Below, piece after piece: positions 1 through 64,000 of a stretch of 64,000 nt of DNA. Source of the stretch: an uncultured archaeon. Lineage in GTDB: Archaea > Asgardarchaeota > Lokiarchaeia > Sigyniarchaeales > SOKP01. The stretch covers positions 89,244 to 153,243 of the forward strand of contig CAZALK010000014.1 in assembly GCA_964486045.1 (NCBI GenBank), read 5' to 3'. The notes under the pieces are model-generated. The model saw only the letters and a list, made by a program, of their open reading frames with translations, did not search any database and was not told the DNA's origin. A program made the translations under genes and the position numbers. Within the stretch, counting starts at the first letter, position 1; every line of letters begins with the position of its first letter.

Positions 1-185
1 TTAAAAACGGCAATGAGATTGGATATGTAACTTCTGGTGGGTACTCACCTACTCTTAAGAAAACTATCGGATTAGGATTAGTTAAAACCCAGTTTAAAGA
101 AGTTGGTACTGAATTAGAAATTGATATCCGTGGAAAACTTTTAAAGGGGATTATAGTTTCTACACCATTTTATCGTAATGTGTAA
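1..185 (+). CDS. gcvT: glycine cleavage system T protein, C-terminal part (5' truncated by window)
   Basis: Frame from nt 3 reads KNGNEIGYVTSGGYSPTLKKTIGLG...IDIRGK...TPFY; directly upstream of gcvH. Confidence 0.9.
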   Translation, partial: KNGNEIGYVTSGGYSPTLKKTIGLGLVKTQFKEVGTELEIDIRGKLLKGIIVSTPFYRNV

Positions 186-219
186 AAAATAAAAGACTAT
201 TTAGAATATGTGAGTACGT

Positions 220-615
220 ATGAGTTATGAATTTCCAAGTGAATTAAGATACACAACAACCCATGAATGGGTAAGAATTGAGAATAATTTTGCCACTGTT
301 GGAATTACTGACTATGCCCAAAATCAATTAGGTGATGTAGTATTTGTTGATCTTCCAGAGATCGGCATGGTGTTTGAAAAAGGTAGTAATGCCGGTGAAA
401 TAGAATCGGTAAAAGCCGTAGGAGATTTATCAATGCCTTTATCTGGAGAATTGATAGAAATAAATGAACGCCTTATAGAGAGCCCTGAGCTTGTTAACAC
501 TTCCCCATATGACAGAGGTTGGATAATAAAGATAAAAATTTTTCATTCCAATGAAATTGATGAACTTATATCTGTTGAAGAATATAAAGAATTTGTTAAA
601 TCAGAAGAACAATAA
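220..615 (+). CDS. gcvH: glycine cleavage system H protein
   Basis: HEWVR, VGITDYAQ, lipoyl-lysine motif IESVKA. Confidence 0.97.
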   Translation: MSYEFPSELRYTTTHEWVRIENNFATVGITDYAQNQLGDVVFVDLPEIGMVFEKGSNAGEIESVKAVGDLSMPLSGELIEINERLIESPELVNTSPYDRGWIIKIKIFHSNEIDELISVEEYKEFVKSEEQ

Positions 616-681
616 TATTTTTTTTCTTTCATTCGTTAAATTTATTTTTAAATTGTTAATAATTGAGTTGAAATAATTCAT

Positions 682-2025
682 ATGGATTTTGTACCCCACG
701 ACAATAAAACGATTACCGAGATGCTAAGTGTAATTGGAGTTTCTGATTTAGAAGAATTATTTAAAGACATCCCTAAAGATTTGATAATTGAAAAATTAAA
801 CATACCTCCGGGTTTATCTGAACCGGATCTTTTACGTCGTATGGAAGGGATTTCAAAAAAGAATAAAATTTATTCAAATTCCTTTTTAGGCGCTGGAATT
901 TACTTCCATTATACACCATCTATTGTTAATTTCGTTATATCTAGATCAGAATTTTATACATCATACACACCTTATCAAGCTGAAGCAAGTCAGGGATATT
1001 TACAAGCTATTTATGAATATCAAACTATAATATCCCGACTAACTCAAATGGAAGTTGCGAATGCAAGCATGTATGATGGGTCTACCGCCCTTGCTGAGGC
1101 TGCTATTATGGCGACTCTCATTACAAATAAAAAAACGATTGTCATGCTTGAGGGAATTCATCCAGAATATATTGAAGTTGTTAAAACTTATTGTTGGGGC
1201 CAAAGTGTTAACATAACAATATCAAAAGAAAATAAATTAATGGATAAGCTAAATGATGACGTTGCAGCTGTTTTATTCCAGAGTCCTAATTTCTTTGGTG
1301 ATATAGAAGATATATCAAGGTTGGTAAAAAAGATTAAAGAAAAATTTCCCAATTGTTTAGTTATTCAAGTTATGACAGATCCATCGTGTTTAGGTGTTTT
1401 AAAACCTCCGGGATTATTGGACATTGATATTTTTGTAGCAGAGGGGCAATCTTTTGGAATAAATCCCTCTTTTGGAGGTCCAGGATTAGGAATCTTTACT
1501 GCTAAACAGAAGTTCTTAAGAAAGATACCTGGTAGATTAATCGGTAAGACTAAGGAAATTAATGGAGAACGAGAAGGATTTATATTAACTTTACAAGCAC
1601 GTGAACAACATATTCGGCGTGAAAAAGCAAGTTCTAACATATGTACAAACCAGGCACTGTGTTCTTTAGCAGCATTAACATACCTTTTAGCTATGGGAAA
1701 AACCGGTTTAAAAGAAATAGCAACCCAAAACTTTCAAAAAGCACATTATCTCAAGAATGAACTGAAGAATGTTCCGGGGTATAAAATCTTGAACCAAAAG
1801 CCAACTTATAATGAATTTTTGTTGGAATGCCCAAATATTGATTCTTTCATTTCGGAGTGTAAGAAACGTGATTTATTACCCCCATTAAGGATTTCAGATT
1901 ATTATCCTGATATGAAAAATATTGTATTAGTGTGTGTTACTGAAGTTAACTCAAGAAAATCAATTAATTCTTTGATTCAAGCTGCTCAGCAAGCATCAGA
2001 TAATAGAACGGGGGGGAATTTGTGA
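682..2025 (+). CDS. gcvPA: glycine dehydrogenase (decarboxylating) subunit 1
   Basis: YTSYTPYQAEASQG, NASMYDG, LQAREQHIRREKASSNICTNQ. Confidence 0.97.
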   Translation: MDFVPHDNKTITEMLSVIGVSDLEELFKDIPKDLIIEKLNIPPGLSEPDLLRRMEGISKKNKIYSNSFLGAGIYFHYTPSIVNFVISRSEFYTSYTPYQAEASQGYLQAIYEYQTIISRLTQMEVANASMYDGSTALAEAAIMATLITNKKTIVMLEGIHPEYIEVVKTYCWGQSVNITISKENKLMDKLNDDVAAVLFQSPNFFGDIEDISRLVKKIKEKFPNCLVIQVMTDPSCLGVLKPPGLLDIDIFVAEGQSFGINPSFGGPGLGIFTAKQKFLRKIPGRLIGKTKEINGEREGFILTLQAREQHIRREKASSNICTNQALCSLAALTYLLAMGKTGLKEIATQNFQKAHYLKNELKNVPGYKILNQKPTYNEFLLECPNIDSFISECKKRDLLPPLRISDYYPDMKNIVLVCVTEVNSRKSINSLIQAAQQASDNRTGGNL

Positions 2026-3455
2026 TGAAATCTAATTTAATCTTTGAGAAGGGAATTGATGAAGAACTACATAATTATGTTCCAGAAATAGATCTCGAAG
2101 TTGTAGGTCTCCAAGAAATCATTCCTAAAACTCTAATTAGAGAGGATCTACCCATTCCTAATATTCCAGAAGTCGAGATAACTCGTCACTTTATAAAATT
2201 AAGCCAAAAAAATTATAGTGTAGACACTGGAATATACCCCCTTGGATCTTGTACCATGAAATATAATCCAAAAATTAATGAATTTGTTGAGAGATTGCAA
2301 GGTTTCGCCAAAAATCACCCTTTACAAGAAGAAAATCAAGGTTCCATTGAGGTATTATATAAGATCTCAAAATTACTCGGGGAAATAACAGGGATGGATG
2401 CATTCACTCTTCAACCAGCAGCTGGGGCGCATGGGGAATTAGCAGGATTATTAATTATAAAAAAGTATTTTGAATCAAAAGGAATTAAAAAGCAAAAAAT
2501 TATTATACCTGATTCTGCTCATGGAACTAATCCAGCTTCAGCTAAAATGGCAGGTTTTTCTATAATAGAATTAAGTTCAAATAATCGCGGAGAAGTTCCA
2601 CTTGATCAATTAGAATATGCCATGACGGAAGGAGATGTTGCGGGAATTATGTTAACTAACCCTAATACTTTAGGAATCTTTGAACGACAAATTACAGAGA
2701 TCACGCGAATCGTTCATGATAATGGTGGGCTGTGTTATTATGATGGGGCAAATCTAAATCCCATCCTAGGGATTTGTAGACCAAGGGATATGGGTTTTGA
2801 TATTGTCCATCTGAATTTGCATAAAACTTTTTCAACACCTCATGGAGGGGGAGGTCCAGGTTCAGGACCTATAGGAGTAACAAACGAACTTACTCCATTT
2901 CTACCAGAACCATGTATAATATCAACAGAACAAGGCTTAGTTTGCCGAAAAAGGAACGTTAATTCAATTGGTCGAATTAAAGCATTTTGGGGAAACTTTG
3001 GGATTATAATCAGAGCCTACGCTTATATTCTAGCATTAGGTGCGGAAGGGTTGAAAAAAGTCGGTCAGATGTCTGTTTTAAATGCCAATTATTTAAGGAT
3101 GCATTTAAGAAAAAAATATTTTGTTCCTTTTGATAGAACATGCCAACATGAGTTTATAATTACTGATCGTAATATGCCTAACGGTGTAACAACTGAAGAT
3201 ATTGCTAAAAGAATTCTTGATTTTGGGATATATGCCCCCACTATTTACTTTCCTTTAGTAGTTAAAGGTGCGTTGATGATAGAACCCACTGAAACTGAAT
3301 CTAAAACTTCTATGGATTATTTTTCTGAAGTAATGGAAAAAATTTACAAAGAAGCCAAAGATCATCCAGTAACACTAAAAACAGCACCTCACAACACCCC
3401 AATAAAGCGTTTAGATGCGGTTCTTGCTGCAAGAAAACCTATATTACACGATTAA
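2022..3455 (+). CDS. gcvPB: glycine dehydrogenase (decarboxylating) subunit 2
   Basis: PLGSCTMKYNP, QPAAGAHGE, PLP motif HLNLHKTFSTPHGGGGPG. Confidence 0.97.
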   Translation: MMKSNLIFEKGIDEELHNYVPEIDLEVVGLQEIIPKTLIREDLPIPNIPEVEITRHFIKLSQKNYSVDTGIYPLGSCTMKYNPKINEFVERLQGFAKNHPLQEENQGSIEVLYKISKLLGEITGMDAFTLQPAAGAHGELAGLLIIKKYFESKGIKKQKIIIPDSAHGTNPASAKMAGFSIIELSSNNRGEVPLDQLEYAMTEGDVAGIMLTNPNTLGIFERQITEITRIVHDNGGLCYYDGANLNPILGICRPRDMGFDIVHLNLHKTFSTPHGGGGPGSGPIGVTNELTPFLPEPCIISTEQGLVCRKRNVNSIGRIKAFWGNFGIIIRAYAYILALGAEGLKKVGQMSVLNANYLRMHLRKKYFVPFDRTCQHEFIITDRNMPNGVTTEDIAKRILDFGIYAPTIYFPLVVKGALMIEPTETESKTSMDYFSEVMEKIYKEAKDHPVTLKTAPHNTPIKRLDAVLAARKPILHD

Positions 3456-3554
3456 TATTGGTAATTGAATAAATTTTTATACTCTTTGGCAATATAAAAT
3501 TTAAAAAAACTAAAATAAGTAAGACTTAGTTAATTTAAATATTGGTGTACAATC

Positions 3555-5522
3555 ATAAATTACTTATCATTTTTTCCCTACGATCAATTTAGAAGAGAAC
3601 AAGAAAAAATTATAAAACAGATTGAAATAGATTCAAAATCAAGAAAAAATATTCTGTTAGCAGCCCCCAATGGTTCGGGAAAAACAATAATTGCATTGAG
3701 TGGACTACTTTCTTTAGCATATGAGAAAGATCTAAAAATTATTTATATGTGTAGAACACACTCTCAGAATAGAAGAGTTATCAGAGAATTAATCAAAATA
3801 TCAGAAAAATTAGAGAAAAACCATCTTGGAATAAAATTAAATGGGCTTTCCATAAGAGGGAGGAACGAGATGTGCCTAAATGAAACTTTATTAGACTTAA
3901 AATTAAATCCTAAAGAGTCGATGTCAGTTTGTAAAGATTTAAGACAAAATAGGAACTGTTCTCACTTCTTAAATTTGTTAAAAAAAAAGGGAAAAGTAGA
4001 GAACCCTACGTTAATGGCCCCGGAATTATTCAACAAGCCCATTGATGCTGAGGAACTTATAGAGTTTTGCAAGAGTGACAAATTGTGCCCTTATTTTTTA
4101 TGTAAATTCTTACTAAAAGAAATGAAAGTCATTATCTGTAATTATCAATGGATTTTCAACCCCCACATTCGGGAACTTTTCTTACAATTTGTGGATCAAG
4201 GATTAGACAATTGTATTTTAGTTCTCGATGAATGTCATAATATAATCGATGTAGCAACAGATGTAAATTCTAATAGAATAACACCATATTCATTGAGATT
4301 ATGTTTAAAGGACTTAGAAATGTATAGATCACCACGAGTAATGCAAAGATTTGTAAGAACTTTATTGGATCACTTTGATGAGAAAAAAAGTAGTCTAAAC
4401 TACGGGGAACAAGCATTGGACCCAATTAACTATTTAAAAATCCTTTTTAAAAAACTTAATCTCAAAGATTTGAATGAATTTAAGAATATAATTGAAGAAT
4501 TGCATGAATTCAGTATTTCGGTTCACAATGAGAAAAATTCTGATGGTAAAATTTCAAGGGATTACTTAGGTTCTTTTTCCGAGTTTTGGTTAAAATGGCT
4601 AAAAACATACAACCTTGAAAATTATTTTTTCTGTTTTACAGTTAAACAAGTTAAGCGAAAGAGATCAATTTCTTTAGAGATCGTGGCTTTAGATCCAAGA
4701 GAAATTGTTATTCCAATCTTAAAATCTGTTTTTACTTCCTTAAACTTATCTGGAACAGTAAATCCTTATGTCTATACTAATTTAATGGGATTAAATGAGA
4801 GTGGTAAAAGTTACAATGAAATAATAGCACAATCACCTTTCCAAAAGAAAAATATTAAGGCGATGATTATTGAGGGAGTGGATACTAAAAGAGATAATAG
4901 AACACCTGAAATGTTTGAGAAAATGATTTCTAAAATAAATGAAGTTTTAATGTGTACTCCTGCAAATGTGGGTATATTTTGTGCCTCCTACCAAATACTT
5001 AAAGGTCTTATTTCGAATGGAATAGAGAAGATTGTAGAAAAGAACAATAAGAGTTTTTTTAACGAATCACCTGGATTATCTGCTTCAGAAAACAATACAA
5101 TGGTGGATCAATTTAAAACAATGTCCTCGAATGGTGGGGCTGTATTACTTGGTGTATGTGGGGGAAGAAATTCAGAAGGCGAGGATTATCCAGGGAATTA
5201 CATGAACTCTGTTGTTATAGCTGGTATTCCTTATCATTTACCTACTCCGAGAGTTAATGCCAAAATTAAATATTACGATAAAGTATTTAGACGTCAAGGT
5301 TGGAATTTTGCCTACTTATACCCAGCGATTCAGAGAGCAAACCAAGCCTCTGGTCGACCAATAAGAAAAATATCTGATAAAGGAGCAATAATATTTCTGG
5401 ATAGTCGTTTTAAAGCCAAAAACAAATGGATTTCAGAATGGATAAGAGAAGAACTAGAAATTATTCCAGATAAACCTAATGCATTAATTCAGACTTTAAA
5501 ACCTTTTTGGAAGGGTAACTAG
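3555..5522 (+). CDS. xpd: XPD/Rad3/DinG-family Fe-S DNA helicase; probable non-AUG start (ATA 3555 or ATC 3552)
   Basis: Frame is open from 3534 and encodes FPYDQFRREQ and Walker A APNGSGKT upstream of the first TTG (3696); Fe-S cysteines, DECH, SEGEDY, QASGRPIR. Confidence 0.88.
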   Translation: MNYLSFFPYDQFRREQEKIIKQIEIDSKSRKNILLAAPNGSGKTIIALSGLLSLAYEKDLKIIYMCRTHSQNRRVIRELIKISEKLEKNHLGIKLNGLSIRGRNEMCLNETLLDLKLNPKESMSVCKDLRQNRNCSHFLNLLKKKGKVENPTLMAPELFNKPIDAEELIEFCKSDKLCPYFLCKFLLKEMKVIICNYQWIFNPHIRELFLQFVDQGLDNCILVLDECHNIIDVATDVNSNRITPYSLRLCLKDLEMYRSPRVMQRFVRTLLDHFDEKKSSLNYGEQALDPINYLKILFKKLNLKDLNEFKNIIEELHEFSISVHNEKNSDGKISRDYLGSFSEFWLKWLKTYNLENYFFCFTVKQVKRKRSISLEIVALDPREIVIPILKSVFTSLNLSGTVNPYVYTNLMGLNESGKSYNEIIAQSPFQKKNIKAMIIEGVDTKRDNRTPEMFEKMISKINEVLMCTPANVGIFCASYQILKGLISNGIEKIVEKNNKSFFNESPGLSASENNTMVDQFKTMSSNGGAVLLGVCGGRNSEGEDYPGNYMNSVVIAGIPYHLPTPRVNAKIKYYDKVFRRQGWNFAYLYPAIQRANQASGRPIRKISDKGAIIFLDSRFKAKNKWISEWIREELEIIPDKPNALIQTLKPFWKGN

Positions 5523-5645
5523 ATTTGCTTTACAATATAAAATAAATATAATTGGTAGTACAGGAAAGATTATATTAAAATACATTGTACTATTAAAATT
5601 TGAGAAGAAGACCGCTAATATATAATTAACAGATAGGTTTCATTT

Positions 5646-6818
5646 TTATTTAAGTTTTAGAAATATTATTGCCACAGAAATTAATGGAAAAACAATCATA
5701 AAAGACATAGCAATATAATAATTAGGATTAAAAACTAATAAGAGACTGAAAAAAAGACTTCCTATAAAACTACCTGAAAAAACACTAGCATTAGCATAAC
5801 CCAATATCTGTCCTTTATTTTTTGGAGTTGTTTTTTGAGCAATATATACTATAGTGGCTGCCCAATGCATAGAATAGCTGAAAGAGAATAGAACCTGGCA
5901 GATGAGGAACATCCAAAAGTTCGATGCAATTATAAAGCCAAAAATTGATATAGTACTTAAAAAATAACCACTTATCATAAAAGATTTAATATTTTTTTTA
6001 GTAATCATCTTTCCCGCAGCAAGCATTTGAAAAAATTGTAAGAAAAAATTCAAACCAATTAAAAAGCCTACTTCTGAGTCGTTACTCAAATACAGGCTCA
6101 TTATAATTGCTAGAATAGCCATTATTGGTTTGATACTGAAATTTCTAAAAAATAATCCAAAATATATTGATTTAGAGATATGGTCTTCTTCTACAGTCTG
6201 TATTTTATTTAAGGCATTTATATTTTTGACATCTTTAAGTTTATACTTTTCCAAAATCAAAGCTCTATTTTCTCTAATAAAAACAACAAAAAGAATGGCT
6301 GGAAGAGAAATTAACAAAAGAAATATAAAAATGTTTTCTATTGCATTGAGGTCAATGAAAATACCACCAGATTGGGCCCCCGTAAACCAACCTGCTACTA
6401 TTGCAGCATTGTAATAGGAAATCAATTTCTTATCATCTTCAACTAATTCAGCATACAACACAAATGAAATATTCGATAAAGACATAGATAAACCAAGGAA
6501 AAGGAGTAAAATAACAATAAATATCAAATCTTTTGTTAAAGATAACGCTAAAAATACAAAAGATATTCCAATTACTCCAGATATTATGAAAACAACTCTA
6601 TTTTGAAATCTGTCGGAATAAAAACCAAATAAAGGAGGAAAAATAAACGCAGTTAATGGAAAGATAGAGGCTATAAGTTGAATTAAAGGTTTTTCTAGTC
6701 CCAAATTTAATAGATATCTAGGGATATATGTGAATACCATCATTGATGCAGCGCTCGTAAAAAAAATAGTGATTAAAATTAAAATAACAGATCTTTTTAA
6801 TAAAACCAATTTACTCAA
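5646..6818 (-). CDS. MFS transporter
   Basis: About 12 hydrophobic helices; motif-A-like GFYSDRFQNR. Confidence 0.85.
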   Translation of the reverse strand: MSKLVLLKRSVILILITIFFTSAASMMVFTYIPRYLLNLGLEKPLIQLIASIFPLTAFIFPPLFGFYSDRFQNRVVFIISGVIGISFVFLALSLTKDLIFIVILLLFLGLSMSLSNISFVLYAELVEDDKKLISYYNAAIVAGWFTGAQSGGIFIDLNAIENIFIFLLLISLPAILFVVFIRENRALILEKYKLKDVKNINALNKIQTVEEDHISKSIYFGLFFRNFSIKPIMAILAIIMSLYLSNDSEVGFLIGLNFFLQFFQMLAAGKMITKKNIKSFMISGYFLSTISIFGFIIASNFWMFLICQVLFSFSYSMHWAATIVYIAQKTTPKNKGQILGYANASVFSGSFIGSLFFSLLLVFNPNYYIAMSFMIVFPLISVAIIFLKLK

Positions 6819-6853
6819 TTAGATGCGTATTACAATTATAAGTTCCAAATTTT

Positions 6854-7024
6854 TTATATATTAATTAGTTTTGGTTTTATACGTTGCTTAAACTTCAATA
6901 ATATACTCATGGAAGAAAGCACGGGAAATACAACCATAAAAAACATTGCACTATAATAATTTGAGTTGAACACCACTAATAAATAACTAAATATAAGACC
7001 CCCAACAAATCCTCCTGAAAATTC
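6854..7024 (-). pseudogene. C-terminal remnant of an MFS paralog
   Basis: Reads FSGGFVGGLIFSYLLVVFNSNYYSAMFFMVVFPVLSS, matching the C-terminus of the adjacent MFS (FSGSFIGSLFFSLLLVFNPNYYIAMSFMIVFPLIS); N-terminal part absent. Confidence 0.75.
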
Positions 7025-8833
7025 CTAACGCTCTAATCCATTTAAATTTATAATTTTTTTGTAAATTTCTTTCACTTTTTTTGTAACAATGCCCCACCTA
7101 AAGTTAGTTTCTACTCGATTATGGCAATTTTCTTTAATTTTATGGTAAAAGTTTGGATCGAGTAACACTAATGATTTGAGAATATCGTCAGGTATCTGAT
7201 TAACCAAATTAAGTGTTTCAGTCTCATAAATGGATTCTTTTAATATTACTTTTTTAGAGATTTCTGCAAGTAAAAATAGAGAAATTAGTGCATTGGCAAA
7301 TTGAGATGGATCATCTTTATCAACTAAAACACCTGTTCCGATTTCAGAGAAGTTTCTGATGTCAATAATAGTCTCTTGAAATCCGCCAACACGGGTAGCA
7401 ATAATTGGAAGTTTTGATGCCATTGCTTCTAAAGCAATGATACCAAATGGTTCCCATCTAGATAAAGCACAATAAACATCTGCAGAAATGTGTGCTAAAT
7501 AAAAAATATCATTTGCCACTCCAAAGATTATTCGGAGATTATCAGGATATTTTTTTACTATTTCGGAGTAAGATTTTATTTCTTCTAAACTATAATCAGT
7601 TGGTAAAATTAAAAATAAAAACTTAGCATTGGGAATTGTATGAATTACCTCAGGGATGGCATCAAAAATAGTTTCAAAACCTTTTTGATACGACATTCTT
7701 CCTGTGGTAATAACTAACGGTCCAGGTTCATTAAATGGTTTTATATTCCCATTTTTTATAAACTGGTTTCCATTCGATATTTCACTTATCACCTTCAGGA
7801 CTTTTTTTGACCTAATTAATGGACTTCTATCCAAATGGGCAATTTTATGAGTTAATAAGTATCTTTTCATATCTAATAAAGACAATTCTCTCTCGATAGG
7901 GATTTCCAATACTTTACGTATGTCTTCTCCATGCATTCTTAAAACTTCCCTATTGATCTCCTTATAATCCCAATCACATCCATCCCATATGAAATCAGAC
8001 TTAAATTCAATTAAATGTTTACCACAATTCGGAATAACATCAGATATAAGATAAGATTGACTCACTGTTGTAACAATATCACAAATAACTGCTCCAATTT
8101 TTTCTACAGTTGGGGGTTGATTAATATCATTATAATCACTTGACACTTTACTTAAAGAGAAGATTTCATCTATAGATAGCGATTTATAGCCATCTTTTAA
8201 TAAGATCTTAATGGGGGTTTGATCAATCCCACACGCATAATAAAAATCTATACCATACCTTGGCCAAGTTAGTAAATGAATAGTAAAAATGGAGTGAAAA
8301 TCTAATCCATTCTTTATCATTTCTTGCTTAATTCCAATAAACGATATAACTGAATGATAATCATGTAAATGTAATATATTTGGTAAATTTTCTTTTTGAT
8401 TGTCAATTAAATAATTTATAAAACAACGCATTCCAATACTAAATAAACAGATTTTCCCATTAAGAGTTTCAGGATTATAAACAGTAGAATCATCTAAAAA
8501 ACTACTTGTAAAATGATTTTCTCCAACTAAGAGAATTATATTTACATTATCTTTTTTTGATTTATAGAAAGATATGTTGTAATTACTTACAGGCTCGTTT
8601 AATCCTAAAATTAATGGATCTATCTGACCAACACAATTAAATGGCAATTTTTCCCAAACGGAATTTTTCTTTAGATTATTAAACTGACCATGCGACGGAA
8701 TAAAAACAGTAATTTCAAAATCATTTGAAAGATTTTTAGCTTGGTTTGCAGGTACTTCCCCAAGGCCTCCAACTTTTACAATTCCCGCATATTCAAAGGT
8801 AAATATCCAAATATTATCTTTATTATTATTCAC
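7025..8833 (-). CDS. glgA: glycogen/starch synthase (GT-B glycosyltransferase)
   Basis: KVGGLG, LHLHDYH, GRMSYQKG, SRWEPFGIIALEAM. Confidence 0.85.
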   Translation of the reverse strand: MNNNKDNIWIFTFEYAGIVKVGGLGEVPANQAKNLSNDFEITVFIPSHGQFNNLKKNSVWEKLPFNCVGQIDPLILGLNEPVSNYNISFYKSKKDNVNIILLVGENHFTSSFLDDSTVYNPETLNGKICLFSIGMRCFINYLIDNQKENLPNILHLHDYHSVISFIGIKQEMIKNGLDFHSIFTIHLLTWPRYGIDFYYACGIDQTPIKILLKDGYKSLSIDEIFSLSKVSSDYNDINQPPTVEKIGAVICDIVTTVSQSYLISDVIPNCGKHLIEFKSDFIWDGCDWDYKEINREVLRMHGEDIRKVLEIPIERELSLLDMKRYLLTHKIAHLDRSPLIRSKKVLKVISEISNGNQFIKNGNIKPFNEPGPLVITTGRMSYQKGFETIFDAIPEVIHTIPNAKFLFLILPTDYSLEEIKSYSEIVKKYPDNLRIIFGVANDIFYLAHISADVYCALSRWEPFGIIALEAMASKLPIIATRVGGFQETIIDIRNFSEIGTGVLVDKDDPSQFANALISLFLLAEISKKVILKESIYETETLNLVNQIPDDILKSLVLLDPNFYHKIKENCHNRVETNFRWGIVTKKVKEIYKKIINLNGLER

Positions 8834-9061
8834 AATGCTTCAAGTTTTTTAACGGAACAGTTAGCAATCAAGAATTAATTAAAAAGCTATATTAATTTAA
8901 TTTAAGTCTTTAAAAAAAGAATTTTATTAAAACTTAATTAAAAGTTGACTTGTATGATTCAAATACGACAAAAACTAAATATTTTGATGAATATAATACA
9001 ATCTAATAAATGAAAGATTTTTATTTTTATTATTATATGCAATTTATAAAATAAAACAAAG

Positions 9062-9448
9062 GTGGTTAAAGGAATGGTTAATATAGAAGCAATCGACACC
9101 GGGATCGCTAAAGCAGGTCCATATAGTCTTGGAATAAAAGCGGGTAATCTTATTTTTATATCTGGTCAAGTTCCTGATCCAGAAAAAAAGGGTATCAGAG
9201 AACAAACATTATCTGCTCTTGAAAAGATAAAGTCAATATTAGGAGCTTCGGGAGCAATGGTATCAAACATCACGAAAATAAGTGTTTTTTTGAAAAATAT
9301 GGATGATTTTAAAAACATGAATCAGGCATATAGTGAATTTTTTGAACAGAATGGTGTTACTGAAAATTTCCCCGCAAGAAGTACTGTTGAAGCCACTTGT
9401 CCAATGCCCGGAGCTTTAGTTGAAATTGATGCTATAGCAGCAACTTAG
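9062..9448 (+). CDS. RidA/YjgF family enamine deaminase
   Basis: GPYS, FISGQ, FPARSTV, LVEIDAIA. Confidence 0.92.
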   Translation: MVKGMVNIEAIDTGIAKAGPYSLGIKAGNLIFISGQVPDPEKKGIREQTLSALEKIKSILGASGAMVSNITKISVFLKNMDDFKNMNQAYSEFFEQNGVTENFPARSTVEATCPMPGALVEIDAIAAT

Positions 9449-9519
9449 ACAATTAATTATTAAAAGGATTTAGAGTTAAAAGGAAAAATGTTTTACTTAT
9501 ACATATTTACTCTAAGATT

Positions 9520-10719
9520 ATGTGTGACACATACGTTTGTTTAGGAACATGGTCTAAAGATGGGAATGTAATTTTTGGTAAAAATAGTGATAGACTAAGT
9601 AATGAAGTACAATTGATTACACATAAACCTAGAATGAGATACTCAAAAGGGGAAAAAGTAGAATGCACACACATATCAATACCTCAAGTAACGGAAACAG
9701 CAGAAATCTTAATGAGTCAACCATATTGGATGTTTGGTTGCGAGATGGGTTGTAATGAGAATAATGTGGTTATTGGAAATGAAGCTATCCCCTCAAAAGA
9801 ACCTGTTATGGAGAAAGGACTATTAGGCATGGATATTCTAAGATTAGGATTAGAAAGAGGGAAAACGGCTAAAGAAGCTCTAGACATTATTATCAGTTTG
9901 CTTGAAAAACATGGACAAGGTGGGGCTCATAATTTAAAAGGCATGAACTATAGCAATTCATTTATCGTCGCTGATCCGATAGAAGCTTTTGTAATTGAAG
10001 ATGTTGGGGAGTGGTGGATTGTTGAGATTGTAAAAGATTTTCGTTCTATATCAAACCACATTTCAATCCGGGGAAAAGGGGATTTTAGAAAAATGGGTAT
10101 AATTGAGTATGCGATCCAAAATGATTATTGTAAGGATGACAATGATTTTGATTTTATGTCGACATTTTCCAATGTGCTCTTACCCGAAAAATGGCCTCTT
10201 GATTCTAGAGACGGATGTTCATTAAATCAATTATCTACTAATAAGAGTAGGATTACACCATCCTTATTGATGGAATTTTTAAGAGAGCATAAAGCAGGAA
10301 TTTGTATGCACGGTCGTTCAGATCGATCGGTAGGTTCTCAAGTTTCTCATCTACGAAAGAACCAGAAGTCGGTGCATTGGTTTACAGGATCAACGATACC
10401 ATGCTTAGGGATATTTAAACCCTATGTTTTCCCATATGAAGGAAAAAATACTAATGAGCCCGGTCCTTACACTGAAATTAACTATAAATGGTATTGGGCT
10501 CGCCATGATGCATTTATAAGAAATTATATTAAAAAACCAAAAGAAGATAAACCCGAAAGGAATAACTACTATAGAAAATTGAGATCTATTGAAACCAAAA
10601 TATTAGAACGAGTTGACTCCATAATTTCTAAAAATAATATTTCTAAGACCGAATTTAATAGTTTATTAGTAGAAGTTAATAACTACTCATGGGAAAAAGC
10701 AGAGGAATTGATTAGATAG
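9520..10719 (+). CDS. secernin / peptidase C69 family (Ntn hydrolase), paralog 1
   Basis: N-terminal MCDT, FGKNSDR, GCEMGCNE, LLGMDILRLGLER. Confidence 0.88.
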   Translation: MCDTYVCLGTWSKDGNVIFGKNSDRLSNEVQLITHKPRMRYSKGEKVECTHISIPQVTETAEILMSQPYWMFGCEMGCNENNVVIGNEAIPSKEPVMEKGLLGMDILRLGLERGKTAKEALDIIISLLEKHGQGGAHNLKGMNYSNSFIVADPIEAFVIEDVGEWWIVEIVKDFRSISNHISIRGKGDFRKMGIIEYAIQNDYCKDDNDFDFMSTFSNVLLPEKWPLDSRDGCSLNQLSTNKSRITPSLLMEFLREHKAGICMHGRSDRSVGSQVSHLRKNQKSVHWFTGSTIPCLGIFKPYVFPYEGKNTNEPGPYTEINYKWYWARHDAFIRNYIKKPKEDKPERNNYYRKLRSIETKILERVDSIISKNNISKTEFNSLLVEVNNYSWEKAEELIR

Positions 10720-11886
10720 ATGTGTGATACTTTAGTAGCACTTGAAAATTCCACTCAAGAAGGAAGTGTTATTTTTGGTAAAAATTCTGATCGTCCAAAT
10801 GAGGAGGTTCAACTAATTACTTTTTCTCCAAGAGTTACATATCCCAAAGGAGAACAGTTAAAATGTACTTACATTTCTATTCCACAAGTTTCTGAGACTT
10901 ATGCTGTTTTATTAAGTCAACCATGGTGGATGTGGGGTGCTGAAATGGGTGCAAACGAGTATGAGGTTGTAATAGGGAATGAGGCAGTTCACACACATGA
11001 ACCTCTACAGAAAATAGGATTATTAGGAATGGATCTATTAAGGTTAGGTCTTGAAAGGGGAAACTCGGCTAGGAAATCTTTAGATATTATAACTAATTTA
11101 TTGGAAAAATACGGTCAAGGTGGTGGTTGCGCATATAATGATCCAAGTTGGTTATATCACAATTCATTTATAATCGCTGATCCTCACGAGGCCTATGTAT
11201 TAGAAACTGCTGATAAGTGGTGGATCGTTGAAAAAGTAAAGGATGTAAGATCTATATCTAATGGGTTATCTATTAGAGGAATAGGTGATATTAGAAGAAA
11301 GGGAATAATCGAACATGCAATAAATAAGGGCTATTGTCATGATGATAATGATTTTGATTTTTCAGTATCATTTTCGGGATTTCCAATTTCGTCAAATTTA
11401 TCACCATATTCAAGAGAAGGGAAAGCTGCTTTGTTATTGAGAGAAAATATTGGAAAAATTTCCCCCTCTTTAATGATGAATTTTCTTAGAGATCATCAAG
11501 CAGGTATTTGCATGCACGGTGGTTTTGAATCAACTGGCTCGCAAGTTTCTCATTTAAGTAATGAAAAAAAATCAATACACTGGTTCACAGGAACATCACT
11601 TCCTTGTGTTAGCATATATAAACCATATGTATTTCCTGTTGAGGGACAAAAGTATTATAGCCCCGGTCCATATTCTCTGATTAACCCTGACTGGTTTTGG
11701 AAGAAGCATCAAAATTTAAAGCCTAATAACCGCAATTCTGAACTTGAAAGAAATGAAAATTCAATTATTTCAAAAATGAGCCAATTGAAAAATCAAGAAA
11801 ATAAAATTTCTGGAGAAAAATTAACAGAAGAGATGAAAAAACTTAACCTGGAAGCTTGGGATAAGTCTTACGAGACAGTTAGATAA
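10720..11886 (+). CDS. secernin / peptidase C69 family, paralog 2
   Basis: MCDT, FGKNSDRP, WGAEMGANE, LLGMDLLRLGLER; abuts paralog 1 (TAG-ATG). Confidence 0.88.
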   Translation: MCDTLVALENSTQEGSVIFGKNSDRPNEEVQLITFSPRVTYPKGEQLKCTYISIPQVSETYAVLLSQPWWMWGAEMGANEYEVVIGNEAVHTHEPLQKIGLLGMDLLRLGLERGNSARKSLDIITNLLEKYGQGGGCAYNDPSWLYHNSFIIADPHEAYVLETADKWWIVEKVKDVRSISNGLSIRGIGDIRRKGIIEHAINKGYCHDDNDFDFSVSFSGFPISSNLSPYSREGKAALLLRENIGKISPSLMMNFLRDHQAGICMHGGFESTGSQVSHLSNEKKSIHWFTGTSLPCVSIYKPYVFPVEGQKYYSPGPYSLINPDWFWKKHQNLKPNNRNSELERNENSIISKMSQLKNQENKISGEKLTEEMKKLNLEAWDKSYETVR

Positions 11887-12171
11887 GGATTACCCTTTAG
11901 TAAATCCCTTATTAAATTTCGCAAACAAAATTCAAGTATTTTTTTTTAATATACTATCAACAAAGAGGACTAAATCTAAAAATACTTCCCAGCCGTTGGC
12001 ATACCGATAAAACTCATTGGGGAAATTTTTGTTTTACTAAAAGCAACTTTCATTGGTAGATATAAACAATGATTTGATACAGAAATCTTTTTTCATTAAT
12101 AAAACTTAATAGTTTAAGAGTATTTCTCTTAATAATTTATTATATTAAAATCTTGTATCGAGTTTTCATCG

Positions 12172-12468
12172 ATGTCATTGAATAAATTAGATGTTTTGGG
12201 TATGGAAGGAGTTATCTCAAATTATAAACGAGGTCGACATACAATCCACCAAAAACATTGTATTTTAGTTTTTTCAAAAATAAATACCCGAAAAGATGCT
12301 CATAAGCTTGTCGGTAGAACAGTTGTTTGGAAAAGCTCAAGTGGTAAAGAATTAAAAGGTAAAATCACACGCGCTCATGGAAATCATGGTGCTGTTAGAG
12401 CTCACTTTAAAAAAGCAGGTGTACCCGGTCAAGCACTTGGGACTAAAATTAAGATTATCAAATGGTAA
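12172..12468 (+). CDS. rpl35ae: 50S ribosomal protein L35Ae (eL33)
   Basis: NYKRGRH, GKITRAHGNHGAVRAHFK, PGQALG. Confidence 0.93.
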   Translation: MSLNKLDVLGMEGVISNYKRGRHTIHQKHCILVFSKINTRKDAHKLVGRTVVWKSSSGKELKGKITRAHGNHGAVRAHFKKAGVPGQALGTKIKIIKW

Positions 12469-12561
12469 ATTTCCCCTTCTTTTTTGTTTTATATTTCTTC
12501 AACATTTTTATAAATTCCGTAATGAAGAATTAATTCATGATATCATACTGCCACGAATTTA

Positions 12562-13140
12562 TTGATTTTCAAAATATTGTTTCTTGGTACACCCTCAGTG
12601 GGGAGAAAGAGTTTTTTAAAGAAGTACATTACACCCCACGAGAGTCATTTTAAGAATGCTCCACACTTTTATCAAGAGCAAGGAGTAGTCTTCTTTCAAA
12701 AAACTTTTTTATATAATCAATTCAAGATTAAAGCAACTTTCTGGCTTATTAATAATGACAATCCTCGGTTCAGGTATGCCTTTTCAAGCTTCTGCAAGGG
12801 GGCGAGTGGTGCTCTATTACTTTATGATGTGACAGATTCTAAAAGTCTTGAACGTCTCCCAGATTGGATTCAAATCATAAAATCTCATGCTGGAGCAGTT
12901 CCCATCTGCTTGGTGGGAACGAAAATTGACCTAGGTCATCAACGAGAAGTTACCACTGAGAAAGGGAATTCTCTGAAAAACTCAAATCAAATTTCCTCGT
13001 TCTCCGAAATATCCATTATCACTGGAGAGAATGTAGATAAGACCATTACCAAGTTACTTGAATTGATAAAAGAAGCAAGGAACGAGAAAGATGAACGGAA
13101 AATGATAGTGGCTCCAAGAAAGGAAGAATCAATAATATAA
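12562..13140 (+). CDS. Rab-like small GTPase with degenerate G1/G3 (putative pseudo-GTPase)
   Basis: FKILFLGTPSVGRKS, KGASGALLLYDVT, LVGTKIDL; lacks GK[ST] and DxxG. Confidence 0.8.
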   Translation: MIFKILFLGTPSVGRKSFLKKYITPHESHFKNAPHFYQEQGVVFFQKTFLYNQFKIKATFWLINNDNPRFRYAFSSFCKGASGALLLYDVTDSKSLERLPDWIQIIKSHAGAVPICLVGTKIDLGHQREVTTEKGNSLKNSNQISSFSEISIITGENVDKTITKLLELIKEARNEKDERKMIVAPRKEESII

Positions 13141-13359
13141 TTAACCAATAGCTTTAGGCAATTAGAAGCACATAAGAAATTCTTTCATGAATTTTTTAGC
13201 TATTCTCCAGTTAATTAAGAAATTGTATTCGAGAAAATTAGTGATGAATTTGAAACTAATGAATTAGTTAAAAATAAACTGAATGAACTCCAACTCCGTC
13301 TTTCAGGAGATTATTTTGATCGACATGGTATAAATAATCTTGTAAAAGAAATCGTATAC

Positions 13360-13638
13360 TTGGCCAATGGATTTGAACCGTATGAAGAAGACATATATAA
13401 GTGGACACAGATAATAGATTTTCATTGTTTACAATGTGGTAGTGAGAATATCGATTTGGTTTCTGATGATGATTACGTGTATTGCTCAAAGTGTAAGATG
13501 ACGTTTAAAAAGAGTGAATTTTTTGAGAATGTGCACGTGGGAATAAAGAGAGGATGGGCGATAAATTGTCCCAATTGTAGATATTCTATCGACTCGGAAG
13601 AGAAGTCTTGTTTCTTATGTAAGATTACATTATCTTAG
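13360..13638 (+). CDS. small multi-zinc-ribbon protein
   Basis: Four CxxC pairs. Confidence 0.55.
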   Translation: MANGFEPYEEDIYKWTQIIDFHCLQCGSENIDLVSDDDYVYCSKCKMTFKKSEFFENVHVGIKRGWAINCPNCRYSIDSEEKSCFLCKITLS

Positions 13639-13808
13639 CAGGATGTATTACCTTTGTCTCAGATTTTGGTATATTCGTGGATTCAAGCATGAAAAATTCA
13701 TATTGCTAGGATTTTCTTTTTTCTCTATGTTAAATTGGCGAAGTTTAAATTTAAAATTTCATTGGTAATTAAATACCAAAAAATTAAATTTTACAGGAGT
13801 GATTTAAA

Positions 13809-14174
13809 TTGAACGATGTGACGTCAAAATGTATAAGATGTTCCAAAACCGAAAACTTAAGGAATTACAAAATTAGGAGAAAAAAAGTAAAAGCAAAGGT
13901 GTGCCCTGATTGTAAGAAGATATTTTCCCGTTGGTTTATTATAGAAAGACTCTCGATAATTCTAATCCTGTTATCCGGGATGATCTTTTTACCATTAGCA
14001 GTAATCTCCAATATAGATTTTGTTTTCGAGGATTATAATCTAAATATTGTATGGAAGGGATTAATTTTAGGAAATATATTAACAGCCGTAAGTGTTATAC
14101 TTACTATAGCTGGCTTTGTTCTTTACATTTGGAATAAAAGTATATCAAAAAATAATCCGAGTCGTTTTGTTTGA
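13809..14174 (+). CDS. hypothetical membrane protein with N-terminal Zn ribbon
   Basis: CxxC...CxxC then two TM segments; GGAGTGA SD upstream. Confidence 0.55.
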   Translation: MNDVTSKCIRCSKTENLRNYKIRRKKVKAKVCPDCKKIFSRWFIIERLSIILILLSGMIFLPLAVISNIDFVFEDYNLNIVWKGLILGNILTAVSVILTIAGFVLYIWNKSISKNNPSRFV

Positions 14175-14487
14175 TTAAATATGTTTAAAATTTGAATTAA
14201 AATTCTTTTTTTCTTTAACCAGAGAATAATAAATGATAATTTTTTTAGTTTTCAGAAGAAATTTTAGAAGAAGTATGTAAAAAACCACCTAAGTAATATG
14301 AAACATAAGAAAAAGCACCAAATGAAATTCAATATAATTCCGAAACCTTAGGATGTTAAAAAATTTGTACTGTCGCTTAGTGGAGACTCAAAAAAAAGCC
14401 TTTTATATATCCACATCTTCGCATTGATGTGTTTTTCTTTTTTTTAGATTATTTTAAGCTGAAATCTTTTTTGATTGTGATGGCCTC

Positions 14488-14561
14488 TTCACTACCTCGT
14501 GAACTTATTTGTAAGGAAAGGTAGATGTTTACTTATTCTAAGTTCACTAAAGAGTGAACTT
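14488..14561. promoter_or_regulatory. pair of palindromic TTCAC-N6-GTGAA(CTT) sites, putative operator
   Basis: ttcac-tacctc-gtgaactt at 14488 and aagttcac-taaaga-gtgaactt at 14540-14561; cores 55 bp apart in a long intergenic gap. Confidence 0.4.
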
Positions 14562-14910
14562 GATATTTATTAGCTTTTTAGGATCGACAGGAATATTTCT
14601 AATTTTTAACATTCAAAAACGGTTAAATTTCGACTATTATTCCATCTAATTAGATAATTGCTACAATTCTAAACAAGCATAAGACCATACTTTTTAAAAA
14701 TTAAATTCAATCTTTTTAATGTAATTAAAATTTGTGTCGAAATATTTTTTTATATTTTATTCCAATCAGCTTAACCATTCTCATTATATCCAGATATTAC
14801 ATGATACATGAATAATATAATTATTTAATTATAGCCAAATTCATTTTATCTTTGATTAAGCGATTTATAGCAGATTTTCTCATATTCTAAGGTTGGGTTA
14901 AAAATTTAAA

Positions 14911-16923
14911 ATGCCAGAACAAATGTGTCGTTTTTGCCAGAAGCATGTTCAATTAGCTTATTATTGTGAGGAGTGTGGTGTTAGCTGTTGCTCTGATTGC
15001 TTGCACGAGGGAAAGGTCGATTATTATGTGTGTAGGGGTTGCGGTTCAAAAAGTGTGGGGGATAAGAAGGTAAAAGTGTGTCAGGAATGCGGAGAGGAGA
15101 GCATCACCAAAGAGATTATGAGTTTAAAATCATGCCCAAAATGTGGTTCTCACAAAATAATTAATATTTATGAGAAAAAAGAAGAACTAGAGAAAAGTTT
15201 CTTAGACTTAATTAAACACTCTCGGTCTTTTATTAACCCACTAAAAGAAATTCTCGATAAATTATTTATTCTGCAACAAAAAATCAAAAAAGCTCGAGAT
15301 CCTCCTATTAGATGTTATCATTTTCCCAAAATGGAATCTGACCTATTAGCTCTTTTTAAATTATTTATTTACGTTCAAAATACTTTATATGATAAAATTC
15401 GGGCTCTCTACAAGCAGATGGTGCTAAATCAAAGCTATTTCCTTGATATTTACTCTCAACCTAACACCAATATTACAATTATAGAAAATCTACTTGATAA
15501 TTTACTACGAAGTTACAATTCAATAAAAATCTTTATTGATAACAATGTAGATACCTTTAAAGGGAGTGTCAATTCTTTTGAAAGCAATCTAAAATTCATC
15601 AAAAAAATCAGCTTGTATTTTTCAACCTATAAGAATTTTTTGAACCTAGCGGACAAAGAAAAACCGGTGTATGCCATTTACGCGAAATTGACAAATGGGT
15701 TAAACACGGAAGAGAAACTTAAGAAAGATAAGGGAATACTATTTATTACAAATTTAGATTTATCCTTTGTTCACGAGCATGGTAGAAGAAAGAAGAAGCA
15801 AACTTTAACTTTTAAAGCTCCTGTTCGAGATTTAATAAGAATCAGGGATAAAGGAAAATTTTTCAAGAAGCTGTACATAGAATTTGAGTATGGAAAATAC
15901 GAATTTACGTTTCCTCCTAAATCAATCAAAATCAATCAAATCATTGAGTATATTCTTCTATCTAGAAATTTTGATGAAACTACAGTCTATGATAGCAAAT
16001 CCGCTTCTAAACTTCAAAGAATTGATATTGACTTAAACAGTTTAACAGAGTTCATTGAGGAAAGTATTAATTCATTTTTTAGCTTAAAATGCCAGTATAA
16101 TAAGAGTTATGAAAATGGCAATAACAATAAAATTCCACCTCAAAATCCTAACCTATATCCCAACCAGATTCAAAATACAATTCCTCAGAATTATCAACAA
16201 GGTATGTCTTACCAAAATCCTAATTTTGGACAATTTCAAATTAACCAACCAAGAATGCAAAATATAAATTATCAAAATTCACCTTATCCTCCACCTGCTC
16301 CTGTTCAACCCTCCCAAGGTTTTAATAACTATGTAAATCCAATAAACCAATATCAGACATATCCTCGTTATGAAAGCAAATTCTTCCAACAAAATGTATA
16401 CAATCCAAACAGGTACCAAAATTATAATCCCCAAGCAAATAATAATAACCTTGAAGAAATACTTGAATTTGATGAAAGTAATATTCTATCAAGAAATTTA
16501 AATCAACCCCAAAGATTCAATTCACAAAGTCCGAATGCTATAACTCATGATATGCTTGGTGATAAACAATTTCAAGAATATAACAAAAATCATTTATCTG
16601 AATTATTCAATTCAAGTAATTCCTTAACACAGCAACCGTATGGATATAAGAGAAAGCTGTTTAAATTAGATAGTGAAAAACAAAAAAAAATGCTTGAACT
16701 ACAAAAAGATCATTATAGTCTTAAAGCAACATTGAAAAAACTTGAATCAAAATTTGATCAAGGATCAATATCAGAAAGCGATTATTTTCGAACTTACAGG
16801 AATTTGAATAAAGAGATTTATCTAATCGATAATAAAATTCAAACCTTAAAACAAAATCTAGAAGAGTTAGAATCAATTAAACAAAGTAGTAGGAATTTTG
16901 ATAATAAAGGTTTTTATACTTAG
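14911..16923 (+). CDS. multidomain protein: B-box-like/Zn ribbons, coiled coil, PH-like, Q/N/P/Y-rich region, Vps23-like steadiness box
   Basis: CxxC.KH...YYCEEC...CSDC; KGILFITNLDLSF; low-complexity segment at about aa 400-540; C-terminal LKATLKKLESKFDQGSISESDYFRTYRNLNKEIY. Confidence 0.6.
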   Translation: MPEQMCRFCQKHVQLAYYCEECGVSCCSDCLHEGKVDYYVCRGCGSKSVGDKKVKVCQECGEESITKEIMSLKSCPKCGSHKIINIYEKKEELEKSFLDLIKHSRSFINPLKEILDKLFILQQKIKKARDPPIRCYHFPKMESDLLALFKLFIYVQNTLYDKIRALYKQMVLNQSYFLDIYSQPNTNITIIENLLDNLLRSYNSIKIFIDNNVDTFKGSVNSFESNLKFIKKISLYFSTYKNFLNLADKEKPVYAIYAKLTNGLNTEEKLKKDKGILFITNLDLSFVHEHGRRKKKQTLTFKAPVRDLIRIRDKGKFFKKLYIEFEYGKYEFTFPPKSIKINQIIEYILLSRNFDETTVYDSKSASKLQRIDIDLNSLTEFIEESINSFFSLKCQYNKSYENGNNNKIPPQNPNLYPNQIQNTIPQNYQQGMSYQNPNFGQFQINQPRMQNINYQNSPYPPPAPVQPSQGFNNYVNPINQYQTYPRYESKFFQQNVYNPNRYQNYNPQANNNNLEEILEFDESNILSRNLNQPQRFNSQSPNAITHDMLGDKQFQEYNKNHLSELFNSSNSLTQQPYGYKRKLFKLDSEKQKKMLELQKDHYSLKATLKKLESKFDQGSISESDYFRTYRNLNKEIYLIDNKIQTLKQNLEELESIKQSSRNFDNKGFYT

Positions 16924-17003
16924 TTCTCTTTTCAACTTATTCTATGCAGAAACAACATAATTGTTTAATCTAGATTTATATTCTATTAACTCTTATAAAT
17001 ACT

Positions 17004-18023
17004 ATGGATAAAGAAGGATTATTTACTACCGTCGTCGGCAGCTGGCCTTTAAGTAATAAACCCGATAATATGGTTAAAGCTTTTAGTGATCAAATTGAAG
17101 CTGGTATTGATTTTCCATCATATCCTCAATTAGTTTCTATGATTAGTCAATTTTTATCTCCTTTAGCCAAAAGTGTTGATCAATTAGAAGAAGAAAATGA
17201 GAAGTTTTACTTAACTAATGATTTTAAAATTCCCAAAAATCCAATAGCCTTAGAATACGGAGAATTTATTAACGAATTTTTTAGTGAGCGACGATCTCTT
17301 TTAGAAAAGATTAAAGGAACAAAAGCCTGCCTTACGGGACCATTGACATTAGCTGCTGAAATTATACTGAAAGGAGAAATCGCTCAAGGGGTAAAGCCGA
17401 AAGTTTTTTCAGAACCTAGGGCAATTATGGTTGATTGGATTGTAGAAAAAATCGCAGAAGTCATGAAACAAGTGGGAAAAGCATATAATGATATGGGAAT
17501 TGATATTATTTCCATGGATGAACCTCTTCTAGGAGTGTTAGTAGGACGGAAACCCCTATTTCACTCCGAAGATTTTTTAGTAGAAATTTTAAACAAATCA
17601 ATTTCACAAATAAAAAAAATTTCATCGATTCATGTATGTGGGAGAATAAGTCCAAAATTACGAGATTTACTCCTTCAGACAGATGTAAAAATACTAGATC
17701 ATGAATTTACGACAAATGAGAAAAACTTTGAGATTTTTCAGAAAGAACATTTCGAAAACACAGATAAGTTCTTAGCTCTAGGCACTGTAAAATCAATGTT
17801 TGGCCCCGAAAAAAGCAATAACATTAATGATTATGTTGAAAAAATAGATTTCCTCGAAAATTATCTTAATAAAGCGATTAACCAATATGGAAAAGAAAAT
17901 TTAATAATAAAACCTGATTGTGGTTTTTTACCATTAAAAGATACTTTTGGAGAAAAAGAAGGCTATGAAATATCAATATGTAAAGTAAAAAATATGGTAC
18001 AAGCCTTAAAGAATATAAAATAA
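17004..18023 (+). CDS. metE: cobalamin-independent methionine synthase, catalytic-domain type
   Basis: TTVVGSWP, LTGPLTL, DEP, Zn ligands HVCG and KPDCG. Confidence 0.8.
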   Translation: MDKEGLFTTVVGSWPLSNKPDNMVKAFSDQIEAGIDFPSYPQLVSMISQFLSPLAKSVDQLEEENEKFYLTNDFKIPKNPIALEYGEFINEFFSERRSLLEKIKGTKACLTGPLTLAAEIILKGEIAQGVKPKVFSEPRAIMVDWIVEKIAEVMKQVGKAYNDMGIDIISMDEPLLGVLVGRKPLFHSEDFLVEILNKSISQIKKISSIHVCGRISPKLRDLLLQTDVKILDHEFTTNEKNFEIFQKEHFENTDKFLALGTVKSMFGPEKSNNINDYVEKIDFLENYLNKAINQYGKENLIIKPDCGFLPLKDTFGEKEGYEISICKVKNMVQALKNIK

Positions 18024-18064
18024 CGATTATTCCTAAAAATTTAAAAATTCTTTAAAAAAATAAT

Positions 18065-18724
18065 TTATGTTTCAAGTTCTTTACGTAATTTCTCGATTTC
18101 GTCTTGGAGTTTCTCTTTTGATTTAAGTTCTGTATCCTCTTCTAGAGTATCATATTCTGGTATGTACTGAAGGTCATCAGAGGGTGTATCAGGCATAGTT
18201 CCTCCTTGATCAAGCAACATTTCAGTCTCAAGTTGATCCAATTCTTCCGATACGTCAATAGCAAGATCAATTTCAGGATCTCCGGCTAATATATCTGCGG
18301 CTTCTTCAATTTCAGCAACATATGCTTCAGAATCCTCTGCAATTTCAGCAACCTTAGCAGGTGAAGCTTTAGTGGCAATGAATTCTAATTCATCCCGTAT
18401 ACCACTGAATAAATTGCCTGTTTGTGAAATTAATTGACCTTCTTCAATTGCTTGGATCTGGCGTTCTATTTTAGCCCTAATATTATTTGTTCTATCAACT
18501 TTAGCATTATATGATTTGTATTGAATAAGAAAATTCTTAGCGCGAGCTTTTTCACCGCGTTTTAAAGCAATTTTAGCATTTTTTCGGCTTATTTCAGCAC
18601 GCTTGTTAAAGTTTCTATTAATTACATTCATTCTATGGATATGACTCTTGGCTTTAGAGACGAGGTCGTCTTTTTCCTTCCCTTTACGAGGAAATAATTT
18701 TTTCTTTAGACCCAAGGTTATCAA
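18065..18724 (-). CDS. ESCRT-III Snf7-family protein (Vps20/32/60-like)
   Basis: Basic helical N-half (AKIALKRGEKARAKNFL), acidic C-half (DVSEELDQLE, MPDTP), terminal helix LQDEIEKLRKELE; likely start TTG 18715 (MGLKKKLF). Confidence 0.8.
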   Translation of the reverse strand: MITLGLKKKLFPRKGKEKDDLVSKAKSHIHRMNVINRNFNKRAEISRKNAKIALKRGEKARAKNFLIQYKSYNAKVDRTNNIRAKIERQIQAIEEGQLISQTGNLFSGIRDELEFIATKASPAKVAEIAEDSEAYVAEIEEAADILAGDPEIDLAIDVSEELDQLETEMLLDQGGTMPDTPSDDLQYIPEYDTLEEDTELKSKEKLQDEIEKLRKELET

Positions 18725-18857
18725 CTGTTATTTTTTTTTCTATTTTATGAATTATATGAATTTACTAACTTAAAAATTTAATAATAAACCAATACATTAT
18801 ATTAAAAGAATTTCGATAAAAAAACTTTCATAGTCCAAAGTCTGAGAATTTGATGTC

Positions 18858-19973
18858 ATGAAAACAATAATCTTAAATTTTGAAAACAAACCTGGGAATT
18901 TCAAAGAATTAGTCCAAGAAGCATTTAACAAGGATATCCTAAATTTTTTAGTTTCCAAAGAAACTTATTCTGAGTTAGAAAAAATAGAGCGTGTAAATCT
19001 TTATACAAAAGATATGAGTATACCCACCAATTTTTTCATAGCTGAAAGTGAAGAGGAGATTAAGGAGTTACTATCTGACAAGCAATTTTCAGAAAGGGGT
19101 ATTGGATTTTATAAAGAATTAAAATCAAAAGATGATGAGTTAACGATTTTAGATATTGCTAAAGAAAAGCAAGTTGATTTCGTAATTGTTTCTGCTAGTG
19201 ATTGGAAAATAATCCCTTTTGAAAATCTTATCGCAGAGATGCATAAAAACGATACTGATTTAATTGCTGCAGTAACTGACACTCAGGAAGCGGAATTGAT
19301 GTTAAAAACAATGGAAATTGGTGTGGATGGGATTCTTATTTTACCAAAAACTGCTAACGACATTATTGAGTTAAAAAATCTAATGCATCCTACTTTCAAG
19401 CTTGAACTACAAACGGCAAAAATCGTTAATATTGAGATTATACCTGAAGCTGAAAGAGTTTGTGTAGACACTACATCTTTATTAAATATAGGAGAAGGAC
19501 TCCTAGTTGGATCTACAGCAGCAGGATTCTGTTTGATACATTCTGAAACGTTTGAGACGGAGTTTGTAGCATCTAGGCCATTTAGAGTTAATGCGGGAGA
19601 TGTATCGGCATACGTATTAGTTCCTGATGAGGATCCTGAAAACTTATACCGTACTAAATATTTGAGTGAATTGAAAGGTGGAGACAAGGCTTTAGCAGTT
19701 ACGAATATGGGTGAAGCAAGAATTGTTTCAATAGGGAGGGTTAAAATTGAAACCCGACCAATGCTGAGATTTGAACTGGAAGTCACTATGGCTGATAAAA
19801 TAATTCCAATTAGCTGTATATGTCAAAACGCTGAGACAATTCGATTAGTTGGAGAAGATGGTAAAGCTAAATCTGTTGTTGATATAAAACGTGGAGATAA
19901 TGTTTTAGTCCATATCGGCCCTGGAGCTACTCATTTTGGAACAGCTATAAAAGAAACTATTATTGAAAAGTAA
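18858..19973 (+). CDS. 3-dehydroquinate synthase II (AroB')
   Basis: DWKIIPFENLIA, RVCVDT, SRPFRVNAG, GRVKIETRP, QNAETIRL. Confidence 0.93.
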   Translation: MKTIILNFENKPGNFKELVQEAFNKDILNFLVSKETYSELEKIERVNLYTKDMSIPTNFFIAESEEEIKELLSDKQFSERGIGFYKELKSKDDELTILDIAKEKQVDFVIVSASDWKIIPFENLIAEMHKNDTDLIAAVTDTQEAELMLKTMEIGVDGILILPKTANDIIELKNLMHPTFKLELQTAKIVNIEIIPEAERVCVDTTSLLNIGEGLLVGSTAAGFCLIHSETFETEFVASRPFRVNAGDVSAYVLVPDEDPENLYRTKYLSELKGGDKALAVTNMGEARIVSIGRVKIETRPMLRFELEVTMADKIIPISCICQNAETIRLVGEDGKAKSVVDIKRGDNVLVHIGPGATHFGTAIKETIIEK

Positions 19974-19997
19974 AACAAGGAAGAATATTTATCATAT

Positions 19998-21116
19998 TTA
20001 GACATTCGAGTTTTTAAATAAGGGAATAATCTCTTCACTGATAATTCTCGAAGCATCCCAATAAGTAAAAGGTGCATTCTTACTCGAAGCTCCATTATTT
20101 GAAGAAAATATGAAATGATCAGCCCCGGCTTCAATATAGCTGCGAATTTTTTTAATGATTTCTTCCTTCGATCCAATCATTGCGCTTTCACGAATTAAAT
20201 CATCCGGAATTTCGTTCAAAATTGGTGCTAACTTACTATAATCAAACTTTGCAACATCTTCTCTATCGATCTTTAAAACATTCAATTCTTCACTTTTGAA
20301 TCCTGTAACCTGTAAATAGAGATCTTCGTATTCATCTTTCCAAAATCCTAATTCTTTAATCCTTTGTGGATTATTCAATAACCCATATTTACTTCCTTGT
20401 ATTCTCTGGTTGATTATATTTTCATCATCATTCACATAAGTAAATTGGAATATACCGAATGAAAATTTCTCCAAATCTCTTCCATTTTCTTTCATAGCTT
20501 GAGTTATTATCTCTTTTTTATTTTTATAAGTAACAGGATCAATCCCAACAGGCATCCAACCATCCGCAATTTCTCCGGTCAGCTTCAAAGTTTTGGGACT
20601 ATTAGATCCTATCCAAATAGGAATTTCTGATACAGGTGTGGGAAGCAATCTAGCCTTTTCAGCATTATAGTGTTGTCCACCGAACGAAATATTTCTACCC
20701 TCTTTCCACGACAATTTCATAAATTTGATAGATTCTCTCATTTTAGAAAGAGCATGAGCACGTGGTATACCATAAGCCTTTAAATTCATTGCTTCACCCG
20801 CTCCAATCCCTAATATAAAATTTCCTTCAGTAAGATGGTTTACTGATGTACATAGTTGTGCCAATACTGCTGGATGGATTCGGTGTGGATCTGTAACTGC
20901 TGTTCCGAAGGATTTTCCTTTAACTAATTCTGCCATTGAACCAAATAATACCCAAACACTCAAAAAATCATCAATTAAAGCTCCACTCATACCAGTAAGA
21001 TGATCAGGAAGCCAAAGTGAATCCCAATTCTCTTTACTTGCTGCTATGACTTTTTTTCGGAAAAAATCATAAGAATGTGTGTAATACAATTGATGTCCAA
21101 ATTTTATATCTTTCAT
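19998..21116 (-). CDS. LLM-class (probably F420-dependent) oxidoreductase
   Basis: WLPDH, HPAVLAQ, LGIGAGE, ADGW. Confidence 0.88.
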   Translation of the reverse strand: MKDIKFGHQLYYTHSYDFFRKKVIAASKENWDSLWLPDHLTGMSGALIDDFLSVWVLFGSMAELVKGKSFGTAVTDPHRIHPAVLAQLCTSVNHLTEGNFILGIGAGEAMNLKAYGIPRAHALSKMRESIKFMKLSWKEGRNISFGGQHYNAEKARLLPTPVSEIPIWIGSNSPKTLKLTGEIADGWMPVGIDPVTYKNKKEIITQAMKENGRDLEKFSFGIFQFTYVNDDENIINQRIQGSKYGLLNNPQRIKELGFWKDEYEDLYLQVTGFKSEELNVLKIDREDVAKFDYSKLAPILNEIPDDLIRESAMIGSKEEIIKKIRSYIEAGADHFIFSSNNGASSKNAPFTYWDASRIISEEIIPLFKNSNV

Positions 21117-21251
21117 ATACTATCACTTTACAGTCTTACAGAAAAATTTTATTAAAACAATCCTATGTTTAATTTAATTTAACATTAATGATAATTAAAA
21201 CATTAAATATCTTAATTATTTATAATGATATAAACGACCTAACCAAGTAAA

Positions 21252-22526
21252 ATGGATACAAAAGTAAGTACTTATTATGTATGTTTTTGTCTACACATGT
21301 ACCAACCTCCTACCCAAGATCTAAATATATTAAAAAAGATCGATAAAGAGTGTTATAAACCTTTATTTAATGTACTTGATTACCATGATAATGCCAAATT
21401 ATGTCTAAATATCACTGGAGGTTTAATTGATTTACTTCATGAATTCAATCTATCTGATACAATTGATTCTTTGAAAAATCTTGTTTCTGAAGGAAAGATC
21501 GAGATAGTTGGGACTGGAAAATTTCATCCAATTCTCCCCTTAATTCCGGAGACAGAGGTTCATCATCAGATCCAATTGAATGAAGAAACAAATAAAAAGG
21601 AGTTTGGTAAGCTTTGGAAAAGAAAAGGCTTTTTCCCTCCAGAGATGGCGATATCTGGGAGTGTAGCAAAGCATATTCGTGAATTAGGTTATAAATGGGT
21701 AATTATGAGTGGTATCGCTTGTCCAGTAGCATGGCCTTACGATAAAATTTATTGTTCTCCAAATGGGCTTCAACTCTTCTTTAGAGATGATATTATTAGT
21801 AACAAAATCTCTTTTAAAAATATTTCACCACAGAAATTCCTTAGCGAAACCAAGATAATGCATAAGAATGAGAAAAATAACGACCATACCTATATCGTAA
21901 TAGCTCAAGATGTAGAAACTTTCGGACACCATATCCCTCGTTATGAGAAAGATTTTTTAGGGAGAATGTTAGAATTAATAAATGATGATAACGAGATGGA
22001 GATGATTTTTATTTCTGACTTAGATCAACACTTTCCGATAAGTAAAGATAAAATTATACCAAGAGAATCGAGTTGGAGCACGACATATAAAGATATTGAC
22101 GAAAATGTCCCATATCCGTTGTGGAAACATCCTGATAACAGCATTCATAAATATTATTGGAAGATAATGAAGAGTTTAATCAATATGATGGATTTAATAG
22201 ATGAATTAGCTCTAAATAAGGTTTGGGATGTGCAAAATTACTACAAAACCGCTCGATGGTTTTATAACAAGGGGTTACATTCATGTCCTACGTGGTGGGC
22301 AAATCCACTAAGAGGAACTTGGAGTCCCAACTTAATATACAAAGGTGTCGAGTTGTTAATACGAGCTGCACTAAATGCCCAAATGGCACTAGTTCATGCT
22401 AATAAATCAGAGTTAGGCGAAGGTTATTTTGATAGTATTTCCTATTACCATGGGTTATTGCTAATGGAATTATCCAACACATCCATAAAGAATTTAAGTA
22501 GAACTAAAACAATTAATAATTCTTGA
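21252..22526 (+). CDS. glycoside hydrolase family 57
   Basis: HMYQP, HPILPL, FFPPEMA, DVETFGHH, SSWS. Confidence 0.88.
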   Translation: MDTKVSTYYVCFCLHMYQPPTQDLNILKKIDKECYKPLFNVLDYHDNAKLCLNITGGLIDLLHEFNLSDTIDSLKNLVSEGKIEIVGTGKFHPILPLIPETEVHHQIQLNEETNKKEFGKLWKRKGFFPPEMAISGSVAKHIRELGYKWVIMSGIACPVAWPYDKIYCSPNGLQLFFRDDIISNKISFKNISPQKFLSETKIMHKNEKNNDHTYIVIAQDVETFGHHIPRYEKDFLGRMLELINDDNEMEMIFISDLDQHFPISKDKIIPRESSWSTTYKDIDENVPYPLWKHPDNSIHKYYWKIMKSLINMMDLIDELALNKVWDVQNYYKTARWFYNKGLHSCPTWWANPLRGTWSPNLIYKGVELLIRAALNAQMALVHANKSELGEGYFDSISYYHGLLLMELSNTSIKNLSRTKTINNS

Positions 22527-22529
22527 GCT

Positions 22530-22919
22530 TTATTTATTTCCCAGATTTAGTTCATTAAAGATTTTAATCCATTTATTTAAATCTTTGACAAACCAAGCAG
22601 CAGAATCTTTGTCTCCTTTCTCATTCGTAAAAACTATTTTTAGTAAAGATCTTAGAGCCGATCTATGCATATGTGATTTGGGATTTGTAATCTGAGATAT
22701 TGACTTAACTGGGATACTAAACTATTTTTTTGGGTTTTCCACATACCAAAAATTAATTGTTCTTCTATGAGTATTAAAACACCAATTTCCACGAACTTTC
22801 CATATTCCCTTCGATTCAAGTCCAAAAAAGTTAGCCATATCATCAAAAATCAGAACTTTCTCATTTTTAAATTTTTCATGAATTTCATTTATTCTTCCTT
22901 TGAATATTCTCTTTAGCAT
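22530..22919 (-). pseudogene. frameshifted small PH-like-domain gene
   Basis: One plausible protein split across frames: ANFFGLESKG...VRGN / GVLILIEEQLIFGMWK / PKK*FSIPVKSI...DSAAWFVKDLNKW. Confidence 0.6.
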
Positions 22920-23167
22920 TTATTATTCTCCTCGTAAATAGTAATTAATAAACTTTAAGTAGGTTATCTATGCTAAACAATAGTCGAAGTAGATTTCTTT
23001 TTATCTTCCTCCCATTAGTTATGAAGATCCAGGCCTAGTGAGGTATTCAATAATGATGAAAATATAATCATAAATTATTTAATTCCTAGTTTATATACTA
23101 AACCAAGTAAAATTTCAAAAACCTCTTCCCTCAAGGATAATATCAATTTTAAAATAACTGGTGGAAA

Positions 23168-24241
23168 ATGTCCAAAAACAATGGAAAAAAAATAAAATAC
23201 TGTGTTTATTGCGGAGTTGATGTTGGTAATGAGATATATTGCCCGAATTGCGGAAAGTTAGTTATAAAGCTTAATGGGAGTAAAAATTCAAATAGCAGTC
23301 GCATCATTTATAAACCTGATTCGATTCAAAAGGCGGATATTTCGCGCAAATGCCCAGGGTGTGGTTCTATTGTCACTTCAACTATTTTAGATCAATGTCC
23401 AATATGTGATGCTGCGTTAGAAAAAATTTCAGAAGCAAGAAAAGAATTAATCCAAAGGAAGCCCGGATTAATATTTACCAATAAAAAACTTGAACCTGAG
23501 CAAAAATTTATTCTGAAAAAGGATCAGTGGAAATTAAAAGAAGGTATCAATGTTTTTGCCACATGTATGTATGTTTACATTATAGTTTTCTTTTTAATAT
23601 ACTTCTTATTGATATCTCAAGGGGGAACTGGAACAATTGAACCAACGATCCAAGTTTTTTTAATAAGTCAAATTCCTGAAGTATTATTTGGGATTTATCC
23701 TTTATATTATATTTATTCTAAAGGGCATAGCTCCAAAAAGTTAGGATTTTTAAGAGATTCAAAAAAGATCGTAACAAGCATTATTGTGGGCGTCATTGGA
23801 GCAATAAGTTTATTATTGTTTGATTTTCTTTATAGTGGTTTATTTAATGCTTTAGGAGAAATTGGTTTAGACTTATCTAATGTTATGGCAGAATCTGCCT
23901 TGCAAAACCAGATAATAAAAGATGCAGATTTTATTTGGATATTCTTGTTAATAATTTTAATACTTGTTGGAGCATTTTCAATAGAATTAGTGTTTAGGGG
24001 TGTGTTACACAATACATTAAAGCAGAAGTTTAAAAATCCAATTTATGTGATAGTAATTGTCGCTTTATCGTATGCAATTTTAATGTTAATACTTTACCCT
24101 AGCCCAATTTATTTCTTTTTAAACTTATTTGGCTTTATCATTATAGGAATTGTTTTTGAATTAACAAATGGGAATATTTATAGTACAATTATAACAAATA
24201 TTATATACAACATTGTTATTGTCGCTCTAATCTTTCTTTAA
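23168..24241 (+). CDS. CPBP (CAAX protease-like) membrane protein with N-terminal zinc ribbons; catalytic motifs degenerate
   Basis: Four CxxC pairs; IELVFRG instead of EExxFRG; conserved His residues absent. Confidence 0.7.
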   Translation: MSKNNGKKIKYCVYCGVDVGNEIYCPNCGKLVIKLNGSKNSNSSRIIYKPDSIQKADISRKCPGCGSIVTSTILDQCPICDAALEKISEARKELIQRKPGLIFTNKKLEPEQKFILKKDQWKLKEGINVFATCMYVYIIVFFLIYFLLISQGGTGTIEPTIQVFLISQIPEVLFGIYPLYYIYSKGHSSKKLGFLRDSKKIVTSIIVGVIGAISLLLFDFLYSGLFNALGEIGLDLSNVMAESALQNQIIKDADFIWIFLLIILILVGAFSIELVFRGVLHNTLKQKFKNPIYVIVIVALSYAILMLILYPSPIYFFLNLFGFIIIGIVFELTNGNIYSTIITNIIYNIVIVALIFL

Positions 24242-24368
24242 GATTAACCTTACATTACCCCCTCAATATAAACTTTTAATAATTAGAAAAATCAATAATC
24301 TCTCTAGACTTATTAAATACTATCTTTATAATTACACGACAAATTATCATTAGTTAGGAGTAAAAAGA

Positions 24369-25076
24369 TTGAGTAAAACTTTTTATAGAAATAAAGGGTC
24401 TAAGGATAATATTGTCTTATCTCTTGCTGGTGCTCATGGTGTAGGAAAAACATCTGTTTTCAATCTTTTTAAAAAAATCGTTAAAGATAATAATAAATTT
24501 AAATTTTTTCCGGAAAGGTATGTAAAGAAACCCCCTTTTCCTTTTGGTTCTTCGGATAAACAGATCGGTTTCAGAAGTGAACTACATTTCCTTCAGCAGC
24601 TCATAAGAAGAAATCAAAATATTCTTAATTTTGATAATAAATATAACGGAAGAATATTAATTTTGGATAGAACTCCCTTATGTGTACTTGTGTACTCGAA
24701 GGGATTAAACCTTCAAGAAAAAGATTTTAAACTAATTTTGGATACCTACAAATCCATCAAATGGAAAGAGGACTATATTATATATTTAATTGCTAAACCC
24801 GAAACGATTTTAAAAAGAATTGTTCAGAGAGGTTCAATAGATATAATCCGAAAAGAGTGGAATGAAGAGGATAAAATTTATCTATTAAAAATTCTCTCGC
24901 TTTATAATCAGTTCTTATCTGCTAGAAAAAACATTTTTAAAATTGATACAGAAACGTTAACTCAGGATGAAGTAGTTGAGAAAATTAAGACGATTATAAT
25001 CAATGTATCTGATTATTCTTTTGAAAAGATGAAGGAACCATCTACAACTCAAATGAACCTATCTGAGTTCCTTTAG
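24369..25076 (+). CDS. deoxynucleoside/thymidylate kinase family
   Basis: P-loop GAHGVGKT, LDRT, lid RIVQRG. Confidence 0.8.
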   Translation: MSKTFYRNKGSKDNIVLSLAGAHGVGKTSVFNLFKKIVKDNNKFKFFPERYVKKPPFPFGSSDKQIGFRSELHFLQQLIRRNQNILNFDNKYNGRILILDRTPLCVLVYSKGLNLQEKDFKLILDTYKSIKWKEDYIIYLIAKPETILKRIVQRGSIDIIRKEWNEEDKIYLLKILSLYNQFLSARKNIFKIDTETLTQDEVVEKIKTIIINVSDYSFEKMKEPSTTQMNLSEFL

Positions 25077-25168
25077 CAAAATATGGAAAAATTATATTAG
25101 AAGAGTCTTTCTATTTATACTTAAATATCTATATAAATATTCTATTCGATCTTTAAAAGGGGTTAAAA

Positions 25169-26170
25169 ATGTCAACTATTGATCCAGATATCCGAGAAAA
25201 GATGATGCACGTCCTAAAAGATGAAGAGAATAAAACTGATTTAAAGAATTTAGCAGTTTTGTCTCGGGTGGGGATGAAAGTAGCAAGTGCAGAATCCTCA
25301 GAATTAGATGCAGATGCTACATCAGCTTCAAGCACAGCATTAATAGATTTAGGCTTAAGATTAAACCAAGCAACGGGTAATGGAGCTCTTACTGAAATTC
25401 TTTTGCATAATTCCTCTGGATATAGCATTTTAATGGCAATTAATGATGAATATATTGTATTCGGGGGATTAAGTGCAGTTTATCGAATTGGATATTATTT
25501 GGGCTATTTACGAGAATTAGTGAAAAAATTAAATAGATTAATTTCCGGTGATAAAGAAACTGAAATGGTTCTCTCATTGCAAACTTCAGAGTTACAGAAA
25601 ATTGAGGAGGAAGAAGCTTCAATGATAAAAAAACCATCAGTTGAGCAGGATAAAGCAGCACTAGATGATCTTTTAGGTTTTTTAGATGATTGGGAAAAAG
25701 ATGATGAAGAAATTGAGGAATTTGAATCTCTAAATGAGACAAATATTGTTTCGATCCCTAAATCCATTGGAATGGAGCTTGAAAATGGAGTAAAAGAAGC
25801 GCAAGCAAGCGAAATATCACACTCATTGGTTGAGAAAAGTTCTAGTTTTGAAACTCAACCTGGAGTTGAAGTATACGATGATGAGGTTCCTCCAATCCCT
25901 CTTGATGAATACTCTCCAATGGAAATTGAAGAGGAATCCGTTTCTGAAGATACGACTCCTATAGAGAAATTAATACCTTCTGAAAAAGCCCCACAAAAAG
26001 AAGAGCTACCTCCTTTAAGTGATTTACCATCTTTAGAGGAGCTAGCACCTCCAGATTTCGATAACGAGTCTTCTGCCTCAGAATATGATACGGAATTTGT
26101 ATTAGAAGAAGAATCTGAAGCTTTAGGTTCTGTACTTAAAGAACTTGGCTGGTCTGAAGATGAAGATTGA
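25169..26170 (+). CDS. roadblock/LAMTOR-domain protein with long acidic disordered tail
   Basis: N-terminal ~125 aa roadblock pattern (AVLSRVGMKVAS...GALTEILL...GYSILMAI); E/D/P-rich C-half. Confidence 0.75.
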   Translation: MSTIDPDIREKMMHVLKDEENKTDLKNLAVLSRVGMKVASAESSELDADATSASSTALIDLGLRLNQATGNGALTEILLHNSSGYSILMAINDEYIVFGGLSAVYRIGYYLGYLRELVKKLNRLISGDKETEMVLSLQTSELQKIEEEEASMIKKPSVEQDKAALDDLLGFLDDWEKDDEEIEEFESLNETNIVSIPKSIGMELENGVKEAQASEISHSLVEKSSSFETQPGVEVYDDEVPPIPLDEYSPMEIEEESVSEDTTPIEKLIPSEKAPQKEELPPLSDLPSLEELAPPDFDNESSASEYDTEFVLEEESEALGSVLKELGWSEDED

Positions 26171-26344
26171 TCTTTGTTGAAAAATCTTTTGTATTTCTAT
26201 AACATACTCAAAATGATTTTGTTTTCTCTGATAAACGCTTTTTATCCTTGATAAACTTTTTTATAAAGTAGGTTCTAATCTTTATTTAATAAAATTTACT
26301 TTGATAAAATTAAAATATCTACAGAATTCTGATTAGGAATTGTT

Positions 26345-27700
26345 ATGAGCGAAATTAAAGAGATCAAAAGGGAAAGTACTACTAATTTTAAAAAAATATT
26401 GTTTGGTGCACCTAGATTAGGTACTTCAATTGTTCTCGGTATTGAAGGATGGGCCTTATTAACACTATATACAAGTGGGTATGGCTTGCAACCCTTCCTG
26501 GCAGGATTTGCTATTGCTATGGGTTATTTAACTATTGCCCTTTCACAGTTCTTATTAGGTTGGATAAGTGATGCAAAATATACAAAATGGGGTAGAAGAA
26601 AACCTTACATAATAATTTTTGCTCCATTGCTAGGAATATCTATCATTTTTTTATTGTTGCCTGGATTAATGATAGACCTCGCTGATAAACAAACATTATT
26701 TATATGGATGTTAATTTGGGAGATAGTTTTCCGAGGTAGTTATGCAGTAACAACCCCCTACCAAGCGTGGATGGCAGAAGAATTTCCTGTAGAAGAAAGA
26801 CCAAAGGCTTCACAATATCAAAATACTTTCAATTATATTGGAAATGGGATTATGGCTCTTTTTTCATTGATTATTCTTACAAAATATATTGAAGGGGGAG
26901 CGGGAAGTGATATACCGTTAGATTTTTTACTACCCATTATAATATTTGGTAGTCTAACAATTGTTTTATTTTACATTGTTGTGTTTAAATTTCCTACGGA
27001 ACCTCATTATAAAATAAGTTCAGGCTTAGTTGATAGCTTGAAGACTATTGTAAAAAACAGAAATTTCATGAAAATCGTATTAATGGTTGGTATATCTGGT
27101 CTAGGTTGGTCAATGTTAACAACCGTAATGTTAAAATACCTTATCGATGCCTTAAATTTGGGTACGATCGACTACATGATTTCTGCTGTAGCTTTACTTT
27201 TAACGATCTTCATTTTCCTATACATATGGAGAAGAACTATCCAAAAATTGGGGAAGAAAAAGGCGTTACTTTACGTTTTTCTAGGTGCTATAGTGTTTCT
27301 ACCTATATCTTTATTAGGTTTAATCCCCATGGGTTCTTATTTAGGAGTAGGTATAGTTTTCATAGTGGGTATAGGTGCTATTTTGGGTGGATGGTTTTTA
27401 TTTCCCTATATAGTTTTTGCTGATGTAGCAGAGGATGATGAAAAATCAACAGGAGAGTTAAAAGCAGGAATCTATGCTGGATTTCCATCCATTATCCTTA
27501 ACTTATTTCAAGCTGTAGGTGCTTTCCTTATTGGTGCTATTCTATCTTTACCAGATATTAATCCCACAGGAAACTTTAGCTATTCTATTGGATTAATATT
27601 ATTTGGTCCAATCGTATCAGTGATAATGCTTATATCGTATTTGTATACAAGAAGTTATGTAAATTTAGATTTTGATTGGGAGAGAAAGAAAAATTCCTAA
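26345..27700 (+). CDS. MFS transporter, GPH/MelB-like
   Basis: GWISD...WGRRKPY, ADVAEDDEKSTG...AGIY. Confidence 0.88.
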   Translation: MSEIKEIKRESTTNFKKILFGAPRLGTSIVLGIEGWALLTLYTSGYGLQPFLAGFAIAMGYLTIALSQFLLGWISDAKYTKWGRRKPYIIIFAPLLGISIIFLLLPGLMIDLADKQTLFIWMLIWEIVFRGSYAVTTPYQAWMAEEFPVEERPKASQYQNTFNYIGNGIMALFSLIILTKYIEGGAGSDIPLDFLLPIIIFGSLTIVLFYIVVFKFPTEPHYKISSGLVDSLKTIVKNRNFMKIVLMVGISGLGWSMLTTVMLKYLIDALNLGTIDYMISAVALLLTIFIFLYIWRRTIQKLGKKKALLYVFLGAIVFLPISLLGLIPMGSYLGVGIVFIVGIGAILGGWFLFPYIVFADVAEDDEKSTGELKAGIYAGFPSIILNLFQAVGAFLIGAILSLPDINPTGNFSYSIGLILFGPIVSVIMLISYLYTRSYVNLDFDWERKKNS

Positions 27701-27784
27701 TCGAAATTAATTCTTTTTTTTAAAAATTTTTTGTGAGTTGTGTTTCTTAAATAAAGTCAATAAATCATAAAACACTAAATTAAA

Positions 27785-29149
27785 GTGGATATGATTTTTG
27801 ATATAGTTCTAAAAATTTACAATAAATATTACATCTGTGTCCATTGTCTTGGTAGGATGTTTTCTCTGTTAGGATCTCACACAACAAACCAAGAAAGGGG
27901 AAATTCTTTATTACTTTCATTAACTATGGAAAATCATAAAATTTTTCTGTCGAATAATAAGGAACAGCGTGAAATTGCACTAGTTAATCTAAAAATATTA
28001 GCTGAAAAAGCAAATTACTTACCGGCTAAAAGAGTTTTATCAAATGAAGGGTTGAAATATGTTACACTAAACTCAAGTCGAACATGTTATTTATGTCAAA
28101 ATATTTTCTTAAAAATCAAAACTTATGGAGAAAAAGCCATAACTGCCCTTGAAGGGATTGAATTTTGTAATTTTTTAGTAGGATCTACTCCAGACTCTCA
28201 AATTATAAATCGAGAGGATGATTTTAAAGCTAATTTTAAGTTATTAGAAGCAGAATCTTTTAAAAGTCATTTCAATAGAGATATTGGGAAATATCTCTCA
28301 GAGAGACTTAATAAACCTCCAGATTTTAGCAAGCCAGATATATCCATAGTTTTTTTTGTTAACTATGAATCATCTTCTCTTAAATTAAACTTAAAATCTC
28401 TTTTTATATATGGAAGGTATAATAAGTTTATACGAGGAATTCCTCAAACCCATTGGTTATGCAAAAATTGTATGGGAAGGGGATGTATAAAATGTGATTT
28501 TTCAGGAAAACAATATCTAACAAGCGTGGAGGAAATAATATCTCCAATTTTCGTTAAAGAATCAAAAGCTACTGATTCTAAGTTTCATGGTGCTGGTCGA
28601 GAAGATATTGACGTGAGGATGTTAGGTACAGGAAGACCCTTTATTATTGAATTGAGAAATCCACAAATCCGAACGTTAATTCTCACTAAAATAGAGAAAA
28701 AAGTGAATAAAGTTAATAAAAAGAAAGTTAGAATTCGAAATTTAAGAATTAGCAATAAGCAAGAAGTTGTCCACATGAAAAGTGAGGCTTCAAACAACAA
28801 AAAAGTTTATAAAGCATTAGTTAAAACTAGAGAGAAAATCCCTAAACGGATCTTTGAAGAGAAAATAAGAGTATTAAAGCTCGCGCTTGAAAATAATAAA
28901 ATTAATCAAAGAACACCCCTAAGGGTTTCTCACCGGCGTGCTGATAAAATTAGAAAGAAGATTATTTATAAAATAGGGGGGAAATTTGTTAAATCTAATT
29001 TATTTGAGTTTACTATTGAAACCCAAGGTGGAACTTACGTAAAAGAACTAATAAATGGGGATACTGGTCGTACATCTCCTTCCTTTTCAGACTTGTTTGA
29101 AGTACCTTTAGTTTGTAAAGAATTAGACGTATTAGAAATCTCATCTTAA
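27785..29149 (+). CDS. pus10: tRNA pseudouridine(54/55) synthase Pus10
   Basis: CVHCLGR, GRYNK..RGIPQT, FHGAGREDIDVRMLG.GRPF, QRTP.RV.HRRAD, GGTYVKE. Confidence 0.95.
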   Translation: MDMIFDIVLKIYNKYYICVHCLGRMFSLLGSHTTNQERGNSLLLSLTMENHKIFLSNNKEQREIALVNLKILAEKANYLPAKRVLSNEGLKYVTLNSSRTCYLCQNIFLKIKTYGEKAITALEGIEFCNFLVGSTPDSQIINREDDFKANFKLLEAESFKSHFNRDIGKYLSERLNKPPDFSKPDISIVFFVNYESSSLKLNLKSLFIYGRYNKFIRGIPQTHWLCKNCMGRGCIKCDFSGKQYLTSVEEIISPIFVKESKATDSKFHGAGREDIDVRMLGTGRPFIIELRNPQIRTLILTKIEKKVNKVNKKKVRIRNLRISNKQEVVHMKSEASNNKKVYKALVKTREKIPKRIFEEKIRVLKLALENNKINQRTPLRVSHRRADKIRKKIIYKIGGKFVKSNLFEFTIETQGGTYVKELINGDTGRTSPSFSDLFEVPLVCKELDVLEISS

Positions 29150-29243
29150 AATGAATGAAGGTAATTTATACATCTAAAATCAAAAAATAAATAAATTATT
29201 ATTCATATATCAACTCAATATAAATTTTTAAAGGTGTTCTGTT

Positions 29244-29549
29244 ATAACAAATCATAAAGGTTATAGAAATAAGACTCGGAAACTCTATCGGAAGAAAGTA
29301 AGAAAGAGAGGGCTCGGATCGATTGAAAAATATTTAATTGATTACAACATCCAAGACAAAGTCGATATTATTGGAGATCCATCTATCCATAAACGTGGAC
29401 TCCCCCACCGAAGACACTACGGAAAAACTGGCACGATTATAGGGCAAAGAGGTCGCTGCTTCTTAGTTGAGGTTAAGTTAGGAAATGCCATAAAAACCTT
29501 GATAGTTGGTAGAGAACACTTGAGAATAAATTCTGCATCTGTTAAATAA
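29244..29549 (+). CDS. rpl21e: 50S ribosomal protein L21e (eL21), ATA start; absent from the ORF track
   Basis: (M)TNHKGYRNKTRKLYRK...DPSIHKRGLPHRRHYGKTG...REHLR; canonical position between pus10 and rpo4; in-frame TAA at 29229; AGGTG SD at 29232. Confidence 0.93.
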   Translation: MTNHKGYRNKTRKLYRKKVRKRGLGSIEKYLIDYNIQDKVDIIGDPSIHKRGLPHRRHYGKTGTIIGQRGRCFLVEVKLGNAIKTLIVGREHLRINSASVK

Positions 29550-29577
29550 TTAGTTATTAAAATAGGTAGGAATTAAT

Positions 29578-29943
29578 ATGTCTGGTCGTAAAAAAGATGA
29601 GAGAATAGTTTCTATTCCAGAAGTTAAAGAAATTATGAATTATGTAAAAGAACAAATGGAAGAAATCGATACTGAGGAAGGTATGTCACACTTTCAAGAA
29701 ATAACTTATAATTATGTGAACAAGTTTGCTAAAATGGATTTTAAAACCTCAAAGAAAGTTAAAGATTTTCTTATTAAAAAGTATGATATTGAAGAACTTT
29801 ATACCATTAATATTATAAACATTAATCCTCAGACTGTTATGGAATTGCGAGTTATTCTTGAGAAATCTTTTACTGGAAAAACTTTTACAGAAAAACAATT
29901 AGAAGTAATTTTGGAAGAATTAGAAGATATTAAAACCTCTTAA
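29578..29943 (+). CDS. rpo4: RNA polymerase subunit Rpo4 (F)
   Basis: VSIPEVKEI, YVNKF, NINPQTVMELRVIL; conserved synteny. Confidence 0.88.
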   Translation: MSGRKKDERIVSIPEVKEIMNYVKEQMEEIDTEEGMSHFQEITYNYVNKFAKMDFKTSKKVKDFLIKKYDIEELYTINIININPQTVMELRVILEKSFTGKTFTEKQLEVILEELEDIKTS

Positions 29944-30072
29944 ATTACGAAGAATTTATAAGTCTGTCTTGTTTTAAATTCTAATGTACTACTACCCTAC
30001 ATCATTGAGTAGTTAAATAATAAAAAATAAATAAGATGGTTTACGGAAAAGTAAAAAACAAAAGTATTGCTA

Positions 30073-30717
30073 ATGATGGAACGAAGAGATCGATACAGAG
30101 GTCCACCTCGGAAAAGAGGTTATCGAAATGGTCCCAGAAAGAAAAAGCAGTTTATAAAGAAATTTCGGGAAGTTGTAATTTTAGATTTATTACTGCATGG
30201 ACATCCCGAAGAAGATAAGCCAAGTTGGTCAAAAACACCGATAGCCCAAGTTCTTACTTTTCCGGATTTTGTACTTTACGAAGTAAAAATAAATAAAAAT
30301 TCAGAGATTCAAGTTCAAGAACAAAGTACTTATGAGGTATTTTTAAACGAGGATAAATTAAGAGATGTTTCTAAAAAGATTGACTACAATGATCTTACTA
30401 GTACATCAAAAGCATTAATTCAGCCTATTCTTGAAGATGAGGTTTTAAATTATGAAGAAGAATTCATCAATTTCTTTAATAATTCTACATCAATAACTCC
30501 TAGGATGCATGCATTAAAATTATTACCTGGAGTCGGTCAAAAACATATGTGGGAAATACTTGAGACAAGAGAAAGGCAAAAATTTGTAACCTTCCAAGAT
30601 ATTTCCGACAGGACTAGTATTTCAGCTCCAGCAAGACTAGTTGCCCAAAGAATTATCAAAGAACTTTCACGAGATGTAAAATACTATCTTTTCAGTAAAA
30701 CTCAAAAATATGAATAG
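30073..30717 (+). CDS. DUF655 family nucleic-acid-binding protein
   Basis: FINFFN...ITPRMHALKLLPGVGQK; synteny rpo4-DUF655-rsmA. Confidence 0.88.
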   Translation: MMERRDRYRGPPRKRGYRNGPRKKKQFIKKFREVVILDLLLHGHPEEDKPSWSKTPIAQVLTFPDFVLYEVKINKNSEIQVQEQSTYEVFLNEDKLRDVSKKIDYNDLTSTSKALIQPILEDEVLNYEEEFINFFNNSTSITPRMHALKLLPGVGQKHMWEILETRERQKFVTFQDISDRTSISAPARLVAQRIIKELSRDVKYYLFSKTQKYE

Positions 30718-30722
30718 AACGT

Positions 30723-31559
30723 ATGAATTATACGGATGTACGGCTAACTTTAAACCGACTAAATTTAAAACCTAAAAAATCTCTAGGTCAAAATTTTCTA
30801 ATTAATAAAAATATTTCAAGAAAAATTGTTACTACATCCGAAATTACAAAGGAAGATATTATTTTAGAAATCGGACCTGGTTTAGGAGCTCTAACAGAAT
30901 TATTGGTGGAAAAAGCAAAAAAAATTTTTGCTATTGAAATTGATCCTAATCTGAGCAAATACCTCTCTGAAAAATTCTCTGTATACAACAATGTTGAAGT
31001 GATAAACGATGATATCCTAGAAGTTAATCTTTCAAACTACAATAAAGTCATCTCGAATTTGCCTTACACAATAACCGGACCTATATTAGAAAAAGTATTT
31101 TTCAAAAAAGATCCCCCCTCAGGAATAATAACAATTGAAAAAAGTATAGGAAACCGTATTTTTTTATCTGGCAATTATAAAGAATTCTCAAGAATTAGTG
31201 TTACTCTTAATGCGTTTATGACACCAATTTCTAAATATAATATACCACGAGAAAGTTTTTATCCTGTTCCAAAAATCGATCTACTTCTAATTAAAATTAT
31301 TCCTACCGAAAATTTAAACTCATTTTTGTCAGATGCAAAATCTATAAACTATTTTTTAAAATTTGTTGCAGGAACCATGCCATACAAAAATAAAAATATA
31401 GCTAATGCTCTATGCCATTATTTCGAAACAATTAATAAAAATATGTGCTCCAAAGATAAAATCATTCAGATTTTAAACCAAAACAAGTATGAAAATAAGA
31501 AACTATTCAGTTTTAAAAACAACGAAATTATAGAAATTAGTAGCCTATTTTATTTTTAG
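30723..31559 (+). CDS. rsmA: 16S rRNA adenine dimethyltransferase RsmA/KsgA
   Basis: KKSLGQNFL, EIGPGLG, SNLPY. Confidence 0.95.
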   Translation: MNYTDVRLTLNRLNLKPKKSLGQNFLINKNISRKIVTTSEITKEDIILEIGPGLGALTELLVEKAKKIFAIEIDPNLSKYLSEKFSVYNNVEVINDDILEVNLSNYNKVISNLPYTITGPILEKVFFKKDPPSGIITIEKSIGNRIFLSGNYKEFSRISVTLNAFMTPISKYNIPRESFYPVPKIDLLLIKIIPTENLNSFLSDAKSINYFLKFVAGTMPYKNKNIANALCHYFETINKNMCSKDKIIQILNQNKYENKKLFSFKNNEIIEISSLFYF

Positions 31560-31579
31560 GCTTTACGTCTAAATCCGAT

Positions 31580-32275
31580 GTGATTCCATTTAACTCTATA
31601 CCCGATCCTTTAATTGAATGTGATACTCAGAATGTATACTTTCCAAAAGAAGATTCATATCTCATTATTGATTACTTCAAAAATAACATAAGCGATACCT
31701 TTTTTGACGGAATAGATATAAGTGAAATTGAGATGGTTTTAGATATGGGGACTGGTTCAGGCATTATCGCAATAATTTTTCAATTTTTTAAGTTAAAAAT
31801 TAAAAAATTTAACCCTAGGATATTTGCCTCTGATATCTTAGAAGACTCAATAAATTGTGCTAAACATAATGAAATTCTAAATAATTTTCATAATGAAATT
31901 GTATTCATTCAATCAGATTTATTTAATTCTTTCCCAGAATCACTTGAATCTTCGTTTAATATTATCGTTTTTAATCCACCATATTTGCCTTCCTCACCCT
32001 TAATCAAAGATAAGAGTAGTAAAAAGAATATCGATTGGAGTTGGGATGGTGGGCTAAAGGGCTTTGAAGTTTTAATTGAATTCATTAAAGAATTAAGAAA
32101 TTTTCTCAATTTACAAAAAATTTATCATGTATATTACACCAGCTCAAGTAGGACTAATTTGGATGAATTAAATAAAACTGTTAATGAACTTGGATTTAGA
32201 AATGAAATCGTAGAAAGAAAACATTTTTTCTTTGAGGATATTTTTATAAATAGATTAACCAGTCTTAAAAGCTAA
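31580..32275 (+). CDS. HemK2/PrmC-like protein glutamine methyltransferase
   Basis: VYFPKEDS, DMGTGSG, FNPPYLP, WDGG. Confidence 0.88.
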   Translation: MIPFNSIPDPLIECDTQNVYFPKEDSYLIIDYFKNNISDTFFDGIDISEIEMVLDMGTGSGIIAIIFQFFKLKIKKFNPRIFASDILEDSINCAKHNEILNNFHNEIVFIQSDLFNSFPESLESSFNIIVFNPPYLPSSPLIKDKSSKKNIDWSWDGGLKGFEVLIEFIKELRNFLNLQKIYHVYYTSSSRTNLDELNKTVNELGFRNEIVERKHFFFEDIFINRLTSLKS

Positions 32276-33552
32276 AAAGGTCTTCTGTTTCTTCTTTTTT
32301 CGAGAAGTGAAACACCATGCAGATGTAGAGTTCTTGTTAGATTATTCAACAAAAGATTAACTTCATTTGGTTTAAAAACAGCACGTTTATGGGCTTCGAT
32401 TTGAGGAATAGGTAATCCATAATGTTCATTTAAACTAGAAATTGGCAATAATATTGAAGATATTAAATCTGCTTTTTTGGATGCTTTTTCTATTGAATGT
32501 TTTTCATCCATAAAAAATTCAATTCTGCATGGGGTGTCAAATTTAGCAGTTTTCAGATAAAATGCATAAAACGCAAGTGGAAAATAATATGGTATTTCTT
32601 TTTTTATACCAGTATCTCTTATCTTATCTATCTCTCTTTTACAATGAAAAATACAACTTCTTTCAGTTTTTTTTAATAATCTATTGAATAAATCAATATC
32701 AGAGAAATATTTAAAAACTTCCCTATAGTTAATCTTGATAAAGTCGCTCAACTTTGAATAATTTGGCATTAATAATTGTATAGATTCACTTAGAAGATTT
32801 GAGAGAGCAGAAGTTCTTGTATCTTTTATAGAACCTATTAATATTATATCTTTCTCCTTACAATTTAAATATAATTGATGGTATTCTTTTAATAAAATAT
32901 CATAATTTTTGGATATTTCAGCATCTTTTGAGAATAGTAGGTTTATTGGAGTGATAACAATTGATCCATCAATAATTATCAGATCTATATCAGTTGATTT
33001 TTCTATTAATTCATTTAACAAATTGATTTCCATACATTTCATATTAATTGATGTTTTGACATCAACAATGGTTTCATCCTGGTTAAAAAAATTCCCCTCA
33101 ACGATATAATTATTAAAGCCACTTAAATCTGGAAAATACCGAATACTCGCCACATGATTTTGATGAAAATAATATTTTACAGCAATAGCTTTTAAAAAAG
33201 AAAAATCAACATTCATAAATTTTTTAGTTACTGAGCTTCCATCTACACTTACAACATTTAACCCTCTAATATTCGAGAAGGACATAGATTTTTTTAGATT
33301 ATCTTCCTTAATATAAAATCTAGGAAATGATTTGAAACCGCTAAAATCTAACTGTTCTATGTTTTTTAAAATGATCTTTGAAAATTGTTTCTTTAAAGCT
33401 TCAATATCAAGATAATTTTTCGCTAAAATTTTTAAATCATTCAGTAAAAGGTGCTCCTTTGTCGTACCTTTTTTGCCTAAAAAAATTCTTTCTTTTTTTA
33501 CAAAATCTATTTTCTCGCCATTAATTTTAAATGATTTTTCACGTATGGTCAT
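32272..33552 (-). CDS. NurA-domain nuclease
   Basis: VDGS, IIDGS, GSIKD, YGLPIPQIEAH. Confidence 0.82.
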   Translation of the reverse strand: MTIREKSFKINGEKIDFVKKERIFLGKKGTTKEHLLLNDLKILAKNYLDIEALKKQFSKIILKNIEQLDFSGFKSFPRFYIKEDNLKKSMSFSNIRGLNVVSVDGSSVTKKFMNVDFSFLKAIAVKYYFHQNHVASIRYFPDLSGFNNYIVEGNFFNQDETIVDVKTSINMKCMEINLLNELIEKSTDIDLIIIDGSIVITPINLLFSKDAEISKNYDILLKEYHQLYLNCKEKDIILIGSIKDTRTSALSNLLSESIQLLMPNYSKLSDFIKINYREVFKYFSDIDLFNRLLKKTERSCIFHCKREIDKIRDTGIKKEIPYYFPLAFYAFYLKTAKFDTPCRIEFFMDEKHSIEKASKKADLISSILLPISSLNEHYGLPIPQIEAHKRAVFKPNEVNLLLNNLTRTLHLHGVSLLEKRRNRRPF

Positions 33553-33640
33553 TAAAAGATGTAGAAGATAGAGATAATAATAATAGTAATGAGATATTTA
33601 ATTTTTTGATTTGCCTAATTATTCTTAAGAGACTTAAACA

Positions 33641-34276
33641 ATGCAACTAGGAGAAAATCCTTGGGTTTTAATTGGATTAACTTTTCTCGAATTACTCTTT
33701 ATTATTGTTCCAGTAGTTATATCTAGCAAAATCGAGAAAAAAACTATCAAACAATTACTTTCTGAGATGGGATTCCAAAAAAATGAAGAGAAATTTATTA
33801 AAATAATAGCAGGCTTAAGCATTGGAGTCTTATTTTTTTTTCTTGGGGATTTTCTAATAATATTTTTTAGAGATGTAGTGGTAGAAAATTTATTTGGTAC
33901 CAAATTTATTGAAGAAGGACAACAAGGAGTAATAAGTACCACCCCAATTCAGCCTAATTTAATCCAATTATCAATTCTAATATTACTACAAATTGGTATT
34001 GTTGGTCCCTGCGAAGAAGCTTTTTTTAGGGGATTTATTATAAAGAAGTTTAAAGTGAAAATAAAATTAGGATATTCCATAATAATTTCATCGATTTTTT
34101 TTACATTTTATCATGTTCCCCCTTTTTTAGTGCCTTTAGCTACGATCATTACATTTTTTGGATATTATTTTATATTTGGAGTATTATTAGCCTTAATTTT
34201 TGTATATTTTAATTATTCTTTAATTCCCCCCGTAGTGGCACATCTCATTTTTAATATTTTTCTGTTATTGCTATAA
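33641..34276 (+). CDS. CPBP family intramembrane metalloprotease
   Basis: EEAFFRG, FTFYH, AHLIFN. Confidence 0.88.
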   Translation: MQLGENPWVLIGLTFLELLFIIVPVVISSKIEKKTIKQLLSEMGFQKNEEKFIKIIAGLSIGVLFFFLGDFLIIFFRDVVVENLFGTKFIEEGQQGVISTTPIQPNLIQLSILILLQIGIVGPCEEAFFRGFIIKKFKVKIKLGYSIIISSIFFTFYHVPPFLVPLATIITFFGYYFIFGVLLALIFVYFNYSLIPPVVAHLIFNIFLLLL

Positions 34277-34426
34277 TATTCTTATTATATAGTGTACTCG
34301 AAATGTAAATCTTAAATTAAACAAAAATTAATTAATACTAGGTATATTAATATCATAAGTCTAAAATTGAACTGGAAAATTTTTTACACTTAAAAATCGA
34401 GGAAATTTCTCAATATATTGTAAAAA

Positions 34427-34954
34427 TTGAAGAGAATGACTGATTACGATTATACCTTTAAATTAATGATGTTAGGTGATGCATCCGTAGGGAAAACATC
34501 CCTTACCTTAAGGTATATCTCAGGATTCTTCATGGAAGACTTGAAACTTACAATTGGAGTCGACTTTTATAGTAAGACGATACTCTTCAACGGTAAAAAA
34601 GTAAAACTACAAATGTGGGACTTTGGGGGTGAGGAAAGATTCAGATTTCTCCTTTCTCAATATTGCAAAGGAGCAAATGGGGCGTTTTTTCTATATGATA
34701 TAACAAATGTAAGAAGCATAGAACATTTGCCAGAGTGGACCCAAATAGTTAGGGAAAACGCAGGAGATATCCCAATAATGCTTATTGGGTCTAAGAAAGA
34801 TTTGGATGAATTTCGAACAGTCCCGAGGGAAGATGGAATATTAGCTGCAAAAAAATACAACCTGGCTAGTTTTATCGAGTTATCATCGAAAACAGGAGAA
34901 AATGTTGAGAGCACATTTAAAGTAATGACTGAAACTCTTTTTGAAGATTATTAA
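34427..34954 (+). CDS. Rab-like small GTPase (intact motifs)
   Basis: GDASVGKT, TIGVDF, WDFGGEERF, GSKKD, SSKTG; no C-terminal prenylation Cys. Confidence 0.92.
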   Translation: MKRMTDYDYTFKLMMLGDASVGKTSLTLRYISGFFMEDLKLTIGVDFYSKTILFNGKKVKLQMWDFGGEERFRFLLSQYCKGANGAFFLYDITNVRSIEHLPEWTQIVRENAGDIPIMLIGSKKDLDEFRTVPREDGILAAKKYNLASFIELSSKTGENVESTFKVMTETLFEDY

Positions 34955-35051
34955 TAAAAAACCATACTATGGTTAGACAATTCTATTTCTCATTAACTTT
35001 TAGAAAGGGTTAATCAAATAATTTAAATCTAATAGTATTAAATTAAATATT

Positions 35052-35576
35052 ATGAATGCTGAAGAAACCCCAAGACCTAAAGGGATAGATATAAACATAG
35101 AAGCACCTCAAATAGATACTGTGGATATTTATGATAATAAAGTCAATCTGAGTAATTTACTTATTGAATATAACGGTGTACTAATCGATTTTTTTCGAGG
35201 TAATTGGTGAAGTCATTGTAAAGCCCATTTGTCATTACTAACAGAACATATATCTGAATTTGAAAAGCGAAACATGAAACTTTTATCAATAGCAAGTGAT
35301 AGTATAAGACTTCTTAGGAAATTTAAAGAGGAAAACAACTTTAATGTAGATATAATATCTGACCGAGGAGCTATAATAATAAAAAAATATGGATTAAAAT
35401 GGTTTGCCCCAGGTGCAGGTAAGAAAATGAATATCAAACAAGCTGTTCCAAGTAAATACTTAATTAACAAGGAGGGAATAATCGTGTGGAAGTATATAGG
35501 GAAAGATAAGACAGACAGACCCTCCATTGAAATGATGACGTCAATTATAGATAAATACCTCATAAATCCCGAATAA
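35052..35576 (+). CDS. peroxiredoxin-like (AhpC/TSA, PrxL) selenoprotein, Sec at TGA 35208-35210 (residue 53 of 174)
   Basis: ATG 35052 is in frame through FFRGNW-TGA-SHC into the track ORF 35229-35576; UxxC at the thioredoxin-fold redox site; SECIS follows the stop. Confidence 0.9.
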
Positions 35577-35578
35577 GA

Positions 35579-35614
35579 ATGATTCGTACGTAAAAATTAT
35601 AGACGTTCGAGGAC
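35579..35614 (+). promoter_or_regulatory. eukaryote-like SECIS element (core and upper stem)
   Basis: AUGA(35579-82)-UUCGUACGU-loop AAAAAUUAUAG-ACGUUCGAG-GA(35612-13): tandem G.A/A.G core, 9-position stem with one U.U, A-rich apical loop. Confidence 0.85.
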
Positions 35615-35709
35615 AACCACGCAATGGTTTTGGGATTAACATATTTTTTTAAAATTTCACCGTAAATTTTTTATAATTCATCTTTTATTAGATTCTCAAA
35701 ACTTAATAT

Positions 35710-37368
35710 GTGAAACTTATGTTTAATCGAGCATTTAAAAAATTCCTTGCTAAAAAACCCTCAAAAGAAGAGCTATATCCATATCTTTACTCAATAGCTT
35801 TTAAAGAATTAGGGAACTCTAAGAAACAAATTAAAAATGAACCTATAAAGTGTAAAACTTGTAGTGCAGTTTTTACTGACATTGATTTAATTAAAGAAGA
35901 TGATCAAAATAGAGCTTATTATATATGTGAGTTCTGTGGAACTGATAATTCTGTTGACAAGACAAAAATTAAGGAAAAACTTCCAAATGATATTGATTTT
36001 CTTTTAGCCGCTTTAGAGGTAAAGAAACTTGAAACAGAAGCAGAAATTACCAAGGTTGCTAAAACAGAAGGTGATTTATATCTCTCTGTTATTGATATCT
36101 CTGGAAGCATGAGTGGTGCTAAAATTGAAGCAGTGAAAAAATCGTTAATTCAAACTCTAAAAGATTTTAAAACTAATTCACCAACAACGAAATATATTCT
36201 GGTAGCGTTTGAAAGTTCAGTCTATTATTACCTTAGGCATGATAAAAGCCCACTTAATTTTGGTGGGGACTTATTATTTACTTTGGACGGAATGAAATCT
36301 CAGTTTAAAAAATTAATCAAAAAAGAAAAATTCATTGGGTCTATTGGTGAATTTGCTGATGGGTGGGTAAAAAAAGTCGAAGAACTTAGGTCAATGGATA
36401 TGACTGCACTTGGACCCGCTTTGTATTTTTCTATCATTTCCTACGAATTTTTCAATTCAACAGGAAGAATCACTCTTTTAACGGATGGTCTAGCCAATCA
36501 AGGGATTGGAAATTTATCTGGCACAAACCCCGGAGCAAACAAGTTTTATGAGGATATGGCAGATTTATGTAATCAATATAAAATTATAGTTGATGTTGTA
36601 GGGGTGTCTGCATCAGGGGATAATAATGAAATGGGGCTCCAAGTTTTAGGAAAATTAACAGACGCGACTGGGGGAACATTATATTTAATTTCAAGTGAAG
36701 AAATGGAGACAATATTCTCTGAACTTAGACAAATGAAGTATATAGGGAAGGATGTAAAAGTAAAAATCATTGTTCCACCGAGTATTGTTATTAAAAATAT
36801 AACTGGAGCTTATAGCTCTAAAGGAGCGATAACAGGATCAGTAATAAATTTAGGGGCAATTACGGATAATAGAGAATTATTTCTTGAGCTAGAATCCACA
36901 AAAGAATTAGGAGAAGAAGAGGAAGTCCCTGTGCAGCTTCAAGTGGAATATTTAGATAATGACGGAAATAAGAGGATGAGAGTTATTAACGATAGGGTAC
37001 GGGTTACCAAAGATGAAGATGAATTTAAATCTAAGTATAACCAAACGTTTAATGTAATGAAGAATATTCAGAGTGCTGGGGGAGGCTATTATTCTGGAAA
37101 AGCTGAAGAATCAAAAGAACAATTGACACACTTGAAAGCTGAAATGCTAAATGAGATGAAATCATTAAAATCAAGAAACAGAGCTTTTGCTGAACAAGAT
37201 TTTGCTGAAGGTTTATCTTATTTAGAGGATGAGTTAGAAGAAATTGAAATTGAAGAAAAAGAAGTAGCTCAAGCTCCAGCAAAAAGCTATTGGGCAGCTA
37301 AAGGTCAACAAAGGGCCAGAATATCTTCAGGTAAATTAAAGAAGCGGATGGAAAAGAAAAAAAAATGA
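35710..37368 (+). CDS. Sec23/24-like protein (Zn finger, vWA, beta-sandwich)
   Basis: EPIKCKTCSA...YICEFCGTDN; MIDAS DISGSMS; TALGPAL; LTDGLANQG.G; TGG. Confidence 0.75.
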   Translation: MKLMFNRAFKKFLAKKPSKEELYPYLYSIAFKELGNSKKQIKNEPIKCKTCSAVFTDIDLIKEDDQNRAYYICEFCGTDNSVDKTKIKEKLPNDIDFLLAALEVKKLETEAEITKVAKTEGDLYLSVIDISGSMSGAKIEAVKKSLIQTLKDFKTNSPTTKYILVAFESSVYYYLRHDKSPLNFGGDLLFTLDGMKSQFKKLIKKEKFIGSIGEFADGWVKKVEELRSMDMTALGPALYFSIISYEFFNSTGRITLLTDGLANQGIGNLSGTNPGANKFYEDMADLCNQYKIIVDVVGVSASGDNNEMGLQVLGKLTDATGGTLYLISSEEMETIFSELRQMKYIGKDVKVKIIVPPSIVIKNITGAYSSKGAITGSVINLGAITDNRELFLELESTKELGEEEEVPVQLQVEYLDNDGNKRMRVINDRVRVTKDEDEFKSKYNQTFNVMKNIQSAGGGYYSGKAEESKEQLTHLKAEMLNEMKSLKSRNRAFAEQDFAEGLSYLEDELEEIEIEEKEVAQAPAKSYWAAKGQQRARISSGKLKKRMEKKKK

Positions 37369-37417
37369 GCATTTTTGTTTTTTTTCAAATTTTTAATACA
37401 TACTAAAGCATTCTAGA

Positions 37418-38284
37418 TTAAGCCCGTTCAAAAACTGCTTGAATTAACACTGTTCGTCCTTCCTTTAAGTTACGGGTCCCATTTTTCCGTTTTTCACTGA
37501 AATTTGTATGGATTAATTCTATACTAATCGGTTTAGGTTTGGTGGATCGGTCTTTAGGGCTCCAATTCTCGATTACTTCAATAATTTTTTTTGTATTATC
37601 CGTCCATGAAAGTTCTCTAAATCCATTCTCACTAATTATTTGCCGGAGATCGTTAGGTAAAGAGAGGAAACTGATACTCGGATTATTTGCCCAAAATACA
37701 GGGAAATGTATATGCTCAACTGAACCCGCACAGATTGTATTTATTGCTAAACGACCTTTTGGGCGGAGAAGACGGTAAATTTCAGAGAATAAACGTTCTT
37801 TATTCTTGATGTTCATTGAAACATGTTGAATGAAGACAATATCGAAAATATTGCTGTTGAAAGGCATATCCAGCGCATCTCCTTGTCTAATTTCTATATT
37901 GTCAGTATAACCTAAACGTTCATTAATTAGATCGGCTGCACGACAAAATTCATTACAAATATCAATTCCGGTCACATTACATCCAAACTTAGAAACTAAT
38001 GTGCGCGCAGGTCCCCCAATACCGCACCCAATATCAAGTACATTCATTTTCTCAGTGAGACCAACTTCTTGGGCAAGTTCTATTGTTGACGATCTTCCAC
38101 GGAGATGAAGTTCTTCAAAAGAAGCAAGAGTTTCTTGAATTAATTTTGTAGTGTCAATCCCTTTACTTTGTAGCACTGCCAGAATCTTAATACCAAGATC
38201 GTTTTGCCCATATTGATCATTTATAGCTTTTTCATATTCCATATTGAACTCCTCCTTTAAGATTTTGTCCAGGTTTGGTCTCAA
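37418..38284 (-). CDS. class I SAM-dependent methyltransferase
   Basis: VLDIGCGIGGPAR, GDALDMPF, LRPKGRL. Confidence 0.9.
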   Translation of the reverse strand: MRPNLDKILKEEFNMEYEKAINDQYGQNDLGIKILAVLQSKGIDTTKLIQETLASFEELHLRGRSSTIELAQEVGLTEKMNVLDIGCGIGGPARTLVSKFGCNVTGIDICNEFCRAADLINERLGYTDNIEIRQGDALDMPFNSNIFDIVFIQHVSMNIKNKERLFSEIYRLLRPKGRLAINTICAGSVEHIHFPVFWANNPSISFLSLPNDLRQIISENGFRELSWTDNTKKIIEVIENWSPKDRSTKPKPISIELIHTNFSEKRKNGTRNLKEGRTVLIQAVFERA

Positions 38285-38449
38285 TATAATCTATTGAAAA
38301 AAAAAAATCTTTCTTAAAGATCGTTATAGGTTTCATATTCGATATTAAAATTCATTAGTAATCTTTAAAAAATCTCTAACTTATCACAATTTTTTTATCC
38401 AATAATTAAGGAAAAATCTATGCTCTTATCAAATGGGAATTTAATAAAA

Positions 38450-39475
38450 TTATTTCATGATATCAGTAATAATTGCCCTTCCCAAGAATTTTCCCTTACT
38501 TAATTCTTCAAACACCTGGTTAATATCTGAGAGATTTGCAACTCTACCTATGTGAGTTTTTACTTTTCCCTCTGCTGCTATTTTGATCAATTCTCTCATT
38601 TCTTGTACGTTCCCTGTTAACGATCCAATTATGTGTAAATCTCTCATTATTAGTTCAAATGGGGTGATTGACATCGATCCCTCACTAAAGGCTGGCAAAC
38701 CACAACCAACAAGTACACCGCTTGGTCTGAGCAATTTTAACCCAAGCTCATAAGCGGGTACTTTTGCTGCAAATATTATACTAGCATGCACCCCTCCAAG
38801 TTTTTCAACAACTTTCTCAGCTTCACTGGCATCTATAGCCTCATCTGCACCTAGTTTCTTAACGAATTCTAATTTCTCAGAACCCACATCGATACCAATG
38901 ACTTTATATCCAAATATTTTTGCGATCTGCACCGCATAATGACCAAGCCCACCTGCAGCACCAACAATAGCTACAGTTTTACCTGCTGTTATCTTAAAGC
39001 CTGCAAGCTTTTTGATGGCGGAATACGCAGTCAAACCTCCACATGCTAAAGGAACCTCATTATCACTTATTTCATCAGGTAGTTTTACTAAAGCGTTTGC
39101 CCAAACAGAGAAATATTCACCAAATATTCCGAATAAATTTGCATGAGTTGGGCAGTGCATAGGCTTTCCAGCAAGACAATATTCACAAGTTCCACACCAT
39201 TTTGCTCCCGTACCACCTAGACCTAATATAACCCTATCACCTACCTTTATATTAGATTCAGTACCAGGACCTAATTCCTCGACTATCCCAATTCCTTCAT
39301 GTCCCAGAGGAAGTGGCATTGGTAAATCCATCCAATCTCCATATGCAAGATGTAAATCTGAGTGACAAACACCTGCAGTACTAATCTTTACAAGGGCCTC
39401 CCCATTTGCGGGAGTGGGTTTAGGAATATCAATTATATTTACTTTACCAATTTCTTCAACCATAGCTGCTCGCAT
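38450..39475 (-). CDS. zinc-dependent alcohol dehydrogenase
   Basis: GVCHSDLH, GHEG, CGTCEYC...C, GAAGGLG. Confidence 0.93.
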   Translation of the reverse strand: MRAAMVEEIGKVNIIDIPKPTPANGEALVKISTAGVCHSDLHLAYGDWMDLPMPLPLGHEGIGIVEELGPGTESNIKVGDRVILGLGGTGAKWCGTCEYCLAGKPMHCPTHANLFGIFGEYFSVWANALVKLPDEISDNEVPLACGGLTAYSAIKKLAGFKITAGKTVAIVGAAGGLGHYAVQIAKIFGYKVIGIDVGSEKLEFVKKLGADEAIDASEAEKVVEKLGGVHASIIFAAKVPAYELGLKLLRPSGVLVGCGLPAFSEGSMSITPFELIMRDLHIIGSLTGNVQEMRELIKIAAEGKVKTHIGRVANLSDINQVFEELSKGKFLGRAIITDIMK

Positions 39476-39640
39476 TTTACTTTCATCCTCTATTATAAAT
39501 TTCCTTTTTAAAAAAGAAATTTCGCTAAATATTTTTATTATTATTATTTATTTTCCAAGTATAAAAGACTTTTCTCCCAAATGAAGTATTTAGTACTAAT
39601 CATTGGAAGTTTTGATATCATTTTAACATCCATTTTTCTA

Positions 39641-39685
39641 TTATTTTTAGCCCAATTTTAATTTTATTTTTAGCCCAATTTTAAT
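39641..39685. repeat. 22-bp direct repeat x2 (period 23)
   Basis: ttatttttagcccaattttaat at 39641 and 39664, between divergent genes. Confidence 0.8.
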
Positions 39686-39847
39686 AAGCTTTAACTCACA
39701 TAAGCAAAAATCCCTTCAAGACCTTAGCTTTAATAAGTGGTTGATGCAAAGATCTAAAATGAGAATTTAAATGTTTTGGTATACTCATTCAATGGGTTAA
39801 TCAAATAATAATAAATAATTTTAAAAATCAACTATAAAGTAATAATT

Positions 39848-40981
39848 ATGAGGCCCAATAGTGAAGAGAAAGTTTATCGAAAGCTTCAGATATATTTAGA
39901 TTCTCTCCCAATTGATTATCCTGAGACTAAATCTGGAGTCGAACTAAAGATACTTAAACATCTTTTTACTCCCCAAGAAGCAGAAATTGCCATAAATTTG
40001 AAACTTATTCCTCAAGAACCTAAAGCAATGTTTCGCCCTTTTAAAAAGCAAGGTTGGACTTTAGAACAATTTTCCGAAACCTTATTGACAATGGCTAAAA
40101 AGGGTGCTATAAATTGGATTCGTAGAAGGGATGGGACAAACTACTTTTCTATTGCTTTTTTGGCTGTAGGATTTTGGGATTATCAAATAGACAGAATTAC
40201 CAAGGAATTTGGTAAAGATATTGATCAATATATGGAGGAAGGATTCATGTCTGCGATGCTTGAAAATGGAATTTTGCAAATGAGAACTATACCTATAGAA
40301 AAAAGCATTGATATCGAATACAATGTCTCTAACTTCGATGAGATTAAAACGATAATTGAAAATGTGGATAAAACCTTATTTTTAAGCCCTTGTATTTGTA
40401 GACTGTCAAAAGAGGTCCAAGAAGATGGTTGTGATCATCCAAAAGAAACTTGTATTACAATTGGTGTTACTCCACGGATTTTTCTGGAACAGGGTCGTGA
40501 GATTACAAAAGATGAAGCACTTGAAGTAATTCGGATGGCACAAGATAAAGGAATGGTTATTTGTCCAAGTAATGCCCAAAAACCATTTATAATATGTTGT
40601 TGTTGTGGATGTTCCTGTATGATACTTACCAATCTTAAAAAATATGCAAATCCAGTACAATTTATCAATTCAAATTATTTTGTAGGAATTGACGAAAATT
40701 TATGTTCTGGTTGCGCTAAATGTGTTACTAATTGCCATATGGAAGCAAACAAAATCAATGAAAGCGGAGTTAGCGAAGCTGATTTAGGTTATTGTATAGG
40801 ATGTGGTGTATGTGTCACCTCTTGTCCTGAAAATGCACGATCCTTAAAAAAAAAACAAGTAGAATCAATCCCACCTATTAATTCCATAGAATTATATCAA
40901 ACTATAACAAAGAGAAAAAAAATGCTCCTTGAAATGAGGAAAGTAGATAAAAACTATGGAAAAATCTATAGAATTAAATAA
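39848..40981 (+). CDS. 4Fe-4S dicluster-domain protein
   Basis: CICR, ICCCCGCSC, CSGCAKCVTNC, CIGCGVCVTSCP. Confidence 0.88.
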   Translation: MRPNSEEKVYRKLQIYLDSLPIDYPETKSGVELKILKHLFTPQEAEIAINLKLIPQEPKAMFRPFKKQGWTLEQFSETLLTMAKKGAINWIRRRDGTNYFSIAFLAVGFWDYQIDRITKEFGKDIDQYMEEGFMSAMLENGILQMRTIPIEKSIDIEYNVSNFDEIKTIIENVDKTLFLSPCICRLSKEVQEDGCDHPKETCITIGVTPRIFLEQGREITKDEALEVIRMAQDKGMVICPSNAQKPFIICCCCGCSCMILTNLKKYANPVQFINSNYFVGIDENLCSGCAKCVTNCHMEANKINESGVSEADLGYCIGCGVCVTSCPENARSLKKKQVESIPPINSIELYQTITKRKKMLLEMRKVDKNYGKIYRIK

Positions 40982-41422
40982 AACTCTATAAAAATCTGAA
41001 AAATTCCTCGTAAAATTACTGTAATTCTAATTTATTTGCACTACAAGGACTTTGAAGGAGTAAATTTCTTCATAAATAACTTACAATATAGCGGAGAGTG
41101 CTGGATATATATTGATTGTTTTGGTGATGTAAAAAATAAAAAAATAAAAAATTTTATTGTTTTTAATGTAGCAACATGAAATTGCTTATACTTAATCTTG
41201 AGTAAGGGAAGACTTTTTGTTATGTTCAATTGTATTAATGGCAATTTTTTCTCCCAATTCAAAGATTTTGCTTTGTTTTTCAATCCAACCAAGTTTCAAA
41301 GCTATCATAGAGTCTTTTTCATTTGTTGAGAAAGAAATGTGTAAAAAACTTTTCCCCAACAAGTTTCACTAAATATTAAATAGGAATGTTACTGAATATG
41401 AGTTAAAAAAGGCAAAAGAATC

Positions 41423-41536
41423 ATGAAAAGTAATAAAAATCAAGAAAAAGAGAGAGAAGATGCTGAGAATGAGATAGATTTCTATGATATCATGTTAGAG
41501 GCTATCAAATTCGGATTAATGCCGAGAAGCTCTTAA
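41423..41536 (+). CDS. possible 37-aa small protein
   Basis: MKSNKNQEKEREDAENEIDFYDIMLEAIKFGLMPRSS; protein-like composition only. Confidence 0.3.
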   Translation: MKSNKNQEKEREDAENEIDFYDIMLEAIKFGLMPRSS

Positions 41537-41755
41537 CTTTTCTTATCTGATACATATGGTTAGAGTTTGAGACAACTATATAAGTGAAAATAACAGATGA
41601 CAAATTACAGGTCAGTTAGGATTCCAGCAGAATTAGTCAAGACTATAACAAAAGGAATAAAAGAAAATAAAGAATTAGGATACAAACCAAACCTTTTTTA
41701 TATGGACATTTATCATATATATTAGTAAAAAAAATCTACTAAATCTGGTCTCCAT

Positions 41756-42316
41756 ATGGAAGAAAAAGAAGATATTTTCCCATCGGTTAATTTTGTAAAA
41801 AAAGATTCAGAAAATCTTAATATTATTGTAAATTATAAAGAAAATGCTATAAAAAATTCTTTAATATGCGGATTTGTTCTTATCATTGTGTTAAATCTTT
41901 TTAATCTTGGAATAATCGATATTTTTCATGTAGAAAATATATTTCTCTCTGTTTTTCTTACTAATCTTATTTTAATTTTAGCAGTAGTTATATATTGGAT
42001 ACATCAATCAAGATTTAATCTAGAATTTAAATTTGATAAAATTAATAATATATTTATTGTAGAAAGGAAAAATTTCAGAAATTTTAAAGAAAGAGATTTT
42101 AAAATTTCTGAGGTTGATAAAATAGAATGCTCCTGGGATACCATTGCAGGGACCTTTTTATATACTTTAAATTTAAGATTGAAAAATCATAAAAAAATTA
42201 AAATATTCGAAACAGCAAGTAAATCAAAAGTATTAAATTATTCTAATAAACTGAAAGATTTTTTAGGAGTAATATGTGATTATCCTATAGTCGGGAGTAA
42301 GAAAAATTGGTTATAA
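41756..42316 (+). CDS. hypothetical membrane protein (2 TM plus soluble beta domain)
   Basis: 186-aa ORF with two hydrophobic segments. Confidence 0.6.
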
Positions 42317-42344
42317 TGTCAATCGTAAAATAAATAAATGCAAT

Positions 42345-42949
42345 TTGCTAAAAATAATATGGGCTTATCCCGCTGCTTCAGCTAAAACTAGAAGATTTTT
42401 TATTAGATCCTATGATACTATCCTTTTCTATACTAAATCAGATGATTTTGTTTTTAATGATGATCCGAATATATATATGGAGTACTCAAATCGAGTGAAA
42501 AATGCTTTGAAAAGAGATGAGCATGGAATATTCTACTATCGAGGAGGGAGTCATAACGGAAAAAAATTATCTAGGAAAGTTTATGTAAAACAAGAGAGAA
42601 TTTTCCCAAGAGACGTCTGGAATGATATACCTTATATTAGGGCAAATATCAAAGAGTACCAAGGTTTTTCTACACAAAAACCAGAACGTCTTTTAAAGAG
42701 AATCATTTTAGCATCAATTAATGAGGGAGATCTTTTAGCAGATTTCTTTTGTGGTTCTGGTACAACATTATCAGTTGCAGAAAACTTGGTAGACAATGGA
42801 TAGGATGTGATTCAAATTATCAAGCTATCCATATGTCGAAAAAGCGAGTTCTTAATATAAAAACAAGTAATGATATTTTGAATTGGAAACAAAAATATAA
42901 TAAACCTCCTCATTCTTTTCAATACAATTGCCTTAGATATGAGAGTTAA
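42345..42949 (+). pseudogene. N4/N6 DNA methyltransferase fragment, 5' truncated and frameshifted
   Basis: [34 protein letters not shown]; continuation LGRQWIGCD is in another frame; no DPPY part. Confidence 0.8.
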
Positions 42950-42977
42950 AGTTTTTCCATTAGAAATTAAGGAGACA

Positions 42978-43700
42978 TTATTCGATAAAACTCCGTAATA
43001 TTATGGTAAGTTTACTCATCCATGCTTTACTCAACCTTATTAAACAATTTTGACGAATTAATTCTCCTTTGGTGAGTATTCCTCCGCAGTACTTACAATA
43101 GGAAACCAGCTCTGGGTCTTCAACATTAAGTATTCTCGCTTGTAATTCACCTACTAATCCAAGATCCCCAGGAACTTTTAATTCTTTGGTAAATTCAACT
43201 AATTCCTCTCTAAAATTATCTATAATGCGGTTCTGTTCATCAAATTCTTTAATATTTTGAATTTGTGAAGCTGCTTTATCAATTATACTCCTTAAATATT
43301 TCATATTCTTATAGAAAAAAACCTTATCTTCCTCATCAATTAATACTGTTATTGTTGCCGCTAGAGCTTGACCTCGAGCCTCTTCGCCTAGTATAAGAAA
43401 AAAATAGGTCAAACCATTCAAGTTTAAATCGGGAAAGGGGAGAATTCCAAAATAATTAACGCCTACGTCTGAACCATGTGAATCTTGATAAGCAGAATCA
43501 CCCATTAACAAACTAATTGTTTTCATTGCTACTAGAAGTCCTGACTTCTCCTCTAAAGTAGTAGGCCAGATAACTTTAGGAGTAGGTCCTTTTTCATCAA
43601 ATATACTTAGTACGACAGCTTTTATTAGATTAGATCTTTCTAAGTTTGTATTGTTCTCTTTTTTCTTCCTCTTTTTCGATTTTGAGTTAGTTTTTGTCAA
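42978..43700 (-). CDS. longin/uDENN-like Asgard protein with C-terminal Zn-ribbon remnant
   Basis: VVLSIFDEKGPTP N-terminal strand-turn pattern; FGILPFP; terminal CKYCG. Confidence 0.5.
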   Translation of the reverse strand: MTKTNSKSKKRKKKENNTNLERSNLIKAVVLSIFDEKGPTPKVIWPTTLEEKSGLLVAMKTISLLMGDSAYQDSHGSDVGVNYFGILPFPDLNLNGLTYFFLILGEEARGQALAATITVLIDEEDKVFFYKNMKYLRSIIDKAASQIQNIKEFDEQNRIIDNFREELVEFTKELKVPGDLGLVGELQARILNVEDPELVSYCKYCGGILTKGELIRQNCLIRLSKAWMSKLTIILRSFIE

Positions 43701-44240
43701 TGTATTCCCTTAATTCATGTAATAAAAAAAGTACTATAATTTCCGATTGAAATAGATATTTCCCTCTCTAATCATCGCATCAGCGTACAGTTTCTTCTCC
43801 CTTGGAGACATTTCAGAAGGATCCTGCATAATTATCACTTATTTTTCGAGACTTAAATAAATTCATTTTTTGTTTATATATGGATTCCTTTTCCTTTATC
43901 AATCTTGGCATAATGTCCTTCATAGTTTGTTGCCAGTTTTTCCCTTCATAAATTTGACTTACCCAATTTGTAATCGTACTCGGAGCTACATTGAATCTTT
44001 TGGTTAATGATGAAGAATCAAATATTACTAAGATTTTGCAGGATACGATTTATACAGTTAACATTCAAGGACATTATAGAACGGATTATAGGAAACAATC
44101 AATGGACATCGCAGTTTGGGTAGATAAGTGGAGTCAAGACATAATACACAAATTATTTTATACTACCGTTTTATTGCTTTCTCATCTTCTACGGAATTAT
44201 TATAGATAAAAAATACATAATTGTAGTATGTTATCTCTAA

Positions 44241-45032
44241 TCAATTAATTTCGATGTTATGCTCTCTTCTCACATAATCTACAATGACTAAAAAAAAGCT
44301 ATTTAAATTATTTATGATACCTTCCTCTGTTATTTCAATTAAATTATTTCTTGTTAAAAGAGTTTCCTCTCCACCGGTTTCCCTTCTAATCCTTAAAGTT
44401 TTGCTATTAGGAATTATATAATACAATCCATCTATAAAGCCTACTTTTTGATCATCTAAATAATCTTGCTGTCGAACAGTTATTCCAAAATATTCTTGCA
44501 TTTCTTCAGATCGTAGCAATCTAGAAGTAAAAGTATAAGATGTCTCAGTATTTGGGTTGAAAAGCCTTGTTATTAATCTCTTTAGCCTGTCAAATAAATT
44601 TTGAACTTCCAACGTTCGTTCTGACCTTCGAGGGTACTCCCTAATCCTTTCACCACTAATGGTATGCATTAGTCTGCTTAGAAAATCATCAAAATTTATA
44701 TTAAAATTTACACCTCTATAAACTTTTATGAGAGGTCTCACATTTTCAATATTTTGGAATATCGGGATAAACCTTTTATGTGTTAATATGCCAAAATCCA
44801 ATTCCAAATTCACCGATTCTGATACTAAAGAGTTCTCTGAACTTATTGCCAAAATTATTTCACTATCAAGAATGCATTGCTCCATAAATGTAGGTATAGT
44901 TACATCGGAAACACTATCTCGATCCCAATAATATGCATTTTCAATTTCGGGTTTATTTTCAAGATATTCGGCAATTTCATGAATTCTAAATGTATTTAAA
45001 TCTTCTGTATCGTAACTAATAAAAATATTCAT
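44241..45032 (-). CDS. TIR-domain protein
   Basis: IFISY, YYWDRD, SENSLVSESVNLELDFG with Glu at the catalytic-type position, FIPI. Confidence 0.8.
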   Translation of the reverse strand: MNIFISYDTEDLNTFRIHEIAEYLENKPEIENAYYWDRDSVSDVTIPTFMEQCILDSEIILAISSENSLVSESVNLELDFGILTHKRFIPIFQNIENVRPLIKVYRGVNFNINFDDFLSRLMHTISGERIREYPRRSERTLEVQNLFDRLKRLITRLFNPNTETSYTFTSRLLRSEEMQEYFGITVRQQDYLDDQKVGFIDGLYYIIPNSKTLRIRRETGGEETLLTRNNLIEITEEGIINNLNSFFLVIVDYVRREHNIEIN

Positions 45033-45333
45033 TTGAGTATACTAATAGATTCTTTAGCTTTTGTATGATTTTTCCCCTTAAATATTTACTTTATTAGTTT
45101 TTTAATAAGATTATATGATAAAATATAATTTTCCATGTATCACATTTTGCTAATCAATTGATGTGTGGATGACTAGTCATCTCCTAATAATTTGTGATAT
45201 AAAGCTAATAATATTCTTTTTCAGGAGGGGCACCACGGGGGAGGGAGATAATAGTTAAATATGTTAGTAAAAAAAATTAAGAATAAAATTGTTTAAAAAT
45301 TAGCTTTTTTTATTCGATTATCTAGTTTAATAT

Positions 45334-45933
45334 TCATTCTGTGACTAAATGTAGTTTTTCTACCATAAGTAAAGCTTCATTAGTCGTCAGAGTAGGACAG
45401 TTTATCATGTATCTCATTCCTTCTATATATGCAGTTACTAAGAGGAAATAATCTCCCCATTTCTTCCTAGTCTCCACTTCTCCTCCAGTAGAAGCCTTTT
45501 CATTTACCAGAATCGGCCAACTATTGATTTCTACAGCAGTTGTAAAAAGCATGCTTGCAGCTATAGATTCCAGTTCGCTATAGGTGGGAGGAGAACCTGC
45601 TGGAGATATTTGAATAACTAACTCAGCCGTTTTGTAATCAATATTCCCTTCTGCACTATAGACCACAATCACTATGAACGGGCTATCCTTGAGATATATT
45701 GCTGTACATTCAAAATCATCCGGTAATTCAGATGGTAAATATATTGATAAATTATATTGTTTCGCCACAATAATCGTTTCGTTTAAAGAAACATCTCTTG
45801 AAGTCCCATAGAAATCTGCTGGTACCCCACCGATAGAGATTACTATCTGTGGGCCTAATATAGAGAATATTATCAATATAAATGAGGATAAAGTTGCTAA
45901 TGCTACTATTAAGGATTTAATAGCTCTTCTCAT
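45334..45933 (-). CDS. membrane-anchored hypothetical protein
   Basis: N-terminal TM, IYLPSELP. Confidence 0.6.
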   Translation of the reverse strand: MRRAIKSLIVALATLSSFILIIFSILGPQIVISIGGVPADFYGTSRDVSLNETIIVAKQYNLSIYLPSELPDDFECTAIYLKDSPFIVIVVYSAEGNIDYKTAELVIQISPAGSPPTYSELESIAASMLFTTAVEINSWPILVNEKASTGGEVETRKKWGDYFLLVTAYIEGMRYMINCPTLTTNEALLMVEKLHLVTE

Positions 45934-46070
45934 GACTTCTAACCTTGAGATTTTCTAACTATTCCATAATCAAAACGCCAAATTAATCAAATAATTTAGA
46001 TTAGAATTATAAATTTACTTTCTTTTTTGTCAGTATATCATTTACAAAGCTAGTATTTAAAAGTTACGCT

Positions 46071-47270
46071 TGAATTTGAGACACAATAGGATATTTAAGG
46101 AAAATTTTCCTTATCTATTATAGGCAAAATATATAGTTTTCCACTATTAGTAAGAAAATTTTGTATGAAATATACTTATGAGGGTGTAAATTGTCAAAAA
46201 TAGGCTTGAGTGTAAGCATGATTGGTGGTATTTTATACTTTATTTTAATGTATATTTATGCTAGACAATATTATCTTTTATGGATATATGGTATGAAAGG
46301 TCTTCTAGGTTTTCTTTTTTTTATATTCATATATGGTGGTGCAATAGTTGGGGCACTTTTAGGATTTATAGACAACATTTGGCAAATAGGTAAAAATTGG
46401 CAAATGAGATTGGTGAAAGTCGGGAGTATTATGTGTTTTTTAGTAGGAATCATTTATCCTCTATTGATTTTATATTATTTTTTAGCAAATCCATCTATTT
46501 TTCTTATTAGTTTTTTTGAATCGTTTCTTGATGGATTTTATCACACTATCCCTATGTTGATATTGTTTATTGGTGGTATTACCAGTATTATAGAATGGCA
46601 ATTAGAACTAAGAAAAAATAAATTTGCTCAAGAATAGGCACTTTAAGAAAATTATAAAGTAAAAGTAATTCAACTGTTCTTCTTGCTTTCAATTGTTTTA
46701 CTATACATTTTATATAAAATACTCTGAATTAAAACACGATAAGAAATTTAAAGAAAATTTTCCTTATCTATTATAGGCAAAATACATAGTTTTCCACTAT
46801 TAGTGAGAAAATTTTGTGTAAAACATACTTAAAAGGGTGTAAATTGTCAAAGATAGGCTTGAGCATTAGTATGATTGGTGGTATCTTATTCTTTATTTTA
46901 ATGTATTTCTTTGCTCGATGGTATTATTCTCTGTGGAACTGGGATGTGGAATCTGTTCTATTCTTTTATTTTTTTCTATTCCCTAATGGAGGTGCAATAG
47001 TTGGCGCACTTTTAGGATTCATAGACAAAAGTTGGCAAATAGGTAAAAATAGGCAAATAAGATTGGTAAGAGTTGGGCGTATTTTGTGTTCCTTATTAGG
47101 ATTCAGTTTTCCTCTATGGTTGTTAATTTTAAATGTGACTAATCCATCTTCTTTTATAGGTTTCTTTGTATCTTTTGTTAGCTTATTTTACATCAATATC
47201 CCAGAGCTAATATTATTCATTGGTGGTATTACCAGTCTTGTAGAATTGGAATTAGACCTAAGAAAAAATA
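46071..47270 (+). repeat. tandem duplication (~550 bp unit: leader plus membrane module A)
   Basis: ~46071-46620 versus ~46726-47270; shared gaaaattttccttatctattataggcaaaat... leader and MSKIGLS...ELRKN coding sequence. Confidence 0.85.
46191..46637 (+). CDS. hypothetical 4-TM protein (module A)
   Basis: TTG start with AGGGTG SD; paralogous to the N-half of the next gene. Confidence 0.7.
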   Translation: MSKIGLSVSMIGGILYFILMYIYARQYYLLWIYGMKGLLGFLFFIFIYGGAIVGALLGFIDNIWQIGKNWQMRLVKVGSIMCFLVGIIYPLLILYYFLANPSIFLISFFESFLDGFYHTIPMLILFIGGITSIIEWQLELRKNKFAQE

Positions 47271-47734
47271 ATTTAAAACATATGAGAGAAAAGGAAAATA
47301 GAAGTGGATCGGTTCTAGTTATTTCAGGTTTAATCATGCTAAGTATCCCTATTATATGGTACATCTCCTTGATATTAAATGTGAGATTTTATATATTTGG
47401 CAATGAATTCCTAATGTTAGGGTTAGGTGTTCTTGGATTATTGGTTATTTTTGTTGGTATTTATTCCCTAATAAGCAATCCTAGAATGAAAGGACTATTT
47501 TTATTGATTTTAGGTTCAATTTTTACCGCTGGAGGTTTATTTTTTACTATATATCTCCTCTCAAATATTAACATATTAAAATCTAAATCGGGTGCAATTT
47601 ATTGGACGATATTCCTGACAATTGTCGGAATTATAGTTATATTATATGGAATAATGCGTATCATTATATATGAGTATAATGAGAGATTGAAGAAGAAAAG
47701 ATTCTTTGAAGATGCTAATAAACAGCTTGCATAA
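46844..47734 (+). CDS. hypothetical ~8-TM protein (module A+B fusion)
   Basis: Start TTG 46844 by alignment with 46191; C-half paralogous to 58543-58989. Confidence 0.7.
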   Translation: MSKIGLSISMIGGILFFILMYFFARWYYSLWNWDVESVLFFYFFLFPNGGAIVGALLGFIDKSWQIGKNRQIRLVRVGRILCSLLGFSFPLWLLILNVTNPSSFIGFFVSFVSLFYINIPELILFIGGITSLVELELDLRKNNLKHMREKENRSGSVLVISGLIMLSIPIIWYISLILNVRFYIFGNEFLMLGLGVLGLLVIFVGIYSLISNPRMKGLFLLILGSIFTAGGLFFTIYLLSNINILKSKSGAIYWTIFLTIVGIIVILYGIMRIIIYEYNERLKKKRFFEDANKQLA

Positions 47735-47807
47735 GAAAAGGTTTCTAATGATTTTATAAAAAAAATGAATCATAATATCTTAAATTGGGATTAGTCTAAT
47801 TGAGTTT

Positions 47808-48770
47808 TTAATTAAAAAATGTATTAAAATAAAAAGAAAAAAATAGTATAATAAAAAGAATAAATCCAGCAATCATGATTCCTTTATCAAAAAAAGCTTT
47901 TTCAGGATTTCGAGCAATTTTTGGCTTAGATGATGTTAAATACATATATCTCATTATTATATATAACGAAAGAGGGATTGTAAAAATTGAGATATATTCA
48001 TAAAATGCAACATTTTCGGGTTCAACTCCAACTAAATTAAAAATTAGTAATAGATAAAGTGAATATGTCATGAATAATGAACCTGCAATAATAATGTGAA
48101 ATTGGTCTAGTAGTTTCCCAGAATATTGATCATATATTTTTTTATGCTCAATAGCTTTATCCTTTCCAAGAAGCTCTAAATCTCCTTTTCGTTTAGCTAT
48201 ACTTAAAAACATAGCAACCTCAAATATAGCTAGAAATAACCAAGGAGAAACAAATTCATTGATTATAAAACAACCTGCTAATGCTCTCCATACATATCCA
48301 ATAGATAAAATAATGATATCAATAAACGCATAATTTTTAAAAAAGTAATTATAGAGTTGACCTGTGATAATTATTAAAATCACCATAAATGCAAAACCCA
48401 ACCTAGAGTCGCGGTTTATTATAAAAATAGGAAGGATAATCATTAAACAAGCTAAAATGATTAATACAAGTATAGCAAAATAAAGTGGGAGTTCTCCAGA
48501 AGCGAGGGGTTTTTTTCGCAGCTTTTCTGGATGCTTTTTATCATTTTCAATATCTTTTATATCATTAATGATATAATTAAAGGACGATGCACAACATAAA
48601 AGTACAAATCCTAAAATAATATTAAAGTAGAATGTATTTTCGAATAGATTTTTACTAAAAAAGATTCCTACAAATACCATCATATTTTTATAGTATTGTC
48701 GCACTCTTAGTAGAAAAAAAATGCTTTTAATTTTCCTTGCAATCATTAACTTTTTGAAAGACTCATTCAA
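47808..48770 (-). CDS. UbiA-family prenyltransferase (decaprenyl-phosphate phosphoribosyltransferase-like)
   Basis: RVRQYYKN, YIINDIKDIENDKKHP.K..KPLASG, KRKGDL. Confidence 0.88.
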   Translation of the reverse strand: MNESFKKLMIARKIKSIFFLLRVRQYYKNMMVFVGIFFSKNLFENTFYFNIILGFVLLCCASSFNYIINDIKDIENDKKHPEKLRKKPLASGELPLYFAILVLIILACLMIILPIFIINRDSRLGFAFMVILIIITGQLYNYFFKNYAFIDIIILSIGYVWRALAGCFIINEFVSPWLFLAIFEVAMFLSIAKRKGDLELLGKDKAIEHKKIYDQYSGKLLDQFHIIIAGSLFMTYSLYLLLIFNLVGVEPENVAFYEYISIFTIPLSLYIIMRYMYLTSSKPKIARNPEKAFFDKGIMIAGFILFIILFFSFYFNTFFN

Positions 48771-48891
48771 TTGAAGTTTTTCTATGGATTTAAAGGGAGA
48801 AAAAAGCCTTATTTAAGAGAGTGATACCCAGGTTATATGAAGCAAAACGACTTAAAGCTTGCGAAATTGTTTATGTCGTATAAATAATTAT

Positions 48892-49433
48892 GTAGAATCA
48901 ATAAAACTGATATGATTATTAAATCCAATTACTGTACAACCATTTACTAACGGAAGATAAAAACTTCAAGCTCTCCGTATTTAGAGGCTTAAGAATATAA
49001 TCTTTATGATATCAAATAATACCTATTTGGAAGATACTCGTTTACAACCGACTAACAACGCTACAGAGCGGATGAATCTAGACCTAGAGCGTTATCCTTC
49101 ATTAAAACACCGAATGAAAACGGGAAAAGGAGTAAACATTGTAGTAAAGGGTATCGTGTTTCTGCATAATTTTGAAGCCTTTCAAAAATATGTTTTAAAA
49201 ACTGAGACGAAAATCTTAAAATTGGACCACAATATCGCCAAGTTCCCTGAAGATGAAGAATTAAAACGGTTAAAGCAAGGCCTCCGCATTCATCTGAGCT
49301 GGGTGAGAAAGTATTATGCTCCATATAAAGGAGTTTATTTACAATTTTTCAAGTTGAGTCATCAAATTTTTATTGTCGACTGAATTAAATATCACTAAAT
49401 TTTAAGTAATCACAACAAATTATTGAAATCTAC
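48892..49433 (+). mobile_element. internally deleted IS remnant with a transposase C-terminal fragment (49006-49383)
   Basis: PTNNATERMN motif typical of DDE transposase C-termini; imperfect inverted repeats GTAGAATCAATAA / TTATTGAAATCTAC. Confidence 0.5.
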
Positions 49434-49601
49434 GTATTGTTTTACAATCTTTAAATACTTCAATATAAATAGATAATTATCCTTAACATTATTAAGCAAA
49501 AATTAAAATTTATATCACTGAAATTAATAAAAATAGGGCTTTAAATTTTATTAAGTAAAACAAGAATCAAAATCGTTTTTCTGTGGATCTTTTTTTTCCA
49601 T

Positions 49602-51005
49602 TTGTTCTTATTCCCAATAATATCACAAACTTACTGGGAATTTGACAATATTACAAAAAAAAGGGTTGATGAAGGTTATATTAAAAAAAATCTTAAAAGT
49701 TCAGGGCACTGGAACCTTGAATTTAAAATACATATCGATGGTAATTGGTCAGAAACAAAAACTACTTATGATTGGTGTTCGGGCTCAGGAACTTGGAGCG
49801 ATCCTTATGTTATCGAAAATATAACTGTAAATGGTGGAAATTCAGGTACTTCTATCTTAATCGAAAATTCCAATGCTTATTTTCGAATTAAGAATTCTAC
49901 GGTTTATAATAGTGGTAGTGGGATTTTTCCAATTTATAAGGGAGGAATCAAAATGGTAAATGTGACTAAAGGAACAATAATTAATAATACAGCCTTCAAT
50001 AACCAAATTGGAATATTATTATACAATAGCGAGAATAACACCATCTTAGGAAACACTGTAAATAATAATACTCTACTTGGGATTTCATTAGAAAAAAGTA
50101 ATAATAACTTCCTCTCGGAAAACAACGCAAATCACAACAACGGCGGCATGTATTTATATATTAGTGATAATAACACTCTTTCTGGAAATATAGCAAATAA
50201 TAATACTTATTCTGGGATAATATTAGAAGAAAGTAATAATAACCTCGTTTGGGGAAATACAGCAAACTACAACATTGATGCAAGTGGGATAAGCTTATCA
50301 GGTTGCAATGAAAACAGAGTTTCGTTAAATATTGTCGACAATAGTTATGTTGGGATAAGCATATATCTTAGTAATAAAAACAATATTTCAGAAAACACCG
50401 TGATGAATAATAAAATAGGAGGAATAAGGTTAACTGGAAGTGCTAATAACACTCTTTCTAGAAATACAGCAACTAATAATTATTGGTTTGGAATGTATTT
50501 ATCTAGTAGTGATAATAACACACTTTCAGGAAACATCGCCAATTATAACAATCAAAGTGGAATATATTTATATAATAGTGTTAATAACACTCTTTCTGGG
50601 AATACGGCAAATAATAACAAATGGTGGGGGTTGTATTTATTAATTAGTGATAATAACATCATCTCTGGAAACATCGCTAATTATAACAATGAAAGTGGAA
50701 TATATTTATATGATAGTGATAGTAACAACGTTACAGGAAACATCGCCAATAATAATTACTTTGGTATTAATTTAACCACCTCTAATTTTAACTATATAAC
50801 TGGAAACACATTATATGACAATAATATTTGTTATAGCGAAGATGAAACTAGCATAGGGAACACATTTAAAAACAATATATGTGTAAAAGATGAACCTAGT
50901 GAAGATGATTGGATAATTCCAGGAGTAATCGGGATAATTATTGCTTCAATTATATTAATAGGGCTTTCGGTTTTGTATTGGCAATTCAAAAAAAAGATTA
51001 AATAA
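49602..51005 (+). CDS. NosD/CASH parallel beta-helix surface protein with C-terminal TM anchor
   Basis: GSGTWSDPYVIENI; many GIYL..S.NN...GN.ANNN repeats; C-terminal TM plus KKKIK; may start at ATT 49545. Confidence 0.85.
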   Translation: MFLFPIISQTYWEFDNITKKRVDEGYIKKNLKSSGHWNLEFKIHIDGNWSETKTTYDWCSGSGTWSDPYVIENITVNGGNSGTSILIENSNAYFRIKNSTVYNSGSGIFPIYKGGIKMVNVTKGTIINNTAFNNQIGILLYNSENNTILGNTVNNNTLLGISLEKSNNNFLSENNANHNNGGMYLYISDNNTLSGNIANNNTYSGIILEESNNNLVWGNTANYNIDASGISLSGCNENRVSLNIVDNSYVGISIYLSNKNNISENTVMNNKIGGIRLTGSANNTLSRNTATNNYWFGMYLSSSDNNTLSGNIANYNNQSGIYLYNSVNNTLSGNTANNNKWWGLYLLISDNNIISGNIANYNNESGIYLYDSDSNNVTGNIANNNYFGINLTTSNFNYITGNTLYDNNICYSEDETSIGNTFKNNICVKDEPSEDDWIIPGVIGIIIASIILIGLSVLYWQFKKKIK

Positions 51006-51936
51006 ATCAACCATTTTACATTTTTTTTCATCCTATTCTTTTATCTTTCTAAAATTATTATATTCTGATTTTTAGGTTTATTCACATTGGTAAATGCTTC
51101 AATAAAAATTCATATTATTTAAATAATGGACCCCGGGAAAGCTAGAATGGAATCCATTATGAATGACGTCGAAACAAAGTCTTAAGGTTTTTTCAACAAG
51201 TTTTGCTCTATTGTACAGAAGTATATCCCCTATTTTTTACTTATGAGCTTATAGAGCTCCCAACACCAACGAGAAACGTAGCCAGTATATTAATCAACAA
51301 TTTAAAAATCGTTTTTACTACAAAATAATCCAAAAATAATCCAAGAATAAATTGAATCCGCCATATAAATTATAACCCTCTTTATTACAATAAAAAAAAG
51401 TCTCATTGTAATCTCAATCCAAATAAAATATTTGTTATTCCAATAAAGCAATGGTATGAAGTGTTCTGCGAATTGGAAAAATATTATTTAACAGGTCATA
51501 GTCGGGTTGGAATGTGTAAAAATTTAAAATCGAAAGAATATTAAAATATTTCTTTTGGATTTTGTAGTAGTTTTAAATTTACAGTAATAATCCACAGTCC
51601 AGCATTTATCTGATTGGGTCATTTAATTAACCGATAAAAATTATAATGTCGAGATTTTGTATAATTTTTAAATACTTGGACCAGGATAAAATTCTTGATA
51701 TGATGAAAACATTAATTTTGATCAGTTTTGAGATTTTTGATCTATTTCGAATATTATATCAACGAAATCAATAAATCATAGTACTAATTTTTCTTTATAA
51801 AAAAATAGACCATATTTCTTAAATGTCTTTCAGCAATAGCACCCCCTTTAGCGAATTTTAATACTTTTTCAACATATTCTGGTCTGATCTGCATTTGATA
51901 CCGTTAAAGTAAGTTAAATTATTTTTTAGCAATCAT

Positions 51937-52236
51937 TTATTTAAATTCCTTCCCACATTTTAAACAATGATTTGCTATTTCTGGATTTTCAATTTGGCAT
52001 TTAGGACATTTTTTATGAGGATGATATCTTTCGTAAAGATAATAAATTAAGTTCAAAACATGTTCTAGTTTGCTTTTATTATATCCATTATCTCGGATGT
52101 CTTTAATGTTTTTCTTTATATCCTTATCACATTTTCTATCTTTATTTTCTTCTCCACATTCATTACAATAACCAGAATATGCATGAGTTATTATATAACC
52201 ACAATTATTGCAATTCACCTTTGAGTAAATGATCAT
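51937..52236 (-). CDS. zinc-ribbon protein
   Basis: Four CxxC pairs; C-terminal CPKC...N...ANHCLKCG. Confidence 0.6.
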   Translation of the reverse strand: MIIYSKVNCNNCGYIITHAYSGYCNECGEENKDRKCDKDIKKNIKDIRDNGYNKSKLEHVLNLIYYLYERYHPHKKCPKCQIENPEIANHCLKCGKEFK

Positions 52237-52686
52237 GTAATAGTAAGTCCATTAAAAGGTGTATTGGATGGATTGTATCAAGATTTAAAAGCGGGTTATT
52301 TAAAATCTTTCGCAGAACTTATTCATGCAGACATTTTTTCTGATTATATTGAGATGGCGGAATATCTTTTAGAAAAAGGTTATAAAGATCCAGCAGCAGT
52401 AATTACATGAAGTACATTAGAAGAACATCTAAGAAAATTATGTATAAAGAATGGAATTAATATTGAAATAATGCCAAGTGGAAAGTTAAGACCTAAAAAA
52501 GCAGAGGCAATGAATTCTGAATTAGCTAAACAAGGAGTTTATTCCAAATTAGAACAAAAAAGTGTTACTGCTTGGTTAGATCTTAGAAATAAAGCAGCAC
52601 ATGGTAAATATGATGAATATAATAAAAATAAGGTAGAACAAATGATTATGGGAGTAAGAGACTTTATTGTAAGAAATCCTGCTTAA
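52225..52686 (+). pseudogene. HEPN-domain gene, 5' truncated, with in-frame TGA at 52408
   Basis: ADIFSDYIEMAEYLL..GYKDPAAVIT*STLEEHLR...LRNKAAHG (RxxxxH). Confidence 0.75.
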
Positions 52687-52895
52687 AATTTTAAAAGGAG
52701 TTTAATGATTGTTGAAAAAAAATTATTCTTCTTTACCTAGTTCTTTTTTATATATTGATTGTAAAATGACTTTTCATCTCTTAAGATTTATTAACAAAAT
52801 TTATGCAAAAATCGATCTTACACTAAATTAGGATACTACTTAAATTATGGAACCTAAGGTTTTATAGGTATTGAAATCTATGTGGTGATATAAAA

Positions 52896-54467
52896 ATTAA
52901 ACTAAAACTTGAATCATTAGATTGGAGTCTCAAACACTGTGAGCTTGAAAACCCTTACACAATTCTTTTTCCTAAACCTTTTGAGGTAAATGTAATAAAA
53001 GATAACTGGGATTCGATAAGAAATAAAATACTAAAGATAAATTTTCCGAAAGGTTGGAATATTAGAGAAGCAAGAAGAATTTTTACTCCCAAACATCATT
53101 TTGGATATAGAATTGCGACTCAATTAGATCCAATAGATGAAATTATCTACTTAGCTATAGTATATGAAATGGGTGAAGAACTTGAAAATTCAAGGATTCC
53201 TAAATTACAAAATATTATTTTCTCTAATAGATTTGCTCCTTCTACCGATGGAAAACTCTGGGATGAAGATTACAATTACAAAAAGTTTGATGAAAAAACA
53301 CAGGAATTGGTAAATTCAGGAAATTTTACATATATAGTTGAGGCAGATATTGCTGATTATTTCCCTCGTATTTACAAACACGTATTGTTTAATGCACTTG
53401 TGGAAAAGACTGGTAAGGATCAGCATCTTAAATCTTTAAAAAAATTATTAGGTGATATTTTTCAAAACGTATCATATGGTATCCCAGTTGGAAATAGTGC
53501 ATCTTTTTTACTAGCCGAGGTTATGATTGATTCAATTGATAGAAGATTAGTAGATGAGGGCTTTACTTACTGTAGATATGTGGATGATATTCGTTTATTC
53601 TGCAAAAGTGAAAAAGAAGCATACCACCACCTAGAATTCTTAGCAAGTCTTATTTTTAATAATTTAGGTTTAACCTTACAGCAACACAAGACTAAAATTC
53701 TCTCATTAGATCATTATGAAAGAATCCATACTATTTCAATAAATGCTACTCCTCCAATATCTCAAACATTCATTGATTTTTTGGAGAACGAGGTTGAATT
53801 TTCAGACCCTTACCAAATTATTGATTTTGAACAACTATCAACAGAAATTCGAACGAGATTTGATCAATTTGATTATAATGAAATAATTAATGAACAACTT
53901 TCTTTGGAGCAAAGTAATATTCGTTTAATTAGAGTAGTTCTAAATGCTCTTTCAAATACACCCAATCTTATAGCAATTCAAAATATTCTCACCCATATCG
54001 ATAAATTTTATCCAGTTATGGGTACTTTATTGCTTTATTTTTCCAAAATTAGAAAATTTGATAATAGAACTATGGTAGATTTTGGAAGTCAACTTATTAA
54101 CATCCTAAGAGATTCATATCTTGGAGAATCAAAATTCATTAGAATGTGGATTATTTATTTATTCACACAAAATAATAAATGGGGTGGAGCTGATGAATTC
54201 ATCCGCTTATACAATGCGTATAATGATGACTTTACAAAAAGGGAGTTGATTCTTGCAATGGGTAAAGCCAAGAAGACTTATTGGTTTACTGCAGAAAGAA
54301 AGGATTTTCCTACTCGTTTTACTTGCTGGGTAAGACGAGCATTTTTAAGGGCTTATAGTTGTGTAGCAGAGGATGAAAAAAAACATTGGTACGACTCAAT
54401 AAAAAGAAGGAATTTAGATTTCCTTGATGAAGCTGTTATTGATTGGGCAAAAAAAAACCCATATTAA
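52896..54467 (+). CDS. UG/Abi-class (DRT-like) reverse transcriptase with helical C-terminal domain; probable ATT start
   Basis: ADIADYFPRIY, GIPVG, CRYVDD; frame open from 52875 with family-like N-terminus SLDWSLKH...FPKPFE...TPK..FGYRIATQLDP; GGTGAT SD at 52884. Confidence 0.85.
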   Translation: MKLKLESLDWSLKHCELENPYTILFPKPFEVNVIKDNWDSIRNKILKINFPKGWNIREARRIFTPKHHFGYRIATQLDPIDEIIYLAIVYEMGEELENSRIPKLQNIIFSNRFAPSTDGKLWDEDYNYKKFDEKTQELVNSGNFTYIVEADIADYFPRIYKHVLFNALVEKTGKDQHLKSLKKLLGDIFQNVSYGIPVGNSASFLLAEVMIDSIDRRLVDEGFTYCRYVDDIRLFCKSEKEAYHHLEFLASLIFNNLGLTLQQHKTKILSLDHYERIHTISINATPPISQTFIDFLENEVEFSDPYQIIDFEQLSTEIRTRFDQFDYNEIINEQLSLEQSNIRLIRVVLNALSNTPNLIAIQNILTHIDKFYPVMGTLLLYFSKIRKFDNRTMVDFGSQLINILRDSYLGESKFIRMWIIYLFTQNNKWGGADEFIRLYNAYNDDFTKRELILAMGKAKKTYWFTAERKDFPTRFTCWVRRAFLRAYSCVAEDEKKHWYDSIKRRNLDFLDEAVIDWAKKNPY

Positions 54468-54754
54468 TTAATAAGAACCAGTAACATTGTTTAATCTTTC
54501 CTCTCATATGTGAACTCCTAACTTCACCAAAAAAGAAAAAGGAGCTTAAGTAAGTGAACGGTTGCTACATCATCCTCGATTATTAGGATGACGTATTGAT
54601 TTTTTTTCTTTGGTATACCTTATATTAATGAATTTCTCTAAATACTTTTTCTTCTTCTGATTCCTTAAAGACACCAAAAAATTCCGATCTTATATTCTTC
54701 GTCTGGATATCTAAATCTTTCAAGGATAATTTTGCAGAATGTCCCCAATGTTGA

Positions 54755-55168
54755 TCATATTAAATTTTTAGTACCGATAATTTTTAAACCCACACTCTCT
54801 ACAATGTAAATAGAATTCCCATTTTTTTTTTCATATTCAGGAGCAGTTCTTGGTAATATATGAGCTCCATTGGTTTGAGTCATATATTTTTTATTACATT
54901 TTCTACATTTTATACGAACAATGCCTTCTTCTTTATTATATGTTATTTTATCTCCGTAATAAACGAATTTTCTTGTTACAATCACTTCTCCAATATTATC
55001 TTGATTCTTTTTTCTATAACTCTTTTCAATAATGTATAGGGAATAAAGAGCAAGAAAGAAGTCAGGAAGCATCTCATAAAGCAGCAAAGTAAAAATTATA
55101 ACAATAATTAATGCATACGATATATCTCCAATTGGAGTGTTGATGCTATAAGGTATATATTTTCTCAT
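54755..55168 (-). CDS. hypothetical membrane protein
   Basis: ORF with TM segments and a CRKC. Confidence 0.4.
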   Translation of the reverse strand: MRKYIPYSINTPIGDISYALIIVIIFTLLLYEMLPDFFLALYSLYIIEKSYRKKNQDNIGEVIVTRKFVYYGDKITYNKEEGIVRIKCRKCNKKYMTQTNGAHILPRTAPEYEKKNGNSIYIVESVGLKIIGTKNLI

Positions 55169-55347
55169 TCATTTAAGATTAACTATTTTATTAAAAAATC
55201 TCTAAGATTGAGCAGAGGAAATTGACTAAATATAAAAGTAAGAATTGAAATTAAGAAAAAATAACTAGATGCCCATACAGATATCATCACTATTTCGTAT
55301 TATGTTGTTCGGTTAAATTTAACCTTGTATTTTTCCAACTTCACGAG

Positions 55348-55746
55348 TCAATATAAAAAATGAATAATGGGAAACAAGGTAAATACTATAATGATTGTAA
55401 TACCCATTATCATAAACAGTAGACCAGGTGTTGACCAAAGGAATATTGAAAAAACAAAGCCCATAAATATTGTAAAGAGATCGCTTATTAATATGATTAT
55501 TTGATGAGCAAGCACATGTTTATTGCCTAGTTTTGCACGAGAAATCAATACACACCCTATAATAAATGAAAAAATTAACGGGTCAGTAAAATTATTTCCC
55601 CCTATATATGCTATCAACCACATAAAAAATCCAAAGTTAATAATTATGATCCCTCGTAGTAATGTATCCCTCGGTTTTATAAACGGCTTTAATGGTTCTC
55701 CTGTTTTAGATGAAATTGGTTGTCCCAACTTTTTAGTACTTTTCAA
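55348..55746 (-). CDS. hypothetical 4-TM protein
   Basis: TTG start with GGAGGAG SD; four hydrophobic segments. Confidence 0.6.
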   Translation of the reverse strand: MKSTKKLGQPISSKTGEPLKPFIKPRDTLLRGIIIINFGFFMWLIAYIGGNNFTDPLIFSFIIGCVLISRAKLGNKHVLAHQIIILISDLFTIFMGFVFSIFLWSTPGLLFMIMGITIIIVFTLFPIIHFLY

Positions 55747-56344
55747 GTTCTACTCCTCCATAATAATTTATAATATTATAAAGGATTTAAAATAATTTTT
55801 TATTTAAAAACTCACCTAATAAAAGATAGTTATTATGACAATTGACTCAGAAGATTCAAAACCAATTTTTGTCCCCGAAATAGAACTGATAAAATGTCCA
55901 CTGGTTAATTTATGTACCCTTCCAAAACATAGATTTCTATGCAAAGTTCCCGATTGTTGAGTGCTCTGCACTGAATATCTCTCTAAAGTGAAAAAAATTA
56001 AGGAACACACAGATTTCTGAGGGTGCCTATTCCCATTATTTTTTAAAATATTAATATATAAAGGTATTTGATATCTAATGCTTATAAAGTGAATAACCCA
56101 ACTAATTTATTTTTTTAATGAAAATCATAATCTCTTTCCAACTAAGTATTGTTCTAGTGAATTTTTTTCTTACATTGGTTCTATTAACTCTCCCGAGATA
56201 AAGAACAAAGCTTTAGATTTGACTCCTATTGCTTTTTATTATACTTACTATAATTATTATGAAATTTCAGAATAATTTGAAGTTTTAAGGGTTAACATAT
56301 CTTGACTTCTATATCTTTCATCTAGCACCCTCTCAAATTTATAA

Positions 56345-57044
56345 CTAGGTGGTGTAATATAAACTCCTCTTAAAAAACACGATAATTAGAATTCCGATAA
56401 TAATGGAGAGAAACATTATTGGGGGATAATAAGTTGGAATAAACATAAATCTACGCCCTACACCTGGAACGATAATTAACTTAAGTCCAGACGAAGAAGA
56501 GACTGATTTTCTCGTTAGTAGCCCAGTCGTGATGTCCCACTCATATCTTACATCAAGAATATTATTATATTTTAAATTCAGCTCCGCTATGTCATTACCT
56601 ATGCTAGAATTTACATAAATAGAATGAATGAGATTCTCCAGTAGAGTGGTTTGTCCAAATAAAAGTTCAAAAAAATTGGTTCCGTTGACGGCAATTGGTA
56701 AAATTAGGAGATGATAATCACATATAAAATTTGCTGACAGAAATTGCAACGTCTCCCTCAAGGCTGATCCCAAAATCTAATCTGTCTCCTTCAAAAAAAC
56801 TGAAGTTATTACCTGGAATTGAATGCACCTGTATTTGAATATCCCCTCCTGGACTATTTATCCCCCCAACTAAATCCCCATCAGGATATAATCCAGTGTC
56901 TGAAAATTGGTTTAGAGTAGATTTCCAATTGAATATTGAAGTGGAGACTGATGAGCTCCATTCGGTAGAACCTTCAACAAACATTATCAACTGAGATGTT
57001 AAAATCCCAGATATCACTATAAAGATACAATAAGTTCTTTTCAT
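56345..57044 (-). pseudogene. secreted/membrane-anchored protein split by a frameshift
   Basis: Signal-peptide ORF 56718-57044 overlaps C-terminal-TM ORF 56345-56773. Confidence 0.5.
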
Positions 57045-57082
57045 AAAGAATCTTTTAATAATAACATAATAGCTGTTTCACA

Positions 57083-57559
57083 TTATATATGCTGCAAGTC
57101 TAATTGAGGTTTTATAATCGCTTTTTTCTTGAAATAATAACTCTTAATAACTTGACTTCCAACAGCACCACCAATTGCCCCACCTAAAATAGTCGGAAGT
57201 GACTGACTTACGAAGAAAATTATTGGAATGAAGATAATTGGATATCTTAAAGTCATAGCTAATACCATTCCTATTACACCACTTAACACTCCTCGTTTCA
57301 TATTTTCATTAAGTAAACCAGCAGTAGTTCCACCTATAAATCCAAATAAAAAATAGGAAAAAAAAGATATAAGATCAAAGGAAAAAGTGAAACCAATGTA
57401 AAAATTAACAGAAATCATTTCATATAAAATTGCAGAGCCAAAAATACCAAGTATAAGATTTTTATCATAAGATCTTCGATAAACACCATAAAGAAGTAAG
57501 ACAATAAAAACTATGGTAACCGGAATAATGAGAAGAAAATCCAAGGATATTGTAGTCAT
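57083..57559 (-). CDS. hypothetical Gly-rich membrane protein
   Basis: About 5 TM segments, GxxxG motifs. Confidence 0.6.
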   Translation of the reverse strand: MTTISLDFLLIIPVTIVFIVLLLYGVYRRSYDKNLILGIFGSAILYEMISVNFYIGFTFSFDLISFFSYFLFGFIGGTTAGLLNENMKRGVLSGVIGMVLAMTLRYPIIFIPIIFFVSQSLPTILGGAIGGAVGSQVIKSYYFKKKAIIKPQLDLQHI

Positions 57560-57641
57560 TTTTGAGATTAAAGATTGCCGTGAGATTTTTTTGATTAAGA
57601 GCTGGAATTCAACATTAATATATAAAGGTATTGGATATCTA

Positions 57642-57750
57642 ATGGAGTGGAACCGAACGTTCGGTGGAACCTCTAAAGATTACGGAAGGGGTATTGCATT
57701 GAATTCGGAAGATGATATATATATCACGGGGTACACCGAAAGTTTTTATT
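57642..57750 (+). pseudogene. beta-propeller (SBBP-type) repeat fragment
   Basis: EWNRTFGGTSKDYGRGIALNSEDDIYITGYTESF, a single isolated blade. Confidence 0.55.
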
Positions 57751-58542
57751 TTAGTAGAAATCATTTACCTCATATTTTTCACGATGATTAAGATCCATTT
57801 TGATTAACATTAAAGAACATTTTCTAAATTTAGTTTCAGCAATTAGAGAGTGGGATTTATCCTTTGTTATCTGAATATTTCCTATATCAATAAATAAATT
57901 AGCTTCCTACAATAAAGGAACTGTCTTTATTAAATTAAAACAATTTGATAAAACTGAAATAAATTTAGTTTGAACTGTTTGAAACAAAACCGTGGATAAC
58001 AACGGTAAAAGAGCTCTTTCCATTTGAGAATATTGAAATACCTTACCCTTTAGAATCAATGGAAGGAAGTGTATTAGTTGAGACGACTTCTAAGACTTAT
58101 GGGAAAATTTTCTCTCGAACTTTGAAATATTCTGCAGAAAAAAAATAACACAATTCCAATGAAGGACCACACCTAACGCTAAATATTCGTCCATTTAGGC
58201 TTTGTCATTCTATTGTATGCATGTTGTCTTGATAATTGCCTTTCCACTAATCTTTTGGGATTTATTTTTAATGACATTTAGTTATCACCTTTTTTAAAAA
58301 TTAATATTACAATATTTTTCTCTAAACCATTTATTTAATTTTCAAATTTAAGTTATCAATAATTGTTATATATTCAATTATCTTTTAAGATCCTTGAAGT
58401 ATAAGGTGAAATATCTTGATCTTAAGCATTGCAAGCGGATTATTAATTTAGTTGATTTTATCCATTTCAAAAAAGTCATGGAGTACTATAGTCGAAATAA
58501 AGAATAAAAAATATTTGTTTAACAGAAATTAAACGATAATAA

Positions 58543-58989
58543 ATGAAATTTATGGTCCAGAAAGAAAATAGAATAGGATTGATTCAAGTTATAATTGGTT
58601 TAGTTTTATTAATTCTAGCTATAATTTGGTATATGGCATTGTTTATAGACATAGGATTTTGTATATTTAGCTGCGATATTCTAATATTATTTTTAGGTGC
58701 TCTTGGATTATTGTTTATAATTATTGGTATTCATTCTTTACTACCCACTCCTCTAATGAAAGGATTATTAATATTGATTATAGGGTCATTATTAACAGGT
58801 GTAGGTTTATTTTTTACAAGATATTTACTCTTAAATTTTAGAATCTTAAAATTATCAGGTAAATCAATCTTTGTTTATTGGACAATTATTCTGACAATTA
58901 TCGGAATCTTAATATTGACATATGGAATTATAGAAATCAAGAGAAAAGTTTCCACAAGAATTAATAAAACAAGTACTCTCAGCGATTAA
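58543..58989 (+). CDS. hypothetical 4-TM protein (module B)
   Basis: KENR...IIWY...LGLL...MKGL...GLFFT.YLL...YWTI shared with the C-half of 46844-47734. Confidence 0.7.
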   Translation: MKFMVQKENRIGLIQVIIGLVLLILAIIWYMALFIDIGFCIFSCDILILFLGALGLLFIIIGIHSLLPTPLMKGLLILIIGSLLTGVGLFFTRYLLLNFRILKLSGKSIFVYWTIILTIIGILILTYGIIEIKRKVSTRINKTSTLSD

Positions 58990-59062
58990 TCTTAAAGCTT
59001 TAAAAAGAATTTAAATTATTTTTATACCTGTTAGCCCATTCATTCTATTAGGATTAGTTAAA

Positions 59063-59686
59063 ATGAAAGAAAAAAAAGATGAAATTGAGAAAATAAAGAA
59101 TTTTAGAAGACAGTATAACAATACCCACGCAACTGATTACGATGATATGGAGCATGACGATAATCTTCTCGAAGAGATTGAGGGTTTTATCAAATTAGTA
59201 AAAGTAAAAGCTGGACAAGTTGTTCTAGATATCGCAACGGGTACAGGAAGATATTTGATTCAGATGGCAAAGTTAGGAGCTTTATGTTATGGTATTGATC
59301 AATCTCCAAAAATGCTCAAGGTTTTGAGTCAAAAGATTAAAAAGGAGAATTTCGAAAGAAATATTAAAAAGATAAGTGTAGACGCAGCTGATAGTTTACC
59401 CTACCCTAGTTACTTTTTTGATTGGATTACTTGTATAGGAATGTTTGAATACTATCCGTTAGAATATGTAAAAATAGTTTTATCTGAGATAGTAAGGGTA
59501 ATCAAACAAAATGGATATATTTTCATAGATATAGCTGACCCTCTCAAAAAATATGCTCAAAAAAGAGACTGGATATTTAGTTATGATTTAAAGAAGTTTG
59601 AAACAATAGTGGGTGCTGTTGGATTAAAAATATTAACAACTAATCGTGCTGGATATATGCTTCAATATCTTCTGTCAAAAATATAG
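59063..59686 (+). CDS. class I SAM-dependent methyltransferase
   Basis: VLDIATGTG, GIDQSPKML, LPY...FD. Confidence 0.88.
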   Translation: MKEKKDEIEKIKNFRRQYNNTHATDYDDMEHDDNLLEEIEGFIKLVKVKAGQVVLDIATGTGRYLIQMAKLGALCYGIDQSPKMLKVLSQKIKKENFERNIKKISVDAADSLPYPSYFFDWITCIGMFEYYPLEYVKIVLSEIVRVIKQNGYIFIDIADPLKKYAQKRDWIFSYDLKKFETIVGAVGLKILTTNRAGYMLQYLLSKI

Positions 59687-59818
59687 CTTCTTTTGATTGC
59701 TCCTTTTATTAGGAGGATTAAAATTAAAAAAAATAAAATGTAGTAATAATACCGATCTTTCAGGCAGATTATTTTTTAAAATGCAAGGAATTAAATAATT
59801 AAGGCGTATATAATGCAT

Positions 59819-59997
59819 AGACAAAGATTTAAAATCAAATATGATGTTCACTATCCGCCCCTGGATTTTTGTCTTTTGGTAGTGTAACTTGTTACACTTA
59901 CAATTTCTCACCCTTATATTGGTTTGTCTCTTATTGAGACTCTGGGTAGTGAGCATCACCCTTAATATTTTCAAAGTTAGGGGTATTAAAGACTCAG
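59819..59997 (+). ncRNA. unassigned structured ncRNA, copy 1
   Basis: 15-bp P1 (59842-56/59944-58), 13-bp pseudoknot stem (59819-31/59862-74), internal hairpins, 3' hairpin; covaries with copy 2. Confidence 0.75.
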
Positions 59998-60106
59998 AAT
60001 TTTTTAGGAGCTTATTTATTTTCAAAAGAGAATTTTTTATTCCAGGTGTTTAGTAATTGTTTTTAAAAAACAAGCAAATAAATAGGCATCATATTTTTAG
60101 TATAAT

Positions 60107-60288
60107 AGACAAGGATTTACAAACAAACATGGTGTTCACTGCTTAACCCTGGATTTTTGTCTTTTGGTAGTGCGGTTAGCTGCACTCTCAATCTTTCTCA
60201 CCCTATTTATTGGTTTTGTCTCTTATTGAGACCATGGGCAGTGATCACCACTTTTTATAACTTCCACAAGGTGTCATGAAAGATTCGG
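60107..60288 (+). ncRNA. unassigned structured ncRNA, copy 2
   Basis: 16-position P1 (60130-45/60235-50), pseudoknot stem (60107-19/60150-62), same hairpins with compensatory changes. Confidence 0.75.
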
Positions 60289-60327
60289 TTAAGAAGAACT
60301 AATAAAAATAGAAAGAGTAATCCAACA

Positions 60328-60534
60328 TTACTGGAGATTTTTCCTTTTCCACCTTTCTAAATAATACTTAAATACGGTATCATCAATCCCTAAAGAATTT
60401 GTTCCCCCATCGTTTGATTTTTTGGTAGTTACTCGTTTTGGTCGAAGGGATTGCTGCCAGTCATAATACGATTTTGGTTTCTCCATCAAGAAAAACACAA
60501 GTATCTTAATAATTAAATCAGAAGACTCCGACAA
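60328..60534 (-). CDS. small hypothetical protein (may start at an internal Met, MEKPKSYYDW)
   Basis: Last gene of a - strand three-gene run. Confidence 0.5.
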   Translation of the reverse strand: MSESSDLIIKILVFFLMEKPKSYYDWQQSLRPKRVTTKKSNDGGTNSLGIDDTVFKYYLERWKRKNLQ

Positions 60535-60564
60535 ATTTTAAGAATAAGCATATTCATAAAAGAA

Positions 60565-60891
60565 TTATAATTTATACTCAAGGTTGGTCAATTTCTCAAG
60601 TGATTTAATTTTGTCCGAGCCTTTTTCGATATTTTGCCCATTGATCAACATTCCTGATTTTGAAAATGTGTATACTCTAAAGATTTCGCCATAATCCAAT
60701 AATATCGCATAATAATCATTATGAGATTCTTTGACCGCTCGTTGAGGTAAGGGACCACCTAGAGATACTTTTTTTTCTTCCTTTACCCTTAAGACTCTGC
60801 AAGTTAAAGGCCGTTTTTCACGATACTCTTTTTTGGCAAACTTAACGACCTTTTTTAATCCATATCTATTGCTTAATTGCTTCCGAGTCAT
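60565..60891 (-). CDS. small basic hypothetical protein
   Basis: 108 aa, K/R-rich N-half, beta-rich C-half; GAGTG SD. Confidence 0.65.
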   Translation of the reverse strand: MTRKQLSNRYGLKKVVKFAKKEYREKRPLTCRVLRVKEEKKVSLGGPLPQRAVKESHNDYYAILLDYGEIFRVYTFSKSGMLINGQNIEKGSDKIKSLEKLTNLEYKL

Positions 60892-60921
60892 GACACACTC
60901 ATAAATTACTATAAACAGTTC

Positions 60922-61353
60922 TTAACTATATGATTTGATTAAGTCACCGACAGCTTTAAACTCTGAGATTATCCACTTTATAATTTTTACTATTACCTGC
61001 CAAAACCCTTTTTCTTTAATCGCAGCAAATAGTTGTTTTAAATCATAAAAAGGCAACCCAATCCGAGTATATTGCAATCGTGCTTTTTCAAACCCTAATT
61101 TTAACAAGTGAACATTGACTACTTCCCGAATAATGGGTGCAGTAATTAACCTCAAGTTTGCTCCTATTAAAAATCGAACTACTTGTTCAGTAACAGTTTT
61201 GGAATCCTCTTTCGATATTTCTGTTTCTCTTCTAAGTGATTGATAAATAAATTCCGGATTAAAAACATATTCCCCTTTTCGAGTTCGGACCAATGGTAGA
61301 AACTTGGTGAAATCACGGTCTTTTCGATCTTTTGTGCTTGATTCAATCGTCAC
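60922..61353 (-). CDS. stand-alone ATP-cone protein (NrdD N-terminus-like)
   Basis: VRTRKG...FNPEFIYQSLRRET...ITAPIIREVVNVHLL..G.E.AR.QYTRIGLPFYD. Confidence 0.8.
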   Translation of the reverse strand: MTIESSTKDRKDRDFTKFLPLVRTRKGEYVFNPEFIYQSLRRETEISKEDSKTVTEQVVRFLIGANLRLITAPIIREVVNVHLLKLGFEKARLQYTRIGLPFYDLKQLFAAIKEKGFWQVIVKIIKWIISEFKAVGDLIKSYS

Positions 61354-61461
61354 AAGTACCGTTATTTGTAAAAATATATAAAAGAAAAATCTAAGATTTT
61401 TTTATTTATAAATATTCCTTTCAATATGAAGACAAAAATAGAATAAAATTATGGGAGAAAA

Positions 61462-61810
61462 ATGAGTCATAAACAAATAACTGATCCTCTACAAAAGAAA
61501 GCTATCGACGATTTACAGAAAATGAAACTACATTTTGATGTCGAATTTAAGGTTAAGAATGGAAATATAAAAGAGCTTTTCTTTTGGCAGAATTGGATTG
61601 ATAAACTTCCTGATAAGGCTCAAATTCATGTTTTCCGTCATAATTGTACCCAATATTAAATACATAATAAATTCCATCGTTATCGTTATCAGGGGTTAAG
61701 ATAAACACGGTTTCGTAAAATCCATTACCATCCGAATCGTAATAGAGATAATGACCATCCATCTTTCCTTCCTCCTTAGTAAAGGCATCTTTTTCAGATG
61801 TGTAATACAC
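61462..61810. pseudogene. junction of two gene fragments: LRR-protein-like N-terminus (+) and acidic DxDxDG-type fragment (-)
   Basis: KNGNIKELFFWQNWIDKLPD ends abruptly; opposite strand YYDSDGNGFYETVF...DNDNDGIYY. Confidence 0.4.
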
Positions 61811-62409
61811 TTTTCCATCATTTTCTCGGTTGGTTATTACTTGATCTTATTGGTTTAATCACCTTTATCAAGCCATTCAATGAACCAAAAAGGTGGCTCA
61901 ACCGAATTGCTTTTAAGTCATTTATGAGAAAAAAATATTTATTACTTTCTCTTAGTACTGAATTGATTGGAATAATTCTGCTGATCTCTTCTTTTAGCGT
62001 TCCTTGGTCTTATCAGCTATATGTAGATATCAATAGTGGAAAATTTACTCGACATTTTTATGCCAACCAGGCAATTAACCTAGAGGCCTTGCTAAATCTC
62101 CTTTTATTTTATGTGTATTATCTTGGTTTAGCTCTTATATTTGTTAAGATTTCTGTAAACCTAAAAATTCGCAAGCGTACTGCATTAGAATTACTTGAGC
62201 TAATATTAATAGTCCCAATAATATTGCTCATCTTCAACATTCATTCCGTGAATTGTACCCCATCACCAATTCCAGAAAGATTCTGTCTAAATTCGGGTTA
62301 TTCCTCTGGATTTATCCTACTTTTCATTGGAACCACAGTATTAATCATAAATGGTTTGCAATTGAGTATTTATTCAAGGAGAAAGAGGGAAATATGGATG
62401 AATAAATAA
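61798..62409 (+). CDS. hypothetical membrane protein, paralog of 62502-63149 (5' end possibly clipped)
   Basis: Shared FLGWLLLDLIGLITFIKP, TELIGIILL, PW, SGY.SGF, LIING. Confidence 0.65.
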   Translation: MCNTLFHHFLGWLLLDLIGLITFIKPFNEPKRWLNRIAFKSFMRKKYLLLSLSTELIGIILLISSFSVPWSYQLYVDINSGKFTRHFYANQAINLEALLNLLLFYVYYLGLALIFVKISVNLKIRKRTALELLELILIVPIILLIFNIHSVNCTPSPIPERFCLNSGYSSGFILLFIGTTVLIINGLQLSIYSRRKREIWMNK

Positions 62410-62501
62410 AATTGTTTAAACTTTAAGGAACTAGCAATGGACCCAATTAATATTGAAAAAGAAATATTATTATTAGATAATTTTAGAATATTCTAGTTTT
62501 A

Positions 62502-63149
62502 TTATTTTCCATTCAAATCAACCAAATCTCTGGGTGTATCCCTCAGTAGCAGATTATTTAAATTTTTTTTTCCCTTCAGTCTAGAATAGAAACTAAATTG
62601 TATTCCATTTATTATTAACAAAGAGATACTAATAATATATAAGAAGAAACCAGAGGTATAACCAGATTTAATATAAATGAGAATGGCTAAATAAAATAAT
62701 AGTTCAAATTTTACATTGAAAATGAGAATTATTCCCGGGATAATAAACAAAATTTGAGTTACTTCAATCAGATAACGAATCTGTAGTTTTTGTTTTATAG
62801 AAATCTTAAGAAAGAGGAGACATAATCCAATTAGATAAGCGTAATACAAATAAATAATGAATATACCGTCTAAGTTAACAGCTTCTATAAAATAAAGGTA
62901 TTGAAAATGATTTACACCGAATAAGTGGTAATACCAAGGAATAGAAAAAGAAATTACTAAAAGTATAATTCCAATTAATTCTGTGACAATAGAAAATAAA
63001 ACATGCTTTTTGGGAATAAAAGACCTAAAATTCATTCCATTCTTCCAATTAGTTGTTCGATCAACCGGTTTAATAAATGTTATTAAACCAATAAGATCAA
63101 GTAATAACCAACCGAGGAAAAGATGTACTAGATCAAGTGTGTCACTCAT
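62502..63149 (-). CDS. hypothetical membrane protein, paralog of 61798-62409
   Basis: Same shared motifs as 61798-62409; convergent orientation. Confidence 0.7.
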   Translation of the reverse strand: MSDTLDLVHLFLGWLLLDLIGLITFIKPVDRTTNWKNGMNFRSFIPKKHVLFSIVTELIGIILLVISFSIPWYYHLFGVNHFQYLYFIEAVNLDGIFIIYLYYAYLIGLCLLFLKISIKQKLQIRYLIEVTQILFIIPGIILIFNVKFELLFYLAILIYIKSGYTSGFFLYIISISLLIINGIQFSFYSRLKGKKNLNNLLLRDTPRDLVDLNGK

Positions 63150-63637
63150 AATTATAAAATTTCCTAATTCTTATTTACAATTCTGTATAAAGATTAAGCA
63201 GATCTAATTTATAATAACTATGATCTACAAATTTTTTCAATAAAGAAAAGGAATTAAATGACCTTCAAAAAGTAGGACCAGAACGAATTCTAACATTGGA
63301 ACAGCTTCCTAATAACGGGGGAGGGGGAACTGAAATCGTATGATAAGCAAAAAGCAAATACGTTTCAAAATTCTACCTACTTCATTACTTTTACCTAATT
63401 CATTATCTTCAAGACTTTATTATCAAAAAGTTAATTAGATTGAAGAAACCACAACAAGTGAAACCTCCGCAGAACAACCTAAGAAATATACGACTTTTTG
63501 GAGAAACAAATGGATCACTTCAAATGCAGGTAGCATTGACGACTTTATTAAAATCTACGAAGATCTAGCAGTAAAGATGCGTATGTGGAAGGAGTAAGGT
63601 ATTATCCTTGATCCAGACATACTTGGTAGTGTTGGGG

Positions 63638-64000
63638 ATGACTATGCTCAATTCTGTACTTATAATTGACAGAGAATTCATAAAATCTTTAACGTTGAAA
63701 ATTGATAAAGATAAAGCTAAATTTCATTTATTTCCTTATCATCAGCATAATTTTATTTATTCATTAGATGTCTCTAATGAATCTTTAGTATATCTGACGT
63801 ATAATATTAATTCAATTATTAAAGCAGAGTATGCGAACCATACAGAGATTTTTACAGCTAGTATGGCATTTTGGGATATTAATTCCCCACATTGGATGGG
63901 GGCATGGTATATCAATTTTACACTAATACCTACTACTCCTAATTATAATTCTACGAAGATAATATTAAATGATGTTTTTCTGGTTAAAATGAATTTGCAC
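63638..64000 (+). CDS. hypothetical protein, runs off the window end
   Basis: Stop-free frame of 121 codons to the window end (...MAFWDINSPHWMGAWYINFT...). Confidence 0.35.
   Translation, partial: MTMLNSVLIIDREFIKSLTLKIDKDKAKFHLFPYHQHNFIYSLDVSNESLVYLTYNINSIIKAEYANHTEIFTASMAFWDINSPHWMGAWYINFTLIPTTPNYNSTKIILNDVFLVKMNLH

Follow-up and report, generated by a model that had tools for sequence, protein, structure and literature searches.

A probable AUA initiation codon for the ribosomal protein eL21 gene of a lokiarchaeon and the recurrence of candidate AUA, AUU and AUC starts in its genome

In this study, we examined how translation of the gene for ribosomal protein eL21 (rpl21e) begins in a 64 000-nt stretch of DNA (hereafter called the window) from an uncultured lokiarchaeon of the order Sigyniarchaeales. 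Taken together, the sequence around the gene and the comparison with its orthologues make it very probable that eL21 is initiated at an AUA codon that is selected with the guidance of a Shine–Dalgarno (SD) site. The AUA start is not special to eL21, as the same type of start, that is AUA, AUU or AUC (AUH) behind an SD site, recurs in dozens of unrelated genes of this organism. The features on which these statements are based are collected in Table 1.

Table 1. Features of the window, with positions counted from its first nucleotide, and Pfam-checked candidates for AUH starts
Feature	Position	Strand	Remarks
In-frame TAA closing the frame 5′ of eL21	29229–29231	+	No ATG, GTG or TTG from this TAA to the conserved eL21 sequence
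Shine–Dalgarno site AGGTG	29232–29236	+	Pairs with CACCU of the 16S rRNA 3′ end, GGATCACCTCCT; spacing 7 nt
Putative ATA (AUA) initiation codon of eL21	29244–29246	+	Sole near-cognate codon at SD spacing; orthologue comparison
eL21 (rpl21e) coding sequence	29244–29549	+	101 codons plus TAA; Pfam, PDB, single copy, dN/dS
rpoF/Rpb4, downstream gene	29578–29943	+	ATG start; Pfam RNA_pol_Rpb4
Conserved upstream block AAAATCAAAAAATAAATAAATTATTATTCATA	29176–29207	+	32 nt, in the Pus10–eL21 spacer
XPD/Rad3-type helicase	3555–5522	+	ATA start, GGTG 7 nt before; Pfam DEAD_2, HBB, Helicase_C_2
Reverse-transcriptase-domain ORF, 523 codons	52896–54467	+	Possible ATT start, GGTG 8 nt before; RVT_1 at residues 137–270
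Actin candidate			Profile position 5 at residue 11; next canonical start at codon 48
CdhC candidate			Profile position 1 at residue 6; next canonical start at codon 23
MinD/CbiA P-loop protein candidate			Profile position 2 at residue 3; next canonical start at codon 19
Ras-like GTPase candidate			Profile position 1 at residue 2; next canonical start at codon 40
Two ETF-alpha proteins			N terminus of the domain lost from the next canonical start
FolE2, DegT, JAB protein, HIT protein, helicase, radical-SAM zinc ribbon			Further Pfam-checked AUH candidates

The eL21 gene and its start site

The stop-to-stop frame 29232–29549 (+) encodes a full-length eL21 protein (Pfam PF01157, Ribosomal_L21e; score 95.9 bits, cut-off 27, E=1.4e-27). 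Positions 2–97 of the 101 positions of the profile align with residues 6–98 of this frame, which places the protein in PF01157 above the gathering cut-off and with nearly full-length coverage of the profile. Archaeal eL21 chains in the PDB also match the protein, with E values down to 1.1e-20, and in the alignments with the 160-aa eukaryotic eL21 chains (for example 22tu_LT and 4v6w_CT) residue 1 of the chain falls on the ATA codon, which is residue 5 of the query. On its 5′ side the gene is separated by an A/T-rich spacer of 94 nt from the Pus10 gene, which ends at 29149, and on its 3′ side it is followed by the genes for Rpb4/RpoF, a DUF655 protein and KsgA (Pfam RNA_pol_Rpb4, DUF655 and RrnaAD). 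The succession of eL21, rpoF/Rpb4, DUF655 and KsgA is the customary archaeal gene order.

A search of the whole 5.18-Mb genome to which the window belongs (G000; 45 contigs, 99% complete) returned this gene as the single eL21 match and revealed no second copy. When compared with the two nearest species, eL21 has a dN/dS of 0.08–0.09 at a dS of about 1, indicative of strong purifying selection; the ratio is limited to these two species, synonymous sites being saturated in comparisons with more distant ones. The intact frame, the low dN/dS and the presence of a sole copy indicate that the gene is functional and is not a decaying copy. This agrees with the initial annotation, in which it had been argued that a core gene in its usual synteny is unlikely to be dead and in which an intact second rpl21e, with this copy silent, had been named as a finding that would speak against an unusual start.

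Following the in-frame TAA at 29229–29231, the sequence reads AGG TGT TCT GTT ATA (29244–29246) ACA AAT CAT AAA GGT. The stop is thus located four codons 5′ of the ATA, and the first in-frame ATG, GTG or TTG is encountered 85 codons after it, from where a stub of only 16 codons would be made. The 3′ end of the genome's own 16S rRNA is ...GGATCACCTCCT, the CACCU of which is complementary to AGGTG, and the 7 nt between AGGTG and ATA are the modal spacing among the canonical GGTG-led ORF starts of the same genome. The earlier reading of this site had been that no canonical start codon precedes the conserved region, that the ATA lies 7 nt behind an AGGTG SD site and that it coincides with the N terminus of eL21, and it holds in all three respects. 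The Pfam match begins one residue after the position to which residue 1 of the eukaryotic chains aligns. Within the window, the motif AGGTG-N7-ATH is found 12 times as opposed to an expected 5.5, a count that is reached in 2 of 100 shuffles. As this is only about twofold over the shuffles, the case for the AUA start rests on context and comparison and not on the motif count.

It could be argued that translation starts elsewhere, be it at the near-cognate codon AGG at 29232, at an upstream start from which the eL21 frame is reached by splicing, readthrough or a frameshift, or, on a leaderless transcript, right at its 5′ end. AGG is indeed one base away from AUG. However, this AGG is part of the SD site and does not have an SD site of its own. 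In the 94-nt spacer, no canonical start in frame with eL21 follows a TAA at 29175, and an ATG at 29151 meets that TAA after eight codons. Furthermore, the Pfam and PDB alignments begin at the ATA or one residue later, and the constant distance of 6–8 nt between SD site and start codon that is seen in 46 species (see below) is what would be expected for SD-led and not for leaderless initiation. We consider a start at any of these other sites to be exceedingly unlikely and take the AUA at 29244 as the probable start of eL21.

Start codons of eL21 orthologues

A comparison of the start codons of rpl21e orthologues had been proposed as a check in the initial annotation, and it was carried out here on 129 eL21 loci, 122 from the family to which the window belongs (its own genome included) and seven from the sister family f2. 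The codon homologous to the ATA is ATG in 38 loci, TTG in 35, ATA in 26, ATT in 11, ATC in 8, GTG in 7 and CTG in 4, and no other codon is found at this position in any of the 129 loci. ATA, ATT, ATC and CTG are also among the possible starts of translation table 11, so that all seven codons are start codons of that table. Leucine and valine codons at this position are only TTG, CTG and GTG; TTA, CTT, GTT and GTA dominate in a genome with a GC content of 31%, yet they never occur here. The restriction of leucine and valine to start-capable triplets despite the low GC content is the signature of an initiation codon. All codons at this position are methionine, leucine, isoleucine or valine codons, and a site for a hydrophobic residue could mimic part of this pattern, but not the absence of the other leucine and valine codons.

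Among the 51 species of the window's genus, ATA is present in 19, ATT in 8, ATC in 8, CTG in 4, TTG in 7 and ATG in 5; these counts come from related species, and their independence is therefore overstated. Orthologues in sister genera and in family f2 use ATG, TTG or GTG at the homologous position. In three other families of the order, ten further eL21 loci carry ATG or TTG, and in one ambiguous locus an ATT is accompanied by a TTG three codons before it. In the gene tree (128 rows), at least 40 changes of the start codon are required, at least 14 of which are between weak (ATA, ATT, ATC or CTG) and canonical codons.

The three nearest species carry ATT, ATC and ATA at the homologous codon in independent assemblies, which speaks against a base-call error. 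This bears on the explanation that an ATG was misread as ATA through faulty sequencing or assembly, or that the gene is a decaying pseudogene. Such an explanation could draw on the fact that the genome is a 45-contig assembly and that the sole eL21 gene of a close relative (genome G022, locus L003; 79% identical, with an ATA start) is interrupted by an in-frame TAA at codon 19, which is AAA in the window. However, in addition to the codons of the three nearest species, it is opposed by the eL21 ORF of the window itself, which is intact, full-length, under purifying selection and without a second copy in a 99% complete genome, and we attach hardly any weight to it. The TAA at codon 19 in G022 could be an assembly error, a sign of a pseudogene or a case of readthrough. 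Two other genomes have unusual eL21 matches: on one short contig (C302) of genome G060 there are two adjacent eL21-like matches (locus L091), and in genome G090 a second eL21 with 45% identity is located on a separate contig (C39), which may be a contamination or a divergent paralogue.

There are 49 orthologues with a weak codon, and in 35 of these the stretch from the upstream stop to the weak codon is free of in-frame canonical codons. In the other 14, an in-frame GTG or TTG in the vicinity offers a possible alternative start; for nine of these the sole nearby alternative is a GTG within the GGTG motif, and for three it is a TTG two to three codons upstream, and it is exactly these three that have no SD site before the ATH codon. 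A GGTG is found 6–8 nt upstream in 46 of the 49 weak-codon cases (at 7 nt in 36 of them) compared with 23 of the 80 cases with ATG, GTG or TTG. In independent contrasts, the weak codon goes with GGTG by 5.3 to 0.1 (median P=0.06), although with eight well-supported contrasts this test is underpowered. The claim of the initial annotation that eL21 must start at AUA is supported by the single copy of the gene, the purifying selection acting on it and the start-capable codon at the homologous position in all 129 loci.

With an AUA start and no canonical codon downstream, eL21 will be missed or truncated by Prodigal-type gene finders, and eL21 is a standard marker in phylogenomics and in estimates of genome completeness. 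Public annotations of the gene are mixed. The NCBI proteins P0041 and P0063, which are eL21 from two relatives, begin exactly at the homologous ATC and CTG, respectively, and the public pipeline thus already accepts such codons for eL21. The start chosen for the NCBI eL21 protein P0056 is an ATA located two codons upstream of the homologous codon, and the JGI calls in close relatives either begin at the GTG inside the SD site or lack 18 residues (P0016, P0018). In a collection of 5.8 billion clusters, no protein with more than 87% identity to the eL21 of the window was found.

Candidate AUH starts in other genes and AUH starts in other organisms

The genome was scanned for GGTG-led codons at the head of ORFs of 100 codons or more, with an in-frame stop no more than 20 codons upstream, no canonical start between this stop and the codon, and none in the next 10 codons. 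With GGTG at a distance of 7 nt, ATA was found 17 times, ATT 16 times and ATC 6 times genome-wide, and every other non-canonical codon at most four times, while 39 canonical starts passed the equal filter at this distance. At 8 nt, the counts were 9 for ATT, 6 for ATA and 5 for ATC. At a control spacing of 10 nt they were 0 for ATA, 3 for ATT and 1 for ATC, and at a control spacing of 13 nt ATA was again found 0 times. Approximately 66 diverse GGTG-led ORFs of the genome are able to start only at ATA, ATT or ATC. Twenty of the candidates were checked with Pfam, and in 12 of them a start at the next canonical codon would remove the N terminus of a recognized domain (Table 1).

Two further candidates are located in the window. 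The XPD/Rad3-type helicase has no canonical start, the next ATG, GTG or TTG being 47 codons in. Its N-terminal DEAD/ResIII match begins at residues 12–14, and its Walker A region precedes that codon. The ORF with a reverse transcriptase domain may likewise begin at an AUH codon; 91 codons separate this codon from the next canonical start, but the RVT_1 domain lies downstream, so that it does not discriminate between the two starts. The annotation problem described above for eL21 is equally that of dozens of other genes, including those for actin, CdhC and helicases.

In bacteria, AUU, AUA and AUC can serve as starts behind SD sites, as in infC and pcnB of Escherichia coli, and in Mycoplasma gallisepticum AUU and AUC starts are frequent (PMC5499595, PMC4705826). 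Given a good context, AUA can be about as efficient as AUG in E. coli extracts (PMC5499595). The situation in eL21 is similar to that of infC and pcnB in that a near-cognate AUH codon at normal SD spacing starts an essential gene. It differs in that the host is an archaeon with eukaryote-type aIF1 and aIF2 instead of IF3, and in that AUH codons are common here, making up about half of the filtered GGTG-N7 starts.

With regard to archaea, a review of translation names only AUG, GUG and UUG as starts and does not mention AUA, AUU or AUC (PMC7531240). Compared with canonical SD-led initiation in archaea, eL21 has the same pairing between SD and anti-SD sequences and the same spacing, and it is the start codon AUA that is different. 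In a paper from 2026, a 'rare ATT start codon' has been reported for the tubulin gene AtubA in a metagenome-assembled genome of the Kariarchaeaceae (Heimdallarchaeia) (PMC13394414). As in the case of eL21, the deposited AtubA protein was too short, and an upstream ATT near a ribosome-binding site restored the conserved N terminus; however, this is a methods remark on a single gene from another Asgard class, made without a comparative or genome-wide test (PMC13394414). In a Ribo-seq study on Haloferax, near-cognate sites were set aside (PMC7261190). Apart from the AtubA and Haloferax mentions, no systematic description of AUA or AUU starts in archaea, Asgard archaea included, was found in the literature that we searched. 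Lineage-wide AUH starts behind strong SD sites are a variant of a known bacterial phenomenon, for which we did not find an archaeal description.

Initiation mechanism, regulation and the upstream region

According to the mechanism that we propose, the AGGTG of a leadered eL21 mRNA would pair with the 3′ end of the 16S rRNA and thereby bring the AUA codon (29244) into the P site, where the ordinary initiator Met-tRNA(CAU) would read it with a tolerated mismatch at the third base, and the protein would begin with (M)TNHKGYR.... Throughout this lokiarchaeial family, a strong SD site at 6–8 nt would make AUA, AUU and AUC, and rarely CUG, regular start codons of many genes, and the third base of the eL21 start would be almost free to drift. 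We have high confidence in this account as a whole, in which the AUA is placed by the SD site and reflects a habit of the lineage rather than a device of eL21.

The simplest reading is that Met-tRNAi would decode the AUA and that methionine would be the first residue. A conventional gene for the initiator tRNA-Met(CAU) is located on contig C1 of G000 (583602–583726, +). The tRNA has the A1:U72 pair and an anticodon stem with three G:C pairs, and an intron of about 47 nt interrupts the gene behind the anticodon loop. In its unspliced form this gene is missed by ARAGORN and by the Rfam tRNA model. Only 25–31 tRNAs were obtained genome-wide in these scans, because tRNA genes carry introns and are under-called. 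A search of the genome for an initiator-like tRNA with an anticodon other than CAU returned only an odd site, GGGCTGATAACCC, on contig C17 (C17:21292, +; locus L161), and as neither ARAGORN nor Rfam recognizes it as a tRNA, this candidate was dropped. The site resembles an anticodon arm with three G:C pairs and the anticodon GAU and is located directly 3′ of a T-arm-like sequence, GCGGGTTCGAGCCGC; it may be a piece of a permuted or split tRNA, or it may be due to chance.

Archaeal aIF1 and aIF2 are homologues of the eukaryotic proteins that proofread the start codon. An Asgard lineage that routinely accepts AUH codons behind SD sites would be a natural system for studying how the stringency of start codon selection is set. 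In vitro, aIF1 of Sulfolobus solfataricus rejects AUU (PMC4705826), and AUH initiation would hence require relaxed proofreading in the lineage studied here. Our tentative suggestion, for which we see somewhat less than an even chance, is that proofreading is relaxed throughout the family, to the extent that, behind a strong SD site, changes at the third base of AUN are almost neutral and AUA, AUU and AUC are ordinary starts in about half of the strongly SD-led genes, including those for core ribosomal proteins such as eL21. If this is true, the relaxed third base of AUN would be a state of translation initiation that is undescribed for archaea.

A different view would be that selection maintains the weak AUA start because it controls the dosage of eL21 in particular, much as the AUU start does for bacterial infC; the initial annotation had mentioned that the start might also serve autoregulation. 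This view could be supported by the weak codons in 39 of the 51 species of the genus and by a long eL21-specific block upstream of the gene that is conserved across the family. However, the same start type is present in the other AUH-led genes of the genome, 12 of the 51 species have ATG or TTG, most other genera have ATG, TTG or GTG, and the codon has switched repeatedly between weak and canonical forms on the eL21 tree. Moreover, the share of ATG among the ATN codons in the genus is 5 of 40 (12.5%) compared with 11% G at the four-fold degenerate third positions in long ORFs of the window's genome, and ATG is therefore neither avoided, as would be expected from infC, nor clearly preferred. 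The strict retention of a non-canonical start with avoidance of AUG, which marks the autoregulation of infC, is not seen for eL21 in this genus.

The leader itself does not look like a regulatory structure either, since the region of the leader and the start (29195–29300) folds less stably than shuffled sequences (z=+1.77). In an Rfam scan of positions 28800–29800, no leader match was obtained, and the only hit, to CRISPR-DR47, is below threshold, lies inside the coding sequence and is regarded as chance. We know of no role of eL21, a protein of the large subunit, in start codon choice. For these reasons the idea of autoregulation through the AUA start is not supported, and we regard a gene-specific dosage control as improbable. 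The eL21 data favour drift of the start codon under a strong SD site over a regulatory weak start, and they temper the regulatory reading of weak starts, although with small counts from related species this is suggestive only.

The conserved block in the Pus10–eL21 spacer, AAAATCAAAAAATAAATAAATTATTATTCATA, precedes eL21 in all but two of the 51 species of the genus (49 species) and is shared by most genera across the family, but it is absent in family f2. Within the 5.18-Mb genome, its core has a single intergenic occurrence, and the sole other match to a loose form of the pattern gives no sign of a second copy. Judged from its sequence, with a BRE/TATA-like A/T run, the block is probably a promoter or an operator of an eL21–rpoF operon. 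The window lacks a conserved sequence, TTCTACTAAATCAATTGATT with the palindrome AATCAATTGATT, that follows this block in many species of the genus.

Follow-up and report, generated by a model that had tools for sequence, protein, structure and literature searches.

Very few structured RNAs are known, to our knowledge, from the Asgard archaea besides the universal ones. In bacteria, Hfq-dependent sRNAs present a U-rich strand as a handle to their chaperone, and tandem families of the LhrC and RsaE type occur among small RNAs of this kind. The eukaryotic Sm site reads AAUUUUUGG (PMC5587771), and this site followed by a 3' stem-loop makes up the "snRNP code" (PMC6954390). Archaeal Sm-like rings also bind U-rich single strands (PMC3710371, PMC5587771).

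Here we describe a family of lokiarchaeal RNAs in which an invariant U-rich strand resembles the Sm assembly site of eukaryotic snRNAs. Two members lie in a 64,000-nucleotide stretch of DNA, which was analysed as a whole and is termed the window below; the genome to which it belongs is termed the host genome. An earlier reading of the window from its letters (the sequence-only reading) had placed these two elements in no recognisable family, and comparison with Rfam 15 (4227 models) bears this out: the whole window gave 0 matches at gathering thresholds, and the two copies together with six diverse relatives, searched at E up to 10, gave only scattered sub-threshold chance matches. A full-text literature search did not find a description of such an RNA. 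The RNA is new at the RNA-family level and is a candidate new RNA class for Rfam.

Two copies in the window

The two copies occupy positions 59819-59960 and 60107-60252 of the + strand. As the sequence-only reading had reported, they lie 288 bp apart in non-coding DNA, here the region 59690-60330. They share an identical block of 26 nt (59859-59884 and 60147-60172), for which 0 chance matches are expected. With a G+C content of 0.40 (copy 1) and 0.43 (copy 2) against 0.23-0.24 in the flanks, the copies stand out as G+C islands. The upstream neighbour is a SAM-methyltransferase gene (59063-59686, +), the only one of the window neighbours to which Pfam assigned anything, and small genes on the opposite strand begin at 60328, downstream of copy 2. 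No tRNA or tmRNA was found within the window.

Folded as single sequences, both copies form a closing stem with two hairpins; the z-score of copy 1 is -4.65 and that of copy 2 is -2.12. Copy 2 scored 160 bits against the covariance model. The closing stem, P1, has the sequences that had been claimed for it. It comprises 15 bp in copy 1, and 15 of 16 positions are paired in copy 2, with a U-U mismatch where copy 1 has U.G. The swaps proposed between the copies (A-U to G-C, and U.G to C-G) are correct as well, and both hairpins are present, namely AGUGUAA-CUUG-UUACACU versus AGUGCGG-UUAG-CUGCACU (P2) and GUCUC-UUAUU-GAGAC (P3). Coordinates of the parts are collected in Table 1.

Table 1. Parts of the two RNA elements in the window, with the evidence or pairing noted for each
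Feature	Position	Strand	Basis or remark
Copy 1 upstream block, A/T-rich, with TATA-like elements	59771-59818	+	conserved in copy 2 and in the other group A and group B paralogs (alignments)
Copy 1 TATA-like elements TTTTTTAAAA; AATTAAAT	59772-59781; 59789-59796	+	
Copy 1 leader segment AGACAAAGAUUUA	59819-59831	+	13-bp complement of UGGAUUUUUGUCU (59862-59874)
Copy 1 P1, 5' strand UGAUGUUCACUAUCC	59842-59856	+	pairs with 59944-59958
Copy 1 joining strand J1/2	59857-59880	+	includes the family-invariant U-rich CCCUGGAUUUUUGUCUUUUGG, with Sm-site-like AUUUUUG
Copy 1 P2 hairpin AGUGUAA-CUUG-UUACACU	59881-59898	+	covariation
Copy 1 joining strand J2/3, pyrimidine-rich UUUCUCACCCU	59899-59925	+	alignments
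Copy 1 P3 hairpin GUCUC-UUAUU-GAGAC	59926-59940	+	covariation
Copy 1 P1, 3' strand GGGUAGUGAGCAUCA	59944-59958	+	fold and covariation
Copy 1 likely 3' end CCC UU AAUA UUUU	59959-59971	+	inferred from the family U-run
Copy 2 upstream promoter-like block TTTTTAAAAAACAAGCAAATAAATAGGC...	60059-60106	+	alignment with copy 1
Copy 2 leader segment AGACAAGGAUUUA	60107-60119	+	complementary to 60150-60162
Copy 2 core	60130-60250	+	P1 60130-60145/60235-60250; P2 60169-60186; P3 60218-60232
Copy 2 invariant block	60147-60172	+	
Copy 2 U5 run directly 3' of P1	60252-60256	+	likely terminator

Paralogs and phyletic spread

The description of the locus as a tandem pair proved too narrow. By BLAST and a covariance model (R1) made from seven close copies, the host genome contains 19 matches, 16 full and 3 partial; two further models, R2 and R3, were rebuilt from wider alignments. 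One set of paralogs, group A, comprises the window pair, a second tandem pair 146 kb off at the opposite end of the same contig (C14), two paired copies on contig C35, and one copy each on C16 and C3. Six copies make up group B. The copies at C1:51217-51360 and on C26 are of the type that forms the common ortholog in other genomes. The two window copies are derived paralogs of this widespread, vertically inherited gene, the ancestral copy of which is on C1.

Within the same genus, 32 of 36 genomes contain a match; for the same family the figure is 123 of 131, with 12 of the 13 genera represented. The sister family, which includes closed genomes, gave matches in 7 of 14 genomes, and two further families of the order in 0 of 5. 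With these models the RNA is detectable in this one order only, and there in 38 of the 39 high-quality genomes, among them closed genomes that have just one copy; of about 123 genomes that represent other families of the phylum, one gave a weak match (31 bits). A genome usually carries 1-8 copies, against 18 matches counted in the host genome. In the closed genomes of the sister family the number is 1-3. Cultured relatives appear to have orthologs. More than 117 contigs of public genomes contain the 19-mer CTGGATTTTTGTCTTTTGG without a mismatch, and nearly all of them are labelled Promethearchaeota or Promethearchaeia. Several contigs bearing the RNA have been binned as Patescibacteria, Saccharibacteria or Clostridia.

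Secondary structure, strand and coding potential

The RNA is a three-way junction in which a closing stem of 14-16 bp (P1) brings the two ends together and long single strands connect two hairpins, P2 and P3; the support for this structure is strong. Covariation among homologues had been named beforehand by the sequence-only reading as a test on which its claim would turn. In an alignment of 34 members from many genomes, fitted to the model and therefore biased in its favour, double compensatory changes were seen at 24 of the 27 pairs of the three helices (P1, 14/15; P2, 5/7; P3, 5/5). The same alignment had 95.8% of cells paired in the three helices (98.7% in P2), as against 30-46% when the partners were slid by 1-3 columns. 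The 15 paralogs of the host genome alone show double changes at 19 of 27 pairs. Two independent checks agree. RNAalifold independently predicts the same three helices, and an all-against-all scan for mutual information over 79 distinct members placed all of its top Watson-Crick pairs within P1, P2 and P3, with no covarying Watson-Crick pair outside these helices and none inside J2/3.

G.U cells number 79 and A.C cells 13, from which it follows that the RNA strand is the + strand of the window, as had been argued earlier from the same bias in the two copies. In consensus, an A-rich leader is followed by P1, J1/2, P2, J2/3, P3, 2-3 nt, the 3' strand of P1 and CC(C)UUU. The sequence of P2 is itself well conserved (AGUGUAA...UUACACU). 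P3 is absent altogether from the aligned members of one genus. A CAAU/AUUG stem that had been proposed in both window copies has no covariation support and is missing from the close paralogs on C16 and C3. A mini-hairpin that RNAalifold placed inside the invariant block was likewise rejected; it shows no covariation and cannot form in the sister family.

No open reading frame is conserved in the family, the best frame being open in 16 of 77 members, and a 116-aa antisense ORF (59675-60025) recurs only in near-identical copies. The central claim of the sequence-only reading, a functional + strand RNA preceded by a promoter-like element, stands in view of the strong covariation, with transcription presumed. 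We hold it very probable that these elements form a family of stand-alone genes for a structured non-coding RNA.

The joining strands

The hallmark of the family is the invariant, single-stranded GGAUUUUUGUCUUUUGG. J1/2 reads (A)CCCUGGAUUUUUGUCUUUUGGU without variation across the alignments of the host's taxonomic family, and the block reads UUAUUUUGUCUUUUUGG in the sister family. That it is single-stranded is supported by the absence of covarying partners. Because GGAUUUUUGUCUUUUGG never varies, it appears to be read as sequence and not as structure. This pattern would be the signature of an RNA whose helices act as scaffolding for a single strand that is read directly.

J2/3 is pyrimidine-rich and about 30 nt long, with CUGAUUUCGCCCUCCUCCCCCUAUUUUAUUUUU as its common form and UACAAUUUCUCACCCUUAUAUUGGUUU in copy 1, and is the part that varies most between paralog groups. 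In the sister family its C-rich part forms the 5' arm of an extra covarying hairpin, the arms of which read CCUCC/GGAGG, CCCCG/CGGGG or CCUCUUC/GAAGAGG.

The alignments, read by eye, show no boxes of a C/D or H/ACA guide and no K-turn. AUGA lies within the paired strand of P1, CUGA is confined to some subfamilies, in which it precedes the pyrimidine stretch, and the 3' tail is CC(C)UUU, not ACA. Pairing with ribosomal RNA was also rejected. Duplexes predicted by RNAduplex between GAUUUCRCCYC of J2/3 and 16S GGGGUGAAAUC (helix 23), and between CCCUGG of J1/2 and CCAGGG, looked suggestive, but shuffled strands match or exceed these run lengths when G.U pairs are allowed.

Ends, promoter and leader

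A U-run begins within 16 nt after P1 in 71 of 79 members, mostly at an offset of 2-3 and usually after CC(C), which fits oligo-U termination of the archaeal type directly after P1. The 3' hairpins that had been proposed for both window copies are not conserved; a copy on C35 that is 96% identical already breaks that of copy 1. Together with the U-run soon after P1, this points to an RNA of about 125-150 nt instead of the roughly 180 nt first suggested, and the U6 tract noted at the end of copy 1 is not a conserved feature of the RNA. With ends placed in this way, the RNA would most likely measure about 150 nt in the window copies and about 125-145 nt in most relatives.

The promoter-like block upstream of the RNA is indeed common to both window copies, and an upstream alignment shows it to be shared more loosely by the group B paralogs. 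Judged from spacing, transcription of copy 1 would start near 59817-59822. A box of the ATTAAAT type, which lies about 45 nt upstream of P1, would likewise put the start near AGACAAAG, in which case the leader would fall inside the RNA.

The sequence-only reading had further proposed a pseudoknot, formed by a 13-bp pairing of the 5' leader with the U-rich strand. The 13-bp complementarity (AGACAARGAUUUA with UGGAUUUUUGUCU) is real in both copies and in some subfamilies, but is absent from the syntenic orthologs. The leader duplex is predicted at -13.6 kcal/mol in copy 1 and -12.6 kcal/mol in copy 2, and about 2.5-5% of shuffled leaders equal that of copy 1. Across 89 loci, the leaders of most syntenic orthologs are no more complementary to the block than shuffled leaders are. 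Group A has the pairing and group B has it in part; it also occurs in some further genera, where several subfamilies have a sequence upstream that complements the block, in varying registers. Covariation is uninformative on this pairing, because its target never varies. At most, leader pairing would be a recurrent trait at the level of subfamilies, either a pseudoknot or a means of masking the U-rich strand, that lies outside the family core.

Expression

None of the RNA runs listed contained the window sequence itself. When the conserved ortholog served as query, contigs of 33-159 nt over the conserved core were recovered from two runs recorded as sediment metatranscriptomes; these contigs are short and unstranded, may include DNA, and give neither strand nor ends, and a lack of contigs over other parts carries no information. 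Twelve such contigs, representing several sequence variants, came from a single run of 36 Mb, which is a weak hint that the RNA may be abundant.

Genomic context

We clustered the ORFs within 5 kb of 18 copies and found no protein family that recurs beside them. The common ortholog sits in conserved synteny in 24-25 genomes. The genes upstream of it encode proteins of 163 aa and 72 aa, the latter a CxxC protein, and a divergent membrane protein of about 145 aa. The gene on its downstream side, on the same strand and some 330 nt away, encodes a radical-SAM protein with an HMPTM-type zinc ribbon. In the sister family the RNA is flanked by a 408-aa gene in divergent and a 189-aa gene in convergent orientation, so that the syntenic neighbours differ between the two families. 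Synteny that is conserved yet differs in this way points to vertical inheritance of a gene that has no fixed protein partner next to it, and the pattern argues against both a leader sequence and the cargo of a mobile element.

In the window, as in the sister family, the RNA is followed by convergent genes and so is no 5' UTR there; membership in a class of riboswitches or other cis leaders was rejected on the same ground. Only the ancestral copy, in a single family, has a downstream gene on its own strand, about 330 nt away; the constancy of this arrangement leaves room for a possible cis role in that family. An omega RNA or bridge RNA was rejected as well, there being no constant linkage of the 18 copies to a gene of the TnpB, IscB or IS110 type. 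A copy on C35 is split by an insert of 2.7 kb, which was considered as a mobile element and dismissed; it encodes PadR and HAAS-domain proteins and no mobility genes. Four viral contigs contain the 19-mer, three as chance matches and one, of 224 kb, with a divergent copy at its end.

Proposed explanation and its alternatives

With moderate confidence, we propose that the RNA is a stand-alone structured small RNA that acts in trans and forms a ribonucleoprotein. Transcription of each copy, on the + strand, would start from an A/T-rich archaeal promoter of its own and would most likely stop at the U-run just past P1. Acting in trans, the RNA would then form the core of the particle, its helices presenting the invariant U-rich strand to a U-binding protein, for which the SmAP/LSm rings would be the prime candidate. 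The variable C/U-rich strand may lend the individual paralogs their specificity, and in the subfamily of the window the 5' leader could pair with the U-rich strand, as a pseudoknot or a mask.

The assignment of an Sm-like partner is tentative and, as we see it, rather doubtful. Sm-like proteins are, so far as we know, present in all archaea, so that the three LSM-domain proteins encoded in the host genome above the Pfam cut-off say little. The A-U5-G of the block is invariant in the host's family, where it is preceded by G and followed by U, and corresponds to U-A-U4-G-U in the sister family. Next come UCUUUUGG and the P2 hairpin, which starts 9 nt after the G of AUUUUUG. The apparent match to the Sm site is incomplete, with U in place of a purine after the G and with a strand of P1, not a hairpin, as the 5' flank. 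It is this partial match, along with the universal presence of Sm-like proteins in archaea, that keeps our confidence in such a partner low. That AUUUUUG would be a genuine Sm site, and that the RNA and an Sm-like ring would make a stable particle, seems unlikely.

Other explanations account for some of the same features. In a base-pairing regulatory sRNA, the unpaired strand rich in C and U (CCCUCCUCCCCC as the common form, here UUUCUCACCCU) would bind purine-rich, Shine-Dalgarno-like sites on mRNAs, the U-rich strand serving solely as a chaperone handle. The C-rich unpaired stretch, the tandem paralogs with diverged "seed" regions and the separate promoter and terminator are all as such an sRNA would have them. 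A search of the host genome, however, found no extended target for the single strands, the two joining strands included; in the sister family a covarying hairpin takes up the C-rich stretch, and the structure is conserved far more strongly than is usual for seed-type sRNAs. We consider this explanation improbable. A catalytic RNA, for example a new class of self-cleaving ribozyme with an active site built from the conserved junction strands, would explain the small size, the many copies in some genomes and helices that vary freely around invariant junction nucleotides. Helices combined with conserved junction strands would be just as fitting in a ribozyme or in an RNA that binds a ligand. No Rfam ribozyme model matches, though, a compact active site would not usually include single strands of 24 and about 30 nt that are mostly U/C-rich, one of the hairpins can be missing altogether, and the gene stands alone in its context; catalysis is in our judgement decidedly unlikely.

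Two further explanations tie the RNA to adjoining DNA. The RNA might be a cis leader, either a riboswitch or an attenuator, of the downstream radical-SAM gene, which is tetraether-synthase-like; P1 and the U-run would then be its terminator, and the extra copies would regulate other genes. The same-strand synteny with that gene in 24-25 genomes is what such a leader would show, the junction strands are conserved in the manner of an aptamer, and a stem followed by a U-run resembles a terminator. Against these points, some 330 nt lie between the RNA and the radical-SAM gene, the RNA of the sister family sits between divergent and convergent genes, opposite-strand genes lie downstream of both window copies, and the 16 copies of the host genome have no downstream gene family in common, all of which makes a leader quite improbable. 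That the elements belong to a mobile element (as a MITE, an IS end, an integration target or a guide RNA such as an omega RNA or bridge RNA) is suggested by the 18 matches in the host genome, several of them near contig ends, by the tandem pairs at both ends of C14 and on C35, by two 3' fragments that start at the invariant block and by the copy split by 2.7 kb. Yet the neighbourhoods of the copies have no transposase, nuclease or recombinase in common, and the insert carries PadR and HAAS-domain genes in place of mobility genes. Most genomes have 1-3 copies in conserved synteny, the viral contigs with the 19-mer amount to three chance matches and one divergent copy, and neither compensatory changes nor a G.U bias is expected of DNA repeats. 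A mobile origin is very unlikely indeed.

Significance

With its structure settled by covariation, the RNA is ready for experiments, and the role of Sm-like rings on RNA before the spliceosome becomes a question that can be tested by binding. If the Sm reading were true, the RNA would represent a living counterpart of the type of ribonucleoprotein ancestral to snRNPs, or even be related to it, and the expansion of its paralogs would mirror the variant genes of snRNAs. Even with another partner, it would make a useful marker for lokiarchaeal contigs.

Comparison with known RNAs

Omega RNAs of TnpB and IscB and the bridge RNAs of IS110 are, like the RNA described here, structured, about 150-180 nt long and multicopy in some genomes. 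They differ from it in having a conserved adjoining nuclease or recombinase gene; the variable parts of the new RNA, moreover, are homologous and slowly diverging, and not guide-like. Y RNAs and vault RNAs have a long stem that joins the 5' and 3' ends, pyrimidine-rich internal loops, an oligo-U tail and several paralogs, all of which recur in the new RNA. However, the host genome, which is 99% complete, contains no TROVE/Ro60 gene (PF05731, detected in the control genomes), and neither the Y_RNA nor the vault models of Rfam match, on which grounds a Y RNA was rejected. The likeness to Hfq- and Lsm-associated sRNAs such as LhrC and RsaE lies in a U-rich strand beside a hairpin, an unpaired C-rich stretch, a 3' U-run and tandem paralogs. 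The new RNA departs from these sRNAs in its long closing stem, three-way junction and very strong covariation; no target complementarity was found for it in the host genome, and in the sister family its C-rich stretch forms base pairs.

The comparison with the Sm-class snRNAs (U1, U2, U4, U5 and U7) likewise has two sides. The new RNA does not score against any snRNA covariance model, does not keep the flanking purines (GGAUUUUUGUC here, UUAUUUUGUC in the sister family), has its hairpin 9 nt from the Sm-like site and lacks a 5' element resembling the regions that pair with the splice site or branch site. What it shares with these snRNAs is an invariant, apparently single-stranded A-U5-G followed by a stem-loop, a length in the range of about 110-190 nt, and several variant gene copies, each with a presumed promoter of its own.

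Copies and surroundings of the RNA

A block of 870 bp is present twice on C14, the contig that includes the window, at window positions 59750-60608 and at C14:3280-4131, with 82% identity. The two blocks share an identical orientation and lie near both ends of this 153-kb contig, the latter 85 kb ahead of the window start; the block contains both RNA copies and the region of a 68-aa ORF (60328-60534, - strand). Also found in the window are two neighboring ORFs that are paralogs of each other in inverted orientation, neither of which matched Pfam.

A third tandem pair of the RNA was identified in the same genome on contig C35 (locus L012, C35:10100-13800), where the second copy is interrupted at the invariant block, the single strand conserved across the family. 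Its two parts are separated by about 2.7 kb, coding on the opposite strand for a 184-aa PadR regulator and for a protein of 643 aa with a HAAS domain.

At L037 (C1:49717-52860 of this genome) and 24 syntenic loci of other genomes, the RNA is located within a gap of about 700 nt, which is bordered on one side by the radical-SAM (tes-like) gene and on the other by a divergent gene for a membrane protein. This gap is kept across genera, and the RNA lies roughly 330 nt from the start of the radical-SAM gene.

Coordinates of the split RNA copy, the paralogous ORFs and the rRNA genes
Feature	Location	Strand
Split RNA copy, 5' part	C35:13166-13251	
Split RNA copy, 3' part	C35:10409-10516	
Paralogous ORF, 203 aa	window 61798-62409	+
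Paralogous ORF, 215 aa	window 62502-63149	-
16S rRNA gene	C1:626407-627898	
23S rRNA gene	C1:570625-574067	

Matches on contigs with bacterial or viral labels

The RNA was also found on three public contigs, L197, L170 and L141, which were binned as unrelated bacteria and labelled Patescibacteria, Saccharibacteria and Clostridia. L197 carries three matches inside 3.4 kb; those of L170 and L141 are weak and partial. These contigs are probably mis-binned Lokiarchaeal DNA, and the RNA could therefore serve as a marker for such mis-binning. A divergent family member (44 bits, positions 41-163) was identified at the extreme end of a 224-kb contig of viral class (L119, IMGVR_UViG_3300029288_000001), which may be a host fragment that was misclassified, or may represent a giant virus or a mobile element of Asgard archaea.

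Foreign-looking contigs and rRNA genes

Contamination of the genome containing the window is estimated at 7.8%. Two short contigs, C40 of 5821 bp and C45 of 2376 bp, have a G+C content of 58-59%, compared to 30-31% overall, and look like foreign DNA; the rRNA genes are on neither of them. The 16S and 23S rRNA genes are unlinked: they share a strand, with about 52 kb between them. Against a model of 2987 positions, the 23S match extends over 3443 nt, a length consistent with the large expansion segments reported in Asgard rRNA (PMC7594248).
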